From positions 62,001 through 126,000 of the IMG/VR virus record IMGVR_UViG_3300027759_000045: a DNA stretch of 64,000 nucleotides; one strand, given 5' to 3'. A program made the translations under genes and the position numbers. Positions 1 to 64,000 of this stretch are shown in pieces. Each line of letters opens with the position of its first letter. The stretch's first letter is position 1. The notes under the pieces are model-generated. The model was not told the DNA's origin and ran no database searches. It saw only the letters and a list, made by a program, of their open reading frames with translations.

Positions 1-29
1 ATTAAAGGAAATCTACTAAAGATACTCAC

Positions 30-230
30 ATGAGAGCTCAGGAATTTATCAAAGAAAATGCGTCAGTTGGTGCCACCAGTTCCGGCAGCGTTGCCACAGT
101 GGCCATGCCCATGGGTGGCATGCAGTCAAGAAATCCCGATAGTTTCTTTTCTGGTAAATATACAAATGACCCTTTTCCCAACACACCGAAAAGTATGAGA
201 AAGAAAGCAAGGAAAACAAATGTTAAGTGA
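30..230 (+). CDS. hypothetical protein, 66 aa
   Basis: ORF overlapping the start of the next gene; no recognisable motif. Confidence 0.6.
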   Translation: MRAQEFIKENASVGATSSGSVATVAMPMGGMQSRNPDSFFSGKYTNDPFPNTPKSMRKKARKTNVK

Positions 231-660
231 TTTACTAAAGACCTATTTGGCCAGTACATTTTCGTACTATTTGAAGGCACACTATTTTCATTGGAATGTG
301 GAAGGACCTGACTTTGGTGAATTACATGAATTCTTTTCCAACATCTACGAAGATGCCTATTCAGCTGTGGATCCCATTGCTGAGTACATCCGTACCACAG
401 AAGAATATGCTCCTGGCAGTCTCAGCCGCTTTTTAGAACTAACACAAGTACCAGATCAAACCAAAGTGCCACGTGCTCGTTTGATGCTGGAAGAATTACT
501 CGCAGACACCCAAATAATGATCAACCTTAGCCGCCAAGTTTTCGAAGCCAGTGCTGCCGAAGGTCGTGAAGACATTGCAAACTTTGCCGCAGAACGCCAA
601 AGCCAACACGGCAAGTATCAGTGGCAACTGAAAAGTTACTTGAAGGACGCGAGGGCATAA
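220..660 (+). CDS. dps: Dps / ferritin-like DNA-protection protein
   Basis: KAHYFHWNVEG..F..LHEFF..IYE....AVD.IAEYIR matches the Dps signature region. Confidence 0.9.
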   Translation: MLSDLLKTYLASTFSYYLKAHYFHWNVEGPDFGELHEFFSNIYEDAYSAVDPIAEYIRTTEEYAPGSLSRFLELTQVPDQTKVPRARLMLEELLADTQIMINLSRQVFEASAAEGREDIANFAAERQSQHGKYQWQLKSYLKDARA

Positions 661-661
661 C

Positions 662-1360
662 ATGGATGAAATTTACACGATAATGCAGAGACTTGCATTG
701 ATTGAAAGCACTATCACACCAGATAATGTTACCAAGGGATTGAACGCACAACAAAAATCTGTGCCGCAGATGCCTGCACTGTTTAAAATGCCTGATCAAG
801 GTCCTGTGTTGGGTGGCGATCCTGATAAGAAAGCCTCCAGTGCTGGTTACATGGTTGGCTCCAATGAAAGTGAAGAACCTGAGCAGGATGCACTGGAAGA
901 AGAAGTGGCCAGTGAAGACAAGCTGGACCGAGTTAAAAAGTCATTTGCCGATTACCTTGACAGCATTTCCGACGAAAAGAAAGACAGTGACTTAAAAGAC
1001 CGGGTCCGAGTAGATCGTGACATCAGCAAGCGGCCTGCGAAAGATGCCAGCATCATTGCCAAACAAGTTGTAGGTGTTGCAGAAGATCCCACAGAAGAAG
1101 ATCCCATTGTACAAATGCCCACAACCCCGGTACAAGAACCTACCTATGCTGAATCAGCGCCGGTTAAAACCGTTGCACTAGAAGACGGTCGTTCATGTGA
1201 AATACACGGAGACGAACGTGCGGGATTTGAAATTCGACACGCGGGCCGTTCATTGAAGAGTCGCTTTAAGAACTTGGACCAAGCACAGATGGCACTGGAA
1301 ATGTACCAGGCTAGACAACGCCGACAAGACGAATCAGCCGACTACGTAGAGGAAGCATAA
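662..1360 (+). CDS. hypothetical acidic protein, 232 aa
   Basis: long ORF abutting both neighbours; E/D-rich. Confidence 0.8.
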   Translation: MDEIYTIMQRLALIESTITPDNVTKGLNAQQKSVPQMPALFKMPDQGPVLGGDPDKKASSAGYMVGSNESEEPEQDALEEEVASEDKLDRVKKSFADYLDSISDEKKDSDLKDRVRVDRDISKRPAKDASIIAKQVVGVAEDPTEEDPIVQMPTTPVQEPTYAESAPVKTVALEDGRSCEIHGDERAGFEIRHAGRSLKSRFKNLDQAQMALEMYQARQRRQDESADYVEEA

Positions 1361-4122
1361 TGAACCTAAATGACCTATATGAAATGAGAGACTCACGTGA
1401 CGCATACGAACGTGATGTTGATAACAGCCAAGCGGGTATGGGCAAGCAGTCTCGTTCGGACGTCACAGGCGAGGAAGAACCCAGCGGTGTTTTTACTGTT
1501 GTGATCAACGGTAAACCTTGGAAAACTGGCTCGAGCAATGAAATGTTTGCTCTTGCCAGTCGTGTTGCCGACAAGCACTCTGACAAAAAAGTTGCTGTTA
1601 AATGGCCCACAGGTGAATTAAACACAGTTAAATCACGTGATGTAACCGAAGGTTATCATAATTCTAAAACAATAATCACTGAAGCGTTAATTACACAAAA
1701 ATTATGGGAAAATGCTGGCCGTAAGTTGATGGAAGCACAGTTAACTGCTGACCAAATTAATCAAATCTTTCAACAGGTAGAACAAGGTGCCACTGCCGCA
1801 GGCGGTAATCGTACCTTGATTGGTAAAGGCAAAGATGCTGCCGAAGCTGTTAACAAAGCCTGGGAAGATTTAAAGACCAAAGTACAGAACTCAGGACCTA
1901 TCAAAGGTGTTGATGCCATGTATGACCAAGCCGCTGAGAAACTAAAGCAAGCAACAGGCGGTGATCAAGGCGTGATGAAATACGTTCAAAAGTATCGTGA
2001 CTTTGCCAAGGCACATCCTGTGGCACAGAGTTTAATTTACGCAGCCCTGATTGCTGCCGCTGGTATTACGGGTGTGGCACCCGGTGGTGCTGCCGTACTG
2101 GGATTGTTCAAGTTAGTAGACAAGTTGTTGCAAGGTGAGAAGTTCTCCAGTGCCGCTTACTCAGGTGCCAAAACAGGCGCAATGGCTTATGGTGCTGCCA
2201 AGGTTGGCGACTATATTAAAGGGCAAATGGCAGCAAAAGCCGACCCTGGTATGGCATATAAACCCGACGTCAGGACACCCACTGCTGGCCAAGGTGCTGG
2301 TCAATCATATGATGCAGGCGGAACATTTGCTTCAACTGCAGAAAATCCCGGTGTTCGTAGATTGGCCAATTGGGCTGTTAAAAACTTTGACCAAAACACT
2401 TACGATTATGTTCCCAAGGGCATGGACGTTTTTGTTTATGATAAGGCCGGCAACTTGGTACAATCAATAACATCCGATGGTAGCATGCGACGGGCAGGCA
2501 TCTATACAGGAAAACAAATGTTAGATGTTATGAAAAAATCTGCAGGAGTATATGAATCTATCAATTTGTCAGAAAGTCAAATCTTTTTATTGATAGGAAA
2601 GATTGTTGAACGCCAACATAAAATTGATGAAGGTATCATGGATACCATCAAAGGGGCCGCAGGCAAAGCTGTTGACTGGGCCAAGACCAAAGGCACCAAT
2701 TTAACAACTAAAGTCACTGCTGACAAACTATTACAAGCATGGAAGAAGGCAGGTAGTCCAACTGACAGTGAGGCTGTGGCCAAAATAATTCAATCTGCAG
2801 GCATACCGTCTGATTCTATTAAACAAGTCTATGGTACAATGAAGATACCTTTTGCAGGTGAACCTGGCGCCGCTGCCGCACCTGCACCTGCTGCTAACCA
2901 AGCGGCAGGTGGAATACCTGCAGTTCCGGCCAAACCTGCGGCAACAGCACAAACGCCTGCGGCAGCTCCTGCACCGGCAGCTAAACCAGCAACTCCTCAA
3001 GCAACATCTACTACAGCAGGTGCACCGTCTAAGGTTACCTACGGTGGATTGTTGGCACCGAAGAAATCTGCTGCGCCTGTTGCAGACTTTAGTAAAACTG
3101 GTTTCTCAGGTTACCAGACTGCCACAGCAAAGCAACCAGCAAAGCAACCAAGCATGGCAGAAGGCCATACAGAAGTTAAAGATAAAGAAGGTAAAGTTGT
3201 AAGTTGGAAAGACGACTCAGAATGGCACCCAGCTGAAAAAAACAAGCAAGGTCAGCCCAAAGATCCACGTGGCGTAGTCACACACCTGAGTGATGTTGCT
3301 CGTCGTAAAACTGCTGCCCAGCAAGACATGGCAGAAGCCGAAGTAGACAGCGACGGATACTCTGTTGACCACGCTGACTCCGGCGAGTACGATTACGAAG
3401 GTGATCAAGCTAGAGATCAGATGAACACCATTGTACGTGCGGCTCGCAGACTTGACGGCCTGTTGGATGACAACGAGAACATGCCAGAGTGGGTGCAGAT
3501 GAAAGTTACCCTGGCTGCTGACTATCTTGACACAGCAGCTGACTACATTGAATCCAATCAAGAACCCGAACTAGAAGAAGGTTGGAAAGAAAAATTAGGT
3601 GGTGCGGCACTGGCAGGTGCACTGGCACTGGGTGCAGGCGGAGCACAAGCCAGAGTTATGCCCGGAGATGATCCTGGCGTCAACCGCTTAACAGGCAAAC
3701 CAATTGCCACACAACAGGCAACTGATACTGCACCAACTCAATCAACGTCTTCAATTAGCGTTGCAAAATCCCAGGCACAGTATGATGTTGATACTCAGAC
3801 ACTAACATACAAGGGCAAACAATACAAATGGAACTCTGATGCCCAGGCCACCGGACAAGGCGAAGTTGTTACTGCGCCGTCAATGGCTGTTGGATCTAGA
3901 AGCATGGGCTCAACCAAAGTAGAACTAAACCCAAACGGAACCTACACCAAAGTGCCTGCTAATGAATCTCAAGAAAAAGTTGGCAACATGGATGCCGACA
4001 AGTTTGATTCAGCCATGGCACGTCTTAAACAGTTGGCAGGCGCAGGTCCATTAAAGACTGTGTATGATCCTACTAAACGTGTGTACCGAAACATTCCTGT
4101 AGCAGTGCAACCTCAAAAATGA
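1360..4122 (+). CDS. large hypothetical protein (920 aa), possibly virion-associated, with Ala/Pro-rich linker
   Basis: long ORF; modular, with a low-complexity PA-rich segment and a hydrophobic GGAALAGALALGAGGAQA segment; function is inference. Confidence 0.75.
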   Translation: MNLNDLYEMRDSRDAYERDVDNSQAGMGKQSRSDVTGEEEPSGVFTVVINGKPWKTGSSNEMFALASRVADKHSDKKVAVKWPTGELNTVKSRDVTEGYHNSKTIITEALITQKLWENAGRKLMEAQLTADQINQIFQQVEQGATAAGGNRTLIGKGKDAAEAVNKAWEDLKTKVQNSGPIKGVDAMYDQAAEKLKQATGGDQGVMKYVQKYRDFAKAHPVAQSLIYAALIAAAGITGVAPGGAAVLGLFKLVDKLLQGEKFSSAAYSGAKTGAMAYGAAKVGDYIKGQMAAKADPGMAYKPDVRTPTAGQGAGQSYDAGGTFASTAENPGVRRLANWAVKNFDQNTYDYVPKGMDVFVYDKAGNLVQSITSDGSMRRAGIYTGKQMLDVMKKSAGVYESINLSESQIFLLIGKIVERQHKIDEGIMDTIKGAAGKAVDWAKTKGTNLTTKVTADKLLQAWKKAGSPTDSEAVAKIIQSAGIPSDSIKQVYGTMKIPFAGEPGAAAAPAPAANQAAGGIPAVPAKPAATAQTPAAAPAPAAKPATPQATSTTAGAPSKVTYGGLLAPKKSAAPVADFSKTGFSGYQTATAKQPAKQPSMAEGHTEVKDKEGKVVSWKDDSEWHPAEKNKQGQPKDPRGVVTHLSDVARRKTAAQQDMAEAEVDSDGYSVDHADSGEYDYEGDQARDQMNTIVRAARRLDGLLDDNENMPEWVQMKVTLAADYLDTAADYIESNQEPELEEGWKEKLGGAALAGALALGAGGAQARVMPGDDPGVNRLTGKPIATQQATDTAPTQSTSSISVAKSQAQYDVDTQTLTYKGKQYKWNSDAQATGQGEVVTAPSMAVGSRSMGSTKVELNPNGTYTKVPANESQEKVGNMDADKFDSAMARLKQLAGAGPLKTVYDPTKRVYRNIPVAVQPQK

Positions 4123-4196
4123 ACACAAACGAATATCCTGTATATCCCGAAGATGACGGATACGATCGTTTCCGCAATCCCTACTCACCAGTATAA
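4119..4196 (+). CDS. small ORF MNTNEYPVYPEDDGYDRFRNPYSPV (25 aa)
   Basis: ATGA overlap with the upstream stop and TAATG coupling to the downstream start; fills the gap exactly. Confidence 0.5.
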   Translation: MNTNEYPVYPEDDGYDRFRNPYSPV

Positions 4197-4828
4197 TGCT
4201 GTTAAGTGACTTCAGAATCAAGAACTTAGACAAACTAGATAATATTCTAGTGGATCTCTGCAGTGAAATTGTTCGAGCCAAACTTGACCACACTGACCTA
4301 GGCATGGTGGCTGCCGCAGTGTTAGATCCCGACGACAATTGTGTAAGTGCTATAAACTATCCTGCAGAGGATGGTTCACGTGTGCATGCCGAACGTGCGG
4401 CCATGGATGCTTACCTGGAACAGTTTGGCAGCATTCCTGAAGGCAGTATCATAATCACAACACTGAGTCCTTGTACAGAAGACATGCCAGATCGTCATGG
4501 CGAAAGTTGTACAGACTTGATCAATCGATCTGGTGTACACAAAGTGTATGCAGGCTATGCAGATCCATCACAGGACGAAGTGCGTAAAAAGTTTCACGTT
4601 AAGACCACAACCAACCCACGCATCCGACAACTGTGTAAAGCGTTTGCTGATACCTTTTTAAAAGATCACTTAGACGAACTATCATTCTTAGGATCGCAGT
4701 GTACCAAAGACTGCTCAGGACATCGTGCTGGATATGAATGGTCAAAGCGCAAAGGTCTAAAGCAGGGCAACTCACCCTGGTCACCAAGTTTTAACAAAGG
4801 TGCCGCACTGGCGGTTGCTGGCAAATAA
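4196..4828 (+). CDS. zinc-dependent cytidine/dCMP-deaminase-fold protein with extra C-terminal domain
   Basis: HAE motif (VHAERAA) plus TLSPC...C; C-terminal CTKDCSGH segment. Confidence 0.75.
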   Translation: MLLSDFRIKNLDKLDNILVDLCSEIVRAKLDHTDLGMVAAAVLDPDDNCVSAINYPAEDGSRVHAERAAMDAYLEQFGSIPEGSIIITTLSPCTEDMPDRHGESCTDLINRSGVHKVYAGYADPSQDEVRKKFHVKTTTNPRIRQLCKAFADTFLKDHLDELSFLGSQCTKDCSGHRAGYEWSKRKGLKQGNSPWSPSFNKGAALAVAGK

Positions 4829-4836
4829 TGTTGTAA

Positions 4837-5697
4837 ATGATTTGCACACAGCCCAACAAATTACAGTTGATAATGTACACCGGCGGGCAAGGCGGAGAGT
4901 TTTTAAGTTATCTTTTTAACCAGCATCAAGAGTGTGCTGCCACTGATATACGACAATTACCAAATAACAAATATGCCGCAGTAAGTCTCAAAGAACACGC
5001 CCAGTGGAAAATTGATTCTAACGGCAGTGATCAATTATTATTTGTACCTGTACATCCTAATCTGTCTCCTACGCTGAATGAAATTGTATATGCCAGGCAG
5101 GCAAATTTGTTTATTGCAGATGTTTCTACAAAGTATTACTTTTATTATCAGACTCTTTTTTTACTTAAAACTACATACTTTAAACTTGATATTAATACTC
5201 CTAGTGGAATTAAAACATCACTGTTAGAAAACAATGCCTGGGACAATTTTAAACAAGCAATTAACAGAAATTTTTATTACTGGTACGAAGCAGAAACATT
5301 TTTACTCACTGGTAACGTGCCTAATTTTTTAACTCATTTATCAATGACGCTGGACTCTTGGGAAGAAATCAATGTTGATGCAACTGACAGCAGAAGAACC
5401 AGCGTCTACACAGGATATTTAACATTGGGCAACACCAAGGTGTTTGATGTAGATGAATTGTACTTTGGCAATACAAAACAAGCATACACAGACCTATGTG
5501 CAATTATGGGTATCTCTTCCAACTTTAAATTTTTAGATCTAATACATACCTATCGCTTGGCCAACATTTATATAATACAAAAATATAGCAAAACTAATTT
5601 TGATGATTTTATAAATCTTGATATAGAGTCTCTAAAAAACACAGTGTATCAAACAATAGTTAAATATCACAATGAACCTCTGATCACACTACCTTAG
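4837..5697 (+). CDS. hypothetical protein, 286 aa (AT-rich)
   Basis: ORF; N-terminal YTGGQGGEFL is P-loop/sulfotransferase-like. Confidence 0.7.
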   Translation: MICTQPNKLQLIMYTGGQGGEFLSYLFNQHQECAATDIRQLPNNKYAAVSLKEHAQWKIDSNGSDQLLFVPVHPNLSPTLNEIVYARQANLFIADVSTKYYFYYQTLFLLKTTYFKLDINTPSGIKTSLLENNAWDNFKQAINRNFYYWYEAETFLLTGNVPNFLTHLSMTLDSWEEINVDATDSRRTSVYTGYLTLGNTKVFDVDELYFGNTKQAYTDLCAIMGISSNFKFLDLIHTYRLANIYIIQKYSKTNFDDFINLDIESLKNTVYQTIVKYHNEPLITLP

Positions 5698-5780
5698 GAC
5701 CAGTACTTGTTACTGACTCAAGTGTGAGGCGGCTGCTGCCTTGGACGGCCCGATTCGCTACCGGGAATCCTAAAGTGAGC
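5692..5780 (+). ncRNA. candidate structured ncRNA
   Basis: TTAGGA(5694-99)/TCCTAA(5768-73) closing helix enclosing hairpins CAGTA/TACTG, GGCGG/CTGCC and CCCG/CGGG; TAAATA motif at 5661-66 upstream. Confidence 0.45.
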
Positions 5781-5792
5781 TATAATACTACT

Positions 5793-6860
5793 ATGATCAC
5801 AATCAATAATGTTAAAGAGATACACCTAGAACTCACAACACTTTGCAACGCACGATGCCCGTTGTGTGTGAGGAATGCCAATGGATACCCACACAATTTT
5901 GGATATCCTGAAACATCTTTATCGTTGGAACAAGTTAAACAGATATTTTCTGTTGATTTTATTCGTCAATTACGGCTCATTGACTTTTGCGGCAACTTTG
6001 GTGACTTTGTGATGGCACCAGACGCTGTGGAAATTGTCGAGTGGTTCCGCAGTGTTAATCCTTCCACCAGAATCACAATCAATACCAATGGCAGTGCCAG
6101 AGATCGAGAATTCTGGACACGCATTGGTCAGTGCAATGTGGAAGTGATATTTGATTTAGACGGACTTGAAGATACTCATGCCATGTATAGAGTAGATACC
6201 AACTGGCAAAACATCATTCGTAATGCACAGACTGTGATAGCCACAGGCAGCCGTGCTATATGGAAGATGATCAAATTTCAGCACAACCTGCATCAGATCG
6301 AAGCATGTCGTGAACTGGCTCTAGACCTGGGGTTTTATAGATTTGATCTCACTGATCACGGCAGAGACTACGGACCTGCGTTTGATCGACAAGGAAATCT
6401 AACTCGTATGTTGGGTATCGTTGACGACCGTAACCAACCTCGCACCATTGATCAAATTGTACAATGGCAACACCATACAACTCCACGGCTGCCACCAGAT
6501 GAAAAAGAAACACTGGATTGTTACAGCAACCGCAGTGAAACTATTTTTATTGCTGCCAATGGAGAAGTGTATCCTTGCTGTTATCTTGGTGCATTCCCCC
6601 GAACATTTAAAGACGGACCTTGGTACGATCTGGTGCATACACAACTAAAAACCATTGTGGACCATATCAACAACAATGCACTTGAAATAGGGATTGAAGC
6701 CGCAACAGAATGGTTTAATCAAATTGAAGAACGTTGGAAAATAGAAAAATACAAGGATGGCAGATTAATATTGTGTGATTCTCATTGTGGTAGAAAGTAT
6801 CAACACTGGGAAAGACAAGTACTAAACGACAAGAAAGTAGCAAATGGAACAATGGGTTAA
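5793..6860 (+). CDS. radical SAM protein with C-terminal SPASM/twitch-like domain
   Basis: CNARCPLC (CxxxCxxC) and later CY...GEVYPCC...CDSHC; ATG 5793 chosen because the longer GTG start runs through the RNA element. Confidence 0.85.
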   Translation: MITINNVKEIHLELTTLCNARCPLCVRNANGYPHNFGYPETSLSLEQVKQIFSVDFIRQLRLIDFCGNFGDFVMAPDAVEIVEWFRSVNPSTRITINTNGSARDREFWTRIGQCNVEVIFDLDGLEDTHAMYRVDTNWQNIIRNAQTVIATGSRAIWKMIKFQHNLHQIEACRELALDLGFYRFDLTDHGRDYGPAFDRQGNLTRMLGIVDDRNQPRTIDQIVQWQHHTTPRLPPDEKETLDCYSNRSETIFIAANGEVYPCCYLGAFPRTFKDGPWYDLVHTQLKTIVDHINNNALEIGIEAATEWFNQIEERWKIEKYKDGRLILCDSHCGRKYQHWERQVLNDKKVANGTMG

Positions 6861-7566
6861 CGAGTTTTTAGATCAACACAACGACAAAAACACATTTGAG
6901 TTGTTGCCGCTGCCCGACGGAGATGTGCATTTTCAAGCTGATTGGATTTTAAAACACAGCCAGGCACCGTGGTTAGAAATTCTTGGCATTGATGCTCCGT
7001 ATGCGGAAATGTGTCGCGAAGCACAGTCATTGCGAGACATGTTTGTATTCCATCGCGGCGAAGAAGCAGGTATGAAGGGCTGGCGCAGTTTGGCTGTACA
7101 TGGCATAAGTGCTACGATGACTAATGTTCCGCAGACATATGGACTAGATCCAGACCAAGTAAAATACGACTGGACAGAAATACAAGATCAGTGCCCTGTC
7201 ACAGTGAAGTTTTTTAAAGAAGTATTTCCGTACAATCAGTATCAACGACTACGATACATGCTGGTAGAACCCGGGGGATACATTGCGCCGCATAGCGACA
7301 ATGTAAACAACACACCCGGGGCCGCTGTAAATATTTCTCTAAACAATCCTGAGGGTTGCAGACTGACCAACATACACGGCACTGTGCCTTTTAGAAACAA
7401 CGGCAGTATATTTTTGTTCAACAACCACTATCGTCATGCAGTACATAACAACAGCAACACTGATCGATTCCATATGATTGTACACGGCGCCTGGCGCAAT
7501 CCAGAGTGGAATCACCTGGTTGTAAACAGCTACAAAGAGGCATTAAAAAATGGTCGAAACATTTAA
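6844..7566 (+). CDS. Asp/Asn beta-hydroxylase-like 2OG-Fe(II) oxygenase
   Basis: PGGYIAPHSD...HAVHNNSNTDRFHMIV. Confidence 0.8.
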   Translation: MEQWVNEFLDQHNDKNTFELLPLPDGDVHFQADWILKHSQAPWLEILGIDAPYAEMCREAQSLRDMFVFHRGEEAGMKGWRSLAVHGISATMTNVPQTYGLDPDQVKYDWTEIQDQCPVTVKFFKEVFPYNQYQRLRYMLVEPGGYIAPHSDNVNNTPGAAVNISLNNPEGCRLTNIHGTVPFRNNGSIFLFNNHYRHAVHNNSNTDRFHMIVHGAWRNPEWNHLVVNSYKEALKNGRNI

Positions 7567-8215
7567 AAACGCACTGACTGACGACGACATTGCGTGGTTT
7601 AAATCTGACCTGGCTGCACTGATTGATGTTGATCCAGTAGATCGTCCCTACAGTGTTGAAGATTCACTGCGTATCTATGGACAAGAAATTACAAACATTG
7701 ATCGCAGACACATATTGCAGCCAGGCGACGAAGCTTTTCGAAGAATGGGTGATATTTTATATCGATACGTTCCACGCGGCACATTCTTTTACATGGCCTA
7801 TCAGCGACAATACCTACCGCATCAACTGCATGTTGACGGTGTATACCCTACTACAGATCTAAATTATGCCAAAAGTGCAATCATTCCTCTAGATGAAAAT
7901 ATCAATGGAGTGTTTAAAACTGTAGTATGGAATCGAGCATTCTTGACCAATGATGACTTACAACAATACTTCAGAAAATTTATTGCTGACAACAGTGAAT
8001 TTCCTGTGATAAGCACTGTGAGTGAGACTCAGGAAGTTGATCATTGCTGGGCAGGAACTCCATCCATTGTGGACACCTGGCTGTTGGACGGTGTGTACAA
8101 TTACCAGCTGGGGTCAATTGGCATGTTCGATCGCACACACGTACATTGCAGTTCCAACTGGGTACAGCATCGTTTGGTTGATCACAAAGATATTATACTA
8201 CTGCACATTGGGTAA
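7550..8215 (+). CDS. probable 2OG-Fe(II) oxygenase-fold protein
   Basis: LHVD...HVHCS His/Asp/His pattern. Confidence 0.55.
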   Translation: MVETFKNALTDDDIAWFKSDLAALIDVDPVDRPYSVEDSLRIYGQEITNIDRRHILQPGDEAFRRMGDILYRYVPRGTFFYMAYQRQYLPHQLHVDGVYPTTDLNYAKSAIIPLDENINGVFKTVVWNRAFLTNDDLQQYFRKFIADNSEFPVISTVSETQEVDHCWAGTPSIVDTWLLDGVYNYQLGSIGMFDRTHVHCSSNWVQHRLVDHKDIILLHIG

Positions 8216-9568
8216 CATGTGTTTAAGAGAACCTTGGTTCTCTAACAGAATAGACTGTACAGTATTGGCAGCAAGTTCGTTGATAAAGTTCTGAGTCTTG
8301 TTCAACGCCCAGGCCCGAGTTTTAAAAAACATCAAATAGTCCATGACAAATGCATTGCTGGTCCACAAATAAGATCCCAATGCAGATTGATTGGTAATCT
8401 TTAGTATTTTTTCAGTGGCATCAGCATCCATAAGGTCAAGGTGTACAAATGTGTGTGTCATACCACAGTACTTGATCCATCTTTGGTGAAAATCAGCTCT
8501 TGTTAATCCGGCATTGTTCAAGAACCAATCTATGTTGCTGGCGATTGACTGATGACTGTGATACATAGGCCCATAGTCTGGATGTGCTGATTGAAATTTG
8601 TGCCAGACACTTTCAAACACATCAAAATCACCGTTCCACTCTGCCAGCAGATACTGCTGCCACTCTATTGCTGCCTGGCTGATATCAAATAGATACACAC
8701 TAGTGTTGGCAACAAAATTATCATTGCCAGTTATGCAGGCAGGTTTAAGGCCGCCACATACACCAACAAAACAATCAAGCGGCTGCTGTTTCATCTCTTG
8801 CGGATCAATCAACGTTTCAGTATTCAACACATAATAACCACTGTCTAAGTTTTTGGTAATTTGCCGCATGGCAAATCCAAACCACCAAAGTGCTTCATCT
8901 TTGGGCTCGTGATTTTTATCAGCAATGAGTTTTACAATATCGTCGTGGCCATGATCAGGATAGCAATAGTTTTTCTTCTGTCTGATTTCATTGGGAATAT
9001 TAGTTATACGATGCCCGGCACGAATAAACTCAGCAATGACATTGATGCCAGTGTATTGATAGTCGCTGGCGTATTCTACTAGCTCTTCTGAATCAGGTGC
9101 CACCCACCCAGGCGTATAGTCATCGTGTGCATTGTTTGTATCACGATGTGTTTTGCGTGTGACAAACGTGACAGGTCCCGACTGTTCTTCAAATGCAGGT
9201 TGCCCAATGGCTGTCCATGCCCGTAAATCAAGTGCAAACCATTGCGGGTGTAAATGATAGTAGCCGCCGCGGTCTAATATGTGACAGGCCATTGGCGAGT
9301 TTTCTGCTTGGGCATGTTCGATTGTGTCAATTACTAATGTTTGATTTTGTAAGAAGTTTCCAGCGGCAACCACGCCGGCCCACTCGTACCCTTGCTCAGC
9401 AAGTTTTTTTAATTCTTCGGTGAGTGTTTTTGTTTGATACAGATTAAACTGATATCGGCCGCACAATTTAAACTCAGTCAAGTCAATCAAGTTTTGTGCA
9501 ATATCAGCACATTCAGGTTTTAAATTGTCGTACAGTACTACTGCAATGTTTGGAAAGTCTTTGTTCAT
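8198..9568 (-). CDS. hypothetical protein, 456 aa
   Basis: long ORF; no motif recognised. Confidence 0.8.
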   Translation of the reverse strand: MNKDFPNIAVVLYDNLKPECADIAQNLIDLTEFKLCGRYQFNLYQTKTLTEELKKLAEQGYEWAGVVAAGNFLQNQTLVIDTIEHAQAENSPMACHILDRGGYYHLHPQWFALDLRAWTAIGQPAFEEQSGPVTFVTRKTHRDTNNAHDDYTPGWVAPDSEELVEYASDYQYTGINVIAEFIRAGHRITNIPNEIRQKKNYCYPDHGHDDIVKLIADKNHEPKDEALWWFGFAMRQITKNLDSGYYVLNTETLIDPQEMKQQPLDCFVGVCGGLKPACITGNDNFVANTSVYLFDISQAAIEWQQYLLAEWNGDFDVFESVWHKFQSAHPDYGPMYHSHQSIASNIDWFLNNAGLTRADFHQRWIKYCGMTHTFVHLDLMDADATEKILKITNQSALGSYLWTSNAFVMDYLMFFKTRAWALNKTQNFINELAANTVQSILLENQGSLKHMLPNVQ

Positions 9569-9570
9569 GA

Positions 9571-10452
9571 TTAGGTAATAAGTTGGTATCCAGTGATCTG
9601 GATGTTTGGAGTATTTCTCATGTACTCAAGTGTGGACAGATTGTCAATTCTACCCGGAATACAAAATCCAGTATGATCTAATATTCGTTGTAAACTGTAT
9701 CCTAGCGTTGCTAGGTCAGGTCGATTTGCATGGTACCACTCAGTGAGCGCGGCATCCACATCATCAGGCCACGGCGCTGGCCCCCAGTGAGTACCATTGA
9801 AATTGTTGAGATGTAATTTCCAATTAAGGCTGATACGATCAATCATTTTACAGGTTTGCAACAACATAGAATTATCATTGTGCATCATGCAAAAGAATGG
9901 TTCTTTGCCCACATACGGGTAATCTAACTGTACTTCGCCAGGTTTGATTACTCTTGCAAATTTTACAGGCTCGGGCATTTGATTGTCGGTTGGGCCATTA
10001 ATAAAATAACTAATGTTAGCAAACGACCGTCCTGTAAAATTATAATCAAGAGGTGCTTCGGTAGTTTCTAAACTGTGCAGGCAACAATGCAATTCGTCAA
10101 CTAATTTTATTTGTTCGTTATCAAGTCCGGCATATTTGTTAATTCCTGCTGTTACTTCTAGATCTTTATGCATTGAATTAAAATGCAACTGGTTAGACTC
10201 GTAATGTTCCGGCCCGGCTTGAATATTGTACATGGACCAATCTACTGTATTGGTATTACGTGCTTCTTCGATTAGTTTTATAAAATGATTAATTGTGTAT
10301 TTGGTAAAGTCTGTAACGACAGGCACTGCCCGAACTGGATCTTGTTTGGTAATTTCTACATGTTGATTAAAGAACTGTTCGCCAATCGGGGTATCGTAAA
10401 TATCGATATTAAAATCAACTGCTTGATTTATTTCTACATATATTTTTGGCAT
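9571..10452 (-). CDS. hypothetical protein
   Basis: long ORF; ATG at 10452 lies 5 nt after a minus-strand TAAATA. Confidence 0.75.
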   Translation of the reverse strand: MPKIYVEINQAVDFNIDIYDTPIGEQFFNQHVEITKQDPVRAVPVVTDFTKYTINHFIKLIEEARNTNTVDWSMYNIQAGPEHYESNQLHFNSMHKDLEVTAGINKYAGLDNEQIKLVDELHCCLHSLETTEAPLDYNFTGRSFANISYFINGPTDNQMPEPVKFARVIKPGEVQLDYPYVGKEPFFCMMHNDNSMLLQTCKMIDRISLNWKLHLNNFNGTHWGPAPWPDDVDAALTEWYHANRPDLATLGYSLQRILDHTGFCIPGRIDNLSTLEYMRNTPNIQITGYQLIT

Positions 10453-10489
10453 GTAGATATTTATTTGGTAATCTTGAGTCAAACAATAT

Positions 10490-10518
10490 TTGACTTTGCG
10501 CTAGAACAAGTATATAAT
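10490..10518 (+). promoter_or_regulatory. sigma70-type promoter
   Basis: TTGACT-N17-TATAAT. Confidence 0.85.
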
Positions 10519-10537
10519 AGAAAACAAGGAGCATTTT

Positions 10538-10801
10538 ATGTCACAACCCAAACTATTCAGCGGCGATCAAAAGATCAAACTCACTCAAATTATCAACGAG
10601 GGCATGCAGGTCATGCATGAAATTGACACACTGCAAGGCGGCCTCACTGATACTGTTAAAGCCATTGCGGAAGAACTTGAAGTCAAGCCATCCACACTAA
10701 AAAAAGCAATTCGTATTGCGCACAAAGCAAGCCTGACACAAGCCAATCAAGAACATGAAGATCTTAACACTATTTTAGAAACCGTTGGCAAAACTCTATA
10801 A
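10538..10801 (+). CDS. small helical protein, possibly T4 DsbA-like dsDNA-binding protein
   Basis: 87 aa; AGGAG RBS; IAEELEVKPSTLKKAIRIAHK helix pattern; family call from recollection. Confidence 0.5.
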   Translation: MSQPKLFSGDQKIKLTQIINEGMQVMHEIDTLQGGLTDTVKAIAEELEVKPSTLKKAIRIAHKASLTQANQEHEDLNTILETVGKTL

Positions 10802-10873
10802 GTACTGTTTTACAACAGCGAGTCGTTCCCGTAAGGAACATGAATCACGGCTTACCGGCCATAAACGGAGACT

Positions 10874-13531
10874 ATGAGTTATATTGACGCCTTATACGAT
10901 CGCGAACGCGATAGAATTCACGTTGTAGAACGCCGAGACGGCGTGAGGAAATACCAAGAGTATCCTGCCAACTACATCTTTTACTTTGACGACCCACGTG
11001 GTAAGTTCCAAAGCATTTACGGCACACCTGTGAGTCGTTTCAGCACACGCAACAACAAAGAATTCCGCAAGGAAGTTCGCATGCACTCCGGCAAACAATT
11101 GTATGAGAGTGATATCAATCCCATCTTTCGTTGCCTGGAAGAAAACTACAAAGACCAAGACGCACCAGAACTCAATGTTGCATTTTTTGACATTGAAGTA
11201 GACTTTGACAAAGAGCGAGGGTTCTCGCCTGTGGATGATCCGTTCAATCCTATCACTGCAATCTCAGTCTACCTAAACTGGCTGGATCAATTGGTCACAC
11301 TGGCAGTTCCGCCTCGTGGGTTAAGTTGGGAAACTGCACAAGACCTTGTGAAGGACTTTGAAAACACCATGCTGTTTGAACGAGAAGAGGATATGATCAA
11401 AACATTCCTGGACTTGATTGAAGATGCAGATGTGCTGAGTGGGTGGAACTCAGAGGGCTACGATATTCCATACACTGTGAATCGTTGTACTCGTGTGCTG
11501 AGCAAAGACGACACTCGTAAATTCTGCCTGTGGGGACAACTGCCCAAGATGCGCATGTTCGAACGCTTTGGCAGTGAGAATCAAACTTATGATCTAGTGG
11601 GTCGTGTGCATATGGACTATATGCAACTGTATCGCAAGTACACATATGAAGAACGGCACAGCTACAGTTTAGATGCCATTGGCGAATACGAACTAGATGA
11701 ACGCAAGACACAGTTCGAAGGCACCTTGGATGCTTTGTACAATCAACACTTTAAAAAGTTTATTGAATATAACAGACAAGATACGCTGTTGTTGCATAAA
11801 CTGGATCGTAAACTACAGTTCTTAAGCCTGGCCAGCGAACTGGCACATGCCAACACAGTGCTACTACAAACCACAATGGGTGCTGTGGCAGTGACTGAGC
11901 AGGCCATTATCAATGAAGCACACGAACGTGGCATGGTGGTGCCAAATCGCAAACAACGTCTCACAGACGACGACACGCAGGCTGCAGGTGCGTATGTTGC
12001 GTATCCTAAGAAAGGCCTGCATGACTGGATTGGATCTGTTGACATCAACAGCCTGTATCCATCGGCTATTCGTGCTATGAATATGGGACCAGAAACAGTA
12101 GTAGGACAACTGCGTCCTATCATGACTGATCACTACATCAAAGAAAAGATAGCCAAGGGTGCAAGTTTTGCAGCCGCATGGGAGGGTCTGTTTGGCAGCT
12201 TGGAATACACTGCTGTGATGGAACAGCAACGTGGTACAGAGATCACCATTGACTGGCAGGATGGCACAGAAAGCACACACAGTGCCGCAGAGATCTGGAC
12301 CATTATGTTTGACAGCAACCAGCCTTGGATCATGAGTGCTAATGGAACTATCCTTACATATGAGAAGAAGGGTATCATTCCTGGCTTGCTGGAACGCTGG
12401 TATTCGGAACGTAAAGAACTGCAGGCCAAGAAAAAAACAGCCAAAGATAAAAAAGAAGAAGCATTCTGGGACAAGCGGCAACTGGTCAAGAAGATTAACT
12501 TGAACAGCCTGTATGGTGCTATTTTGAATAGTGGCTGTAGATTCTTTGATCATCGCATTGGACAAAGCACTACACTAACTGGTCGTGCCATTGCCCGGCA
12601 TATGGATGCACACATTAATGAGTGTATCACAGGTGTGTATGATCACACAGGTGAAGCCATTATCTATGGTGACACAGACTCCTGCTACTTCACTGCTTGG
12701 CCGGTGTTGAAGAAAGAAGTGGCAGAAGGTCGCATGCAGTGGTCAAAAGAAACTTGCATCCAACTGTATGATTCTGTTGCTGAACAGGTTAATGAGAGTT
12801 TTCCGGGGTTTATGGAACAGGCATTTCATTGTCCACGTGAAATGGGTGCGCTGATTGCGGCCGGGCGAGAACTGGTAGCAGATCGTGGCCTGTTTATCAC
12901 AAAGAAACGCTATGCTGTAAACATCATCGACTTAGAAGGCAAGAGACTGGATGTAGACGGCAAGAAGGGCAAGACCAAGGCCATGGGCTTGGATCTGAAA
13001 CGATCAGACACACCTAAAGTTATTCAAGACTTTTTGTTAGAAATTCTAAATAGTACACTGCATGGTGCCACACGTGAATCTATCATTGAACGTATTCGTG
13101 AATTCAAGTATGAGTTTATGGAACGGCCAGGTTGGGAAAAAGGTAGTCCCAAGCGTGTGAACAACTTGACCAAGTATGGCGCAGAAGAAGCCAGACTGGG
13201 CAAAGCAAATATGCCAGGCCATGTGCGAGCTGCCATGAACTGGAACAACATGCGTAAGATGAACGGTGACAACTACAGTATGCAAATTGTTGATGGTATG
13301 AAAACTATTGTGTGCAAACTTAAAAGCAATGCTCTTGGCTGGACCAGCATTGGCTATCCCACAGATGAGCAACGACTGCCTGCATGGTTTACAGAACTGC
13401 CGTTTGATGATGGATTGATGGAGGCAACTGTTGTGGATCAAAAGATTGATAACTTGCTGGGTGTGTTGGATTGGGACTTGGCCAGTGCCACCAACACAGA
13501 GAATACATTCCAAACATTATTTGAATGGTGA
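10874..13531 (+). CDS. polB: family B DNA polymerase (T4 gp43-like)
   Basis: exonuclease FFDIEV and GWNS..YDIPY; polymerase SVDINSLYPS, KINLNSLYG, YGDTDS, KKRY. Confidence 0.97.
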   Translation: MSYIDALYDRERDRIHVVERRDGVRKYQEYPANYIFYFDDPRGKFQSIYGTPVSRFSTRNNKEFRKEVRMHSGKQLYESDINPIFRCLEENYKDQDAPELNVAFFDIEVDFDKERGFSPVDDPFNPITAISVYLNWLDQLVTLAVPPRGLSWETAQDLVKDFENTMLFEREEDMIKTFLDLIEDADVLSGWNSEGYDIPYTVNRCTRVLSKDDTRKFCLWGQLPKMRMFERFGSENQTYDLVGRVHMDYMQLYRKYTYEERHSYSLDAIGEYELDERKTQFEGTLDALYNQHFKKFIEYNRQDTLLLHKLDRKLQFLSLASELAHANTVLLQTTMGAVAVTEQAIINEAHERGMVVPNRKQRLTDDDTQAAGAYVAYPKKGLHDWIGSVDINSLYPSAIRAMNMGPETVVGQLRPIMTDHYIKEKIAKGASFAAAWEGLFGSLEYTAVMEQQRGTEITIDWQDGTESTHSAAEIWTIMFDSNQPWIMSANGTILTYEKKGIIPGLLERWYSERKELQAKKKTAKDKKEEAFWDKRQLVKKINLNSLYGAILNSGCRFFDHRIGQSTTLTGRAIARHMDAHINECITGVYDHTGEAIIYGDTDSCYFTAWPVLKKEVAEGRMQWSKETCIQLYDSVAEQVNESFPGFMEQAFHCPREMGALIAAGRELVADRGLFITKKRYAVNIIDLEGKRLDVDGKKGKTKAMGLDLKRSDTPKVIQDFLLEILNSTLHGATRESIIERIREFKYEFMERPGWEKGSPKRVNNLTKYGAEEARLGKANMPGHVRAAMNWNNMRKMNGDNYSMQIVDGMKTIVCKLKSNALGWTSIGYPTDEQRLPAWFTELPFDDGLMEATVVDQKIDNLLGVLDWDLASATNTENTFQTLFEW

Positions 13532-13534
13532 TCT

Positions 13535-14500
13535 ATGAAACTCAGTGAATTAGTTGCGTACCGTAACCACTTGTTAGAATTTGATGTTAACAACATCCAA
13601 TATACTGCACGACATAAACTAGAAGAAATAGTGTACGGTGTACAGAATAGTGTGATACAGCCACGTGCGTTTACGCAAACTCTTAAAGAAGATCAAACTC
13701 GTGTGGTAAATGCGTTTGACCATTTTGCGTCTACCTTAAACGAATTAACAAATGAGTTAGACACCATGATCGAGACGGCTGAAAAAATACAGTACGCCGA
13801 AAGCACCAGGTTGTACACTGAAGAAATGGCACGATATGGTCGACTTGACGAGCCTACAAATAAAAAAGTCAATCAGCACATTCTAGATCGTCGTATGCCA
13901 ATGACTGCGGATGTACAACAGATGATTTCTAATCGTATCAAAAGTTATGTTGATTGGAAGTACCCAGGATTAATTATCCGTCCTGGGGTCGAAACTTTTA
14001 TACATGATTTAGTAGCTTTGGATCCGCTGTACATTGTTGATCACAGTGCAGAACTATTGCAACCTGCATTGGTTGCGTTTCCTGAAGAATACCGCCGCAG
14101 GCTACGAATGTACGAGCAAGATCCATGCTCGGCTGACGTGCTGGCCACAATGCCCAACAATCAATTTGGATTGTGCCTGGCATTTAACTTTTTTGAGTTT
14201 ACTCCAATTGAAGTGCTAGAACAATACTTGAAAAATATTTTTAACAAGTTACGCCCAGGGGGCATATTAGCAATGACATTCAACGATTGCGATCGAGCAC
14301 ACTGTGTTGCGTTAGTTGAAAAGAATTTCTGCTTCTATACTCCGGGACAACGAGTTAAGGCAACTGCAAAATCAATTGGATATAAACAAATGTTCAGTTG
14401 GACAGACGCAGGTAATCTAACTTGGTTAGAATTACGAAAACCTGGCGAACTTGAAAGCATCCGTGGTGGACAGACTTTGGCAAAAATAGTTAACAAATAA
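13535..14500 (+). CDS. class I SAM-dependent methyltransferase-like protein
   Basis: C-terminal YLKNIFNKLRPGGILAMTFND. Confidence 0.7.
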   Translation: MKLSELVAYRNHLLEFDVNNIQYTARHKLEEIVYGVQNSVIQPRAFTQTLKEDQTRVVNAFDHFASTLNELTNELDTMIETAEKIQYAESTRLYTEEMARYGRLDEPTNKKVNQHILDRRMPMTADVQQMISNRIKSYVDWKYPGLIIRPGVETFIHDLVALDPLYIVDHSAELLQPALVAFPEEYRRRLRMYEQDPCSADVLATMPNNQFGLCLAFNFFEFTPIEVLEQYLKNIFNKLRPGGILAMTFNDCDRAHCVALVEKNFCFYTPGQRVKATAKSIGYKQMFSWTDAGNLTWLELRKPGELESIRGGQTLAKIVNK

Positions 14501-14501
14501 C

Positions 14502-14530
14502 TTGCAAAATCTAAATAAACCATATACAAT
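14502..14530 (+). promoter_or_regulatory. sigma70 promoter with nested TAAATA late-type motif
   Basis: TTGCAA-N17-TACAAT; TAAATA at 14512-17. Confidence 0.65.
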
Positions 14531-14550
14531 ACACAATAGGAGAATTAAAC

Positions 14551-15273
14551 ATGAGAGATCATTTATTAGACTTGGTTGAACACACACTTGATTTGGGTGT
14601 GATCGATTTGGTAAAAATTACAGGCACAGAAGAAGACACAGTTATTTCCGGGCTGGCAGAAGATAGGTCTGTGGTAGTTGAAGGCAAGTTTGCTAACCCA
14701 GTGCCAGACTTCGTTGGCAACTTTGGTATGCCTAACTTGAGCAAACTAAAAATCTTGTTGAACTTACAAGAGTATCGTGAGGATGCCAAACTCAGTATCA
14801 CACGTCGCACTACAGGCGAGCCTGACGGCATTAATTTTGAAAACAAGCTAGGTGACTTTAAAAACAGTTATCGCTTTATGGCCAGTGAGATTGTGAATGA
14901 GAAACTTAAGACTGTTAAGTTTAAAGGAGTTAACTGGCACATTGAATTTGAGCCAACCAATGCCAGCATCATGCGTCTAAAGATGCAGGCACAGGCCAAC
15001 AGTGAAGAAACAAACTTCCAGGCAAAAACAGAAAATGGCAATTTAATGTTTTTCTTTGGTGACCATTCAACACATGCAGGCAACTTTGTGTTCCAGCCTG
15101 GTATCACTGGTCAATTGAAACGTGCGTGGTCATGGCCCATCAAAACATTCATTTCCATCATGGATCTCACCGGTGACAAAGTTGTGAAGATCAGTGACGA
15201 TGGTGCCGCAATGATTACAGTGGACTCTGGACTGGCTGTTTACAACTATATCTTACCAGCACAGAGCAAGTAA
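14551..15273 (+). CDS. probable DNA sliding clamp (gp45-like)
   Basis: 240 aa, alternating beta/alpha pattern, near the polymerase, AGGAG RBS; call from size, context and recollection. Confidence 0.6.
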   Translation: MRDHLLDLVEHTLDLGVIDLVKITGTEEDTVISGLAEDRSVVVEGKFANPVPDFVGNFGMPNLSKLKILLNLQEYREDAKLSITRRTTGEPDGINFENKLGDFKNSYRFMASEIVNEKLKTVKFKGVNWHIEFEPTNASIMRLKMQAQANSEETNFQAKTENGNLMFFFGDHSTHAGNFVFQPGITGQLKRAWSWPIKTFISIMDLTGDKVVKISDDGAAMITVDSGLAVYNYILPAQSK

Positions 15274-15482
15274 TGGAAACTAAAAAACGCACAGTGGTCA
15301 GGATGCTGACTTATCGTCTGACTGCATGGCTATTTACAATCTTTTGGACTTATATGTTCACAGGCAACATTGCCAATGCCACAGGTTTTGCTACTGCACT
15401 ACATATTCTTTTAAGTGTTGACTATTACATACATGAACGAATCTGGCTCAAAATCAAATGGGGCAGAATTGACTCAAGATAA
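15273..15482 (+). CDS. DUF2061-like small membrane protein
   Basis: ETKKRT...YR...YYIHERIW.KIKWG pattern with two hydrophobic segments. Confidence 0.75.
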   Translation: METKKRTVVRMLTYRLTAWLFTIFWTYMFTGNIANATGFATALHILLSVDYYIHERIWLKIKWGRIDSR

Positions 15483-17037
15483 TCTCACTGCCAAGCAGAA
15501 TGACTATGCTGTGTTCTTGCCTGCTATATCTGGCTTCTATGCCACGTTCATAGGCAAACAACGTGATCCAGTTAATGGACCTTATATAGAACCTGCACGT
15601 ATGCCACAGGGCATGCCGGATATGGAACAGATGAATTGGCTCAACAGTCAAACAGGTCTGTTCCCATACCGGTGGAGCCTGTATTCAGGCGGCCATGCCA
15701 ACTTGGACTTAAACAAACCGGACTGGTCTGAAGATATGGTTCGCAATCGTGAGCCCGGCACAGTGATCTTAGGTGACTCTGGTGGATTCCAGATTGCTAA
15801 AGGCTTGTGGGAAGGTGACTGGAAAGCCAACTCAGGTTGTGCCAAAGCACAGAAGAAACGTGATGCTGTGCTTAAATGGTTGGATGGTGTGTCTGATTAC
15901 GGCATGATCTTGGATATTCCAACCTGGGTTATTCACGATAAAAAAGCCAGTGCCGCTTGTCAGATTACTACACTGCAAGAAGCAGTTGACGCTACCAAGT
16001 ATAACAACGATTACTTTATGAAACACCGCAAAGGTGTTAAAAATGGCGGTGCCAAGTTCTTAAACGTGTTGCAAGGTGCCAATCATGCTGATGCAGATCG
16101 TTGGTACGACATGATGAAAGAGTATTGTGATCCTGCAAAATATCCCGACACACACTTCAATGGGTGGTCAATGGGCGGACAGAACATGTGCGATGTGCAC
16201 CTGGTGCTACGACGATTGGTGGCACTGCGACATGATAACCTACTACAACCAGGTGTTCATGATTGGATGCACTTCTTGGGCACAAGCAAGTTGGAATGGG
16301 CTGTGTTGCTCACCGTGATTCAAAGGGCAGTACGTAAATATGTGAATCCACAATTTACTATCAGCTTTGATTGTGCCAGCCCATTCCTTGCCACAGCCAA
16401 CGGTCAAGTGTACCACGAGATTGTGTTGCCGCACAACGGCAAGTGGAGTTACAGAATGAATCCTATTGTGGATGACAAGAAGTACGCTGCCGACACACGC
16501 CCATTTAGTCAAGGCGTTGTAGCAGATGGATTGGTTGATACGTTTGAAGACAGTCCTATCAGTCGGCATTTGCAAATGAAAGATATTTGCTACTACCGAC
16601 CCGGTGACCTAAATAAAATTGGCAAAGAAGGCAAGACCAGTTGGGACAGTTTCAGCTATGCATTGCTGATGGGCCATAATGTTTGGTTGCATTTGGAATC
16701 AGTGCAACGTGCCAATCGTGAGTTTGATGCTGGCAACAGGCCCAGGATGATGTGGGACACATGCGGTGACCACACTAAATTTGAGGACATTGTAGAAGCA
16801 ATCTTTGCCACTGCCGATCGTGCAGAAGCAGAAGCTATCATCGAGCAGTATGATCGTTACTGGATGGATATTGTGGGCACACGTGGCTTCAAAGGTAAAA
16901 AGGCCAAAAACGCACACACTCAATTTAATAGTCTGTTCGAAACTGTTGACACAGATACAGAAGATAGTGTACAATTAGATGAAGAGGAATTGTCTGTAGA
17001 TAATTTGGATAAACTTGAACAGGAACAATCTAAATGA
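15469..17037 (+). CDS. dpdA: DpdA / tRNA-guanine-transglycosylase-like base-exchange enzyme
   Basis: ILGDSGGFQ TGT motif, LDIP, HFLG, SFDCASPF; probable TTG start at 15469; pathway genes nearby. Confidence 0.8.
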   Translation: MTQDNLTAKQNDYAVFLPAISGFYATFIGKQRDPVNGPYIEPARMPQGMPDMEQMNWLNSQTGLFPYRWSLYSGGHANLDLNKPDWSEDMVRNREPGTVILGDSGGFQIAKGLWEGDWKANSGCAKAQKKRDAVLKWLDGVSDYGMILDIPTWVIHDKKASAACQITTLQEAVDATKYNNDYFMKHRKGVKNGGAKFLNVLQGANHADADRWYDMMKEYCDPAKYPDTHFNGWSMGGQNMCDVHLVLRRLVALRHDNLLQPGVHDWMHFLGTSKLEWAVLLTVIQRAVRKYVNPQFTISFDCASPFLATANGQVYHEIVLPHNGKWSYRMNPIVDDKKYAADTRPFSQGVVADGLVDTFEDSPISRHLQMKDICYYRPGDLNKIGKEGKTSWDSFSYALLMGHNVWLHLESVQRANREFDAGNRPRMMWDTCGDHTKFEDIVEAIFATADRAEAEAIIEQYDRYWMDIVGTRGFKGKKAKNAHTQFNSLFETVDTDTEDSVQLDEEELSVDNLDKLEQEQSK

Positions 17038-17570
17038 ATAGAGAAGGACACGAAAATGTTAAGTTTTTCACAGGTGTAGAAGTAGAACATACTCCTGCCT
17101 ATGACAAGAAAACATTATTTGTAGTAGGGTTACAGCCAGTCAGTGAAATTCAAGATTGGATAGATGATTTTGCCGCCTATGAAGATGCCGCACAGCACAT
17201 TGAGCACATTTACTTTGGTGCCAATCAGAGCTTTCCTAATCTAAAAGTCAATGACGGTGCTGAGTGGGCCAAGTGGGAAACTATGATTTACCACTTCCTA
17301 GATCGAGACTATGTCTGCACATTAGATGTAGATGTGTCAAGTGTCGAAGGTTTAGTCGAAGGCGGATTTTGTGAACGTCACAACTTCATTCCGATGATTT
17401 CAGTAAAATTACCCTATGTACAACTGCTAGGATACAATGCTACAATCAAGTTAGACGATAAAGATTTTTCAGCCACCAACCCCGGTGTTTGGTGCCATAG
17501 TTTGCATACGTTACAAAATCGAAACAAATTCACTCCATGGTCTAAATACACAAAGGACAAAACAATATGA
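17034..17570 (+). CDS. hypothetical protein coupled between dpdA and dpdL
   Basis: ORF overlapping both neighbours by 4 nt; HIYFGANQSF. Confidence 0.85.
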   Translation: MNREGHENVKFFTGVEVEHTPAYDKKTLFVVGLQPVSEIQDWIDDFAAYEDAAQHIEHIYFGANQSFPNLKVNDGAEWAKWETMIYHFLDRDYVCTLDVDVSSVEGLVEGGFCERHNFIPMISVKLPYVQLLGYNATIKLDDKDFSATNPGVWCHSLHTLQNRNKFTPWSKYTKDKTI

Positions 17571-18025
17571 CACAACGAGAACAAGCACTAGCAGAGCAGG
17601 CTATTAGAATTATGGGTAGTGCGGAACGTAAAATTTGGGTCACGTTCCGCAAAGAAGGGATCCACAAATATCCCGCGGCAGCAACAGACCCTTCATTAGC
17701 AACAGGAGATGAATATGATGTATCGTTTTTGGGCTATCCTCATCGCCATATTTTTCATTTCAGGGTTTGGATTGACGTATTCCACAACGACCGAGATGTG
17801 GAATTTATACAATTCAAGCGATGGCTCGAAAAACTGTATTCTAGCAACCAAGGTGTATTGTCGCTAGATTACAAAAGTTGTGAAATGATCAGCGATGATC
17901 TGTACTTACAAATTGCCGCACGTTACCCCGACCGTGCAGTCTGGATCGAAGTGGCCGAAGATGGCGAGAACGGCGCTTTGATCAAATATGAAATTTCTCG
18001 TCCTAGTCTTAACATTAAAATTTAA
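17567..18025 (+). CDS. dpdL: QueD-paralogous T-fold protein, DpdL-like (putative CDG decarboxylase)
   Basis: LGYPHRHIF fits the LxxxHRHxF motif I recall for DpdL; also DRDVEFI and SCEMIS (T-fold pattern). Confidence 0.65.
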   Translation: MTQREQALAEQAIRIMGSAERKIWVTFRKEGIHKYPAAATDPSLATGDEYDVSFLGYPHRHIFHFRVWIDVFHNDRDVEFIQFKRWLEKLYSSNQGVLSLDYKSCEMISDDLYLQIAARYPDRAVWIEVAEDGENGALIKYEISRPSLNIKI

Positions 18026-18036
18026 AAGGATTTACC

Positions 18037-18258
18037 ATGGGTAAACAAGCAGTGTATTCTAACCCCAAGGCCCAGGCCGCGCAGGATGAGCTGGATCGTT
18101 TTCTAGACTTCTGCCGCGATTTTGGATATCGCTTTAACGAAGCAGACTTGTATAACTTCAAGAGTTATGCATGGCAACAATACAACAAGTTTTCACAGGG
18201 CAAGAATGCTCGTGACATGTGGGCCGAGGATGCTCGTCGTTTGAATAGACCTATCTAA
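18037..18258 (+). CDS. hypothetical protein, 73 aa
   Basis: ORF with AAGGA RBS. Confidence 0.75.
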   Translation: MGKQAVYSNPKAQAAQDELDRFLDFCRDFGYRFNEADLYNFKSYAWQQYNKFSQGKNARDMWAEDARRLNRPI

Positions 18259-18259
18259 C

Positions 18260-19462
18260 ATGAGAAAACTATACTACATGGGCCTAGAAAGTTACGAAGC
18301 CCGTTACACACTACAACTTACAGAATGGAACCGACGTGTGTTTGACCGTAGAGGTCTTGACGTGGTTTACGTTCCTGGTACAACTATTGATAACAGCCAA
18401 GCAATCAGCGTAGGCCAAGTGCTGGACGCACACGGACGCAGTTACTTTGGCATGAGTCAGATGATGAACTTGGTTCAGATGATGCGTCGAGGTGAAGTTA
18501 CTGGGGAAGATGTTATCTACTTTGAAGACATGTTTCAACCTGGCATCGAGTCCTTGCCATATATATTTGATCAGATTCCTGCTGACCAGCGTCCCAGGGT
18601 ATATGTACGCTGTCTAGCCCAGAGTATTGATCCCGATGACTTTGTGCATGTATGGGGCATGGCCAAGTGGATGGGCCTGTACGAACACATGGTCAATGAG
18701 TTTGTCACCGGAGTTCTCGCCACAAACGAAGAGATGGTTGCTCACATGCGCATTGCCGGATGGCGTGCTCCTATATACAATATTAGTGGCTTGGCATTTG
18801 GTAAAGAAGAAGTGCTAGAGCGCATCGGTGGTGCAGAGAATATCCGACCATTTGGTGAACGCAAACGTCGTGTAGGATTTGCCGCACGATTTGACCAAGA
18901 GAAGCAACCAGACTTCTACATGGACTTGATTGAAATGTATGGCCAGTTGACCAAAGAACCGTGCGAGTTTGCCATCTTCTCTGGTGGTCCTTTACGCAGT
19001 AACAACCCCAAGTATCTTGAACGTGCTAGAATGTACGAACAAGAAGGCAAGTTAAAAATTTATGATAATCTAAGCAAAAATGACTACTATAATCTTGTTA
19101 ATGATACTCGGGTGCTATTCAATTGTGCTTTACAAGACTGGGTATCCAATACTGTTTCTGAAGCCGATACTCTTGGGTGTAATGTGTTATATCCTGCTTA
19201 TCGTAGTTTCCCCGAGACATTCGCTAATGACCCTAATAGGCTCTACGTGCCTTGGAGCATAGATGATGCCTATCACAAGATGCAAAACTTATTGCGCGAT
19301 CCGCATCACAACATGGGCTTGATTTCAGATTGGAACGACGGCACCATTGATCGCGTTATTGACGTCATGACCGGACAAGGCGAGCAATGGAATCGTGCAG
19401 GCAATCGTTATCGCGACCATACTGCACACGAAAAATATCAAGTGAGAAGAATAGAAGAATGA
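18260..19462 (+). CDS. GT-B glycosyltransferase (GT4 / phage DNA glucosyltransferase-like)
   Basis: GFAARFDQEKQP...DWVSNTVSEADTLGCNVLYP (Ex7E-like motif). Confidence 0.75.
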   Translation: MRKLYYMGLESYEARYTLQLTEWNRRVFDRRGLDVVYVPGTTIDNSQAISVGQVLDAHGRSYFGMSQMMNLVQMMRRGEVTGEDVIYFEDMFQPGIESLPYIFDQIPADQRPRVYVRCLAQSIDPDDFVHVWGMAKWMGLYEHMVNEFVTGVLATNEEMVAHMRIAGWRAPIYNISGLAFGKEEVLERIGGAENIRPFGERKRRVGFAARFDQEKQPDFYMDLIEMYGQLTKEPCEFAIFSGGPLRSNNPKYLERARMYEQEGKLKIYDNLSKNDYYNLVNDTRVLFNCALQDWVSNTVSEADTLGCNVLYPAYRSFPETFANDPNRLYVPWSIDDAYHKMQNLLRDPHHNMGLISDWNDGTIDRVIDVMTGQGEQWNRAGNRYRDHTAHEKYQVRRIEE

Positions 19463-19656
19463 CGCCTCGGGAACAAAGTTTCTGCTATCTCAAGCAGTAT
19501 ATTTGTGCTCAAACAACCGCTCCTTGGATTGCCAAAATGAACGACGTAGAAGATCGGGCTCGTTGTGCGTTACAGCACTTGGGTGGCATGGCAGGAGATT
19601 GGTATCCGTATCGTCATGAATGCCAGTACTATTATCCACAAAGGAAACAAGAATGA
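19459..19656 (+). CDS. hypothetical protein, 65 aa
   Basis: ATGA overlaps at both ends. Confidence 0.55.
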   Translation: MTPREQSFCYLKQYICAQTTAPWIAKMNDVEDRARCALQHLGGMAGDWYPYRHECQYYYPQRKQE

Positions 19657-20597
19657 ATGTAGTAGTCACCGGCTCAGCCGGATACATTGGCGGGCAAGTT
19701 GCCTTGCAGTTGAAAGACGCAGGGCATACAGTTTTGGGCATTGACCGTAGACCTTTGCAGCCACATCAAAAAGGTCTACTTGATAGTTTTGTACTGGCAG
19801 ACTTTGATAGTGATACAGCATTTAAAAAGTTATTAAACGTGCGGCCTGATGCCATTGTGCATTGTGCAGGCACCAGTCTGGTTGGCCCTAGCATTAAGAA
19901 TCCAAGTGAGTACTACTTTAACAATGTGGCCAAGACACTGGAGTTGATTACTTTCATAACACGGGCCATGCCTCGGACTAGAATTATCTTTAGTTCTAGT
20001 GCGGCAACCTATGGTGAACCTGTGATGAATCCCATCTGCGAAGTGGATCCAACCGAGCCAGTCAGTCCATATGGACAAAGTAAACTGATGATTGACATGA
20101 TGTTAGAATCGTATCGCCGGGCATACGGGCTTGACTATGTTAGTTTCCGCTACTTTAACGCATGTGGTGCGGATCCCCGAGCCAGACACGGACAAGAACC
20201 CGGCGCTACACACATCATTGCTCGAGTGTTAGAAAGTATTAGAGATGATCAAGAGTTCACACTTTACGGTGATAACTATCCTACCGCAGATGGCACTTGC
20301 ATTCGAGACTATGTACACGTGGATGATATTGCTCGTGCTCATGTGTTGGCGTTGGATCAAACAATTCCTGCAGGCATTTACAATCTTGGGTCAAACACAG
20401 GCACTAGTAATCGTGAAATTATTGCGGCAGCCGAACGTATCACAGGTAAGACATTAAAGTTTACAATAGGAGAACAACGTGTGGGCGATCCTCCTATGCT
20501 GACAGCCAGTGCAGATAAGTTTAATGCTGTGGCCGGTACATGGCAATTGCATAATTTAGATGACATGATTCGTCATGCCTGGGCCTGGTATGTTTGA
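19653..20597 (+). CDS. galE: UDP-glucose 4-epimerase
   Basis: TGSAGYIG, FSSSAATYG, SPYGQSK, RYFNACGAD, DGTCIRDYVHV. Confidence 0.92.
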   Translation: MNVVVTGSAGYIGGQVALQLKDAGHTVLGIDRRPLQPHQKGLLDSFVLADFDSDTAFKKLLNVRPDAIVHCAGTSLVGPSIKNPSEYYFNNVAKTLELITFITRAMPRTRIIFSSSAATYGEPVMNPICEVDPTEPVSPYGQSKLMIDMMLESYRRAYGLDYVSFRYFNACGADPRARHGQEPGATHIIARVLESIRDDQEFTLYGDNYPTADGTCIRDYVHVDDIARAHVLALDQTIPAGIYNLGSNTGTSNREIIAAAERITGKTLKFTIGEQRVGDPPMLTASADKFNAVAGTWQLHNLDDMIRHAWAWYV

Positions 20598-21186
20598 TAA
20601 AATTCTACAATTTGAACAAGCACTAGCAGAGTTTACTGGTGCCCCATATGTGGTCATGACCGATTGCTGTACACACGCCATTGAACTGTGCTTACGTTAC
20701 GACCAAGTTACAGAGTGTAGGTTTACTCCGTACACTTACTTGAGCATCCCAATGACCATGCACAAGCTGGGCATCAAATACAAACTACTAGACCACGAAT
20801 GGCAACGCTGGGTCGGTGAATACCCATTTCTCGAAACACGTATCTGGGATTCAGCACGTAGACTTGAAAAGGACATGTACCGCGAAGGTACAATGCAATG
20901 TTTGAGTTTTGGGCATGGCAAACCTTTGCAGATCGGACGTGGCGGAGCAATCTTGCTAGATGATGTTGTTGCATACGATACCATGTTGGCTCAAAGGTAC
21001 GATGGTAGAGATTTGACTATTACGCCATGGGAATCGCAACAGGTGTTCCGAGTGGGGTATCATTACAAACCCACAATCGAAGAAGCTGTACAAGGACTTG
21101 CACTACTCGAAGGTGTCAAACAAAATCGGCCCGTGCCAATACCGGTTGATTACCCAGATTGCAGAAAAATAACTATTGTTCCTTGA
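20590..21186 (+). CDS. short DegT/DnrJ/EryC1/StrS-like PLP aminotransferase
   Basis: FEQALAEFTGAPYVV..DCCTHAIEL...WDSA...LSFGHGKPLQIGRGGAI. Confidence 0.7.
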   Translation: MFDKILQFEQALAEFTGAPYVVMTDCCTHAIELCLRYDQVTECRFTPYTYLSIPMTMHKLGIKYKLLDHEWQRWVGEYPFLETRIWDSARRLEKDMYREGTMQCLSFGHGKPLQIGRGGAILLDDVVAYDTMLAQRYDGRDLTITPWESQQVFRVGYHYKPTIEEAVQGLALLEGVKQNRPVPIPVDYPDCRKITIVP

Positions 21187-21211
21187 CACTGACCTAAATA
21201 CCCTGTATAAT
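21183..21211 (+). promoter_or_regulatory. consensus sigma70 promoter with nested TAAATA
   Basis: TTGACA-N17-TATAAT; TAAATA at 21195-21200. Confidence 0.9.
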
Positions 21212-21252
21212 AACACAATGGCAATCCACTGCCTTAACATCGGAGACTATGA

Positions 21253-22083
21253 TTGAAAAAAGAATTTGCACCAGATCCAGTATTTCACTCGGATACTAAA
21301 AAGAAGTTTATACCAGACCGCCTGGACCACAATGCCACAGAGCCATCCCCAATTACCACAGCAACTGAAATTATGTCAGACAAAGATTACCAAGAAGGTT
21401 ACCTAGGCGATGCCATTCGCTTTAAGATGAAACGTGACAACAAACGTTTCTGGGCAGGCGATAATATCAGTGACTACCTGCACGAAGGTGATCGAGAACG
21501 ACTAATTGACGAAGCCTCAGAAGCATTTGAGACAGTGCTGGATCGGTTGTTGATCGATCGTGAAACAGATCCCAACTCAAAAGGCACAGCAAGACGTTTG
21601 GCCAAAATGTACTTTAATGAAATAATGGCAGGAAGATATGAACCAGAACCAGATGCAACCGCTTTCCCTAATGACTCAGCGGATCGATATGAAGGAATGC
21701 TTGTGGTGCGTAGTGAGCTTCGCAGTATGTGCAGTCATCACCACCAACCTGTCAGTGGCGTTGCTTATATCGGGATTATTGCCGCTCAAAAGCTCATTGG
21801 CCTTAGCAAGTACACTCGTATTGCTCAGTGGTGTGCTCGTCGTGGCACACTACAAGAAGAACTTGCTAATGACATTGCCCGCGAGATAATGCGGGCCACA
21901 GATGCCACAGACGTTGGTGTGTATATTCAAGCAGTGCATGGATGTTGCGAGAATCGCGGCATCATGGCACATAGTAGCCTCACACAGACCACAGTGCTTA
22001 AAGGTGCGTTTAACACAGATCAAAGTACAAAGAAAGAATTCTTTGACAATATCAAACTACAACAGGACTTTGCTCCACGATGA
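21253..22083 (+). CDS. folE: GTP cyclohydrolase I
   Basis: [30 protein letters not shown]; TTG start after GGAG. Confidence 0.95.
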
Positions 22084-22412
22084 CCTATGTTGTAACTGAC
22101 GACTGCATTTTATGCAAACACACAGACTGTGTTGATGTGTGTCCTGTGGATTGCTTTGTAGAAGGTCCAAACTTTTTGGCCATCAATCCGGATGAGTGCA
22201 TTGACTGTGCAGTGTGCGTTCCAGAATGTCCGGTAAATGCAATTTATGCTGAAGAGGATCTACCGGAAACGCAACGTGCATTTACAGTCATCAATGCTGA
22301 ACTGGCAAAGCTATGGCCTGCTATTACCAAAAGTAAGGCACCGCTGCCAGACCATGAAAAATGGACCAACGTGCCCGATAAACTACAGTACCTAGACCGT
22401 GGCACAGCGTAA
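22080..22412 (+). CDS. fdxA: 7Fe ferredoxin (FdxA type)
   Basis: [18 protein letters not shown]...[12 protein letters not shown]. Confidence 0.93.
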
Positions 22413-22998
22413 AAACTTTGTTGTCTACGGACACGGGAGAACCGGCAGCCACTGGGTTGAATCAATTCTAATCGGATTGTTGGCACCAACTTCATTCCGG
22501 TATTCAAACTGTTCTCTTTTGCCCGACGGCTGGATATATCACACCAACCACATTCAAGAGTTATTGGAAATACCTCGAGAGATACGAGATTCTGTCACAT
22601 TGATTGTGTGTGATAGGTCAAATTATTTTGATGCGGCCGTCAGTTACAATGTAGCAAAACATACAGATGAATTTTTTACTTACACAGATACCCCAGTGGC
22701 GCCATTCAATGTGGATCCTGACGACTTTACAAATTTATTAAATGCACAGCACCATACATATCAATTGGTTGGTTCAGAAGTCATACCAAGGTACAACAGT
22801 GTGATACGCATCGACTACGACAGTTTGGTAGCTGCCGCTGTTCCGGAAAAGTATGTGGCCGACCAATTGGGTGTTGATTACACAGTAAATTCCGAGTACA
22901 CGCACCAAAGTGTTAAAAACCCAAGAAATTACAAAGATTTAATTTTAAATTGGGAAGAATTGTACCAACTTTATCAAGAATGGCTAGTTGACCACTAA
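22399..22998 (+). CDS. sulfotransferase-like P-loop protein
   Basis: [17 protein letters not shown]-binding-like motif. Confidence 0.65.
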
Positions 22999-23016
22999 TT
23001 CTTAATTTGTTATAAT
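22988..23016 (+). promoter_or_regulatory. sigma70-type promoter
   Basis: TTGACC-N17-TATAAT. Confidence 0.75.
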
Positions 23017-23050
23017 ACGTGTACATTGAACAACTCTTGGTGGAAATATT

Positions 23051-24295
23051 ATGCGCTTTATTATTAGCACAATTGGACTGGTTTTAGTCCTAGCTAGTTG
23101 TAGCGGTTGTGGCGGAGGCGGTGGTGGTGGCACCACACCCACAACGATGGTGCAGTCTGCAACTGCATCATCCTGTGTTGTTAAACCTGTAATAGGCTCT
23201 GACAAATACCGCAGTGCAATCATGGACATGCGATTTGAACAGTACACCGATTTCACTGCCGATGGCAAATTGGTGGCATCGTATGATGCTGTGTCTCGAG
23301 TCATTGATAAGATTGATTGTGTTGGATTTAATACAATTGTTTTTCAGACCAATATTCCCATTGACGTCAAAACTGGGCATTTAGAATTGTATGACTCAAG
23401 CCCGGTGGCCTACAACCGTGATAAGAATATACCTAAGGATTTTTGGCGATTGGTCAAGTACTCTAAAGACCAAGGACTCCGTGTGTTTATCAAAGCAATT
23501 CCAGTCAATCACATCACAGATTCAACCATCTGTCCCAGCTGTACCAGTTCTGAATTTGCATTGCCGCCTACATTCTCCACTGCAAATTTCTTTAACACGT
23601 TAGTCTCGTATCAACGAATCTTGGCCACAGAAGCAGAGAAATACAAAGTGGATGGGTTTTACATCGGAACCATGAACCTCGGGCTTGACACAACCCCTTA
23701 CATGGCCAACTGGGACAACGTTATAGCTCAGATCAAAACTGTGTACACAGGTAAATTGATTTACGAATCCTGTGATCGTTGTACCACACCAGTATGGAAT
23801 CGAGTAGATCTTGTTGCAGTGCATGTTGGCGCTCAGGTAACCAAATCCTCTGCCACCACAGTGGCCAGCTTAATCAACGATACTCAGATATTTAATTTGA
23901 TTGTTGATATTCAGCGCATTGCTACTCTATACCAGAAACCAATTTTGTTAGATACCATCATGATTGGAGCAACAGGTAAAGATTATGACTATGGCAGCAT
24001 CACCAGTGGGCAAACTCCGTACACAAGCCTACAGCCCAATTATGAATTGCAAGCTGTGAAAATTGCCACAGTGTTTGAATTGCTTGGCTCCAAACTCCCC
24101 AAACAAGTAGTGGGGGTGCAATGGTCAGAATACATGCCATGGAGCCAGGCTGCCTGGATACAAAATCCCACCAATACTACATCGTGGACCTGGCATCATG
24201 TTCAGTTCTATGGAATTGATTTGTTAAACAACAAGTCAGCACAAAATAAATTGTCTGAATATTTTGCTAAGCCATGGGGCTACACAGTTAACTAA
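23051..24295 (+). CDS. lipoprotein with GH113-like TIM-barrel domain
   Basis: signal peptide with lipobox (VLASC), Gly/Thr linker, AEKYKVDGFYIG...IKTVYTGKLIY...KPIL pattern. Confidence 0.6.
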   Translation: MRFIISTIGLVLVLASCSGCGGGGGGGTTPTTMVQSATASSCVVKPVIGSDKYRSAIMDMRFEQYTDFTADGKLVASYDAVSRVIDKIDCVGFNTIVFQTNIPIDVKTGHLELYDSSPVAYNRDKNIPKDFWRLVKYSKDQGLRVFIKAIPVNHITDSTICPSCTSSEFALPPTFSTANFFNTLVSYQRILATEAEKYKVDGFYIGTMNLGLDTTPYMANWDNVIAQIKTVYTGKLIYESCDRCTTPVWNRVDLVAVHVGAQVTKSSATTVASLINDTQIFNLIVDIQRIATLYQKPILLDTIMIGATGKDYDYGSITSGQTPYTSLQPNYELQAVKIATVFELLGSKLPKQVVGVQWSEYMPWSQAAWIQNPTNTTSWTWHHVQFYGIDLLNNKSAQNKLSEYFAKPWGYTVN

Positions 24296-24305
24296 AGGAT
24301 CAACT

Positions 24306-24725
24306 ATGAGTTTACCGCACACAAAAGAAATCATTCCGGGAATCGGCCCAGAGATTAATAAACAACTTGCACCGTGGACTGAACTGGTTCGAGAGGACTT
24401 TCATGTTCAAGTATTTGAAGATATCTATCCTGTGACTCCGGGACACTTGTTATTCGTACCTAAATACAACACAGTAGGTGTGCTGATGGATGCTGTACAA
24501 GATGCAATCTATCACGGGCAGGCGCAGGTCGAATCGGGTGCCTGGGATGGATTTAACATTGGATTAAACTATGGTTCGGCAGCCGGGCAGACAGTGCCTT
24601 GGCCACATGTACACTTGATTCCTCGTCTGACAGGTGATGTTGCTGACCCTATTGGCGGTGTCCGAAATACAATTCCCGGGCAAGGTAACTATCGCACAGG
24701 TAGTTATAAACACCCCAATGCGTAA
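24306..24725 (+). CDS. HIT family nucleotide hydrolase
   Basis: DIYPVTPGHLLFVP...GFNIGLN.G.AAGQTVPWPHVHLIPR. Confidence 0.9.
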   Translation: MSLPHTKEIIPGIGPEINKQLAPWTELVREDFHVQVFEDIYPVTPGHLLFVPKYNTVGVLMDAVQDAIYHGQAQVESGAWDGFNIGLNYGSAAGQTVPWPHVHLIPRLTGDVADPIGGVRNTIPGQGNYRTGSYKHPNA

Positions 24726-24800
24726 TACAATAAATATTTCTTTACAACATCAAACTTCAACAAGAATTTGATCCTCAATGGGTTATTAAGAAAATAATAA

Positions 24801-25652
24801 ATGGACTATACAATACATCAAAACGGCTGGACAGTTATGTTGGGTGATCAGTTCAGCTTCAAGACTGCCACCCAAGACAACATCAACGAAATAGCACGCC
24901 TGCTTGCATCAAACACCTTGGTAGTTGCCAAAAAACAAAACTTGACAGTTCAAGAAGAGTTGCGTGTTATCAACATGTTCAAGGATCCTGAGGCCGCGCC
25001 TGAACAGTTGCCAATGGCTCGACGATTATGTGTTCCTGACACACAAGGCAAGATAGTTAGAGTAACTGGCGAACTTGATGAACACGGAGAACCTGGACTG
25101 TTTGGTCATGTCAGCGATCTTGATTGGCACTGTAACAAACCAGCTGTGCCCGATCGCAGACCAATTGTGTGGCTGTATGGAGTAAAAGGCACAGCTGGTT
25201 CCAGAACGTCATGGAACAACAACATACTGTCTTACCAAGATCTTGAACAAGACACTAAAAATCTGTTGGATCCGTTGGAGGGAATATTTGGATACGAAAA
25301 CGGGCGCTATACTGACATGCAATTTGAGAATGTTCCAACAAAAAGTATCAACACCCACTACACTCCAAAAATTGTTACCACAAATATTGCAGGCAAGAAA
25401 GGGCTGTTTTTTCCTTTCTTGCAGTTGTTCTATTTCAAAGGAATGAGCGAGGAAGATAGTATCAAGATTATTGATCCAATCAGCCAACATATTACACAGG
25501 ATAAGTACTGTTATCATCATGACTGGGATGATGGAGACGTTGTGATTGCCGAGCAAGTGCTAGGCATACACAAAAGATGGGCGTTTGACGGTATGCCGAA
25601 CAGGGTACTACATCGAGCTACCATGCAATTCCCAGATCAAATATATCAGTGA
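24801..25652 (+). CDS. TauD/TfdA-like 2OG-Fe(II) dioxygenase
   Basis: DWHCN...YHHDWDDGDVVI....IHKR...RVLHR. Confidence 0.8.
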   Translation: MDYTIHQNGWTVMLGDQFSFKTATQDNINEIARLLASNTLVVAKKQNLTVQEELRVINMFKDPEAAPEQLPMARRLCVPDTQGKIVRVTGELDEHGEPGLFGHVSDLDWHCNKPAVPDRRPIVWLYGVKGTAGSRTSWNNNILSYQDLEQDTKNLLDPLEGIFGYENGRYTDMQFENVPTKSINTHYTPKIVTTNIAGKKGLFFPFLQLFYFKGMSEEDSIKIIDPISQHITQDKYCYHHDWDDGDVVIAEQVLGIHKRWAFDGMPNRVLHRATMQFPDQIYQ

Positions 25653-25656
25653 TCTC

Positions 25657-25722
25657 AGCGGCCTGTTCGGCATCATCCCGCTTTACAAACTCTGCTGCCT
25701 ATGCTATAATTAACATAGGAGA
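25657..25722 (+). promoter_or_regulatory. candidate riboswitch-like leader of queD
   Basis: AGCGG/CCGCT stem; loop GGCA complementary to TGCC; alternative CCTATG/CATAGG hairpin sequesters the SD. Confidence 0.4.
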
Positions 25723-25727
25723 AAATA

Positions 25728-26234
25728 ATGGCACAATTTGAATCAGTACAATACAAATACACTTCTACCAAGGAGTATCACGATGCGTTTCCCTGCGCAT
25801 ATCGGCAATGGCGAGCAGACAGTCACTGTAATCTAATTCACGGTTACAGCTTCAGTATGAAGTTCTACTTTGGTACTAATGACCTAGATGTGCGTAACTG
25901 GGCCGCTGACTACGGTGGGCTTAAAGAGCTCAAGAAGACCTTGGAAGATCAATTTGATCATACATTGATTGTGGCAGCGGATGATCCTGAAATGGCCACA
26001 TATAACTTGTTGGTAGAAAAGAAAATGGCCAAGGTAGTTGTGTTACCAAAATTAGGATGTGAAGGTCTCAGTGACATGCTGTACAAGTATGTGAATGGGG
26101 TTTACGTTCCAGAAATGTGGGGACCCGGAGAGGCCACTCGTTTGTGGTGCTATCGTGTAGAAGTGCGTGAAACACAAGCCAACATGGCGTATCGTGAAGG
26201 GCATCGTGAATGGAATGAGGATCTGTTTGCGTGA
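25728..26234 (+). CDS. queD: 6-carboxy-tetrahydropterin synthase / PTPS family
   Basis: SHCNLIHGYS...DYGGLKELK..LEDQFDH...VEVRET. Confidence 0.88.
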   Translation: MAQFESVQYKYTSTKEYHDAFPCAYRQWRADSHCNLIHGYSFSMKFYFGTNDLDVRNWAADYGGLKELKKTLEDQFDHTLIVAADDPEMATYNLLVEKKMAKVVVLPKLGCEGLSDMLYKYVNGVYVPEMWGPGEATRLWCYRVEVRETQANMAYREGHREWNEDLFA

Positions 26235-26851
26235 ACTTGTTTGTAACCGGTGGCAGTTCTGGTGTTGGTCAAGCATGTGTAGAACTGTTTGATCAATACA
26301 CAATTACAGCACCAACAAGGAACGAACTAGATTTGTCTGACTTTGAAGCAATAGCTCAATTGGATTTATCTCAGTACGATATTGTTATCAACTGTGCAGG
26401 TGCCAATGTAGGTGCATTTCGGGGCTGGCAAGATAATACTTGGCAAAATCAGCAAAATCAAGTTGATGTAAACTTCACTGGTGCATTGCTGTTGGCCAAG
26501 CAATACGTTAAGCAACGTGCCACCGGACATTTCATTTATATCACCAGCAGTAACATCGATGATCCCATTGTGTATAACATATTTTACACTGCTGCCAAGG
26601 CCGCACTGCATTACAGTATGAATACAGTGAAGAAACAGTATCCCGATGTGCTCTTTACAGAAATCAGGCCTGGTAAAATACGTAGTAATATGTTAAATCA
26701 AAATTATCAAGGTGCAAAAACTCCTGATGAAATCGAAGAACTCTATGCCAAAGGGCCTGCACTGGCACCTGCAGATATTGCCGAGGCCATTGCGACTGCT
26801 ATTAAATACAAGATAGAACAAATCACAATAACTCCCCATGACAAATCGTGA
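26231..26851 (+). CDS. short-chain dehydrogenase/reductase
   Basis: VTGGSSGVG, INCAG, YTAAK. Confidence 0.9.
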   Translation: MNLFVTGGSSGVGQACVELFDQYTITAPTRNELDLSDFEAIAQLDLSQYDIVINCAGANVGAFRGWQDNTWQNQQNQVDVNFTGALLLAKQYVKQRATGHFIYITSSNIDDPIVYNIFYTAAKAALHYSMNTVKKQYPDVLFTEIRPGKIRSNMLNQNYQGAKTPDEIEELYAKGPALAPADIAEAIATAIKYKIEQITITPHDKS

Positions 26852-27659
26852 ATTTAAAATAGCTGTACTACTTCCCACGCACAAACGAACAGATGCACTG
26901 AGCCGCAGTGTGTTTAGTCTGCTGGATAATGCCCACGACTTGAGTCAAATACAATTTGTGTTTGGTATTGACAGTAACGATGAAATTGGACGTGAACATT
27001 TTGTCAATGAAATTCAACCTGTATTAGATGAACGAGATGTGACATATACCGCACTGGAGTTTGAACCTTTGGGTTACGGAGCACTCAATCGTTATTTTAA
27101 CACACTGGCTGAACATGCCAACGCTGATTGGTTGTTTGTTTGGTGTGACGACGCTATCATGTCAACCCAGGCATGGGATCAACGCATCATCGAATGCACA
27201 GGCGAGTTCAAGTTGTTAAAAGTGCATACACACAACGAGCATCCTTATAGCATATTTCCCATTATACCTGCAGAGTGGCCAGAGCTAACAGGTTATCTTA
27301 GCAAGCATCAATTGATCGATGCTGAAGTTAGTCAAATGGCCTACTTGCTGGACATAATGAAAATTATCGAAGTAGATGTCACACACGATCGTCATGATCT
27401 AACTGGTAATAATGCAGATGAAAATGCCAAAAAGAAAAAGTACTTTGAAGGCAATCCAAAAAATCCCGAAGACTTCCATAACAAGTATGTTACACACAAT
27501 CGGCTTGTGGATGTGAACAAATTGTTCAAATATATGAAGTCCAAGAATCTTGACACTAGTCATTGGGAGGCAGCGGTCGCAGGAAAAATTGATCCATGGG
27601 CACTTATGAAGGCCAATGATCCAAACAATCAAACAACACAATTTAAACTTCCAAAATGA
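26838..27659 (+). CDS. GT-A (GT2-like) glycosyltransferase
   Basis: VLLPTHKR...WLFVWCDDA. Confidence 0.8.
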   Translation: MTNREFKIAVLLPTHKRTDALSRSVFSLLDNAHDLSQIQFVFGIDSNDEIGREHFVNEIQPVLDERDVTYTALEFEPLGYGALNRYFNTLAEHANADWLFVWCDDAIMSTQAWDQRIIECTGEFKLLKVHTHNEHPYSIFPIIPAEWPELTGYLSKHQLIDAEVSQMAYLLDIMKIIEVDVTHDRHDLTGNNADENAKKKKYFEGNPKNPEDFHNKYVTHNRLVDVNKLFKYMKSKNLDTSHWEAAVAGKIDPWALMKANDPNNQTTQFKLPK

Positions 27660-28888
27660 CAACAGACATAACACACAGCAGACAGTTAGACACATGTTTA
27701 ATCACCACAGAACCAGTGACCAAGGTATTGGACTTTGGGCAACACGCCTACGCAGACACGTTTGTGTCCCGGGATCAGTTGAATCTAAGTGAGCCAGTAT
27801 TTCCTTTACAAGTTCATTTAAATCCCAACTCAGGCATGTTGCAATTAGGATATGTCAGCAATGCCGAAGCAAGATATAACCTGTACAGTTACAGTTACAC
27901 ATCCAGCAACTCAAAGACAGCAAGAGATCACTGGGACGAGTTTGCCGCAACTATCAAATCAAAATATAACACTGCGGGTCTTGTGGTTGAAATTGGCAGT
28001 AACGATGCATACCTAATTCGACAATTCAACAATGAATCAACTGCCACACTGGGAATTGATTCAAGCAGTGCAATGTGTGCTATTGCACAAGAGCAAGGTG
28101 TTACAGCACTACAGGCATTATTTCATCCTAATGTTGCTTATGATCTTGTTCCCAAATATGGTCGTGCCGCGGTTGTTATTGCCAACAATGTGTTTAACCA
28201 TGCTAACGATCCCGTGGAGTTTGCACATGGTGTAAGTTTCTTGCTGGACAAGGATGGTGTATTTGTGTTTGAAGTTCCTTACTGGCTGGAAATGGTCTAC
28301 AGTGGTCGTTTTACAGACATGGTGTACCACGAACATATCAGTTATTTTACCATCAAGAGCCTACATAATCTGTTGGCCATTGCTGGGTTAGAAATTATCG
28401 ACTTTGATGTGGTCGACTATCACGGTGGTAGTCTGCGTGTGGTGGCAAAGAAAGCCAGCGGCAATCCAATATCTGAAAAAGTCGCGCAGGCCATTGTTAA
28501 AGAAACTGAACTGGGGTTGTTTGATGTGGTCTTTTATGCTGGTTTGCAGAAAAGATTTGAACGTCAACGCAATGAATGGATGTCCAAGTTCTATCAAATA
28601 CTACAAGACGAGCCTGGTGCAGTTGTTATCGGCGTAGGTGCTGCCGCCAAAGCAAACACATGGCTTGCATGGCACGGCCTAAATAAAACACACCTGCATT
28701 GTATTACCGATGCCAGCGAACACAAGCAAGGTAAGTATACTCCACTTAGCCGTATACCAATCTTGGACGATAATGAATTTGCAAAGCATCCTACCCCATA
28801 TGCTCTAATCTTAAGTTGGAACATTGGCGAAGGTCTTAAGCGAGCATTATTACGCATCAATCCCAACACAAGGTTTATATCACAATGA
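27656..28888 (+). CDS. NDP-sugar C-methyltransferase family
   Basis: VVEIGSNDA, ANNVFNH, YHEHISYF, HGGSLR, GAAAKANT, KQGKYTP, ILSWN. Confidence 0.88.
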   Translation: MTTDITHSRQLDTCLITTEPVTKVLDFGQHAYADTFVSRDQLNLSEPVFPLQVHLNPNSGMLQLGYVSNAEARYNLYSYSYTSSNSKTARDHWDEFAATIKSKYNTAGLVVEIGSNDAYLIRQFNNESTATLGIDSSSAMCAIAQEQGVTALQALFHPNVAYDLVPKYGRAAVVIANNVFNHANDPVEFAHGVSFLLDKDGVFVFEVPYWLEMVYSGRFTDMVYHEHISYFTIKSLHNLLAIAGLEIIDFDVVDYHGGSLRVVAKKASGNPISEKVAQAIVKETELGLFDVVFYAGLQKRFERQRNEWMSKFYQILQDEPGAVVIGVGAAAKANTWLAWHGLNKTHLHCITDASEHKQGKYTPLSRIPILDDNEFAKHPTPYALILSWNIGEGLKRALLRINPNTRFISQ

Positions 28889-29301
28889 AACAATACAACA
28901 TTTACAACAACAACGAAACAGGTCTAGGAACGTTCACCGACGATCGTGGCACAATCACTGATATCTTTTACAAAGCCAGTGTTAATCACGCCTGTTTGAT
29001 TACCAACACAGCCGGGGCAGTGCGCGGCAATCACTATCACAAATACACTACTCAATATACCTATGTGCTCACAGGCAGCATGGTGTATTACAGTAAACCC
29101 GTAGACAGTGATGGAACGCCTACAGAATTCTTAGCCAGAAAAGGTGACTTTATTATCAGTCCACCCAATGAGATTCATGCCATGCAAACCACCGTGGATG
29201 GCTGTACATTTATTGCGTTTGCCGAAGGTCCACGTGGCGGCGAAGATTATGAAACCGACACATACAGAGTGGATTCAATCATTCCGGGAGATAGCAAATG
29301 A
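28885..29301 (+). CDS. cupin, sugar epimerase/isomerase-like
   Basis: DDRGTI...GAVRGNHYHK...PNEIHAM. Confidence 0.8.
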   Translation: MKQYNIYNNNETGLGTFTDDRGTITDIFYKASVNHACLITNTAGAVRGNHYHKYTTQYTYVLTGSMVYYSKPVDSDGTPTEFLARKGDFIISPPNEIHAMQTTVDGCTFIAFAEGPRGGEDYETDTYRVDSIIPGDSK

Positions 29302-30071
29302 ACGTGGGCGTAATTGGAAAAGGTACTGTTGGCAAAGCAGTGTACGAAGGACTAGAGTATCTGGGACATAACATGTGCTTCTTTGATCCTGCATACGAAG
29401 GATCCTCTATCATGGACGTTGTAGACGCTGATTGTGTTTTTGTCAGTGTGCCAACTAATCAAGCAGCCAACGGCGACTGCGATACATCTATTGTAGAAAA
29501 TGTAATCAAAGACTTGGATGGATTAAACTACAAAGGATTGATTGCGGTCAAAAGTACAGTGGTTCCGGGCACAAGCGAACGACTCAGTGCAGAATATCCA
29601 CGCATGAAAATCTGTAGTGTGCCGGAGTTCCTACGTGCCAAGACAGCACTGGCAGACTTTATTCACAATCATGACCTGTTGGTCATTGGCAGTCACCGCG
29701 AAGAAGACTTTGAATTGATCAAAAAGATTCATGGTTTCTATCCCAAGCATGTGGCCTGCGTTAAACCTACAGAAGCAGAAATTGTCAAGTATTTCAACAA
29801 CGTACACCATGCCATGCAAGTGACCTTTGCCAACGTCACTTATGAAGTGTGTCAAAAACTAGATGCCAACTACATGAATGTGTACAATGCCATCACACAA
29901 CGTGATTGTATTAATCCTGCATATTTGATGGCCAATAAAAACACACGTGGCTATGGCGGCCATTGTTTGCCCAAAGATACCAGTGCCTGGAATAACTTGA
30001 TCAAGAAACTGGGTCTTGACTTTAACCTGATTCAAAGTGTAATCGACGACAACGAGAAATTTATCAAATGA
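29298..30071 (+). CDS. ugd: UDP-glucose/GDP-mannose 6-dehydrogenase family
   Basis: GKGTVG, VKSTVVPGT, PEFLR, EIVKYFNN, GYGGHCLPKD. Confidence 0.9.
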   Translation: MNVGVIGKGTVGKAVYEGLEYLGHNMCFFDPAYEGSSIMDVVDADCVFVSVPTNQAANGDCDTSIVENVIKDLDGLNYKGLIAVKSTVVPGTSERLSAEYPRMKICSVPEFLRAKTALADFIHNHDLLVIGSHREEDFELIKKIHGFYPKHVACVKPTEAEIVKYFNNVHHAMQVTFANVTYEVCQKLDANYMNVYNAITQRDCINPAYLMANKNTRGYGGHCLPKDTSAWNNLIKKLGLDFNLIQSVIDDNEKFIK

Positions 30072-30979
30072 AAATATTAGTAACCGGTGCCAGCGGCTTA
30101 TTGGGCACAGAAATTTGCCGACAACTCAAACACGATAAAAAAAATGTAGTATGGGCCATGGACAACCATAGTCGCAGTTCAACTATACCACTCTGTGACA
30201 AGTTTATCGACGTAGACTTGACTGCTGGCGATGTGGCCTACGCAGACTTGCCTGTGGACTTTGATTACATCTATCACTATGGTGCAATCAACGGAACCAA
30301 AAACTTTTACGAGCGTCCCAACCAAGTGTTATGGAACAACATGGTGGGCGACTTCAATGTGTTTGAATTTGCTGGCATGAATAAACAGTTAAAAAAACTA
30401 GTGTATGCTTCCAGCAGTGAAGTGGTAAGCGACGATCCTGTTAGCCCTGTGGCCGAGCACACAGACATCACAATCAACAATATCCACAATGCCAGATGGA
30501 GTTATCGTTTGCCCAAGATCTGTGCGGAAAACTATTTGGCCAACTCACCGTTGCCCTATGTGATGATACGTTACTTTAACGTGTACGGTGACAACAGCAA
30601 GGCCGGTCATTTCTTAGCAGATCAAATTGCCAAGATTCAAAATGGTGTATTTGAAGTTGTTGGCCCCGAAGAAACACGCAGTTTTTGTCATGTAGAAGAT
30701 GCTGTTCGAGCCACGATATTCTGCGCCAAAACACAAACACGTGAACTGTTCAATATTGGTAACGATAGAGAAATTACCATTCGAGATGCAGTAAAAGTCA
30801 TTGCTGAAGAACTGGGCCACACCGACCCTGAGTGGACTACTTCTCCTGGCAAGGCCGGCAGTACTGCAACACGTAGACCCAACATTGCCAAACTGAGATC
30901 CGTCATGTCCGATTATAAACCAATGTCCTTTGAGCAAGGTGTCAAACGAATTGTTAAGAATTTAGTTGACAAGTCTTAA
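30068..30979 (+). CDS. NAD-dependent epimerase/dehydratase (UDP-glucuronate decarboxylase-like)
   Basis: TGASGLLG, YASSSEV, RWSYRLPK, RYFNVYG, RSFCHVED. Confidence 0.88.
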   Translation: MKILVTGASGLLGTEICRQLKHDKKNVVWAMDNHSRSSTIPLCDKFIDVDLTAGDVAYADLPVDFDYIYHYGAINGTKNFYERPNQVLWNNMVGDFNVFEFAGMNKQLKKLVYASSSEVVSDDPVSPVAEHTDITINNIHNARWSYRLPKICAENYLANSPLPYVMIRYFNVYGDNSKAGHFLADQIAKIQNGVFEVVGPEETRSFCHVEDAVRATIFCAKTQTRELFNIGNDREITIRDAVKVIAEELGHTDPEWTTSPGKAGSTATRRPNIAKLRSVMSDYKPMSFEQGVKRIVKNLVDKS

Positions 30980-30995
30980 ACAATTATCGTATAAT
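30966..30995 (+). promoter_or_regulatory. sigma70-type promoter; ATG only 5 nt after the -10 box
   Basis: TTGACA-N18-TATAAT. Confidence 0.65.
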
Positions 30996-31000
30996 AGTGT

Positions 31001-31876
31001 ATGAAATTAAAAGTATCTGAACTATTCTATTCGGCACAAGGCGAAGGACGCTTTGTTGGTGTACCCAGTGTGTTTCTGCGCACATTCGGTTGTAACTTTA
31101 AGTGTGCTGGCTTTGGTATGCCACCGGGTGAAGTGAGTCACGAAGCCACTGACATTGCGGCCACACACACTATGATTCAACCGTTTGCAAAGTTTGAAGA
31201 CTTGCCGTTGGTCAATACTGGCTGCGACAGTTATGCCAGTTGGCATCCAGACTTTAAAGACCTAAGTCCAACTATTGATACTGACAAGTTGGTGGATCAG
31301 ATGCTGGCACGGACACCCAATCACAAGTGGATGCAAGACAACGGCAATGACGTACACTTGGTTATCACAGGCGGCGAACCCTTGCTGGGTTGGCAACGCA
31401 CATACGAAGAGTTGATCGGTAATCCTGGCATGAGTGATCTACGTAATATTACATTTGAAACCAATGGCACTCAAAAATTACAACCTAGTTTTAAAAACTT
31501 CATGCACGAGTGGAGTCGGAATCCCCCATTTGTTTCTAGAGAAGTTACATTTTCAGTCAGTGCTAAACTCAGTGCCAGTGGCGAAAAGTGGGAAGAAGCT
31601 ATCTGTCCCGACATTGTTGCAAGTTATCAAGACATTGGTACCACTTATCTTAAATTTGTTGTGGAAACAACAGAACACTTTGCAGAAGTTGAACGTGCGG
31701 TAAAAGAATTTAGAGACGGCGGCTTTACTGGTGTTGTATATGTCATGCCACAGGGCGGTGTAGTTACTCCGTATGCACAAAATCGTGTACGAGTAGCCGA
31801 CTGGGCTTGCAGTAAGGGCTATTACTATAGTCCTCGCCTACACGTTGACCTTTGGGGCAATGGGTGGGGAAAATAA
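31001..31876 (+). CDS. queE: 7-carboxy-7-deazaguanine synthase (radical SAM)
   Basis: SELFYSAQGEG..VG.PSVFLRTFGCNFKC...GCDS, ITGGEPLL, ETNGT, PRLHV. Confidence 0.9.
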   Translation: MKLKVSELFYSAQGEGRFVGVPSVFLRTFGCNFKCAGFGMPPGEVSHEATDIAATHTMIQPFAKFEDLPLVNTGCDSYASWHPDFKDLSPTIDTDKLVDQMLARTPNHKWMQDNGNDVHLVITGGEPLLGWQRTYEELIGNPGMSDLRNITFETNGTQKLQPSFKNFMHEWSRNPPFVSREVTFSVSAKLSASGEKWEEAICPDIVASYQDIGTTYLKFVVETTEHFAEVERAVKEFRDGGFTGVVYVMPQGGVVTPYAQNRVRVADWACSKGYYYSPRLHVDLWGNGWGK

Positions 31877-31886
31877 AAGGAAATTA

Positions 31887-32987
31887 ATGAGTTATCTATT
31901 TACAAGTGAAAGTGTATCCGAAGGACACCCGGATAAAATTGCAGATGCTATCAGTGATGCAGTGTTAGATTTGGTAATGTCCAAGGAAAATACTGCACTT
32001 CGCTGTGCTTGCGAAACACTTGTTACTACCAATCGTGTTGTGGTTGCTGGCGAATACAAAGGCGTCTTGCATGCCGAAGAAGTTGAATCAGCAGTACGCA
32101 GAGTTATTAAAGACGTTGGGTACGAACAGTCTGGATTTGATTGGCGTACTGTTGAAATCACCAACTTGTTACACGGACAAAGTGCAGATATTGCACTGGG
32201 CACAGACACATTTGGTGCCGGCGACCAAGGGCTGATGTTTGGGTATGCTTGCAACGAAACTGATAATCACATGCCCAGTGCTATCTACTACAGTCACAAG
32301 ATTGTGGAGCACTTGGCACAAGTACGTCGAACAGGCAAATTGCATTGGCTTGGTCCAGATGCCAAAAGCCAAGTGACATTTGAATACAATGATAACGGCT
32401 CGCCCAAGCGCATTGCCAAAGTTGTGTGTTCAACCCAGCACAGTGATGACATGTCAATTGACGTTGTTCGTGCCGCAGTAGAAGAAATTATTCGTCAAGT
32501 TTTACCGATGAAGTTTGTGGATGAGAATACTGAGTTTCATATTAACCCCACTGGTCGATTTGTTATTGGTGGTCCTGATGGTGACACAGGGCTCACTGGT
32601 CGTAAGATTATTGTTGACACTTATGGTGGGTATAGCCCTCATGGTGGCGGAGCCTTCTCAGGAAAAGATCCTACTAAAGTTGATCGAAGTGCTGCCTACT
32701 TGACACGCTGGATTGCCAAGAACATTGTGGCTAGCGGCCGAGCAGACTGGGCCACTGTGCAGATCAGTTATGCCATTGGTCTAGCACAGCCCATGAGCTT
32801 TTATGTTGAAACTGACCACAAACCGCAAAGTCGCGAATTGACCAAATGGGTGCAAGACAACGTTGACCTAACACCCCGAGGCATTATTGAACGATTTGAT
32901 CTCTTCCGTCCTATCTACAGTAGCACCACCAACTACGGACACTTTGGCAAAGACTATTTGCCATGGGAAACTGTAGATTTATTCTAA
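31887..32987 (+). CDS. metK: S-adenosylmethionine synthetase
   Basis: FTSESVSEGHPDK, GAGDQG, GGGAFSGKDPTKVDRS. Confidence 0.97.
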   Translation: MSYLFTSESVSEGHPDKIADAISDAVLDLVMSKENTALRCACETLVTTNRVVVAGEYKGVLHAEEVESAVRRVIKDVGYEQSGFDWRTVEITNLLHGQSADIALGTDTFGAGDQGLMFGYACNETDNHMPSAIYYSHKIVEHLAQVRRTGKLHWLGPDAKSQVTFEYNDNGSPKRIAKVVCSTQHSDDMSIDVVRAAVEEIIRQVLPMKFVDENTEFHINPTGRFVIGGPDGDTGLTGRKIIVDTYGGYSPHGGGAFSGKDPTKVDRSAAYLTRWIAKNIVASGRADWATVQISYAIGLAQPMSFYVETDHKPQSRELTKWVQDNVDLTPRGIIERFDLFRPIYSSTTNYGHFGKDYLPWETVDLF

Positions 32988-32996
32988 GGAAACTAT

Positions 32997-33386
32997 ATGG
33001 GATTTTTTGATAGATTTAAAAAGAAGCCAGAGCCTGAGCCCAAAGTCAAGTCAGAGCCTAAACCTAAGGCACCAGTAAAAACTGAAAAAGAAATTGCCAC
33101 AGAAAAAGGCGAGCCGTATGTGGCAATTCTCAGCATGCATGTAGATCCAGAGAACATGCACCAAGGTGCGTTTGAGCTAGACTGGAATGATAAGTTTATT
33201 GCCAATTTGGTTCGTGCGGGATATCAAGGCAAGCCCGATGATAAAGATTCAGACATTGTGGATCGATGGTTCCAAAATGTTTGCCGACATGTTGTGATGG
33301 AAACATGGGAACAAGAAATGGCAAATAATCCTAGTCGTGTGGTAAAAACTCGAGACATTGGCGACGGACGTTCCGAAGTATCCTGA
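32997..33386 (+). CDS. hypothetical protein, 129 aa
   Basis: ORF with AAGGA RBS. Confidence 0.85.
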   Translation: MGFFDRFKKKPEPEPKVKSEPKPKAPVKTEKEIATEKGEPYVAILSMHVDPENMHQGAFELDWNDKFIANLVRAGYQGKPDDKDSDIVDRWFQNVCRHVVMETWEQEMANNPSRVVKTRDIGDGRSEVS

Positions 33387-34072
33387 TGTTAATATATTTT
33401 AATGGTGACAGCAATGTAGCCGGTACAGAGTTACCAGAGTCCACACACGGCATGGCACCTAAGTTGGCCGAAAAATTTGACGGGCAATACAAAACAAAAT
33501 TTATCAACGATGCAACCCCAGGTGCAAGTAATGATTTAATTTACGAACAAACACTGGATTTTTTAAACAATCCCAGCAGTCCAACTCCTGATCTAGTGGT
33601 GATTGGGTGGACACAGTTTAGTCGTGTACAATGGTTTTTAGTGGACCAGTGGGGCAAGGGACGATTTTGGGAAATAAACCAAATTGGGGTAGGTATTCCT
33701 GTTCCCGAGGAATATAACGATCGATATAAACATTATGTTGAAAATGTGCAACACAATGGGCACTGGAGAATGGTGCAAGGTGCCTACTGGCACAATAAAA
33801 TTTTTAACATACACAAGCTATTAGAGTACAAAAAAATTCCGCATTTGTTTTTCAATGCATTTGACGAGTTTATTTTGCCAGTTGAAGTTACTCAACTTGA
33901 CTGGAACAATGTATTTTTAACACCATATTCTAAAGAGCTAATCTACACTGAATGGTGCCAGCGCCAAGGTTATAAAGAAATAACCCCAGGATGGCAACAC
34001 TACGAAAGTGCGGCTCATACTCAGTGGGCAAATGTTATGCACGAATATATTACAAAACACAACATTGTATGA
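33386..34072 (+). CDS. SGNH-hydrolase-like protein
   Basis: N-terminal GDS (FNGDSN), GASN, C-terminal His. Confidence 0.6.
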   Translation: MLIYFNGDSNVAGTELPESTHGMAPKLAEKFDGQYKTKFINDATPGASNDLIYEQTLDFLNNPSSPTPDLVVIGWTQFSRVQWFLVDQWGKGRFWEINQIGVGIPVPEEYNDRYKHYVENVQHNGHWRMVQGAYWHNKIFNIHKLLEYKKIPHLFFNAFDEFILPVEVTQLDWNNVFLTPYSKELIYTEWCQRQGYKEITPGWQHYESAAHTQWANVMHEYITKHNIV

Positions 34073-34770
34073 TTCTTTATGTAAACGGCGACAGCCACAC
34101 TGCGGCTGCTGAAGCAGTTAATCCGCATGCATTTGCCATGGACGACGGACAGTTGTTTTACATGGGTCGTGCACCACACCCTGAAAATCTAGCAGTGAGT
34201 TGGGGGAGACGATTGAGCGATGCACTACGAGCCAGTTTTCACTGTGATGCTGAAAGCGCCAGTAGTAACACTAGAATTTTGCGCACAACTAGAGATTGGT
34301 TAAAAAAAATACATCACCCAGAAGAAGTGCTGATGGTAATACAATGGAGTACCTGGGAACGAGAAGAGTGGCTACTTGACGGAGTACATTATCAAATTGG
34401 CGCCAGCGGCTTAGATGATGTTCCTGACGAGCATAAGCAACGCTACAAAGAGTTTGTGGTCAGTGTAGATTGGAAACAAAAAACTCAACAAGCACACGAT
34501 GAAATTTGGAAGTTACATACCGAATTGAACAAACTGGGTGTTAATCATATCTTTTTTAATGGTAATAATGATTTCAGCAGTATTAAGAAACCAAAAAAAT
34601 GGGGCAACAGTTACATTGACCCATATAGTCCTGCAGGCACATACAACGCCCAAATTAGGGCCGCAGGAATAGAAACAGTTGCACCCAATTCATGGCATTT
34701 TGGCAAGGATGGCCATAGCTTTTGGAATCGTTTTATGTTACAATATATCAATACCCACAACAAAGTCTAA
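34069..34770 (+). CDS. SGNH-hydrolase-like protein (paralogue of the preceding gene)
   Basis: VNGDSH, ASSN, WHF..DGH. Confidence 0.6.
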   Translation: MILYVNGDSHTAAAEAVNPHAFAMDDGQLFYMGRAPHPENLAVSWGRRLSDALRASFHCDAESASSNTRILRTTRDWLKKIHHPEEVLMVIQWSTWEREEWLLDGVHYQIGASGLDDVPDEHKQRYKEFVVSVDWKQKTQQAHDEIWKLHTELNKLGVNHIFFNGNNDFSSIKKPKKWGNSYIDPYSPAGTYNAQIRAAGIETVAPNSWHFGKDGHSFWNRFMLQYINTHNKV

Positions 34771-34778
34771 GGTTTCCC

Positions 34779-35786
34779 ATGCGTTATGTGTTAATTGACA
34801 CAGCTAATATGTTTTTTCGTGCCAGGCACACTGCTTTTCGTGCCAGCGACCCTTGGGAAAAAGTTGGGGTAGCACTGCACACAACGTTGATGAGTGCTAA
34901 TAAGGTTGTCAAACGTTTTGAAGCAGACCATGTTGTGTTTGCACTAGAGGGACGTAGCTGGCGCAAAGATCACTACAAACCCTACAAAGCAAATCGTGCT
35001 GTAGCCCGGGCCGCACTGACTGAAGCAGAAGCAGAAGAAGACAAGATGTTCTGGGAAGCATTTGACAGTTTGACTAAATACTTGTCAGAAAGAACCAACT
35101 GTAGCGTAGTACGATGCGCCACTGCCGAAGGCGATGATATCATTGCACGTTGGATTGCCCTACATCCCCAAGACGAACACATAGTAATTTCAAGCGACAC
35201 AGATTTTGTACAGTTGGTGGCCGCAAACGTAAAACAATACAATGGCATCACCGACGAACTTATCACCACAGAAGGCATTTATGATGCCAAAGGTCGCCCT
35301 GTAGTTGATAAGAAAACCAAGGAACCCAAACAGATTCCTGATCCTGCATGGTTGTTGTTCGAGAAATGTATGCGTGGTGATACCAGCGACAATGTGTTTA
35401 GTGCATTTCCTGGTGTGCGAACCAAAGGCACCAAGAACAAGGTGGGTCTACAAGAAGCATTTGCAGATCGCAACCAGCGTGGTTATTTTTGGAACAATCT
35501 CATGTTGCAAAGATGGACTGATCACAACGGTGAAGAACACCGTGTGCTGGATGACTATGAACGTAACCGTCAGTTAATTGATCTCACACATCAACCACAG
35601 GCAGTAAAAGACACAGTGGATCTTGCCATCATTGAACAAATCTCACACAAGGATATCGGGCAGGTGGGCGTGAGGTTTATGCAATTTTGTGGCAAATATG
35701 ATCTAGTGCGGTGTAGTGAAAATGCCGAAGGGTTTGGCCGTTGGTTAAATGAAACATACAAAGGAGTTTTAAATGTTAGTAGCTAA
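34779..35786 (+). CDS. rnh: RNase H / 5'-3' exonuclease (T4 rnh, FEN family)
   Basis: LIDTAN, EGRSWRK...YKANR, EGDDIIA, SSDTDF, GDTSDN. Confidence 0.9.
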   Translation: MRYVLIDTANMFFRARHTAFRASDPWEKVGVALHTTLMSANKVVKRFEADHVVFALEGRSWRKDHYKPYKANRAVARAALTEAEAEEDKMFWEAFDSLTKYLSERTNCSVVRCATAEGDDIIARWIALHPQDEHIVISSDTDFVQLVAANVKQYNGITDELITTEGIYDAKGRPVVDKKTKEPKQIPDPAWLLFEKCMRGDTSDNVFSAFPGVRTKGTKNKVGLQEAFADRNQRGYFWNNLMLQRWTDHNGEEHRVLDDYERNRQLIDLTHQPQAVKDTVDLAIIEQISHKDIGQVGVRFMQFCGKYDLVRCSENAEGFGRWLNETYKGVLNVSS

Positions 35787-36210
35787 AGTCGTAGCAGATA
35801 AACAGTTTTGGATCTTACAAGAAGATGATCGCAAAGTTGGAAATATTGAAGCATGGAATGGTGGATATCAAGTTCGTATCAACAATCAAGTAAAGCAATT
35901 TAAAACAATTAAACTTGCGGCACGTGAATCAAACATTGTATTTGCCGAAGAAAAAGTTGTGTCAAAGCCAGACAACACCGCTGTACACGGATATCCGGTA
36001 GCGGGTCGTTGTTATAATCCTGTGTGGGACGTGGTGCATCACTTGCCAATTTATACCAAGACTGCCAAAAGCAAAAGTTGGTTTGCCGCAGGATGGTATT
36101 CCATCAAGCGTGGACGAAATTGGAAAATCATTCAGGATCCCAAATTGATTGCACTACAACGCTATCCTTACCAAGGCCCGTTTAAGAACAAAGAACAAGT
36201 GACACTATGA
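35773..36210 (+). CDS. hypothetical protein, 145 aa
   Basis: coupled ORF with GGAG RBS. Confidence 0.8.
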   Translation: MLVAKVVADKQFWILQEDDRKVGNIEAWNGGYQVRINNQVKQFKTIKLAARESNIVFAEEKVVSKPDNTAVHGYPVAGRCYNPVWDVVHHLPIYTKTAKSKSWFAAGWYSIKRGRNWKIIQDPKLIALQRYPYQGPFKNKEQVTL

Positions 36211-36575
36211 CCAATCCATTCCGAGATCAAGAGAAGTTCATGAAGGCCTGTGATCAAAAGGTCGATGCCTACTCTATTTCACAATACAAGATGTATCTGA
36301 ATCTAATAGACGAAGAACACCGAGAACTGCAAGAAGCAGTCGAAGCTGATGACTTGACTGAACAACTGGATGCGCTGATCGATATATTGGTTGTTACAAT
36401 TGGTGCCATTCATTCAGCAGGATTTGATGGCGAAGGTGCATGGAAAGAAGTTATGGCAACCAACTTTGCCAAGATTGATCGAGAAACAGGCCGGGTTCGC
36501 AAACGTGAAGATGGCAAAGTTCTCAAGCCTGACGGTTGGACTGCGCCAGACTTAAAAGGATACTTGACAAGATGA
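36207..36575 (+). CDS. MazG-like / PRA-PH nucleotide pyrophosphohydrolase
   Basis: LIDEEHREL....DALIDILVV...EV..TNFAK...REDGKVLKP. Confidence 0.85.
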   Translation: MTNPFRDQEKFMKACDQKVDAYSISQYKMYLNLIDEEHRELQEAVEADDLTEQLDALIDILVVTIGAIHSAGFDGEGAWKEVMATNFAKIDRETGRVRKREDGKVLKPDGWTAPDLKGYLTR

Positions 36576-36778
36576 TACACATTCAGCGATTCATTGAGCG
36601 ACTGCAAGGCTTTGAAGCACGTGGTGCCAGAGACTTTACCATGCCCATCCGAGACGCCAAAGACCTCCATGCTGACCTCACAAGGCTGTTGATCGCACTA
36701 CAGGCCGCAAGGGAATCTGCTGTAAGCACTGCACAACAAAGCGAAATCACAGTGGAAATGAAGGGCGGATCATTCTAA
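36572..36778 (+). CDS. hypothetical protein, 68 aa
   Basis: ATGA overlap. Confidence 0.7.
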   Translation: MIHIQRFIERLQGFEARGARDFTMPIRDAKDLHADLTRLLIALQAARESAVSTAQQSEITVEMKGGSF

Positions 36779-36821
36779 AAGTCCCTATATTTGTCATAAA
36801 TAAAATGTAGGAGTTTAATGA

Positions 36822-37118
36822 ATGTCAAGACCAAAACCCAAAGTTCTTCTAGAACTAACAAACAAAACCACATACAAAACTGAACAGGTTTTATCGTCGG
36901 CGGGGGTGTGGGCTGTGTTCTTCGATGACTCTCCTATCAATCTCAAAACCAGCAACATGTTGGTTCAACATCCTGGGCCCAAATACAAAAAAGTCAGTTT
37001 CTCTAATCCAGGGCATGCACACAATCTTTCAAAGAAACTAAACGCACAGTTCAAAACAGACAAGTTCACTGTGGTATTGTTGACACAGGGCAACACTGTT
37101 CAGCCCGGTGGTGCGTGA
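36822..37118 (+). CDS. hypothetical protein, 98 aa
   Basis: AGGAG RBS, TAAATA upstream. Confidence 0.8.
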   Translation: MSRPKPKVLLELTNKTTYKTEQVLSSAGVWAVFFDDSPINLKTSNMLVQHPGPKYKKVSFSNPGHAHNLSKKLNAQFKTDKFTVVLLTQGNTVQPGGA

Positions 37119-37473
37119 TAAACTAAAATTAACCCAAGCACTGGTAACCAATCTACCAGAAGAATTTGCCGAGCCTGCGGAAGTTGCTGTCAAGACCTGG
37201 TGGGCAAACATTCGCAAGACCGGAGGAATGCGCCTCACTGAACATGGATTTTATGTATTCAGTCGTGTGTTAGAATTAGATCACTATGAATTAGAAATCA
37301 AACCAACTCCTGGCAACCGACGCATTGTGCTGACACTTGACCGTAAACTGCAAAGTCCATATTACATCAGAATAGACAAACGTATACCCGCCAGTGTTTA
37401 TATGTTTGGCAGTCGCGAAGCAGTCATGGCACAACTGTATGGTGATTTAGAAAAGTTCCTGCGTAACTATTGA
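37108..37473 (+). CDS. hypothetical protein, 121 aa
   Basis: GTG start overlapping the previous gene. Confidence 0.7.
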   Translation: MVRDKLKLTQALVTNLPEEFAEPAEVAVKTWWANIRKTGGMRLTEHGFYVFSRVLELDHYELEIKPTPGNRRIVLTLDRKLQSPYYIRIDKRIPASVYMFGSREAVMAQLYGDLEKFLRNY

Positions 37474-38379
37474 CTGCAACTCTGGTCGCTGTTGGGCTTT
37501 TTCTAACACATCTTTTAAAAACACATTTTGTTGCAACAGATCATAATTGTGCTGTACACGTACTAAATCAACACTGCGGTGTGCCAGATCAAAGTTGGTC
37601 AGCAATCCAAGATTAAGTTCCACTGCAAGATCACATCTGCGACCAGGATCCGATTCTGTTTGGTAACTGTGATCAACAATGTCATTGAATACATCAAATC
37701 CCATGCTGGCCATATAGTCTGCTATGCGCCATCCACCAACCCAGATTGGAATGGTTCCGGCGTACAACGCCATCAGTGTTTTTTCTGTCACAATGGTTTC
37801 TCGTTCATAGTAAGCAGGCTCAGTTATCAAAGAAACACAAGCAGGCTCAAACACTGTGTTCTGCAACAATTTATTATATGTGTGTGCATTTTTAAATGAG
37901 CCGTTACGAACTCCTTGGTCCATCGCAACTTCGGGTCCAAACACATAGTTGGTAACAGCTATGTTGTTGACGTCATTTATTTTCCATGCAAGAGAATGGC
38001 AGTAGTCGGTTAACCGGTGCTGTTCAATCAATGACAACAACCGACGTCTATTGGACCTGGGTTTGTTGATCATAAAATTAAATGTGGCTATTTTACGGCT
38101 CCAATCCGGTTGTATGTTTTGATGTACAAATTCTCGATTTTCTCGGGCCAAAAACATAGGTAAACAAACATACGGATATTTGGTCAATCCTTCTTGTATC
38201 ACAACATGATCAAATACCAACAGGTGTTGTTGCGGATCGCATAAGCTGTTTTCCAGTAATTTTTCCACATGATAACAATGTTCGTAAGGATTATAGTGGT
38301 GATCCCGAACCAGAATAATTTCAGGACTAGACAGAATCTCACCCGAGTAGGTGTAGGTAGGACCGTGTATTTCAATCAT
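37447..38379 (-). CDS. GT10 (alpha-1,3-fucosyltransferase)-like protein
   Basis: LITE.....IVTEKTLMALYAGTIPIWVGG resembles the GT10 TEK..A...G.VPI..G motif. Confidence 0.55.
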   Translation of the reverse strand: MIEIHGPTYTYSGEILSSPEIILVRDHHYNPYEHCYHVEKLLENSLCDPQQHLLVFDHVVIQEGLTKYPYVCLPMFLARENREFVHQNIQPDWSRKIATFNFMINKPRSNRRRLLSLIEQHRLTDYCHSLAWKINDVNNIAVTNYVFGPEVAMDQGVRNGSFKNAHTYNKLLQNTVFEPACVSLITEPAYYERETIVTEKTLMALYAGTIPIWVGGWRIADYMASMGFDVFNDIVDHSYQTESDPGRRCDLAVELNLGLLTNFDLAHRSVDLVRVQHNYDLLQQNVFLKDVLEKAQQRPELQSIVTQELF

Positions 38380-38406
38380 GACCTGTATTTACAAGTAAAT
38401 ATTGCT

Positions 38407-39060
38407 ATGACAGATATAATAAAAACAGCACTGGGGTCAACATACTGTATGTTTTACCATCCAGCATTTCCCATTGCACAACTAACTCCAGTGCAGACAC
38501 TAGCAGGATCTTGTTCTGTGGTAAATCAAGCATTAGACTCGCATGGTACCGATTTATTGTCTTGGCCAGCGGGACTGCAAGACGAAATCACAAGATTACT
38601 GTGGGTCAACCAATTTTATCAAAATTTACACAAAGAGCCCATACGCAAGCCATTGTTAATACACTGGCAACAGGAACAGTACATAGTAGACTGCGGCGAC
38701 ACACGACTGATGACACTGCAACTGAATTCCGAAATATCCACAGTCAGTGTTGTTACAACATGCACAGTGTCCGATGCTGGCCGATATCAGGACTGGCAAC
38801 GGATTACCTCTGATTCAGACCTGACACGATTGACTCAGTTTGATACTAACAACACAACAATATTAATTACTACCACACAGCCTGGCACTGACTACGGACT
38901 TGAGTGGTTAGAAATTGGCGATCACAGCACCGGACATCATTTGCACAGTGTTGATCTCAGATTGACAATGATGCAAAATTATCTTAATGCACAAGTTACA
39001 AATTTTAAATTTGACACCGAATGGGCGAAGTCGCCCGTGGATTGGCTAGCGTTTGTGTAA
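38407..39060 (+). CDS. hypothetical protein
   Basis: ATG 5 nt after TAAATA; divergent from the previous gene. Confidence 0.7.
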   Translation: MTDIIKTALGSTYCMFYHPAFPIAQLTPVQTLAGSCSVVNQALDSHGTDLLSWPAGLQDEITRLLWVNQFYQNLHKEPIRKPLLIHWQQEQYIVDCGDTRLMTLQLNSEISTVSVVTTCTVSDAGRYQDWQRITSDSDLTRLTQFDTNNTTILITTTQPGTDYGLEWLEIGDHSTGHHLHSVDLRLTMMQNYLNAQVTNFKFDTEWAKSPVDWLAFV

Positions 39061-40099
39061 GCAGGTTGGTCCACTGAACAAAGTCATTGGGCCATTCAGC
39101 AGCCATTTCTGCCAATACAGTTTGGTTGTGTGTGGCAGCACGTTGACATCTACTTTGTAATACAGCCAATTCTTTAGACTTTATTGCTCGAACAATTTCA
39201 AGACTTTTCCATACAAATATACGTTGCTTCTCTTGTACTTCTATTAGCCGGTCGTAGTGATTGTGATCTACCAGGTCTGATAGAGTATCAAATCCCAAAC
39301 TAGTTAGATAGGCCACTGTGTATCGGCCCGACGACACTGTCCATGGAGCAGGTGTTACCAATGCTCGAAATATTTTTTCACTAAGTGATATGTTGTTGTC
39401 ACTACTGTAGGTTTCAGCTACAATACTAAGAAATGACCGATTAAAAATTTCATCATGATCTATTTCATAATTGCGCACAGGCATTTGTGCTGTGAGCAAT
39501 TCATAACTTTTTTGATATTTTAATTTATCTTCGTCACTGGCATGAGACCAATGTTCGTTCCAGTACTCCAATGCACTGGTTGTGGAAATAAGAGCAGGGT
39601 CCGACACCACAGAATTCCCTGGACGGTAACAGTTGAAATTTACATGGCCTTTGTGCAAATGTACTCTGAGTCCAATTTCCAACATCAGCATAAATCTACG
39701 TTGGTCAATTCGATTTACTGCAAAAGAAAAATCTCGTTCCGGAGTCCAGGATTGGTTGCTAGGCACATAATGATAAATTCCCAAGAAACTTGTGGGTAAT
39801 CTTATCACACGGTACTGAGTAGGACAGGTGATGTAGTTGTCTGTTATAACTGTGGTGTTGGGATCAAACAGATAAGGCAAGTCACTGTGATAGTCTGTGC
39901 TACAACTGCGTATGTCGTCCACAAGGCACACAATCACAGTTTGGGTGCCTTTTTTCCATATCCGTGGGTTGTCAGTTACACTAAACCCAGTATCATGTAG
40001 TGTTTGATAGATTGTGTTATTGATGTTGTATTCGTGTACTAGACATTGACTTTGATTCCAAATCTCGCCGCTGTGTACTCCGTTAAATGCCTGTTGCAT
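39005..40099 (-). CDS. GT10-like protein (paralogue)
   Basis: IVAETY......LSEKIFRALVTPAPW...GFDTLSDLVDH..YD; ATG 4 nt after TAAGTA. Confidence 0.5.
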   Translation of the reverse strand: MQQAFNGVHSGEIWNQSQCLVHEYNINNTIYQTLHDTGFSVTDNPRIWKKGTQTVIVCLVDDIRSCSTDYHSDLPYLFDPNTTVITDNYITCPTQYRVIRLPTSFLGIYHYVPSNQSWTPERDFSFAVNRIDQRRFMLMLEIGLRVHLHKGHVNFNCYRPGNSVVSDPALISTTSALEYWNEHWSHASDEDKLKYQKSYELLTAQMPVRNYEIDHDEIFNRSFLSIVAETYSSDNNISLSEKIFRALVTPAPWTVSSGRYTVAYLTSLGFDTLSDLVDHNHYDRLIEVQEKQRIFVWKSLEIVRAIKSKELAVLQSRCQRAATHNQTVLAEMAAEWPNDFVQWTNLLTQTLANPRATSPIRCQI

Positions 40100-40157
40100 A
40101 GTGTACTTATTAAGGCAAATATCTTGAAAAAAATTTGCATTTTGAGCAACCAACGGG

Positions 40158-40186
40158 TTGACATTGTATAAATAAACCTATACAAT
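40158..40186 (+). promoter_or_regulatory. sigma70 promoter with nested TATAAATA, heading the RNA-gene region
   Basis: TTGACA-N17-TACAAT; TATAAATA at 40167-74. Confidence 0.85.
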
Positions 40187-40234
40187 ACACACATGCGCTG
40201 ATAAAAAGGTGTATGTAAATTTAGAGAAACAAAA

Positions 40235-40375
40235 ATGCAAACAAACGTATTACATTCTATATCAAATTGTTCAGCCAAACAGGCCGGCTTCGTGCCCTCT
40301 ATTTGGTCGGCAATCAATAGCATGTCATATGATCGCACACCAGAGGGTACCAGGGTCCAGGAGACCATGTTGTAA
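40235..40375 (+). CDS. putative attenuator leader peptide MQTNVLHSISNCSAKQAGFVPSIWSAINSMSYDRTPEGTRVQETML
   Basis: hand-translated 46-codon ORF between the promoter and a terminator; contains all 20 amino acids; last codons carry the antiterminator strand. Confidence 0.65.
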   Translation: MQTNVLHSISNCSAKQAGFVPSIWSAINSMSYDRTPEGTRVQETML

Positions 40376-40400
40376 ATAAAAATTTACACACAAACTCCAA

Positions 40401-40438
40401 GGACCCTAGGATTAAAAACCCTAGGGTTTTTTGTTTTT
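40401..40438 (+). terminator. intrinsic terminator (attenuator)
   Basis: ACCCTAGG(40403-10)/CCTAGGGT(40420-27) stem, then TTTTTGTTTTT. Confidence 0.85.
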
Positions 40439-40450
40439 AGAAAAGGAAAA

Positions 40451-40612
40451 ATGAAGAAATTAGATTTAGAAAAACGAATGCGTGAAGTAAAGTACACAAC
40501 AGAGCACACGCTGACTCCGGAACAACGTGAAAAGTTGATTCGGGAAAAGTTGGAACGTGCCAGATTGATGCGTGAAACTCGTACGCGAGTCGAAAATCAA
40601 CTTTGGGCATAG
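40451..40612 (+). CDS. charged helical protein, 53 aa (MKKLDLEKRMREVK...NQLWA)
   Basis: AAGGA RBS; first ORF after the terminator. Confidence 0.65.
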   Translation: MKKLDLEKRMREVKYTTEHTLTPEQREKLIREKLERARLMRETRTRVENQLWA

Positions 40613-40714
40613 ATCCTAAAGTGTTGACAGGAAACGAGGTCCTGTGCTACACTATAAACAAGCACAAACGGGCGGCGACTAGGATGGAATCCCTTTTGTG
40701 GGACTAAAAATTAG
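40613..40714 (+). ncRNA. candidate structured RNA (may instead or also be a promoter)
   Basis: ATCCTA/TAGGAT, AGTGT/ACACT, ACAGGA/TCCTGT, GTGCT/AGCAC, TCCC/GGGA; also TTGACA-N18-TACACT at 40624-53. Confidence 0.4.
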
Positions 40715-40804
40715 ATCGTATTAAAGCATTCTTTAAGAACAGTCAGACTAAGTATTTTAGAGTGCTTTAATACACACATTGGAAACAGTGTGTTCGACGT
40801 ATAT

Positions 40805-40879
40805 GCACAGGTGGCGGAATGATTACGCAACGGATTGCAAATCCGTATCATGCAGGTTTGAGTCCTGTCCTGTGTTCCA
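40805..40879 (+). tRNA. tRNA-Cys(GCA)
   Basis: cloverleaf; ACGGA-TTGCAAA-TCCGT; U73; encoded CCA. Confidence 0.92.
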
Positions 40880-40898
40880 ATTTTTACAAAGTAAAGAT

Positions 40899-41660
40899 AT
40901 GAAATTATTTGCCACTGTGTTTTTTTGTGCAGTTTTATCCAATGTGTCAGCTCGCACCAGTGAGCCCACAGTGTTGGTCTACAACATTAATGCACAGCGC
41001 ACAGAACAGAGTCAACACGCCGATCAAGTCAGATCTATGGCCAGTGTGACCAAATTGATGACTGCTATGGTTGCATTGGATCACAACAGAAATCTACAAC
41101 AGACGGTGATGCTGGGGAAACACACCGGTAGTCGATTGCCGCCTGGTCTATACACTAGAGAACAGTTGTTGCTGGCCATGCTGGTCAGCAGTGACAACGG
41201 TGCAGCCGAGGCCATTGCACAGGACTATCCCGGAGGTCGATCTGCGTTTGTGGCTGAGATGAATCGACATGCTAAAATGTGGAATCTTGGAGATACTAAG
41301 TTTGTAGATCCTTCGGGTCTGGGTGTGTTCAATGTGTCCACTGCGCAGGACCTGGCAGAGATGGTACAGATTGCTGCCAGCTATTGGTTTATACAAGAAG
41401 CCAGCGGGCAGTCTACTGTACAATTGAAAAAGCCGGATCGAACTCGTGGCAACACTGTGAATCTTATTCACACATCCCGTCAACTGTTAGCAGAATTTGA
41501 CCGTGTGGTTGTGAGCAAGACTGGATTTACCAATCCCGCCGGTTGGTGTGTGGCCATGCTGGTGGAACGGAACAAACAACAGTATGTGGTCATTGTGTTG
41601 GGTGCCAGTACTAAACTGGATCGCAGTGAGATTATAAAGAAAGCGTTTAAAAATTTGTGA
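40899..41660 (+). CDS. peptidase S11 (D-Ala-D-Ala carboxy/endopeptidase, PbpG-like), secreted
   Basis: signal peptide; SxxK (ASVTK), SDN, KTG; start moved past tRNA-Cys. Confidence 0.9.
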   Translation: MKLFATVFFCAVLSNVSARTSEPTVLVYNINAQRTEQSQHADQVRSMASVTKLMTAMVALDHNRNLQQTVMLGKHTGSRLPPGLYTREQLLLAMLVSSDNGAAEAIAQDYPGGRSAFVAEMNRHAKMWNLGDTKFVDPSGLGVFNVSTAQDLAEMVQIAASYWFIQEASGQSTVQLKKPDRTRGNTVNLIHTSRQLLAEFDRVVVSKTGFTNPAGWCVAMLVERNKQQYVVIVLGASTKLDRSEIIKKAFKNL

Positions 41661-41693
41661 TACTAGCACTGTATTACATTCAAAGGAGTGGCC

Positions 41694-42293
41694 ATGTCAA
41701 AAGTATTTTATCTCAACTTACCTCAACTTCCAGACAAAATTTATAATAAATTAGTCGAAATTTGTTATTCAACTGTGCTAAATGAACAATCTCGTCTTTG
41801 GACACATGATTTTCATCGTGGCGAGTTGGTGGTTGCCACAATCGATGGTGGAATAGTTGTACCAGATGATTTGTTGGTAAAAGAGTTAGACCTACTTTAC
41901 AAAGATTATTTTCCCGGCCAAGAACTTCTTTTCACTACTTCTAGAATCAGCAATGTGGTTGGACAAAAAAGTATATTGCCACCGCACTGTGATCGCAAAA
42001 GAAAACTGGCCATCAACTATGTTTTAAAAACTGGTGGGTCACAAGTTTCGACTTGTTTTTACAAAGAACGTAGATCTACTCCAACACTCGACACTGCTGA
42101 GAATAGATATTACAAGGATCTCACTGTTGACTTTCTTGAGGTAATTCCTGAAAAAACTTGGCACTGTTTTGATGTTCAAACTTTTCACAGTGTCAACGAT
42201 ATAGAGACAGATAGATTTTTCTTTTCAATAATTTTAAAAACAACCAACCCTTCAATAGAAGAATTTTCTTTGAAGTACAAGAATTTAATGTAG
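41694..42293 (+). CDS. 2OG-Fe(II) oxygenase-like protein
   Basis: LPPHCD...FHSV....R. Confidence 0.6.
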   Translation: MSKVFYLNLPQLPDKIYNKLVEICYSTVLNEQSRLWTHDFHRGELVVATIDGGIVVPDDLLVKELDLLYKDYFPGQELLFTTSRISNVVGQKSILPPHCDRKRKLAINYVLKTGGSQVSTCFYKERRSTPTLDTAENRYYKDLTVDFLEVIPEKTWHCFDVQTFHSVNDIETDRFFFSIILKTTNPSIEEFSLKYKNLM

Positions 42294-42322
42294 GTGTGGG
42301 TCGAGTCCTGTCACCTATTCCA
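42291..42322 (+). pseudogene. tRNA 3'-half remnant / minihelix ending TCCA
   Basis: TAGGTG/CACCTA stem, GGGTCGAGTCC T-loop-like sequence, CCA. Confidence 0.45.
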
Positions 42323-42328
42323 ATTTCA

Positions 42329-42420
42329 GGAAGATGATGCAGCGGGGTTGGTCCTGCGACTGGCCTTGAAAACCAGGTTCTCTTAACAGGGATGGGGTTC
42401 GACTCCTCCGTCTTCCGCCA
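42329..42420 (+). tRNA. tRNA-Ser(TGA), 8/4 fold
   Basis: 8-bp acceptor GGAAGATG/CGTCTTCC, 4-bp T stem, long variable arm, G73, loop CTTGAAA. Confidence 0.85.
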
Positions 42421-42424
42421 ACAA

Positions 42425-42514
42425 GGTGTGGTCCTATAATGGTATTAGAGCAGATTGCTAATCTGTCGCTCGGCGTAATCCGAGTTCTGAGTTCGAGTCT
42501 CAGTCACACCGCCA
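42425..42514 (+). tRNA. tRNA-Ser(GCT)
   Basis: GCAGA-TTGCTAA-TCTGT, long variable arm, G73. Confidence 0.92.
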
Positions 42515-42519
42515 ACATT

Positions 42520-42595
42520 GCCGACGTAGCTCATCAGGTAGAGCACCAGACTGAAAATCTGGGTGTGACTGGTTCGAGTCCAGTCGTTGGTACCA
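42520..42595 (+). tRNA. tRNA-Phe(GAA)
   Basis: CCAGA-CTGAAAA-TCTGG. Confidence 0.93.
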
Positions 42596-42599
42596 ATCT

Positions 42600-42674
42600 G
42601 GGTCTTTGGTGAAATGGATATCATGCTTGGCTTCGAACCAAGTGGTGTGGGTTCGATTCCTGCAGGACCCGCCA
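42600..42674 (+). tRNA. tRNA-Arg(TCG)
   Basis: CTTGG-CTTCGAA-CCAAG. Confidence 0.92.
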
Positions 42675-42678
42675 ACAC

Positions 42679-42752
42679 AGCCCGTTAGCTCAATGGTAGA
42701 GCACTCGACTGATAATCGAGCGACAGAGGATCGTTACCTCTACAGGCTACCA
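42679..42752 (+). tRNA. tRNA-Ile(GAT), non-canonical T loop
   Basis: CTCGA-CTGATAA-TCGAG; T arm AGAGG-ATCGTTA-CCTCT. Confidence 0.88.
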
Positions 42753-42775
42753 ACAATTTTTACAGAGTAGAATTA

Positions 42776-43318
42776 ATGAAAGATTTAATATTAATCGCAT
42801 TGAAAGAAGAAGCACCCAACATAGCTTTCAGTATGAAAGTTTTTTTCACTGGGGTAGGAAAAGTAAATGCCGCAATGACTACAGCTGAAATGATTGCTAA
42901 GTACCGCCCCGATCGTATTATCAACTTTGGTACAGCTGGTGGAGTCACTGTTAAGTCAGGATTTCACCAAGTGACCAAGTTTATACAACGTGACATGATG
43001 TGCTGTGAGTTGGGTAGTCTGCCAGGTCAAACACCATTCGAAGATGGTGTTGTTTTAGATTTTGGCAAGGGGTTGACCTGCAGTACAGGTGATAACTTTG
43101 TTACTGATAGTAATCTATTGATACCAGCCGACGTAGTGGATATGGAAGCATACGCTATAGCAAAGGCATGTAAAAAACATAACGTAGAATTTTTATGTTA
43201 CAAGTTTGTTAGTGATGGTGCTAATGAAGATTCATTAAATGATTGGCGCACAACTGTTAGTCAAGGGCAACTTCACTATCTAAATAAACTTAAAGAATTA
43301 AATGTATCTCTGGTGTAA
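42776..43318 (+). CDS. mtnN: 5'-methylthioadenosine/SAH nucleosidase
   Basis: ALKEE, TGVGKVNAA, NFGTAGG, STGDNF, VDMEAYAIAKAC, KFVSD. Confidence 0.9.
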   Translation: MKDLILIALKEEAPNIAFSMKVFFTGVGKVNAAMTTAEMIAKYRPDRIINFGTAGGVTVKSGFHQVTKFIQRDMMCCELGSLPGQTPFEDGVVLDFGKGLTCSTGDNFVTDSNLLIPADVVDMEAYAIAKACKKHNVEFLCYKFVSDGANEDSLNDWRTTVSQGQLHYLNKLKELNVSLV

Positions 43319-43377
43319 TGGCAGCACCGCGGTCTCCAAAACCGTCAGTCAAGGTTCGAGTCCTTGGAGGTACGCCA
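43304..43377 (+). tRNA. tRNA-Trp(CCA)
   Basis: GCGGT-CTCCAAA-ACCGT; 5' end overlaps the mtnN stop. Confidence 0.9.
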
Positions 43378-43382
43378 GTTTA

Positions 43383-43456
43383 GCTCTTATAGTATAATGG
43401 CATTACATGCCCTTGGTAAGGGTAAAACACAAGTTCAATTCTTGTTAAGAGCACCA
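43383..43456 (+). tRNA. tRNA-Thr(GGT)
   Basis: TGCCC-TTGGTAA-GGGTA. Confidence 0.88.
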
Positions 43457-43460
43457 AATA

Positions 43461-43579
43461 ACCCTACAGTGAGCAGGGTATACTAAAGTACTAAGTTGAC
43501 CATTTAATGCCGTTTTGCTATAATAGAAACAAGTTAAGAAATTAGCTGGATCTGCAAATAACCCTACACAGTGTAGGGT
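43461..43579. repeat. two 19-bp palindromic sites 100 bp apart
   Basis: ACCCTACAGTGAGCAGGGT (43461-79) and perfect ACCCTACAC-A-GTGTAGGGT (43561-79), both preceded by AAATA. Confidence 0.75.
43496..43524 (+). promoter_or_regulatory. sigma70 promoter (first of tandem pair)
   Basis: TTGACC-N17-TATAAT. Confidence 0.85.
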
Positions 43580-43593
43580 GTTTGCAAAACAAA

Positions 43594-43622
43594 TTGACTA
43601 GATATAGCCATTGTGTTATACT
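43594..43622 (+). promoter_or_regulatory. sigma70 promoter (second of tandem pair)
   Basis: TTGACT-N17-TATACT. Confidence 0.8.
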
Positions 43623-43627
43623 AGAGA

Positions 43628-43661
43628 CTAGTTAGGAAATTAACTAGACGTTCTTTAAAAA
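43628..43661 (+). promoter_or_regulatory. boxB-like hairpin plus boxA-like antitermination signal
   Basis: CTAGTTA-GGAAAT-TAACTAG then CGTTCTTTAAAAA. Confidence 0.6.
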
Positions 43662-43691
43662 GTTATTGTTTTTGGTAACCCGCAAGGGTTG

Positions 43692-43906
43692 CTATTTTAA
43701 AATGTATTAAAGGTTACCTACACCGTTAGGGATCTAAGGCGAGGACAGTGGGGCCGCCCACGCTCAAGCTAGGTCTATGAAACCGGGCAGAAATGTCCAG
43801 AAAAGCGGCGGAGCATGTAGGCAGTAATGACCGTGCAGGCCTATAGCAGACGGTGCTATAGGTAGACATAGATGCACAATGGTTCCTTTAGTATGTTTTA
43901 AAATAG
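43692..43906 (+). ncRNA. unidentified ~215-nt multibranched RNA
   Basis: 22-bp closing stem with three G-U pairs and at least five internal helices. Confidence 0.65.
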
Positions 43907-43913
43907 TAGAATT

Positions 43914-43989
43914 TGGTCTGTTCGTATAGAGGTTATTACTGTGGATTGTCTATCCACTTACGGGGGTTCGATTCCCCCACAGACCGCCA
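43914..43989 (+). tRNA. tRNA-Asp(GTC)
   Basis: GTGGA-TTGTCTA-TCCAC; G73. Confidence 0.92.
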
Positions 43990-43995
43990 AGTTTT

Positions 43996-44060
43996 GAGAG
44001 TCACATCGCCTGGACACTTCCTTTGGTAACGAAGCACTAGGTCCTGCAACCGTGGCTCTC
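43996..44060 (+). ncRNA. 65-nt rod-like structured element
   Basis: GAGAGTCAC/GTGGCTCTC, CCTGG/CTAGG, CTTC/GAAG nested. Confidence 0.4.
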
Positions 44061-44068
44061 CCCTTTTT

Positions 44069-44143
44069 GCTCGATTCGTCTATCGGTTAGGACATCTGGT
44101 TTTCATCCAGGCAAGAGCGGTTCGATTCCGCTATCGAGTACCA
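44069..44143 (+). tRNA. tRNA-Glu(TTC)
   Basis: TCTGG-TTTTCAT-CCAGG. Confidence 0.92.
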
Positions 44144-44144
44144 A

Positions 44145-44343
44145 ATCCCGTTACTATTTTCGTTAAAATAGCGTTTGATTAGCGATAGAGATCCGGTGGC
44201 AGAAGACCGTAAGTGTAGGGCTGGAAACTACCCCTCGGAATCTGATAGGCAGTATCCTTCTGCACACAGACATTAGAATAAAAAGGATGGACAGAGTAAC
44301 CGCTCAATTAAGGGCTGGCATGGAAACCAGTAGCTTATCCTAA
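44145..44343 (+). ncRNA. unidentified structured RNA domain A
   Basis: no ORF; CTATTTT/AAAATAG, GCAGAAG/CTTCTGC, CTGG/CCAG, GGAT/ATCC. Confidence 0.55.
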
Positions 44344-44346
44344 CAT

Positions 44347-44431
44347 GGAGATGCCGCCGTAATGGTATGGCAGGAGACTGTAAATCTTCCGACTTCGGTC
44401 ACAACAGGTTCGATCCCTGTCATCTCCACCA
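44347..44431 (+). tRNA. tRNA-Tyr(GTA)
   Basis: GGAGA-CTGTAAA-TCTTC, long variable arm. Confidence 0.92.
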
Positions 44432-44432
44432 G

Positions 44433-44630
44433 AACCCGCCGGGGTAACGCCTGGCTAGTATGACCCGTACGAGAGAAGTGAGTTCGTTACTCAAGGGTGG
44501 TAGTCTTCTTACCAAAAGGCCGCTGGCAATGCGATAACGGTTCCTGTCGGGAAGCGGGTGGAAGGTACGAGTGAGGGGTATGATAGCGTCATATCTTTCT
44601 GTACTATAATTACCGCCGGGGGATGCAGAG
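44433..44630 (+). ncRNA. unidentified pseudoknotted RNA domain B
   Basis: GC-rich non-coding stretch, at least five hairpins, and a long-range GGTGGTAGT(44496-504)/ATTACCGCC(44609-17) pairing. Confidence 0.6.
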
Positions 44631-44635
44631 CATTT

Positions 44636-44711
44636 GGGGGATTGGTATACTTGGCTAACACACCTGGTTTGCAACCAGGAGCAAACGGTTCGAATCCGTT
44701 ATCCTCCACCA
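44636..44711 (+). tRNA. tRNA-Ala(TGC)
   Basis: CCTGG-TTTGCAA-CCAGG; G3-U70. Confidence 0.92.
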
Positions 44712-44730
44712 TTTTATAAAAGGAAATTGT

Positions 44731-44874
44731 ATGAAACGTAAACCGATCGTGCGCGAACGTAACTGCTTCGTTCGTCTGGCACTGTTCCGCAAAGCAGGTG
44801 CGCATCGCAAGAGCAACAAGGCTCTGCGTCGAGCACAAAAACAAAGCCCATTAGGGGGTGAAACTTTAAGGTGA
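44731..44874 (+). CDS. small very basic protein, 47 aa (MKRKPIVRERN...FRKAGAHRKSNKALRR...)
   Basis: AAGGA RBS; 3' end overlaps tRNA-Lys. Confidence 0.55.
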   Translation: MKRKPIVRERNCFVRLALFRKAGAHRKSNKALRRAQKQSPLGGETLR

Positions 44875-44927
44875 AGTAACGGACTTTTAATCCGTAAAAC
44901 AGGGATCGTTCCCCTGCACCCCTACCA
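44854..44927 (+). tRNA. tRNA-Lys(TTT), non-canonical T loop
   Basis: ACGGA-CTTTTAA-TCCGT; T arm CAGGG-ATCGTTC-CCCTG. Confidence 0.87.
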
Positions 44928-45020
44928 TATAAAAGCACTCTAAACTGGACGCAGGTTCTGTGAAGTAACACCTCGGATTGATCGCCGAGAAGGTATGGAG
45001 AATAAGAGTGTTTCTATATG
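44926..45020 (+). other. long stem (15/16 bp) enclosing ~63 nt
   Basis: CATATAAAAGCACTCT / AGAGTGTTTCTATATG. Confidence 0.55.
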
Positions 45021-45048
45021 GTAAGAATACCAGTCAATAAATAATGTT

Positions 45049-45783
45049 ATGAAAATTAAACTACCTCAAGAATTGCACTGGTTCTGCCCAGTGGCAGCAC
45101 CTGACCTAATTAGATTAGGTGGAAAAATGGATGGTGGCTACATTGTGCCACGTTCAGCAGTGGAACAAGCACAGGGCCTGCTGAGTTTTGGACTGGGTGA
45201 CGATTTTACATTTGACCAAGACTGGCATGATCTCAAGCCCCAGGATCCAATTCAGATGTATGACGCCAGTGTTACCAGAGATACCATGCGTATCAGCATC
45301 AATACGCCGGTTCGCGGACATCTGGACATTCGAACCATGTACGATGAATTCTTTCAGGGCAATGTAAAACATTGGCCAGAGTTTATTGGTCCTGAGAACT
45401 TTGTTCGAGCCCTGGACAGAATGGGCGTGGATCAAGTGTTTATTAAAATGGATATCGAAGGTGGCGAATACAGTTTGATTGAAAGTATTTTACAACATCG
45501 AGATCGTATCGTGGGTGTCGCAATGGAATGGCATAACTGTGCAAATCGTAGCGAGCAATGGCGCCGAGCTGTGCAACGCTGGCAAGAGCACTATGCTATA
45601 GTACATGTACACGGAAATAACCATGTGGGATTTGATTCAGATGGTGTGTTTGGATGTATGGAACTGACACACATTCGCCGAGACTTGGTTCCTGGAAATG
45701 AACTGCGTAAAGAGTCTTACATACACGGTTTAGATTATTCTAACGTGGCTGGTCTTACTGATATTGAATACTATTTTGATTAA
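45049..45783 (+). CDS. FkbM-like methyltransferase
   Basis: LIRLGGKMDGGY, LSFGLGDD, FIKMDIEGGEY, HVHGNN. Confidence 0.75.
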   Translation: MKIKLPQELHWFCPVAAPDLIRLGGKMDGGYIVPRSAVEQAQGLLSFGLGDDFTFDQDWHDLKPQDPIQMYDASVTRDTMRISINTPVRGHLDIRTMYDEFFQGNVKHWPEFIGPENFVRALDRMGVDQVFIKMDIEGGEYSLIESILQHRDRIVGVAMEWHNCANRSEQWRRAVQRWQEHYAIVHVHGNNHVGFDSDGVFGCMELTHIRRDLVPGNELRKESYIHGLDYSNVAGLTDIEYYFD

Positions 45784-45786
45784 TTT

Positions 45787-45862
45787 GGTGATGTAGCTTA
45801 GACGGTAGAGCAATTGCTTCATACGCATTAGGTCGGTGGTTCGATACCACCCATCACCACCA
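45787..45862 (+). tRNA. tRNA(CAT), elongator Met or Ile2
   Basis: loop TTCATAC; paired 1:72, so not initiator; identity unresolved. Confidence 0.8.
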
Positions 45863-45872
45863 AACAAATAAT

Positions 45873-45948
45873 GCGGCTGTAGCTCAGTTGGTAGAGTACT
45901 TGCTTGCCAAGCAAGACGTCACCGGTTCGAACCCGGTTAGCCGCTCCA
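45873..45948 (+). tRNA. tRNA-Gly(GCC)
   Basis: CTTGC-TTGCCAA-GCAAG; U73. Confidence 0.94.
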
Positions 45949-45959
45949 ACATTTATTAC

Positions 45960-46033
45960 TGGGGGTTAGTGTAGCGGTAACACTACAGACTTTGACTCTG
46001 TCATCACTGGTTCGATCCCAGTACCCTCTGCCA
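45960..46033 (+). tRNA. tRNA-Gln(TTG)
   Basis: ACAGA-CTTTGAC-TCTGT; unpaired 1:72, G73. Confidence 0.92.
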
Positions 46034-46057
46034 TCTCTGCCCTTATCTTGGGTGGTA

Positions 46058-46867
46058 TCAAAGATTCTGTTGGGTTGATCCAATAATAATGCTGTTGGGT
46101 TGATCCAACAGCAGATCAACAACCAAATGCACACGTTGGGTTGTTCCTTGATTTTGAACTTGATGCCACGTTAAATTGTTAAGTCTGTACAGCCAACCTA
46201 AAGACATGTGTTCTTGACTGTCAGATTTTCCAGTAAAAGTTACTTGACGGTTGGTTTGCAGTGGTATGTGAAATCTACAATAGTGTTCAAAATAACGACC
46301 TCCGTCGATATGTAGCAGAACACTACCACCTGGCTGCATGCAGTTTAAAACACTGGTACCAATGGCCTTGGCATTCATTTTTTGTTGTGTCCAGTGTAAA
46401 AGTTTAGTCACACCGGGCAGTCGCACTTGCCATTCAGTGTCTACTGAGTCAAGATTTTTGTAATAATCCTTCAACTCAGTTATATTATCATTCGATGCGT
46501 GAGTGCGCAGAAAAATTGATTGGGTTTTATTTACAAAATTCTGTTGGACTGGTGAAGTAGTGTCAGTGACACTATCATGATGTTTAGCTAGGTAAGTTTG
46601 GATATATAAATCTGGTTGTGTCTGCGCCCAATCTATGTTGTCTATTTCGGCTATAGCCGCATTCAGTATAGATTCGGGTACCTGGCTGATTGCATGCGCT
46701 AACAACGGTGGGCGGGCAGCCTGCTTGAAACTGCCTGGTACATAACTATGCACGGTCTCGCATTCCTGACGTATGAAATCAGGTAGAAGTGGATAAGAAT
46801 CTTCGGTGGCACAGTCAGGCCATGCAGGATCTCTTACTGCTTGATAAAATTGATGCCAGTCATTCAT
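46058..46867 (-). CDS. Asp/Asn beta-hydroxylase-like 2OG-Fe(II) oxygenase
   Basis: PGGSVLLHIDGG...RFHIPL...WHQVQNQG...RVHLVVD; TAAATA upstream. Confidence 0.8.
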   Translation of the reverse strand: MNDWHQFYQAVRDPAWPDCATEDSYPLLPDFIRQECETVHSYVPGSFKQAARPPLLAHAISQVPESILNAAIAEIDNIDWAQTQPDLYIQTYLAKHHDSVTDTTSPVQQNFVNKTQSIFLRTHASNDNITELKDYYKNLDSVDTEWQVRLPGVTKLLHWTQQKMNAKAIGTSVLNCMQPGGSVLLHIDGGRYFEHYCRFHIPLQTNRQVTFTGKSDSQEHMSLGWLYRLNNLTWHQVQNQGTTQRVHLVVDLLLDQPNSIIIGSTQQNL

Positions 46868-46892
46868 GATCTGATATTTACCAATTAATGTT

Positions 46893-46968
46893 AGGGGACA
46901 TAAATTAACGGCCAACGCAACTGGCTTTTGCCCAGTAAATCAGAGTTCAATTTTTGTACCCTCTGCTA
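46893..46968 (+). pseudogene. degenerate tRNA, Gln-like body
   Basis: ACTGG-CTTTTGC-CCAGT arm; 3' GTACCCTCTGCTA nearly identical to the tRNA-Gln end; broken D and T arms, no CCA. Confidence 0.6.
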
Positions 46969-46970
46969 TT

Positions 46971-47045
46971 CTCGCTTTAGTATAATGGATAATACAAAGA
47001 GCTTCTACCTCTTGAATGTGGGTTCGATTCCTGCAAGCGAGACCA
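46971..47045 (+). tRNA. tRNA-Arg(TCT)
   Basis: AAGAG-CTTCTAC-CTCTT. Confidence 0.92.
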
Positions 47046-47050
47046 AACAT

Positions 47051-47126
47051 GGAGTTGTTAGTGTAAAGGTCAACACCACGGATTGTGATTCCGTTAATAC
47101 GGGTTCGATTCCCGTACGACTCCCCA
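47051..47126 (+). tRNA. tRNA-His(GTG)
   Basis: ACGGA-TTGTGAT-TCCGT; encoded G-1:C73. Confidence 0.92.
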
Positions 47127-47130
47127 AACG

Positions 47131-47319
47131 TTATTGATAATCTTCTTTAAAAGACTTGATCCAACTGACCGCAGAGTCATGATCACTAAAGTAACGCATA
47201 ATTAGCCGATCATTGAAAATATCATTGACAAAAATGTAAGATGTGTTATACTCACTAAGTGACAGGTGCACTTGCAAATGTCCACTGGTTGAAATAAAAT
47301 CTTGTGTTTGCGTCTGCAT
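47131..47319 (-). CDS. hypothetical protein, 62 aa
   Basis: minus-strand TATAAATA 5 nt before the ATG. Confidence 0.6.
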   Translation of the reverse strand: MQTQTQDFISTSGHLQVHLSLSEYNTSYIFVNDIFNDRLIMRYFSDHDSAVSWIKSFKEDYQ

Positions 47320-47376
47320 GCACATATTTATACCTCAATCCTGTACCAATAAATACCCCACACAACAAGGAAACAA

Positions 47377-47532
47377 ATGAAAACCACATCAGCATTTAAA
47401 CTCAGCAAAAGAACAAAAACATTATTGGCATTGCTAAAGTTTAGAGATCAACATGATCGTAATGGATTTAAAAGAGCCATGGTTGACGCACAAGCAACCC
47501 CAGTGGCATTTTCGCCCAAAGACCGCAAGTAA
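47377..47532 (+). CDS. small basic protein, 51 aa (MKTTSAFKLSKRTK...KDRK)
   Basis: TAAATA plus AAGGA RBS. Confidence 0.65.
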   Translation: MKTTSAFKLSKRTKTLLALLKFRDQHDRNGFKRAMVDAQATPVAFSPKDRK

Positions 47533-47538
47533 GATTAT

Positions 47539-47614
47539 TCCCCAATAGCTCAGTCGGTAGAGTAGCAGACTGTTAATCTGTTGGTCCGTGGTTCGAGCCC
47601 ACGTTGGGGAGCCA
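47539..47614 (+). tRNA. tRNA-Asn(GTT)
   Basis: GCAGA-CTGTTAA-TCTGT. Confidence 0.94.
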
Positions 47615-47621
47615 ATTAAAA

Positions 47622-47706
47622 GGGGATGTGGCGTAATTGGTAGCCGCACTGGATTTAGGTTCCAGCGAGTAAAATCGTGAGAGTTCGAGTCTCTCCATCC
47701 CCACCA
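47622..47706 (+). tRNA. tRNA-Leu(TAG)
   Basis: CTGGA-TTTAGGT-TCCAG, long variable arm. Confidence 0.92.
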
Positions 47707-47718
47707 AGGTAAACTATT

Positions 47719-48219
47719 ATGGAAAAAATCAATCTCGCCAAGGTAAAAAAGTTCATTGAGGCGCAGACACCCGAAACTCGAATTTATCTCGGCTGTGACT
47801 CTGAGCGCCTTAGAGTAAACGGGGTCTGGCATGCCGACTATGTGTTGGCTGTTGTGGTTCACATCAACGGCAACAACGGTTGCAAACTATTTGGCGAAGT
47901 ACAGCGTGAGCGAGACTTTGATCAAAAAACTTCTCGTCCCAGTATGCGATTGATGAATGAAGTTTACAAAGTATCCGAACTGTACCTAAAGCTGGGCGAA
48001 GTGCTAGAAGGCCGTCATGTTGAAGTGCATTTGGATATTAACCCAGATGATCAGTACGGTTCTAGCTGTGTGATATCACAGGCAGTGGGCTATATCAAAG
48101 GCACTTGCAATGTGACACCATCAGTTAAACCCAATGCGTTTGCTGCCAGCTATGCTGCCGATCGTTTTAAAGGATTATCAACTGCATGTCATCGTGCCAG
48201 AATCAACGAAAGATTCTAA
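47719..48219 (+). CDS. RNase H-like YkuK/DUF458 family protein
   Basis: IYLGCDS...RLMNEVYK...EVHLDIN...VKPNAFAASYAAD. Confidence 0.8.
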   Translation: MEKINLAKVKKFIEAQTPETRIYLGCDSERLRVNGVWHADYVLAVVVHINGNNGCKLFGEVQRERDFDQKTSRPSMRLMNEVYKVSELYLKLGEVLEGRHVEVHLDINPDDQYGSSCVISQAVGYIKGTCNVTPSVKPNAFAASYAADRFKGLSTACHRARINERF

Positions 48220-48226
48220 AAAGTTG

Positions 48227-48254
48227 TTGACTTTTAATTTTTTTCTGTTATAAT
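48227..48254 (+). promoter_or_regulatory. sigma70 promoter, extended -10
   Basis: TTGACT-N16-TATAAT with TGn. Confidence 0.75.
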
Positions 48255-48264
48255 TACAACTGTA

Positions 48265-48354
48265 GGAAGCGTGTCCGAGTGGCCGATGGAACTGGTCTAC
48301 TAAACCAGCATACGAGTAATCGTATCGTGAGTTCGAATCTCACCGCTTCCGCCA
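48265..48354 (+). tRNA. tRNA-Ser(ACT), rare A34 anticodon
   Basis: CTGGT-CTACTAA-ACCAG; Ser-type long variable arm and G73. Confidence 0.85.
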
Positions 48355-48360
48355 AGTTAC

Positions 48361-48435
48361 CGCGGGGTACGTCAGTGGTAGACCGCCAGGCTCATAACCT
48401 GGAAGCCGGAGGTTCGAGTCCTTCCCCCGCAACCA
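48361..48435 (+). tRNA. initiator tRNA-fMet(CAT)
   Basis: C1:A72 mismatch, CGCGGGG acceptor, loop CTCATAA. Confidence 0.88.
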
Positions 48436-48453
48436 TTTGTTTTAGGAAGCATT

Positions 48454-48840
48454 ATGAACTCTAATCCTGAGCGCAAGAACAATTTAGAATACGACTTGCG
48501 GAATACCAAGTGGATCTGCGACAAGGCCAAGGCCAGCGAATTTTACGCACAAAATCTGTATGCTGCCATGTGCAATCAAGACTGGCAAAAAAATGAAGTT
48601 TGGCCGTTGCTCAAAAGCGAAACATACAGTTGCAGTTGGCGCTATGCCGGTGGCATTGTGGCCGACATGGTCGAAAAGGGTGACTATATCGATTGGTACT
48701 GCTCAGGTATTCGTGGAGAACAAGGCATCGATTACGAGCCTCCTCTAACTTTTGTGCCCGAAGGTACAGTCACAGAAGAAATACGCGAAGACTTTTTTAA
48801 ATTAGGATGGATTCCTATTGATCAAGTAGACGATGAATAA
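48454..48840 (+). CDS. hypothetical protein, 128 aa
   Basis: ORF with AGGA RBS. Confidence 0.8.
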   Translation: MNSNPERKNNLEYDLRNTKWICDKAKASEFYAQNLYAAMCNQDWQKNEVWPLLKSETYSCSWRYAGGIVADMVEKGDYIDWYCSGIRGEQGIDYEPPLTFVPEGTVTEEIREDFFKLGWIPIDQVDDE

Positions 48841-48849
48841 ATAAGTGTT

Positions 48850-49270
48850 ATTGCTGTATGAAGCAAAGAGAAAAGTGTTCTGGACGGGGGTGCGAATCCC
48901 CCCAGGTCCACCAAAAAGACTTTTACCCTAGACCGCAAGAGCCAACTACATGTTGCGGAAAAGGATGTGAAGGATGTGTCTGGATTAGCTATTTTGAAGC
49001 ACTAGCTAGATGGGAGAGTCTTTTTGGAGGGCCTGACCTAGATTCGACAGGGCAACAAGTAAATTAGTGGACAGCTCGGGAATGTGAAACCCGTAGGGTT
49101 GGGGAGACTCGGCCGAAGAAGCAAAAAACGTAAATGCAAACGTAAACAAAACCGTAACTGTTTCAGGCAAGAATATCAAGTTCTCTGCTCGTTCAGCCAA
49201 GGAAGCATTGGCAGTCTAAACACTGCCTAGGGTTTTTGGTAATTTATCCTCGTAACAGAATTAAATTACC
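48850..49270 (+). ncRNA. ssrA: circularly permuted two-piece tmRNA
   Basis: acceptor piece first (T arm GGGGG-TGCGAAT-CCCCC, CAGGTCC-A-CCA ending 48913); coding piece from GGGCCTGAC..ATTCGAC at 49029 with G3-U70; tag ANVNKTVTVSGKNIKFSARSAKEALAV at 49136-49219; 5' end approximate. Confidence 0.9.
48858..49067 (+). CDS. Oxidored-like (CC..GC..CVW..Y) small protein nested in the tmRNA gene
   Basis: PRPQEPTTCCGKGCEGCVWISYFEALARWE encoded in the tmRNA spacer. Confidence 0.5.
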   Translation: MKQREKCSGRGCESPQVHQKDFYPRPQEPTTCCGKGCEGCVWISYFEALARWESLFGGPDLDSTGQQVN

Positions 49271-49275
49271 TTTTT
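49238..49275 (+). terminator. hairpin plus U-tract at the tmRNA 3' end
   Basis: GGTAATTTA/TAAATTACC then TTTTT. Confidence 0.6.
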
Positions 49276-49299
49276 ATTCAATAACAAAAATCCACCGGC

Positions 49300-50589
49300 A
49301 TGAACATTCCCTTAGACAATTTGTACCACTGGGTGCAATCGATCATACCTGTTCCTGCAGTAATCTATAGATTTTATCCACACGGTAGTAAAAATATTGT
49401 TGATCTTACTTCACTGAGTCCCCGACCCGATGAGGAACATTATGTTGATATTCCAGTTGTTGTCCACGACCAGGAACCATTGGATTATAATCTGTACACA
49501 AATATTGATCTGGCATCATTGCAGCAATTGTGGCAAACCATGGCGTTAAGCAATCCTGTTGCCACAGAAATAAGATGCCAGGCCTTAGTTGATAAAAATT
49601 TATTGGCAATACCATTAGCAGGTGGATCGCTTCATGACCAGGCAATTTTACTGCATTCTGAAAAAAATTCTGTTGACTTAGAACAGTATTCTCAAAATAA
49701 TTTTTTGCCGGTTTACCATTGGTGTCATGCAATTATTGCTCGTGACTGGTATAGATTTGCTGAAATAGATGCTCGGCTTGTTCCACAATCTCATATACAA
49801 GAAAAATTCCTTATATATAATCGCGCATGGGGCAATACCAGAGAATACAGATTAAAGTTCATGGAGTTATTGATTAAACATGGATTACATGAATCAAGTA
49901 AAACCAGTATATCAGCCAGAGCCGAAGGCAATCAAGGACATCATTATCATGATCATAAATTTAAAAATGTCAATTTTGCGCTTGAAGACAGCACTGTATT
50001 AGATCTGCTCGAAGATAATCAATTCAACAGCAACGAAAGCGCACAGTACAATCATGATGATTTCAATTCAACTGCAATAAGTGTAGTTTTAGAAACCATG
50101 TTTGACGACTCAAGAATTCACTTGACAGAAAAGACACTGAGACCAATTGCCTGCGGTCATCCATTTGTATTGGCAGCGGGGCCACGCAGTTTAGAGTATC
50201 TTAGAAGTTACGGATTTCGAACATTTGCTCCATGGATTGACGAAAGTTATGATCATGAACCTGACAGTTTGCGCAGACTTGAAAAAATTATCAACAGCAT
50301 GAATAAAATTAATTTGCTTGATGCCGAGGAGTTTGATCAATTTCTAATAGAAATCAAACACATAGCCGATTTTAACAAAAAACATTTTTTCAGCGATGCA
50401 TTTCAACAACAGGTGATTGAAGAATTAAAAACTAATTTAACACATGCAATTCAACACATTAAAAAACCACGTGGCATATTTCCAAGAGCATTGAAAAAAA
50501 AAATATTAAAAGCAGATCCCAGTTTCTTTGATACAAAATGTCATTATGACTATTATTGCGAAGTGATTCGGTTGCTGAGATCTCAATGA
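49300..50589 (+). CDS. GT10-like protein (paralogue)
   Basis: VVLETMF....IHLTEKTLRPIACGHPFVLAAG...GFRTF...IDESYD. Confidence 0.5.
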   Translation: MNIPLDNLYHWVQSIIPVPAVIYRFYPHGSKNIVDLTSLSPRPDEEHYVDIPVVVHDQEPLDYNLYTNIDLASLQQLWQTMALSNPVATEIRCQALVDKNLLAIPLAGGSLHDQAILLHSEKNSVDLEQYSQNNFLPVYHWCHAIIARDWYRFAEIDARLVPQSHIQEKFLIYNRAWGNTREYRLKFMELLIKHGLHESSKTSISARAEGNQGHHYHDHKFKNVNFALEDSTVLDLLEDNQFNSNESAQYNHDDFNSTAISVVLETMFDDSRIHLTEKTLRPIACGHPFVLAAGPRSLEYLRSYGFRTFAPWIDESYDHEPDSLRRLEKIINSMNKINLLDAEEFDQFLIEIKHIADFNKKHFFSDAFQQQVIEELKTNLTHAIQHIKKPRGIFPRALKKKILKADPSFFDTKCHYDYYCEVIRLLRSQ

Positions 50590-50701
50590 GTACACCCCAC
50601 CTTTTTGGTGTGTTTCTTCATTGAAAAAGCCGGGGATCATGTACCGTGACTAAGTATTATTCTAGCCGATGAAAGTCGGCTTTAATTTAAAGGAAAATAA
50701 A

Positions 50702-51244
50702 ATGAAAAAAATCTTCGCAATTTTGGCTTTGGCCGTTTCTAGTTCTGCTTTCGCAGTATCATATGTTTCAGTTGACGTTGACAGCGTTTCTGGACTCAAG
50801 GGCGCTGGCGACAGTACAGCACAATACATTCGTGCTGGTAAAGAAATTGGCGGAATCCAATTTGGTTTGCAAGGCCGTACTGCTACATTGAACAACAACT
50901 CAGGTATGTTGAGTAGCGTAGAAGTCACAGCGGGAAAGAATTCCAAAGGCATTACACCATTCATTGGTGCAGGTCATGACAATGGAGTCAATGCAGGCAC
51001 ACCTTACAACTACGGGTTGGTTGGTGCAACATATGGTCTGCCAGCTGGCCCAGGTTACTTGTTAACAGGTGTCAAGACTCGTGTTGGTTCAACAGAAAAT
51101 GGCGCACGTACAAAGCAGACAGTTGGCTTTGCTACATACTCAATTCCAGTTACCAAGGGCGTTGCTGTTAACTTGAATGCTAGCCGTTCTGGTCAAGACA
51201 TCAAAGAAAAGGCGTTTGGCGTAGGTTTAGGTTTTAGTTTTTAA
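50702..51244 (+). CDS. outer-membrane beta-barrel protein
   Basis: signal peptide MKKIFAILALAVSSSAFA, amphipathic strands, C-terminal GLGFSF. Confidence 0.75.
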   Translation: MKKIFAILALAVSSSAFAVSYVSVDVDSVSGLKGAGDSTAQYIRAGKEIGGIQFGLQGRTATLNNNSGMLSSVEVTAGKNSKGITPFIGAGHDNGVNAGTPYNYGLVGATYGLPAGPGYLLTGVKTRVGSTENGARTKQTVGFATYSIPVTKGVAVNLNASRSGQDIKEKAFGVGLGFSF

Positions 51245-51265
51245 TTTAATTAATGCTTGCCACAA

Positions 51266-51288
51266 ACCCGCTTCGGCGGGTTTTCTTT
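51266..51288 (+). terminator. intrinsic terminator
   Basis: ACCCGC-TTCG-GCGGGT then TTTCTTT. Confidence 0.9.
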
Positions 51289-51345
51289 ATTAATTTTTCC
51301 TATTGCTGTCATTAAGATATAGTTGACAAAAATTCAACAATGTTG

Positions 51346-51374
51346 TTGACTTCGTGGATATATACTAGTATACT
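51346..51374 (+). promoter_or_regulatory. sigma70 promoter
   Basis: TTGACT-N17-TATACT. Confidence 0.75.
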
Positions 51375-51419
51375 ACACACTAGTGGTAAACACTAGTTCA
51401 TTTTTAACAAGGAGAAGAT

Positions 51420-51977
51420 ATGAAAACAGTTGGCGATAAGTTAGAAAAATTTACGGTCACAGGCGTCCGTCCCGGACAACCAGAAGATGCGTTCTTTGAC
51501 ATCACAGATGAGAGTTTTCCAGGCAAGTGGAAAGTAATTGTTTACTATCCCAAGGACTTTACATTTGTATGCCCTACAGAAATTGTAGCCTACGACAAGT
51601 TGACACAAGACTTTGCGGATCGTGATGCAGTATTACTCACAGGAAGCACAGACAATGAGTTCTGTAAAGTGGCATGGCAAAAGAGCCACAGTGATTTAAT
51701 CAAGATCACACACAATCAATTTGCTGACACACAGCGTTATGATCCAAAAACATGTGATGACTTGAGCTTGATTGAACAACTTGGTGTATTCTATGCTCCA
51801 GCAGGTGCGGCACTTCGCGCCACATTTATCGTTGACCCTAGCAATGAAATCCAACACGTCACTGTGAACAACTTGAATGTGGGCCGTAACCCAGAAGAAA
51901 CACTTCGTGTTCTTGATGCGCTACAAACTGGCGAACTGTGTGCTTGTAACCGCACTGTTGGTGGCGAGACTCTGTAA
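51420..51977 (+). CDS. ahpC: 2-Cys peroxiredoxin
   Basis: YPKDFTFVCPTEI, RATFIVDP, GRNPEE.LR.LDALQ..ELC. Confidence 0.95.
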   Translation: MKTVGDKLEKFTVTGVRPGQPEDAFFDITDESFPGKWKVIVYYPKDFTFVCPTEIVAYDKLTQDFADRDAVLLTGSTDNEFCKVAWQKSHSDLIKITHNQFADTQRYDPKTCDDLSLIEQLGVFYAPAGAALRATFIVDPSNEIQHVTVNNLNVGRNPEETLRVLDALQTGELCACNRTVGGETL

Positions 51978-52031
51978 TGTTAGAAAAACAACTAGACCAT
52001 ATAATAGAAAACAGAAATAAAGGAGAAAATT

Positions 52032-52721
52032 ATGTTTGGAACAAGTTATACAGGCGGAATGACATATCGTTCTGCCAGTGAAATCAATTCAGCAATGGGC
52101 CGCGTGTATGGACACATGAGTCTAGCAGTGATTGTGTCAATGTTTGTGAGTTACTTTGTGGGCTCTAGTCCAGAGTTACTGGCATTCTTTTTTACAGGCG
52201 TAATGAAATGGATTGTGATCTTTTCACCCTTGGCAGCAATTTTTGGTGTCAGCTATGTGCTAGGAAACAATCCTAGCAAAGGTACTGCACAGCTATGCTT
52301 ACATGGATTTGCGGCACTGATGGGTCTGAGTTTTGCCACAATATTTGCTGTGTTCACTATGGGCAGTATTGTGTCAGCATTCATGGGTGCAGGCATCTTG
52401 TTTGCGGTAATGAGTGGCTATGGCTACTTTACCAAACAGAGTCTAGACAGCATGGGCAAGTTTATGTTTGTGGGATTAATTGCAATTGTGATTGCCAGCA
52501 TCGTTAATATCTTTATTGGATCAACTGTGATGCAGATGGTGATCTCCGCACTGGCTATCATTATCTTCCTTGGACTAACTGCTTACGACACACAGAAGAT
52601 TCGTGAAGAACTTTCAGTAGAAACCAGTGACAGTGCAGAAATTCGCGGAGCATTAACTTTGTACATGGACTTTATCAACTTGTTTATCAATCTGTTACAA
52701 CTGTTCGGAGATAGAAAATAA
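52032..52721 (+). CDS. Bax inhibitor-1 / YccA family membrane protein
   Basis: about seven TM helices; LTAYDTQKI...ALTLYMDFINLF. Confidence 0.92.
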   Translation: MFGTSYTGGMTYRSASEINSAMGRVYGHMSLAVIVSMFVSYFVGSSPELLAFFFTGVMKWIVIFSPLAAIFGVSYVLGNNPSKGTAQLCLHGFAALMGLSFATIFAVFTMGSIVSAFMGAGILFAVMSGYGYFTKQSLDSMGKFMFVGLIAIVIASIVNIFIGSTVMQMVISALAIIIFLGLTAYDTQKIREELSVETSDSAEIRGALTLYMDFINLFINLLQLFGDRK

Positions 52722-53356
52722 TGAGTTATATTGTAGGATCTCTTCCGCCCATCAAATGTTTTGTCAAGCGTGAATTTCTCTACAATTTTGAAAAAGGTCA
52801 CGGAGAATTAGAACCTGCCATCTGGGTCAGTCTCAAAGCTCTACGTGGACAGGTGTTTCGTATTGAGAGCTTGTTGCCCAACTACGGAGCACTGTACGAC
52901 AAACTGCCTATCCATGCTTATGTTTGGCAGGAGAACTACACTGGCAACTTGCCCGTAGATATCTTGCAACTCTGGGACTGCATGGGCTATCGTTTCACTA
53001 TAGTTGAAAAAATTGGTTTGCGTAATCTAGGTGTGAAGTTTTTAGGTAAAGATCGAGAATGGCATCACGGCACTTATTTGTTTACAGTAGATTTTTGTGC
53101 TGACGGTATGGATGTGGACACAGGCTTTACTGAGGTTGCAGAAGAACACAAGAGCTTTAACTTTATCAGATTAGAAAACGGACAGTTTGCCTGTCAGCCC
53201 AACAACCGATGTTTGTGGTATGACCAAAGTTTGATTTCAGGCAATGTCAAGTTTCCAGACTTTCAGGCCGCACAAACTATATTCGCAGTGGATGGCACAC
53301 GCAAGTGGTCAGCAGGAGATGATTGGTTTTATAATATAGAAGAAAGAAAAGAATGA
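52721..53356 (+). CDS. hypothetical protein, 211 aa
   Basis: TAATG-coupled ORF. Confidence 0.8.
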   Translation: MSYIVGSLPPIKCFVKREFLYNFEKGHGELEPAIWVSLKALRGQVFRIESLLPNYGALYDKLPIHAYVWQENYTGNLPVDILQLWDCMGYRFTIVEKIGLRNLGVKFLGKDREWHHGTYLFTVDFCADGMDVDTGFTEVAEEHKSFNFIRLENGQFACQPNNRCLWYDQSLISGNVKFPDFQAAQTIFAVDGTRKWSAGDDWFYNIEERKE

Positions 53357-53859
53357 GTTTTATTGAATCAGTAAAAGGTGCGTTGCCAGACTATGCCAAA
53401 GATACAAAATTAAATTTGGATGCTGTGTTACTGCGTAGCACACTAGATGCAGATGTGGCCATGGGCTGTGCTGTGGCCGCATTGGCCGCAACCGGTAATG
53501 GTAAAATCTTGTCAGTAATACTAGCAGATGCTCCTGTACACGCAGAGTCAGCAATGACAGCAGCCAGTATCATGGCACAGAACAATGTGTGGTATCCTTA
53601 TGTCGAAATGACAGATGATCCTGCACTGAAAGGCCTTCCAGCACAGTTACGCATGAATGCTATTACGTCACATGGTGGTACTACCAAGAGCAACTTTGAA
53701 GCATTTAGTTTGGCCGCAAGTATTGTTGGCCGGTGCCATTTTTGTGTGAAAGCACATTATGAAACACTCAAGCAAGAAGGCTATAGTGTGGAACAACTTC
53801 GTGACATTGGTCGTATTGCCGCAGTGATGAATTCAGTTGCCAAAGTGTTAAACAGTTAA
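53353..53859 (+). CDS. ahpD: alkylhydroperoxidase AhpD
   Basis: LPDYAKD.KLNL...MAQNNVWY...LRMN...SIVGRCHFCVKAH. Confidence 0.92.
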   Translation: MSFIESVKGALPDYAKDTKLNLDAVLLRSTLDADVAMGCAVAALAATGNGKILSVILADAPVHAESAMTAASIMAQNNVWYPYVEMTDDPALKGLPAQLRMNAITSHGGTTKSNFEAFSLAASIVGRCHFCVKAHYETLKQEGYSVEQLRDIGRIAAVMNSVAKVLNS

Positions 53860-53869
53860 ACATTTCTGG

Positions 53870-53898
53870 TTGACAATTAACTCGATTTATTGTATAAT
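53870..53898 (+). promoter_or_regulatory. consensus sigma70 promoter for the second tRNA block
   Basis: TTGACA-N17-TATAAT. Confidence 0.9.
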
Positions 53899-53915
53899 AT
53901 ATACAAGTTAGAAAT

Positions 53916-54002
53916 GCGAGTGTGGTGAAATAGGTAGACACAAGAGACTTAAAATCTCTCGCTTTAAAAGGCATGCCGGTTCGATTCCGGCCACTCGCAC
54001 CA
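53916..54002 (+). tRNA. tRNA-Leu(TAA)
   Basis: AGAGA-CTTAAAA-TCTCT, long variable arm. Confidence 0.93.
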
Positions 54003-54020
54003 GTCTATAAATAAAAACAA

Positions 54021-54096
<76 letters not shown>

Positions 54097-54108
54097 AGTT
54101 AAGTTTTT

Positions 54109-54182
54109 CTCGGTATGGTGAAATGGTATCACTGAACGTTTGGGACGTTCGAGCGTAGGTTCGATTCCTGCTACCGAGACCA
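54109..54182 (+). tRNA. tRNA-Pro(TGG)
   Basis: GAACG-TTTGGGA-CGTTC. Confidence 0.93.
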
Positions 54183-54195
54183 AAGAAGAATAGAA

Positions 54196-54270
54196 GCCTG
54201 GATAGCTCAGGGGTAGAGCGTCTCCTTTACACGGAGAGGGTCCGCGGTTCGAAACCGTGTCCAGGTACCA
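54196..54270 (+). tRNA. tRNA-Val(TAC)
   Basis: TCTCC-TTTACAC-GGAGA. Confidence 0.93.
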
Positions 54271-54279
54271 AGTTAGTAT

Positions 54280-54353
54280 GCGGGGTTAGTTTAATGGCAA
54301 AACAGCAGATTTCCAATCTTCGGTCGAGAGTTCGATTCTCTCACTCCGCTCCA
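54280..54353 (+). tRNA. tRNA-Gly(TCC)
   Basis: loop TTTCCAA; U73. Confidence 0.92.
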
Positions 54354-54364
54354 TTATAAATAGT

Positions 54365-54712
54365 ATGTTAGCATTTAAAAAATCATTAAAGATTTATCTG
54401 TTTAAAGATAAACAGTCAGTTGATATCACAATACGTGTCACAGACAGTCATGCACACACGTATGCAATGTCTGCAGAACAGTTTGAATATCTACTAGATA
54501 ATTGGCTTGACAACAACGGTTGCTCTTTTACGACACCTAATCAGCATTGGTTTATTCATTACAAAACCACAACGCCCAGGCCCGAAAGTGCTCCAGCAAG
54601 TTATGTAAGAATATCAGTTAATCATCAACAATACAGAGTTGATCACAGCGACATGACGGATTTAGTAAAAGATTATTATTTTCAAAAAAATAACCAAATG
54701 TATTGGGATTAA
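54365..54712 (+). CDS. hypothetical protein, 115 aa
   Basis: ATG 2 nt after TATAAATA. Confidence 0.7.
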   Translation: MLAFKKSLKIYLFKDKQSVDITIRVTDSHAHTYAMSAEQFEYLLDNWLDNNGCSFTTPNQHWFIHYKTTTPRPESAPASYVRISVNHQQYRVDHSDMTDLVKDYYFQKNNQMYWD

Positions 54713-54717
54713 TCAAA

Positions 54718-54924
54718 ATGCAAATATCAAGAGCCGAACAAAGTGTTATAAAGTACAATCTAGAACAGTATCAACTAGATCAGACTCGTATGGACCGGCA
54801 ACGAGAACAAGATTACAGTAAAAAAATTGAAGAACGAAGACTTGATCAAATCATAGCAGAACGTGTGAGCAGAAATCTCCGACTAGACTTAGACAAAGGT
54901 CGACACATTGACATCGAGTGCTGA
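54718..54924 (+). CDS. hypothetical coiled-coil protein
   Basis: ORF filling the gap. Confidence 0.6.
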   Translation: MQISRAEQSVIKYNLEQYQLDQTRMDRQREQDYSKKIEERRLDQIIAERVSRNLRLDLDKGRHIDIEC

Positions 54925-54929
54925 CGTGC

Positions 54930-55415
54930 ATGGATGACTCAGATCACACAAACTCCGCCAAAGGTAGAACCAGTTTTGATATTGCTACAGGCAATACCCT
55001 GGTTCATTTTTTTAACCGCAATGTAACACCATATGCCACTGAATCCGGTGGCCCCAAGTTTGATCTAATTCCAGTTGAAAAACAAAAGGATATAATGATC
55101 AATCATGCTAGGATGTATGCCCAGCAAGAGTATGATCGTATTATGGAACTGGTCTCAGTATTAGAAAAACAAGCACAAGCGATCAAACGACGGCTTGACG
55201 TAACTGATGCTGTATATGCCGCAGAGTACCATTTTCAAATTGTCATGGGCAACTGCTATTGGTTGGTGTGGCACCGACGGCATGAGAAAAATCTGCTGGT
55301 GCTTAATGGACCCACGGATTGGAACACTGGTATTCCGGAAGATTATCAGTACATAATGCAGGTCAAGTACATGGGTGATCACACCTGGCAAGAAGTAATA
55401 CTTTCTGCTGATTGA
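54930..55415 (+). CDS. DUF2452-like hypothetical protein
   Basis: QAQAIKRRLDVTDAVYAAEYHF...G.CYWL; family call from recollection. Confidence 0.6.
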   Translation: MDDSDHTNSAKGRTSFDIATGNTLVHFFNRNVTPYATESGGPKFDLIPVEKQKDIMINHARMYAQQEYDRIMELVSVLEKQAQAIKRRLDVTDAVYAAEYHFQIVMGNCYWLVWHRRHEKNLLVLNGPTDWNTGIPEDYQYIMQVKYMGDHTWQEVILSAD

Positions 55416-55440
55416 CCAAATATACCCAAAATGTTATAAT
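55412..55440 (+). promoter_or_regulatory. sigma70 promoter
   Basis: TTGACC-N17-TATAAT. Confidence 0.85.
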
Positions 55441-55465
55441 ATTACATTAAAGAAAGGAGCACACA

Positions 55466-56068
55466 ATGCCAGCAGTATTTTTAACTAGCGACACACACTT
55501 TGGTCATGCCGGCGTGTGCCGATTCACAGAAGCAGACGGGATCACAAAGATTCGGCCATGGACTGATCCAGATGAAATGGATGAGGAAATGATAAAGCGT
55601 TGGAATGATCGTGTTCGGCCTAACGACAAGGTGTACCATTTAGGCGATGTTGTTATTAACCGCAAGAGTTTAAAAACATTACATCGGTTAAACGGAGACA
55701 AGGTGTTGATCCGCGGCAATCACGACATCTTCCGTGACGACGAATACAGAGAATACTTTCGCGAGTTGCGGGCGTACCATGTGATGAACGGAATGATCTT
55801 GAGTCATATTCCTGTGCATGAAGCCAGCTTGGGTCGGTTTGGTACTAACATACATGGGCACTTGCACACCAATCGTGTGAAACGGGCTCGTGGAGTCGAT
55901 GCTCGAACAGGCGCTGTGTTATACAGTGACGAGAACGATGTGCGGTATCATTGCGTATGCGTGGAGCAAACCGACTTTACTCCTATCTTGTTTGAAGATG
56001 CTATCAAACGCATCGAAGCAGAAGGCGGCACAGTGGGCTTTAAAAACGGCAATGGTCCTGCAATGTGA
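55466..56068 (+). CDS. calcineurin-like metallophosphoesterase
   Basis: SDTHFGH, HLGD, GNHD, SHIP, IHGHLH. Confidence 0.93.
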   Translation: MPAVFLTSDTHFGHAGVCRFTEADGITKIRPWTDPDEMDEEMIKRWNDRVRPNDKVYHLGDVVINRKSLKTLHRLNGDKVLIRGNHDIFRDDEYREYFRELRAYHVMNGMILSHIPVHEASLGRFGTNIHGHLHTNRVKRARGVDARTGAVLYSDENDVRYHCVCVEQTDFTPILFEDAIKRIEAEGGTVGFKNGNGPAM

Positions 56069-56102
56069 CTAGTCAAGGCCTAGTGCCTTGACTAGTCTTA
56101 AT
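56067..56102 (+). terminator. 13-bp hairpin, probable terminator
   Basis: GACTAGTCAAGGC-CTAGT-GCCTTGACTAGTC. Confidence 0.7.
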
Positions 56103-56222
56103 TTAATCAGCATACAAATTGGAAAAATGATTGCGGCGGCGCTGAGTAGGATTGGATCGATTGTAGAACGAGTAATTTTCATACAAATAGTTATGCACCA
56201 CTATATTTAAATAAATAGGTAT

Positions 56223-57143
56223 ATGAAATTATCAATCGATCCAAACGGCTGGGTGATTCATATCACCGATTTTGACATTTTTAATATTGATCCAGCAGAT
56301 GCCAACGTCTTAAAAAAACTGCCTTACATGAATTTGTTAGCAGTGATTCATAACAAAGAAAAGTTGACACTGGAACAATATCATCATTTTTCGCAACAGG
56401 TGTTTGAAGGCCTTAACAATGATCTTCCAGCCAAAGAGAAAGTGTTTATGGAAGGCACTAACAAAGAAGTGATTCGTGTTACTGGTCGTAGAGACGAAAC
56501 TGGAGAGATGTTGGGATTATTCGGTATGCCCGAACATTTGCCATGGCATTGCAACGAACCGGGTAGAACTGCTGAAGAAAGACCCGATGCTTTATGCTTG
56601 TATGCAGTTGAGCATACAGAAGGTAGTGCCACACTTTTTAGCAACAGCATAGCGGCATTAAAAGATTTGAGATCAGCAGATAATGCACCCAATGGTTTAC
56701 TTGAAAATTTAGATAAAATTTATTGCTATTACAATTATCAAGGCAGCACCGACAACGGACCAGGTGCGGTCGATGTGAATTATCAAGGTCGGGTAGGCTT
56801 TAACAAACTGGTTAATTCCAACAAGTCCGGACAGCAAGGGATACACTGGAGCCCAATGCAATATCCTAAATTTTACATAGATCAGCAACCCGTTTCTAAA
56901 CGTCAGCAAATTCAGTGGCATCATTTTTTATTAGAGTTTTTAACTCAGCCCAAATACTGCTATTCTCAAAATTGGGTCGATAACGAAATTATTATAAATT
57001 GTCAGTGGCTCAGCATGCATGCTAGAGATCCGTTTGAACACATTCAAGATCGATTGTTATGGAGAATCATGGGATACACTTCAAAGTTTGATTCTTCTGA
57101 TGTGGATATTTCAACTCTGGAAAAATATCCATGCGCCCTGTAA
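56223..57143 (+). CDS. TauD/TfdA-like dioxygenase
   Basis: PWHCN...YSQNWVDNEIII....MHAR...RLLWR. Confidence 0.78.
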   Translation: MKLSIDPNGWVIHITDFDIFNIDPADANVLKKLPYMNLLAVIHNKEKLTLEQYHHFSQQVFEGLNNDLPAKEKVFMEGTNKEVIRVTGRRDETGEMLGLFGMPEHLPWHCNEPGRTAEERPDALCLYAVEHTEGSATLFSNSIAALKDLRSADNAPNGLLENLDKIYCYYNYQGSTDNGPGAVDVNYQGRVGFNKLVNSNKSGQQGIHWSPMQYPKFYIDQQPVSKRQQIQWHHFLLEFLTQPKYCYSQNWVDNEIIINCQWLSMHARDPFEHIQDRLLWRIMGYTSKFDSSDVDISTLEKYPCAL

Positions 57144-57814
57144 TTTTTTTAGGAACAAGCACAAACTTAGAAGTTCCTTTGCGTATCTGCCAGCTAAGTA
57201 ATATACCAGTGGCCGGTATTGTCGATAGTGATTACTATGGAAACACTGACAAAAAAAATGGTGTAGAAATCATCGGCAGTGAACATTCATTTGATTTTGA
57301 TGCGGCCCGAGATCAATTTGATTTTTTCATTGGACAATCATACTCTACTCAAGATCAGAGGTCTAGAAAAAAGAGATTAGATTACATATCAATAATTAAC
57401 CACCATAATCTAAATTGTGCAACTCTGATCCATCCCGGTAGCGAAATATATGATGGGGTAGAAATAGGACCAGGTTGCTTGATTGGGTTTTGTGCCGGCA
57501 TTTCTCACCATGTTACCATTGGCGCTCACTCTCGTCTTGACAGTTTTTCAATAATCGGACACCATGTAGAAATAGGAGATAATTGTTATATAAACTCGTA
57601 TAGTATGATTTCTACTAATACCATTATCAAAGACAATGTATCGATCATGCCAGGCGCGGCAATTTTACGAACTGGAAAAAATCACACTGTTGTGGGCAAC
57701 GATGCAATTATTTATCCCAGAGTCACTGTTGCAAGAGATGTCGAACCCAGGGAAATAGTATCATTGGCAGGCAGCAATACAAGAAGAATTTATGGAGAAG
57801 TAATACGGTCATGA
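57131..57814 (+). CDS. hexapeptide-repeat acyltransferase (NeuD/PglD-like)
   Basis: ATLIHPGSEIYDGVEIGPG...IGHHVEIGDN left-handed beta-helix repeats. Confidence 0.85.
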   Translation: MRPVIFLGTSTNLEVPLRICQLSNIPVAGIVDSDYYGNTDKKNGVEIIGSEHSFDFDAARDQFDFFIGQSYSTQDQRSRKKRLDYISIINHHNLNCATLIHPGSEIYDGVEIGPGCLIGFCAGISHHVTIGAHSRLDSFSIIGHHVEIGDNCYINSYSMISTNTIIKDNVSIMPGAAILRTGKNHTVVGNDAIIYPRVTVARDVEPREIVSLAGSNTRRIYGEVIRS

Positions 57815-58707
57815 AAATAGAACTAGATAAAAATGGATGGACTTCGATCATTACCGGCATCGATTTACGTTCTGCTTCACAGCAAGAGATGAACACCATA
57901 GCTTGGTTAGCCGCTAAAGACACTGTGGTTGTAATTCGCAATCAACATCTTTTTCCAGGCGACGAAGTTGACATCTGTGAAAGAATTGGTGTGTGTGAGC
58001 AACTTGCGCTGCCGGATGCTCCGACTCAAGGCACAAAATTTGTAGAAGGCGGATGTGGGAAAATTGTTAGAGTCGGCGGGGGCAATCATCACGGCGGGGT
58101 GGCCGGAGTGTTTGAACATGTGAGTGACATGGATTGGCACAGTAATCGAACTGGCGACGAGGCTAGGGATCCGTTGATTTGGCTGTATGGCGTCAAAGAC
58201 TCACAAGGCAGTAGGACCAGTTGGATCAACAACATCATGAGCTATCAGGATCTTGACCAAGAGCTCAAAGAACAAATCAAAGATTTAAAACTAGTAATGG
58301 GGTTTGACGCAAAAGTAATCTCTGAAGACACTTACTCAATCACCGCTCGAGATTCAAATGCCATCAATAATAACTGGCATCCAAATTTAATACACACCAA
58401 TCAGGCCGGTGTCACAGGCATGTTTTTTTCGTTTTTGCAAATTCATCAGATTCTGGGATTTGACAAAGACAAAAGTGATGCTCTAATTCAAAAATTACGA
58501 CTACATGTTGAGCAAGAAAAATACACATATCACCATGACTGGCAAGATGGTGATATTGTGTTGAGTGAACAATGGTTAAGTATTCACAAAAGATGGCGCT
58601 GTGAAAATATTCAAAATCGAGTGGTGCATCGTATTGCTCTTAATTTTAATCACTGCGACATTTCTAGGACAGTAGCAAGAACACCAGAAGAATTTATAAA
58701 AATATAA
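57811..58707 (+). CDS. TauD/TfdA-like dioxygenase
   Basis: DWHSN...YHHDWQDGDIVL....IHKR...RVVHR. Confidence 0.8.
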   Translation: MKIELDKNGWTSIITGIDLRSASQQEMNTIAWLAAKDTVVVIRNQHLFPGDEVDICERIGVCEQLALPDAPTQGTKFVEGGCGKIVRVGGGNHHGGVAGVFEHVSDMDWHSNRTGDEARDPLIWLYGVKDSQGSRTSWINNIMSYQDLDQELKEQIKDLKLVMGFDAKVISEDTYSITARDSNAINNNWHPNLIHTNQAGVTGMFFSFLQIHQILGFDKDKSDALIQKLRLHVEQEKYTYHHDWQDGDIVLSEQWLSIHKRWRCENIQNRVVHRIALNFNHCDISRTVARTPEEFIKI

Positions 58708-58720
58708 TAAGGGATTTAAA

Positions 58721-59458
58721 ATGAAAAATCGAAAACAATTGCCTTGTTTTGGTTATCTTAAAGATCATGTGGTTGACATTGCTTCGTTGGCCAGTTACCT
58801 TGATGATCACAGTATACTGGATATACAGCAGTACAATGATATCAGGCTCAGTGCTGACAGTGACATGAAAACGTATATCAGCATCAATGAAGACTGTTAC
58901 AATAACTTTTTTAAAGATGCTGACGAACCCGGCTTGGAAAGTTTGAAATTTAGGCAAATAGCATTGACCAAATTTGACACCACCAAGGCTTTGCAAAACA
59001 ACAATACTTCTCCTGATACATTTTTTAATCGGCTAAAGCGACGAGATCCAAATCACAAAAATTATATACCGCATGCCGACGAATTGAATTATGGCGAGAG
59101 AAACGAACTAGTAGCAGGTGAACTTGCAAAAGTTTTAGATCTTTTCAAGTCACAACTTACCAGAGCAAGATTGACGTACATTGCAGCCGGGCATGATATA
59201 AAGCCTCATGTGGATCATGATCCAAGTTATGTAACTCGCTATCATATCCCAATCATTACTCATCCCGGTGTTATTATGCACATGGAACGCCAAGGCAAGC
59301 AATATTCCATGCACATGCCAGCAGATGGTAGAATTTATTTTTTCAACACTGGAGTAAAGCATTGGGTCACAAATCAATCCCCTGTTGACCGGCTGCACCT
59401 AATCATTGACGTACACGGTCAGTCAGAGTTGGAAAGTCTAGTGAGCTTAGACGAGTGA
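58721..59458 (+). CDS. Asp/Asn beta-hydroxylase-like oxygenase
   Basis: IKPHVD...RYHIPI...HWVTNQSPVDRLHLIID. Confidence 0.82.
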   Translation: MKNRKQLPCFGYLKDHVVDIASLASYLDDHSILDIQQYNDIRLSADSDMKTYISINEDCYNNFFKDADEPGLESLKFRQIALTKFDTTKALQNNNTSPDTFFNRLKRRDPNHKNYIPHADELNYGERNELVAGELAKVLDLFKSQLTRARLTYIAAGHDIKPHVDHDPSYVTRYHIPIITHPGVIMHMERQGKQYSMHMPADGRIYFFNTGVKHWVTNQSPVDRLHLIIDVHGQSELESLVSLDE

Positions 59459-59459
59459 T

Positions 59460-60200
59460 ATGAAATTAGTAATGGACAACCGTAATACCACCATTGCCTA
59501 CTACGCTGGGGCTTTGGGATTGGCATATGCTATGTTCAACTGGGATTGGAATCTGTTTGTGATGGCACTGGCCATCCACTTTGTGCTGATTTCAATATTC
59601 AGTGCTGTCACACATAGATATTTTTCTCATCGTGCGTTTGCTGCCAACCCGCATGTGATGTGGTGCTTGGCTGCCTTGACTGTTTGTTACTCATATGCCA
59701 GTCCTATAAATTGGTCGTATCTACATCTAGCACACCATAGGTACGCCAATACTGAAAAAGACTCACATATCAAGGGACTGCGTGGGTTTTTAACTGCCAG
59801 CTATAAACTGCCAGACAAAAAGTTTTTGGTTCCGGGCCGTTGGTTTTCTAATCAACAACATCTGTTTTTGCACAACAATGCTGTGTTGTTTGTATTGGGA
59901 TTTGGGTTGCTATCTGCTTTGGTATCTATGGACTTTTTTGTGTGGGGATATCTGTTGCCCATATTCTTTTTGCATTTTGGACAAGGCTTTCACAAAACGT
60001 TTAGCCACAACAAAGACAGCGCAACCAATCATTGGTGGCTGGAATTTGTTGTCCCAATGGGCGGCGAGTGGCTGCATCACAAGCATCACGACATTGCATC
60101 CGATGCTAAATTCAAAAACAAGTGGTACGAATTTGACGCAGGCTGGTTGATTGTAAAAATGCTAAAACAGGACGGGGTAAATGCAAACGCTGCTTCGTAA
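59460..60200 (+). CDS. membrane fatty-acid desaturase (delta-9 type)
   Basis: His boxes THRYFSH, HLAHH, LHHKHH; TM segments. Confidence 0.85.
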   Translation: MKLVMDNRNTTIAYYAGALGLAYAMFNWDWNLFVMALAIHFVLISIFSAVTHRYFSHRAFAANPHVMWCLAALTVCYSYASPINWSYLHLAHHRYANTEKDSHIKGLRGFLTASYKLPDKKFLVPGRWFSNQQHLFLHNNAVLFVLGFGLLSALVSMDFFVWGYLLPIFFLHFGQGFHKTFSHNKDSATNHWWLEFVVPMGGEWLHHKHHDIASDAKFKNKWYEFDAGWLIVKMLKQDGVNANAAS

Positions 60201-60930
60201 AATCCACTATTTCTTTTTTGTGCCTGTGATGCACATTGCGTTGCTGTTTGGCCTTTACAACACAAACTTTTGGTTGGTTGTTGCGTTGACTGTGCTGTTT
60301 TATTATCCTTTGCATAGTCTGGCCACAGTGATCGGCTACCATAAGCTACTGTCGCATCGGGCATTTGCACCCAAACCAGGTTTGGTCAAAACAGTGTCCT
60401 GGATGTCGATGTTGATGTTTTCTGGACAACCGCTGGCATGGGCAGCCACTCATCGGTTGCATCACAAATATTCTGACACTGATCAGGATCCGCACAGCCC
60501 AATTCATGGCAGACTTCATGCTTACTACACCTGGTTGGTGTCGTACAAAATGCCGGAGTCAGACAAGTTCATTGTCAAAGACCTGATCAAGGAACACCCT
60601 TGGATGTTGTCCATGTGGAAATACGAGAGTATTGCGCCTGCTGTGTTTTACGCTGTGTTGTTTGCCCTGAACACAACTCTGGCAACTGTGATACTGTTTG
60701 CGGCAATACTGTCGTTTCACAAAGGCATGTTGGTGAACATGATCAGTCACGATCCTTTGTTACCAGGACCAAACAAGTCCACGGATCGTGTTTGGTTGGC
60801 AAGATTACTATCTCCAACATTCTTGCACCGTGACCACCATCAGCACAGCAACAAATACGATTACACCAACAGTCAAGTGACTGACTACAGTGCGTGGTTT
60901 ATACAAGTATTTCTTGCCAAGAAAGTATAA
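60181..60930 (+). CDS. membrane fatty-acid desaturase (delta-9 type)
   Basis: GYHKLLSH, THRLHHKYSDT..DPHSP, LHRDHH. Confidence 0.88.
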   Translation: MQTLLRKIHYFFFVPVMHIALLFGLYNTNFWLVVALTVLFYYPLHSLATVIGYHKLLSHRAFAPKPGLVKTVSWMSMLMFSGQPLAWAATHRLHHKYSDTDQDPHSPIHGRLHAYYTWLVSYKMPESDKFIVKDLIKEHPWMLSMWKYESIAPAVFYAVLFALNTTLATVILFAAILSFHKGMLVNMISHDPLLPGPNKSTDRVWLARLLSPTFLHRDHHQHSNKYDYTNSQVTDYSAWFIQVFLAKKV

Positions 60931-60932
60931 CG

Positions 60933-60957
60933 CAAACTGATTAATGATCAGTTTGTT
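60933..60957 (+). terminator. hairpin, probable terminator
   Basis: CAAACTGAT-TAATG-ATCAGTTTG. Confidence 0.55.
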
Positions 60958-61058
60958 GACAATCTTGGCAAAGAACCAGTTGATAAATGGCCCTACAATG
61001 TAGTGTTGCGTAAAAACAACACTATATTCTGCTTAAAAAATAGACACTTTTTGCCCGG

Positions 61059-61087
61059 TTGACCCATAATTCCCATTTTGCTATAAT
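61059..61087 (+). promoter_or_regulatory. sigma70 promoter
   Basis: TTGACC-N17-TATAAT; TAGTGTTG/CAACACTA inverted repeat upstream. Confidence 0.85.
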
Positions 61088-61118
61088 ACTTGTATTGTAA
61101 CTTAATTAGGAGCCAACT

Positions 61119-61508
61119 ATGCATACATACACAAAACAAGAACGCCTCAGCGATATCGACACTAACGACATTGGTGAACACATTGAAGACTTTGGTAACG
61201 AAACGCTAAACAAGGCGTTTGGCAAGTTCTGCATTATGGACGACGAAATGGCTCTCCACAATGTGCTGACAGACGAGATGGGCTACGATGATGACGAGGT
61301 AGACTCCAGCCACGTAGACATTGTGCAAAAAACAGTGGAAGAAACTCTTAAACAAGTTAACCTTGTGTTTAAGAACTTGGGCATTGCTTTGGAGTTTAAA
61401 GAAGCAGACATGGTGGAGTACACTGCCTACATGCTCACAGGCAAAGGCGACACAGAAGAAGACATGGGTGTACGCATCCGTAGGCTGGTTGACGGAAAAA
61501 CAGTTTAA
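61119..61508 (+). CDS. hypothetical acidic protein, 129 aa
   Basis: AGGAG RBS. Confidence 0.8.
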   Translation: MHTYTKQERLSDIDTNDIGEHIEDFGNETLNKAFGKFCIMDDEMALHNVLTDEMGYDDDEVDSSHVDIVQKTVEETLKQVNLVFKNLGIALEFKEADMVEYTAYMLTGKGDTEEDMGVRIRRLVDGKTV

Positions 61509-61543
61509 CAGTATAATACATACATTAGCAACAAGGAAGCACT

Positions 61544-62629
61544 ATGTCAGATACCCGTACCGTTACCTCTACGCAGGCTCGCAAGAGTTTGTTAAAAGCA
61601 TTTAAAGTTAAACGCCCGCTGTTCCTTTGGGGTCCTCCCGGTATCGGTAAAAGTGAACTGGTAGAGGAACTTGCAAACGAACTAGGCGGTATCATGTACG
61701 ACTGCCGACTGGGACAGATGGAGCCCACAGACATTCGAGGCATTCCTTTTTACAATAAAGAAATCGGCAAGATGGACTGGGCACCTCCGATCGACTTGCC
61801 GGACGAGGAAACTGCCAGCCAGTATCCTATTGTAGTCTTGTTCTTAGACGAGATGAACAGTGCCGCAGGCAATGTACAGGCTGCCGCTTACCAACTTATT
61901 TTGAACCGTCGTGTAGGCAAGTATAAACTGCCGGACAATGTTGTTATGGTGGCCGCTGGCAACAGAGAAAGCGACAAAGGCGTTACCTATCGCATGCCTA
62001 CTCCGCTTGCCAATCGTTTCATCCACCAAGAGATGAAAGTGGACTTTGCCAGTTACCAGGCCTGGGCTGTTCAGCACAACATCCACAAAGACGTTGTGGG
62101 CTATTTGAGCTTTGCCAAACAGGACCTGTACGACTTTGACGCCAAGAGTGCCAGCCGTGCCTTTGCTACTCCGCGCTCGTGGACTTTTGTGAGCCAGTTG
62201 TTGGATGACGAGGACACAGACAACGACACATTGACCAACTTAATTGCCGGTACAATTGGCGAAGGTCTTGCTGTTAAATTTATGGCTCATCGTAAGATCA
62301 GTTCTAAACTGCCCAAGCCCGAGGACATTTTGTCAGGCAAGGTAACCGACCTGTCTGTTAAAGAAGTCAGTGCCATGTACAGTTTGGTTATCTCCATGTG
62401 CTATGAGCTCAAAGATGCAGTGGCCCGTAAAGTGCCAGACAAAGAGTTTCATAACATGTCCGACAACTTCCTGGGCTACATGATGAAGAACTTTGAGACA
62501 GAACTAGTTGTTATGGGTGCTCGTATTGCTCTTACCACGTACGACCTGCCATTCCAGCCTACCAAGCTGAAGAACTTTGACGAGTTCCATCAAAAGTACG
62601 GCAAGTACATTTTGCAAGCCAGATCTTAA
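61544..62629 (+). CDS. MoxR-like AAA+ ATPase
   Basis: Walker A GPPGIGKS, Walker B LFLDEMN, AAGN, PLANRF. Confidence 0.92.
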   Translation: MSDTRTVTSTQARKSLLKAFKVKRPLFLWGPPGIGKSELVEELANELGGIMYDCRLGQMEPTDIRGIPFYNKEIGKMDWAPPIDLPDEETASQYPIVVLFLDEMNSAAGNVQAAAYQLILNRRVGKYKLPDNVVMVAAGNRESDKGVTYRMPTPLANRFIHQEMKVDFASYQAWAVQHNIHKDVVGYLSFAKQDLYDFDAKSASRAFATPRSWTFVSQLLDDEDTDNDTLTNLIAGTIGEGLAVKFMAHRKISSKLPKPEDILSGKVTDLSVKEVSAMYSLVISMCYELKDAVARKVPDKEFHNMSDNFLGYMMKNFETELVVMGARIALTTYDLPFQPTKLKNFDEFHQKYGKYILQARS

Positions 62630-62641
62630 TTAAGGAATTGT

Positions 62642-63949
62642 ATGAGCGCCAAAAAAGGTACCACCGCAGATTCTAAAGACAGCGACAAGTTTAAAGATCT
62701 CATTGGTAAAATGGATCCCAAACTGGATCGAGAAGTACGAGAAATCTTGACCACTGCTCGTGTGGGCCTGTTGCTAAAGGCCAGTTTCTTTGGTAACTTG
62801 GCAACTCGTTTAAAACTGGTCAACGCAGACGAGTGGTGTCCTACTGCCGCAACAGATGGACGTAATTTCTATTATAACTGTAAGTTTATTAAACTGCTCC
62901 GTCCCAAAGAAGTAGAATTCCTGTTTGGACACGAAGTGTTGCATTGTGTATATGACCACTTTGGACGTTGCGGAGAACGAGATCCCATGTTGTGGAATAT
63001 TGCAGACGACTATTGTGTAAATGGTGACTTGAAGAAGCACGGTGTCGGCGAGTTTATCACCAGTGTGCCTTGTTTATACGACAAAAAATATGAAGGTCTC
63101 TGCGCCGAGGAAGTGTACGATATCCTGTATGAGAAAGCAGACAAGATCGACATTGGCAAGTTGATGGACCAGATGATTGACGAGCACCTGGATGGCGAAG
63201 GCGATGACGACAGTGGCGGTTCAGGTGAGGAAGGTGAAGACGGAGACAAAAAAGGCAAGGGTCGTCCTAAACTGAGTGCCGAGGATCGTCAACAGATCAA
63301 GGACGAGATTAAAGAAGCTATGTTGTCGGCTGTGGCCGCAGATGCAGATGGCGCAGGCAACTTGCCCGCAGGCGTTCGTCGTATCTTAAAGGACTTGACA
63401 GAGCCCAAGATGAACTGGCGCGAACTGCTCCGCATGCAGTTAGAAAGCACTATTAAGAGTGACTATACCTGGATGAAAACCGGCCGTAAAGGCTGGGACA
63501 TGGATGCCATCATGCCCGGCATGAAGCTGGAGCCCATGATCGATATTGCAGTGGCAATTGACACGTCTGGATCCATTGGTGAAGCCATGTTGAAGGACTT
63601 CTTAAGTGAGATCCAAGGCATTATGGAATCGTTTCCAGCATACAAGATCCATGTTGTTAGCTTTGATACAGAAACTTATAATCCTGTGCAATACGATAGT
63701 GACAACTTGGACACAATCTGTGACTACGAGCCAGCAGGTGGCGGTGGCACAGATTTTGATTGTGTGTACCAGTATTTAAAACACAACGAGATTGAGCCCA
63801 AACGCTTGGTCATGTTCACAGACGGATACCCATATGGTAGCTGGGGCGACGAGAACTATACAGAAACTGTGTTCATCTTGCATGGTACTAGAACTATTGT
63901 TCCTCCATTCGGGCAATATGCCTACTACGGTGAAGAAGAAGAAAATTGA
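62642..63949 (+). CDS. metallopeptidase-like plus vWA domain protein (DUF2201 type)
   Basis: TAATDG, HEVLH, acidic linker, AIDTSGSI, GGGGTDF, FTDGY. Confidence 0.88.
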   Translation: MSAKKGTTADSKDSDKFKDLIGKMDPKLDREVREILTTARVGLLLKASFFGNLATRLKLVNADEWCPTAATDGRNFYYNCKFIKLLRPKEVEFLFGHEVLHCVYDHFGRCGERDPMLWNIADDYCVNGDLKKHGVGEFITSVPCLYDKKYEGLCAEEVYDILYEKADKIDIGKLMDQMIDEHLDGEGDDDSGGSGEEGEDGDKKGKGRPKLSAEDRQQIKDEIKEAMLSAVAADADGAGNLPAGVRRILKDLTEPKMNWRELLRMQLESTIKSDYTWMKTGRKGWDMDAIMPGMKLEPMIDIAVAIDTSGSIGEAMLKDFLSEIQGIMESFPAYKIHVVSFDTETYNPVQYDSDNLDTICDYEPAGGGGTDFDCVYQYLKHNEIEPKRLVMFTDGYPYGSWGDENYTETVFILHGTRTIVPPFGQYAYYGEEEEN

Positions 63950-64000
63950 GGAGTGCCAGAAATGATTGTTGTATTATTAATTACATTAGCAGTAGTGGTG

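What the first reader, a model, noticed from the sequence alone, without database searches (positions are those of the whole stretch)
48850..49067. Protein-coding frame threaded through a permuted tmRNA, with a metal-binding motif in the excised spacer
Seen: the spacer (48914-49028) is closed by a 13-bp stem (CCAAAAAGACTTT/AGAGTCTTTTTGG). Its loop encodes PRPQEPTTCCGKGCEGCVWISYFEALARWE, in frame with an ATG inside the acceptor piece and a stop inside the coding piece. Known: this pattern resembles the Oxidored-like small domain (P..P..CC.SGC..CV...Y). Inference: the tmRNA precursor may double as an mRNA, so that processing and translation compete. Alternatively a small gene was captured in the spacer.
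Basis: partly seen in the sequence, partly recalled or inferred. Interest (0 to 1): 0.7.

Follow-up and report, generated by a model that had tools for sequence, protein, structure and literature searches.

The report
Small protein gene nested inside phage tmRNA
A giant freshwater phage carries a two-piece tmRNA gene whose discarded middle segment encodes a conserved cysteine-rich mini-protein that can only be read from the unprocessed RNA, so one transcript appears to serve first as a message and then as tmRNA.

Summary
The window lies in a 346,856-bp phage genome with terminal repeats. Positions 48852-49219 are a permuted tmRNA (Rfam 104.7 bits; cut-off 47). Its 115-nt intervening segment (48914-49028) is closed by the 13-bp stem. 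A 69-codon ORF (48858-49067) starts in the acceptor piece and stops in the coding piece. The loop matches Pfam Oxidored-like (41.5 bits; cut-off 24).

Forty-nine related viral loci (33 distinct sequences) keep the frame intact. Only the loop evolves like a protein: pN/pS 0.22, and 27/22/101 substitution steps at codon positions 1/2/3. The flanking tmRNA parts show no codon periodicity. No start codon lies in the spacer before the domain, so the ATG in the acceptor piece is the only candidate start. Translation must therefore use the unprocessed precursor.

Homologues also occur free-standing, or directly upstream of a tmRNA and reading through it. Other phage tmRNAs of this clade carry different small genes in the same slot, so this is a captured gene. 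Competition between translation and processing is inferred, not shown. The protein's function is unknown.

The parts
48227..48254 (+). Sigma-70-like promoter (TTGACT, 16 nt, TATAAT, TG before the -10). It is the likely start of the unit tRNA-Ser, tRNA-Met, ORF128, tmRNA.
   Evidence: 11 of 12 hexamer matches. No promoter-like site was found directly upstream of the tmRNA in the window.
48454..48840 (+). Upstream ORF of 128 aa with no Pfam family. Its stop codon lies 17 nt before the ATG of the threaded ORF.
48852..49219 (+). Permuted (two-piece) tmRNA gene.
   Evidence: RF04321 at 104.7 bits, gathering score 47, model 1-213. ARAGORN tmRNA*. One search gives the same hit in the whole genome.
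48852..48913 (+). Acceptor piece. It holds the 5' helix strand (48853-48856), the T-arm (48886-48902), the acceptor 3' strand (48903-48909), discriminator A and the encoded CCA (48910-48913).
   Evidence: alignment. T-arm and acceptor pairs are kept in 33/33 relatives, with covariation in the T-arm. Metatranscriptome contigs begin at 48847 and several end at 48913.
48858..49067 (+). ORF of 69 codons threaded through the acceptor piece, the spacer and the first 39 nt of the coding piece. ATG at 48858, TAG at 49065-49067.
   Evidence: Intact in 49 related loci.
48914..49028 (+). Intervening segment (spacer), expected to be removed when the two tmRNA pieces mature.
   Evidence: Boundaries follow from the CCA end and the 5' G of the acceptor stem. 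RNA depth in the spacer is 0-4, against 365-620 and 450-488 on the flanks in run X18.
48911..48923 (+). 5' arm of the closing stem. It overlaps the CCA end. In relatives this arm is Shine-Dalgarno-like (AAGGA).
49015..49027 (+). 3' arm of the closing stem.
48927..49019 (+). Coding sequence of the Oxidored-like (PF09791) domain, with the motif P..P..CCG.GC..CVW..Y. Four Cys are invariant.
   Evidence: 41.5 to 41.7 bits. Invariant columns. pN/pS 0.22. Substitution steps 27/22/101 by codon position.
49029..49236 (+). Coding piece. It holds the acceptor 5' strand (49029-49035), the tag reading frame (49136-49219, resume codon GCA, stop TAA) and the 3' terminator hairpin.
49210..49236 (+). Intrinsic-terminator-like hairpin followed by a T run. 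It overlaps the tag stop codon.

Best explanation
A small phage gene for an Oxidored-like (PF09791) four-cysteine mini-protein has been captured in the intervening segment of a phage-encoded two-piece tmRNA gene. In the process it lost its own start and stop signals.

The protein is read from an AUG in the 5' part of the acceptor piece. Translation runs through the T-arm, the acceptor strand and the CCA end, crosses the whole spacer, and ends 13 codons into the coding piece. It can therefore be made only from the unprocessed precursor, most plausibly by ribosomes following the polymerase before the tRNA-like domain can form.

Once the acceptor stem and the closing stem fold, RNase P and 3' trimming remove the spacer. 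This yields mature tmRNA and separates the ORF from its start or its stop. Translation and maturation are thus mutually exclusive uses of one molecule.

Shown here: the tmRNA, the stem, the domain, protein-level selection confined to the spacer loop, the absence of any start codon in the spacer, and the captured-gene origin.
Inferred: the start site, the timing, the competition, and metal binding by the protein.
For: 1. Identity of the parts.

2. The spacer loop is a translated gene.
- In 33 distinct sequences, pS = 0.555, pN = 0.122, ratio 0.22. The two other frames give 1.58 and 0.87 and contain 66 and 136 stop codons.
- Parsimony steps on a tree are 27/22/101 at codon positions 1/2/3 (chi-square p = 1e-17).
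- The acceptor piece gives 14/22/23 (p = 0.29).
- One indel exists in the insert and it is in frame, two codons long.

3. No in-frame ATG, GTG or TTG lies between the CCA end and the first Cys in any relative (codon alignment). The acceptor-piece ATG and an open frame are present in 32 of 33 distinct sequences. The exception has ACG and an in-frame ATG 21 codons upstream.

4. The frame is kept open specifically in Oxidored-bearing tmRNAs. Among tmRNAs of the clade that have this ATG but other spacers, 15 of 32 have a stop at codon 3 or 4. Among Oxidored-bearing ones the count is 0 of 32 (Fisher p = 7e-6 by sequence; p = 0.06 when counted by distinct codon types).

5. Capture.
- Free-standing homologues with their own ATG and stop exist in phage contigs.
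- Homologues sit directly upstream of tmRNAs.
- The same tmRNA backbones carry unrelated spacers.
- The phage's only Oxidored-like copy is this one.

6. The structure model agrees. The domain has pLDDT 78-89. The tails encoded by the tmRNA pieces are below 50, as expected for passenger sequence.

7. Metatranscriptomes are consistent with processing. Depth is high on both mature pieces and near zero in the spacer. Two low-depth exact contigs cover acceptor piece plus spacer (48847-49026) and spacer plus coding piece (48928-49137).
Against: - There is no direct evidence of translation: no proteomics or ribosome profiling.
- The ATG has no Shine-Dalgarno sequence upstream.
- The motif TGTATGAAG is a conserved RNA feature of the whole tmRNA clade, so its presence alone is not evidence of a start codon.
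- One lineage (L023, P0005) has ACG at that position.
- In the minimum-energy fold of the full precursor the AUG is paired, and that fold is not significantly more stable than shuffles (z = -1.36).
- The RNA-library evidence comes from assembled contigs. It is confounded by related tmRNAs that share the mature parts, and DNA carry-over cannot be excluded.
- One relative known only as a protein (P0011) looks frameshifted.
- Some related jumbo phages keep the gene 28-65 kb away from their tmRNA, so nesting is not required for its function.
Confidence: 0.7

Rival explanations
1. The gene is translated from the excised spacer or from an internal unconventional start just after the CCA end, as an independent mini-mRNA. 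The threading through the tmRNA pieces would then be incidental.
For: - Other spacers of this tmRNA clade are self-contained cassettes, with AAGGA(G) right after CCA, an ATG 3-17 nt after that motif (9-23 nt after CCA), and a stop in the 3' arm.
- Several Oxidored-bearing relatives keep the AAGGA motif after CCA.
Against: - No ATG, GTG or TTG occurs in frame between CCA and the domain in any of 33 distinct sequences.
- No near-cognate codon sits at a fixed place.
- The stop lies beyond the RNase P site, so the excised spacer would be a message with neither start nor stop.
- The frame from the acceptor ATG is kept open only in this class.
Confidence: 0.1
2. The nesting is a neutral hitch-hike. 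The small gene sits in a highly transcribed slot and is made from the precursor, but there is no regulatory competition and no functional link with tmRNA.
For: - Related jumbo phages have the gene 28-65 kb from their tmRNA.
- Many unrelated small genes occupy the same slot, including DUF2061, DUF6356 and a CxxCxxCC protein.
- tRNA-mRNA co-transcription is common in bacteria (general knowledge).
Against: - The Oxidored-like gene is found at the tmRNA in two different arrangements, inside the spacer and directly upstream reading through the acceptor piece.
- These arrangements occur on different tmRNA backbones and in at least two protein clades. That is more than one chance insertion would give.
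- This does not exclude neutrality. The rival differs from the main explanation only in the consequences, not in the anatomy.
Confidence: 0.15
3. The open frame and the motif are by-products of RNA-level constraints or a decaying relic, and no protein is made.
For: - The N- and C-terminal parts of the ORF are plain translations of conserved tmRNA sequence, and gene callers also produce such ORFs on tmRNAs with other spacers.
- One relative (P0011) appears frameshifted.
Against: - The Pfam hit is well above the cut-off.
- Third-position excess and low pN/pS occur only in the loop and only in this frame, at near-saturated synonymous divergence.
- Free-standing homologues exist.
- The wider family has 545 clusters of small proteins.
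Confidence: 0.03

Closest known systems
Two-piece (circularly permuted) tmRNA genes of aquatic phages, e.g. OM43 phage Melnitz and pelagimyophages (PMC9004378); Rfam RF04321 (PMC11915505)
   Same: - The gene order is acceptor piece, intervening segment, coding piece.
- It has a tRNA-like domain with a G:U pair and an encoded CCA.
- It carries a tag reading frame.
- It is phage-borne in aquatic samples and sits among tRNA genes.
   Different: Those descriptions treat the intervening segment as non-coding. Melnitz instead has a glutamine riboswitch in the 3' domain. Here the segment encodes a conserved protein domain, and the ORF overlaps both mature pieces.
Other inserts reported in tmRNA genes: group I introns, some with homing-endonuclease genes, in the T-loop; a tRNA-Ala gene or a repeat element in the intervening sequence of permuted forms (PMC11915505)
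   Same: A second genetic element is nested in a part of the tmRNA gene that is absent from the mature RNA.
   Different: - There is no intron, no splicing and no endonuclease domain.
- The cargo is an ordinary small protein.
- Its reading frame depends on sequence in the mature tmRNA pieces for both start and stop.
Oxidored-like family, Pfam PF09791 (N-terminal domain of human CYB5RL; human OXLD1; many small bacterial and viral proteins)
   Same: - The HMM score is above the cut-off.
- The motif P..P..CC.GC..CVW..Y has four invariant Cys.
- The size matches the small stand-alone members.
- The CYB5RL N-terminus appears among the fold matches at 32% identity, but not significantly.
   Different: - It has no start or stop of its own and is embedded in an RNA gene.
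- The family's biochemical function is unknown. The OXLD1 literature only places it in mitochondria.
Self-contained small-gene cassettes in the intervening segments of sister phage tmRNAs
   Same: - They occupy the same slot, closed by the same stem.
- They are on the same strand.
- They are under the same purifying selection, pN/pS 0.17-0.24.
   Different: Those cargos have a Shine-Dalgarno motif in the 5' arm, their own ATG, and a stop in the 3' arm. They could therefore be translated from the excised spacer. The Oxidored-like cargo has none of the three.
Dual-function RNAs and tRNA-mRNA co-transcripts (e.g. SgrS/SgrT, RNAIII/hld, the E. coli tufB operon); from general knowledge
   Same: One transcript yields both a functional RNA and a protein.
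   Different: In those cases the coding and RNA-function parts are separate, or the RNA stays intact. Here the ORF crosses two processing sites of the RNA product.

Membership tests
Permuted two-piece tmRNA (Rfam RF04321) | Covariance-model score above the curated gathering score, over the full model | tested here: met
   104.7 bits against 47, model 1-213. One search gives the same result in the whole genome.
Permuted two-piece tmRNA (Rfam RF04321) | tRNA-like domain: T-arm, 7-bp acceptor stem with G3:U70, discriminator and encoded CCA, formed between the two pieces | tested here: met
   all pairs are kept in 33/33 relatives, the U:G pair is invariant, and the T-arm covaries.
Permuted two-piece tmRNA (Rfam RF04321) | Tag reading frame opening with an Ala resume codon and closed by a stop | tested here: met
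   27-residue tag at 49136-49219. It is unusually long and ends in LAV rather than LAA.
Permuted two-piece tmRNA (Rfam RF04321) | Precursor cleaved into two pieces, with loss of the intervening segment | tested here: inconclusive
   RNA-library depth is high on both pieces and 0-4 in the spacer, and some contigs end at 48913. The data are assembled contigs and related tmRNAs share the mature parts.
Permuted two-piece tmRNA (Rfam RF04321) | Acts with SmpB in trans-translation | not testable with these tools
   No SmpB gene is present in the phage genome. The host is unknown.
Oxidored-like, Pfam PF09791 | HMM score above the gathering score | tested here: met
   41.5 bits against 24, E = 1e-10; 41.7 bits.
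Oxidored-like, Pfam PF09791 | Conserved Pro and Cys motif (P..P..CC.GC..CVW..Y) | tested here: met
   two Pro, CC, G, GC, E, C, Y and W are invariant in 17 sequences from three genomic arrangements.
Oxidored-like, Pfam PF09791 | Evolves as a translated protein | tested here: met
Oxidored-like, Pfam PF09791 | Metal binding or redox activity of the cysteines | not testable with these tools
   The complex prediction with Zn was not folded by the tool. There was no significant structural match.
Self-contained gene cassette in a tmRNA intervening segment (as in sister phage tmRNAs) | Own Shine-Dalgarno motif and start codon within about 25 nt after the CCA end | tested here: not met
   The window has AAAAGAC after CCA, and no in-frame start codon occurs before the domain in any relative.
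Self-contained gene cassette in a tmRNA intervening segment (as in sister phage tmRNAs) | Stop codon inside the 3' arm of the closing stem | tested here: not met
   The Oxidored frame reads S-L-F/Y-G/D/E-G-P through the arm and stops 3-18 codons (9-54 nt) into the coding piece.
Intron-borne homing-endonuclease gene in tmRNA | Group I intron in the T-loop and an endonuclease domain | tested here: not met
   One search shows no intron family in the window. One search shows that the only domain is Oxidored-like. The insert lies between the pieces, not in the T-loop.

The most novel reading that the evidence does not exclude
Phage two-piece tmRNA genes act as modular expression slots. The intervening segment is a swappable cassette for small genes. 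The processing stem doubles as a Shine-Dalgarno/anti-Shine-Dalgarno pair, so cargo translation and tmRNA maturation are kinetically coupled.

In the Oxidored-like class the cargo has fused with the tmRNA itself. Cleavage of the precursor then turns the message into a non-stop mRNA, which is the very substrate of trans-translation. This could give the phage a built-in switch between making the protein and making tmRNA.
Probability: 0.3. Interest if true: 0.85.

Novelty: new variant of a known kind. Interest (0 to 1): 0.75.

Why it matters
tmRNA genes are annotated as pure RNA genes, and their intervening segments are treated as spacer. This case shows a conserved protein hidden there, in a reading frame that overlaps the mature tmRNA on both sides. 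It is present in dozens of uncultured freshwater phages, and sister tmRNAs hold other small genes in the same slot.

If confirmed, three consequences follow:
- It adds a class of overlooked small phage proteins.
- It provides a natural example of one transcript that is consumed either as message or as structural RNA.
- It offers a simple system for studying how translation and tRNA-type processing interfere.

It also gives the uncharacterised Oxidored-like domain, which has human homologues OXLD1 and CYB5RL, a compact viral model.

Tried and rejected
**Searches that found nothing useful**
- DNA and protein searches of 50,697 GenBank phage records found no relative. No cultured phage is available.
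- The scan of 185,579 species genomes gave one weak hit in a Solirubrobacterales MAG. The search patterns were narrow, so distant cellular cases are not excluded.
- Relatives of a virus record cannot be drawn by taxonomy.
- Foldseek against PDB and Swiss-Prot models gave nothing significant.
- The Atlas search only repeated the Pfam family.
- The Zn complex job was not folded and says nothing.
- DNA of the apparently frameshifted relative P0011 could not be fetched.

**Leads that did not hold**
- A link to thioredoxin was considered, because one free-standing homologue overlaps the stop of a thioredoxin gene. It was seen in that lineage only.
- The minimum-energy fold of the whole precursor is not better than shuffles, so nothing was built on it.

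**Readings rejected**
- ORF as an artefact of RNA conservation: selection is confined to the loop and to this frame.
- Intron or homing-endonuclease element: no such domains or RNA families are present.
- A gene on the opposite strand: stops occur in all reverse frames.

Full report
**Setting.** The window is bases 62001-126000 of a 346,856-bp virus record with direct terminal repeats, judged complete. It holds 26 tRNA genes between 40.8 and 54.3 kb and one tmRNA. Public runs that hold the stretch are freshwater and lake metagenomes. No GenBank phage resembles the locus at DNA or protein level.

**The observation.**
- Rfam's permuted tmRNA model matches 48852-49219 on the + strand at 104.7 bits (gathering score 47) over the whole model.
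- ARAGORN reports a permuted tmRNA with a 27-residue tag.
- Reading the sequence: the acceptor piece ends in ACCA at 48910-48913. The coding piece starts with GGGCCUG at 49029-49035, which pairs with CAGGUCC at 48903-48909 and includes the G:U pair.
- The stem 48911-48923 / 49015-49027 has 13 pairs, one of them U-G. It dominates the predicted fold (-44.7 kcal/mol, z = -3.5, 0 of 200 shuffles as stable).
- The ORF 48858..49067 (69 aa) starts in the acceptor piece and ends with TAG, 39 nt into the coding piece.
- It matches Pfam Oxidored-like at 41.5 bits (cut-off 24, E = 1e-10). The 30-residue loop peptide alone scores 41 bits.
- A six-frame search of the whole phage finds this copy and no other.

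**Relatives.**
- A protein search returned metagenomic ORFs with the same loop peptide at 68-97% identity. It also returned many ORFs that share only the first 20 residues, which are simply the translation of the conserved acceptor piece joined to other spacers.
- A scan of viral contigs with the alignment gave 63 loci.
- ARAGORN and Rfam place the domain inside the intervening segment of a permuted tmRNA in 49 of them. Their tags vary, from ANDSQFALAA-like tags to 27-residue tags like the window's.
- All 49 keep one uninterrupted frame from the acceptor-piece ATG to a stop in the coding piece. They comprise 33 distinct ORF sequences.

**Is the loop really coding?**
- Pooled Nei-Gojobori counts over the 33 sequences give pS = 0.555 and pN = 0.122 (ratio 0.22) for loop codons 23-53.
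- The two other frames give ratios of 1.58 and 0.87 and are full of stops.
- The acceptor-piece codons give 0.53 and the coding-piece codons 1.17.
- Parsimony steps on a tree are 27/22/101 at codon positions 1/2/3 in the loop (p = 1e-17). In the acceptor piece they are 14/22/23 (p = 0.29).
- The only indel in the insert removes exactly two codons.

So the loop evolves as a protein, and the flanks evolve as RNA. The closing stem is under RNA constraint as well: eleven pairs are kept in all 33 sequences, with compensatory A:T/T:A and C:G/T:A exchanges.

**Where does translation start?** No ATG, GTG or TTG lies in frame between the CCA end and the first cysteine in any relative. The ATG in the acceptor piece is therefore the only candidate.

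That ATG is part of a motif (TGTATGAAG) common to the whole tmRNA clade, so its presence alone proves nothing. However, among tmRNAs with this ATG and other spacers, 15 of 32 close the frame at codon 3 or 4. Among Oxidored-bearing ones, none of 32 does (Fisher p = 7e-6 by sequence; p = 0.06 if only distinct codon types are counted).

One lineage (L023, P0005) has ACG instead and an in-frame ATG 21 codons further up.

There is no Shine-Dalgarno motif before the ATG.
- In relatives L007 and L024, a 12/12 and an 11/12 sigma-70 promoter end 14-15 nt before the ATG, so the leader would be only about 8-9 nt.
- The window lacks that promoter. It has a promoter-like site at 48227-48254, ahead of two tRNAs and a 128-aa ORF whose stop lies 17 nt before the ATG.
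- About a third of the window's long ORFs have a Shine-Dalgarno-like motif, so its absence is not unusual here.

**Origin of the insert.** Homologues occur in three arrangements.
- Free-standing genes have their own ATG and stop, for example P0010 in a phage contig with PhoH, a 2OG-Fe(II) oxygenase and MazG-like genes, where it overlaps the stop of a thioredoxin gene.
- In several loci the gene lies directly upstream of a permuted tmRNA and reads in frame through the whole acceptor piece, stopping just after the CCA end. These include L057, L062-L068 on two tmRNA backbones.
- In the third arrangement the gene is nested in the spacer, as in the window.

The domain tree has only 37 columns and is weakly resolved. 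It does not make the nested copies one clade: a clade with 96/94 support joins two nested groups with upstream-type copies. Two jumbo relatives have both a tmRNA and the gene, 28-65 kb apart. The gene is therefore an ordinary phage accessory gene that has been drawn to the tmRNA locus more than once. Nesting is not obligatory.

- Seven or eight carry the Oxidored-like insert. In most of the rest (all but about ten, mostly short spacers) the acceptor-ATG frame stops before the end of the spacer, usually within a few codons.
- Of 21 other spacers of 120 nt or more, 17 are filled to 80-97% by a + strand ORF. Shuffles reach that in 0-6 of 200 trials, and the opposite strand does so in one case.
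- These ORFs start 9-23 nt after the CCA end, behind an AAGGA(G) motif that forms the 5' arm of the closing stem. In most of those examined the stop lies in or just before the 3' arm.
- Three have Pfam families: DUF2061, DUF6356 and CxxCxxCC.
- Three pairs give pN/pS of 0.17-0.24.
- Rfam spans the long spacers with full-length tmRNA matches in 9 of 10 loci tested.
- The tmRNA backbones nearest to the window's carry other spacers, so cassettes are exchanged on similar backbones.

The Oxidored-like cargo is the special case that has neither its own start nor its own stop.

**Expression data.** Six lake metatranscriptomes hold parts of the stretch.
- In run X18 the depth is 365-620 on the acceptor piece and 450-488 on the start of the coding piece, but 0-4 in the spacer.
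- Several contigs end at 48913, the CCA end.
- In X17 and X15, low-depth exact contigs cover 48847-49026 and 48928-49137. These are precursor-like molecules.

This fits excision of the spacer from a precursor that does exist. The data are assembled contigs, however. Related tmRNAs share the mature parts, and DNA carry-over cannot be excluded.

**The protein.**
- AlphaFold gives a modest model (mean pLDDT 66.8). It shows a confident small domain with a beta hairpin carrying the CC..GC..C knuckle followed by a helix (residues about 21-56, pLDDT 78-89). The tails that correspond to the tmRNA-encoded parts are disordered.
- No significant structural neighbour was found.
- A profile search finds 545 clusters of mostly 44-190-residue proteins.
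- The function of the family is unknown. Metal binding is a reasonable guess from four invariant cysteines, but it is untested (one search gave no result).
- The phage has no SmpB gene.

**Mechanism proposed.**
- The precursor is first a message. Ribosomes load at the AUG near its 5' end and translate across the T-arm, the CCA end and the spacer, then terminate early in the coding piece.
- When the RNA is free of ribosomes, the acceptor stem and closing stem form, RNase P and 3' trimming remove the spacer, and the two tmRNA pieces mature.
- Either cut disables the ORF. A cut at 49028/49029 leaves a message without a stop codon.
- These steps follow from the anatomy and from what is known of two-piece tmRNA maturation. 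They were not observed here.

**Literature.** Phage two-piece tmRNAs are known (PMC9004378). The current tmRNA database paper mentions a tRNA gene, a repeat element, and intron-borne endonuclease genes as inserts (PMC11915505). Searches of the held library found no report of a protein gene in the intervening segment.

**Verdict.** The locus belongs to a wider, apparently undescribed habit of aquatic phage tmRNA genes.

Noticed in passing
L086:1935-2237, L145:2889-3245, L132:9750-10007, L140:3295-3501 (-), L096:3056-3271 (-), L080:1650-1835 (-), L188:772-924 (-), L075:2349-2474 (-): Intervening segments of sister phage tmRNAs hold other complete small genes (35-120 aa). A Shine-Dalgarno motif forms the 5' arm of the closing stem, and in most the stop lies in or just before the 3' arm. 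Pfam families are DUF2061, DUF6356 and CxxCxxCC. pN/pS is 0.17-0.24. Of 21 long spacers, 17 are filled by a + strand ORF.
   Followed up: yes
L065:3019-3189, L062:3001-3171, L068:3037-3207, L057:3004-3192, L064:966-1148: A second arrangement. The Oxidored-like gene lies directly upstream of a permuted tmRNA. Its frame runs through the whole acceptor piece and stops a few codons after the CCA end, so 3' maturation of the acceptor piece would remove its stop codon.
   Followed up: partly
L060:3181-4384: Compared with the syntenic L065, a 1.3-kb insertion of two genes separates the Oxidored-like gene from the tmRNA. One of the genes has a weak GIY-YIG (SegE-like) endonuclease match. The Oxidored ORF there ends in what looks like a leftover of the tmRNA 5' region.
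   Followed up: partly
protein P0011 (metagenome contig, DNA not retrievable): This is the one relative whose Oxidored frame appears shifted after CEGCV. Its neighbour is a TctC/Bug-family gene, which suggests a bacterial chromosome rather than a phage.
   Followed up: partly
window 49136-49219: The tag peptide is unusually long at 27 residues and ends in LAV rather than the usual LAA. Close relatives (L004, L065) share it. Other tmRNAs with the same acceptor arm have ordinary 10-residue ANDxxFALAA tags.
   Followed up: no
window 48265-48354; also L064:868-955: tRNA-Ser with anticodon ACT (A at the wobble position) stands just upstream of the tmRNA region in the window. In L064 it lies directly before the Oxidored-like gene.
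   Followed up: no
L023:2995-3003 and protein P0005: One lineage has ACG in place of the acceptor-piece ATG. The frame stays open to an ATG 21 codons upstream, and the extension differs between the two sequences only by conservative changes.
   Followed up: partly
L007:2957-2985, L024:2958-2986: Near-perfect sigma-70 promoters (12/12 and 11/12) end 14-15 nt before the ATG of the threaded ORF. The tmRNA precursor would therefore be an almost leaderless message. The window lacks this promoter.
   Followed up: partly
acceptor pieces of L096, L188, L132, L111 and others: Many tmRNAs whose cargo has its own start carry ATG-AAG-TAG or ATG-AAG-TGA-TGA at the acceptor-piece ATG. This is a start followed almost at once by a stop, which might keep ribosomes from reading into the tmRNA.
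   Followed up: no
window 49037-49043: In RNA runs X18 and X19, sequencing-adapter letters are joined directly to positions 49037 and 49043. This points to frequent fragment ends 8-14 nt inside the coding piece rather than at its predicted 5' end.
   Followed up: no
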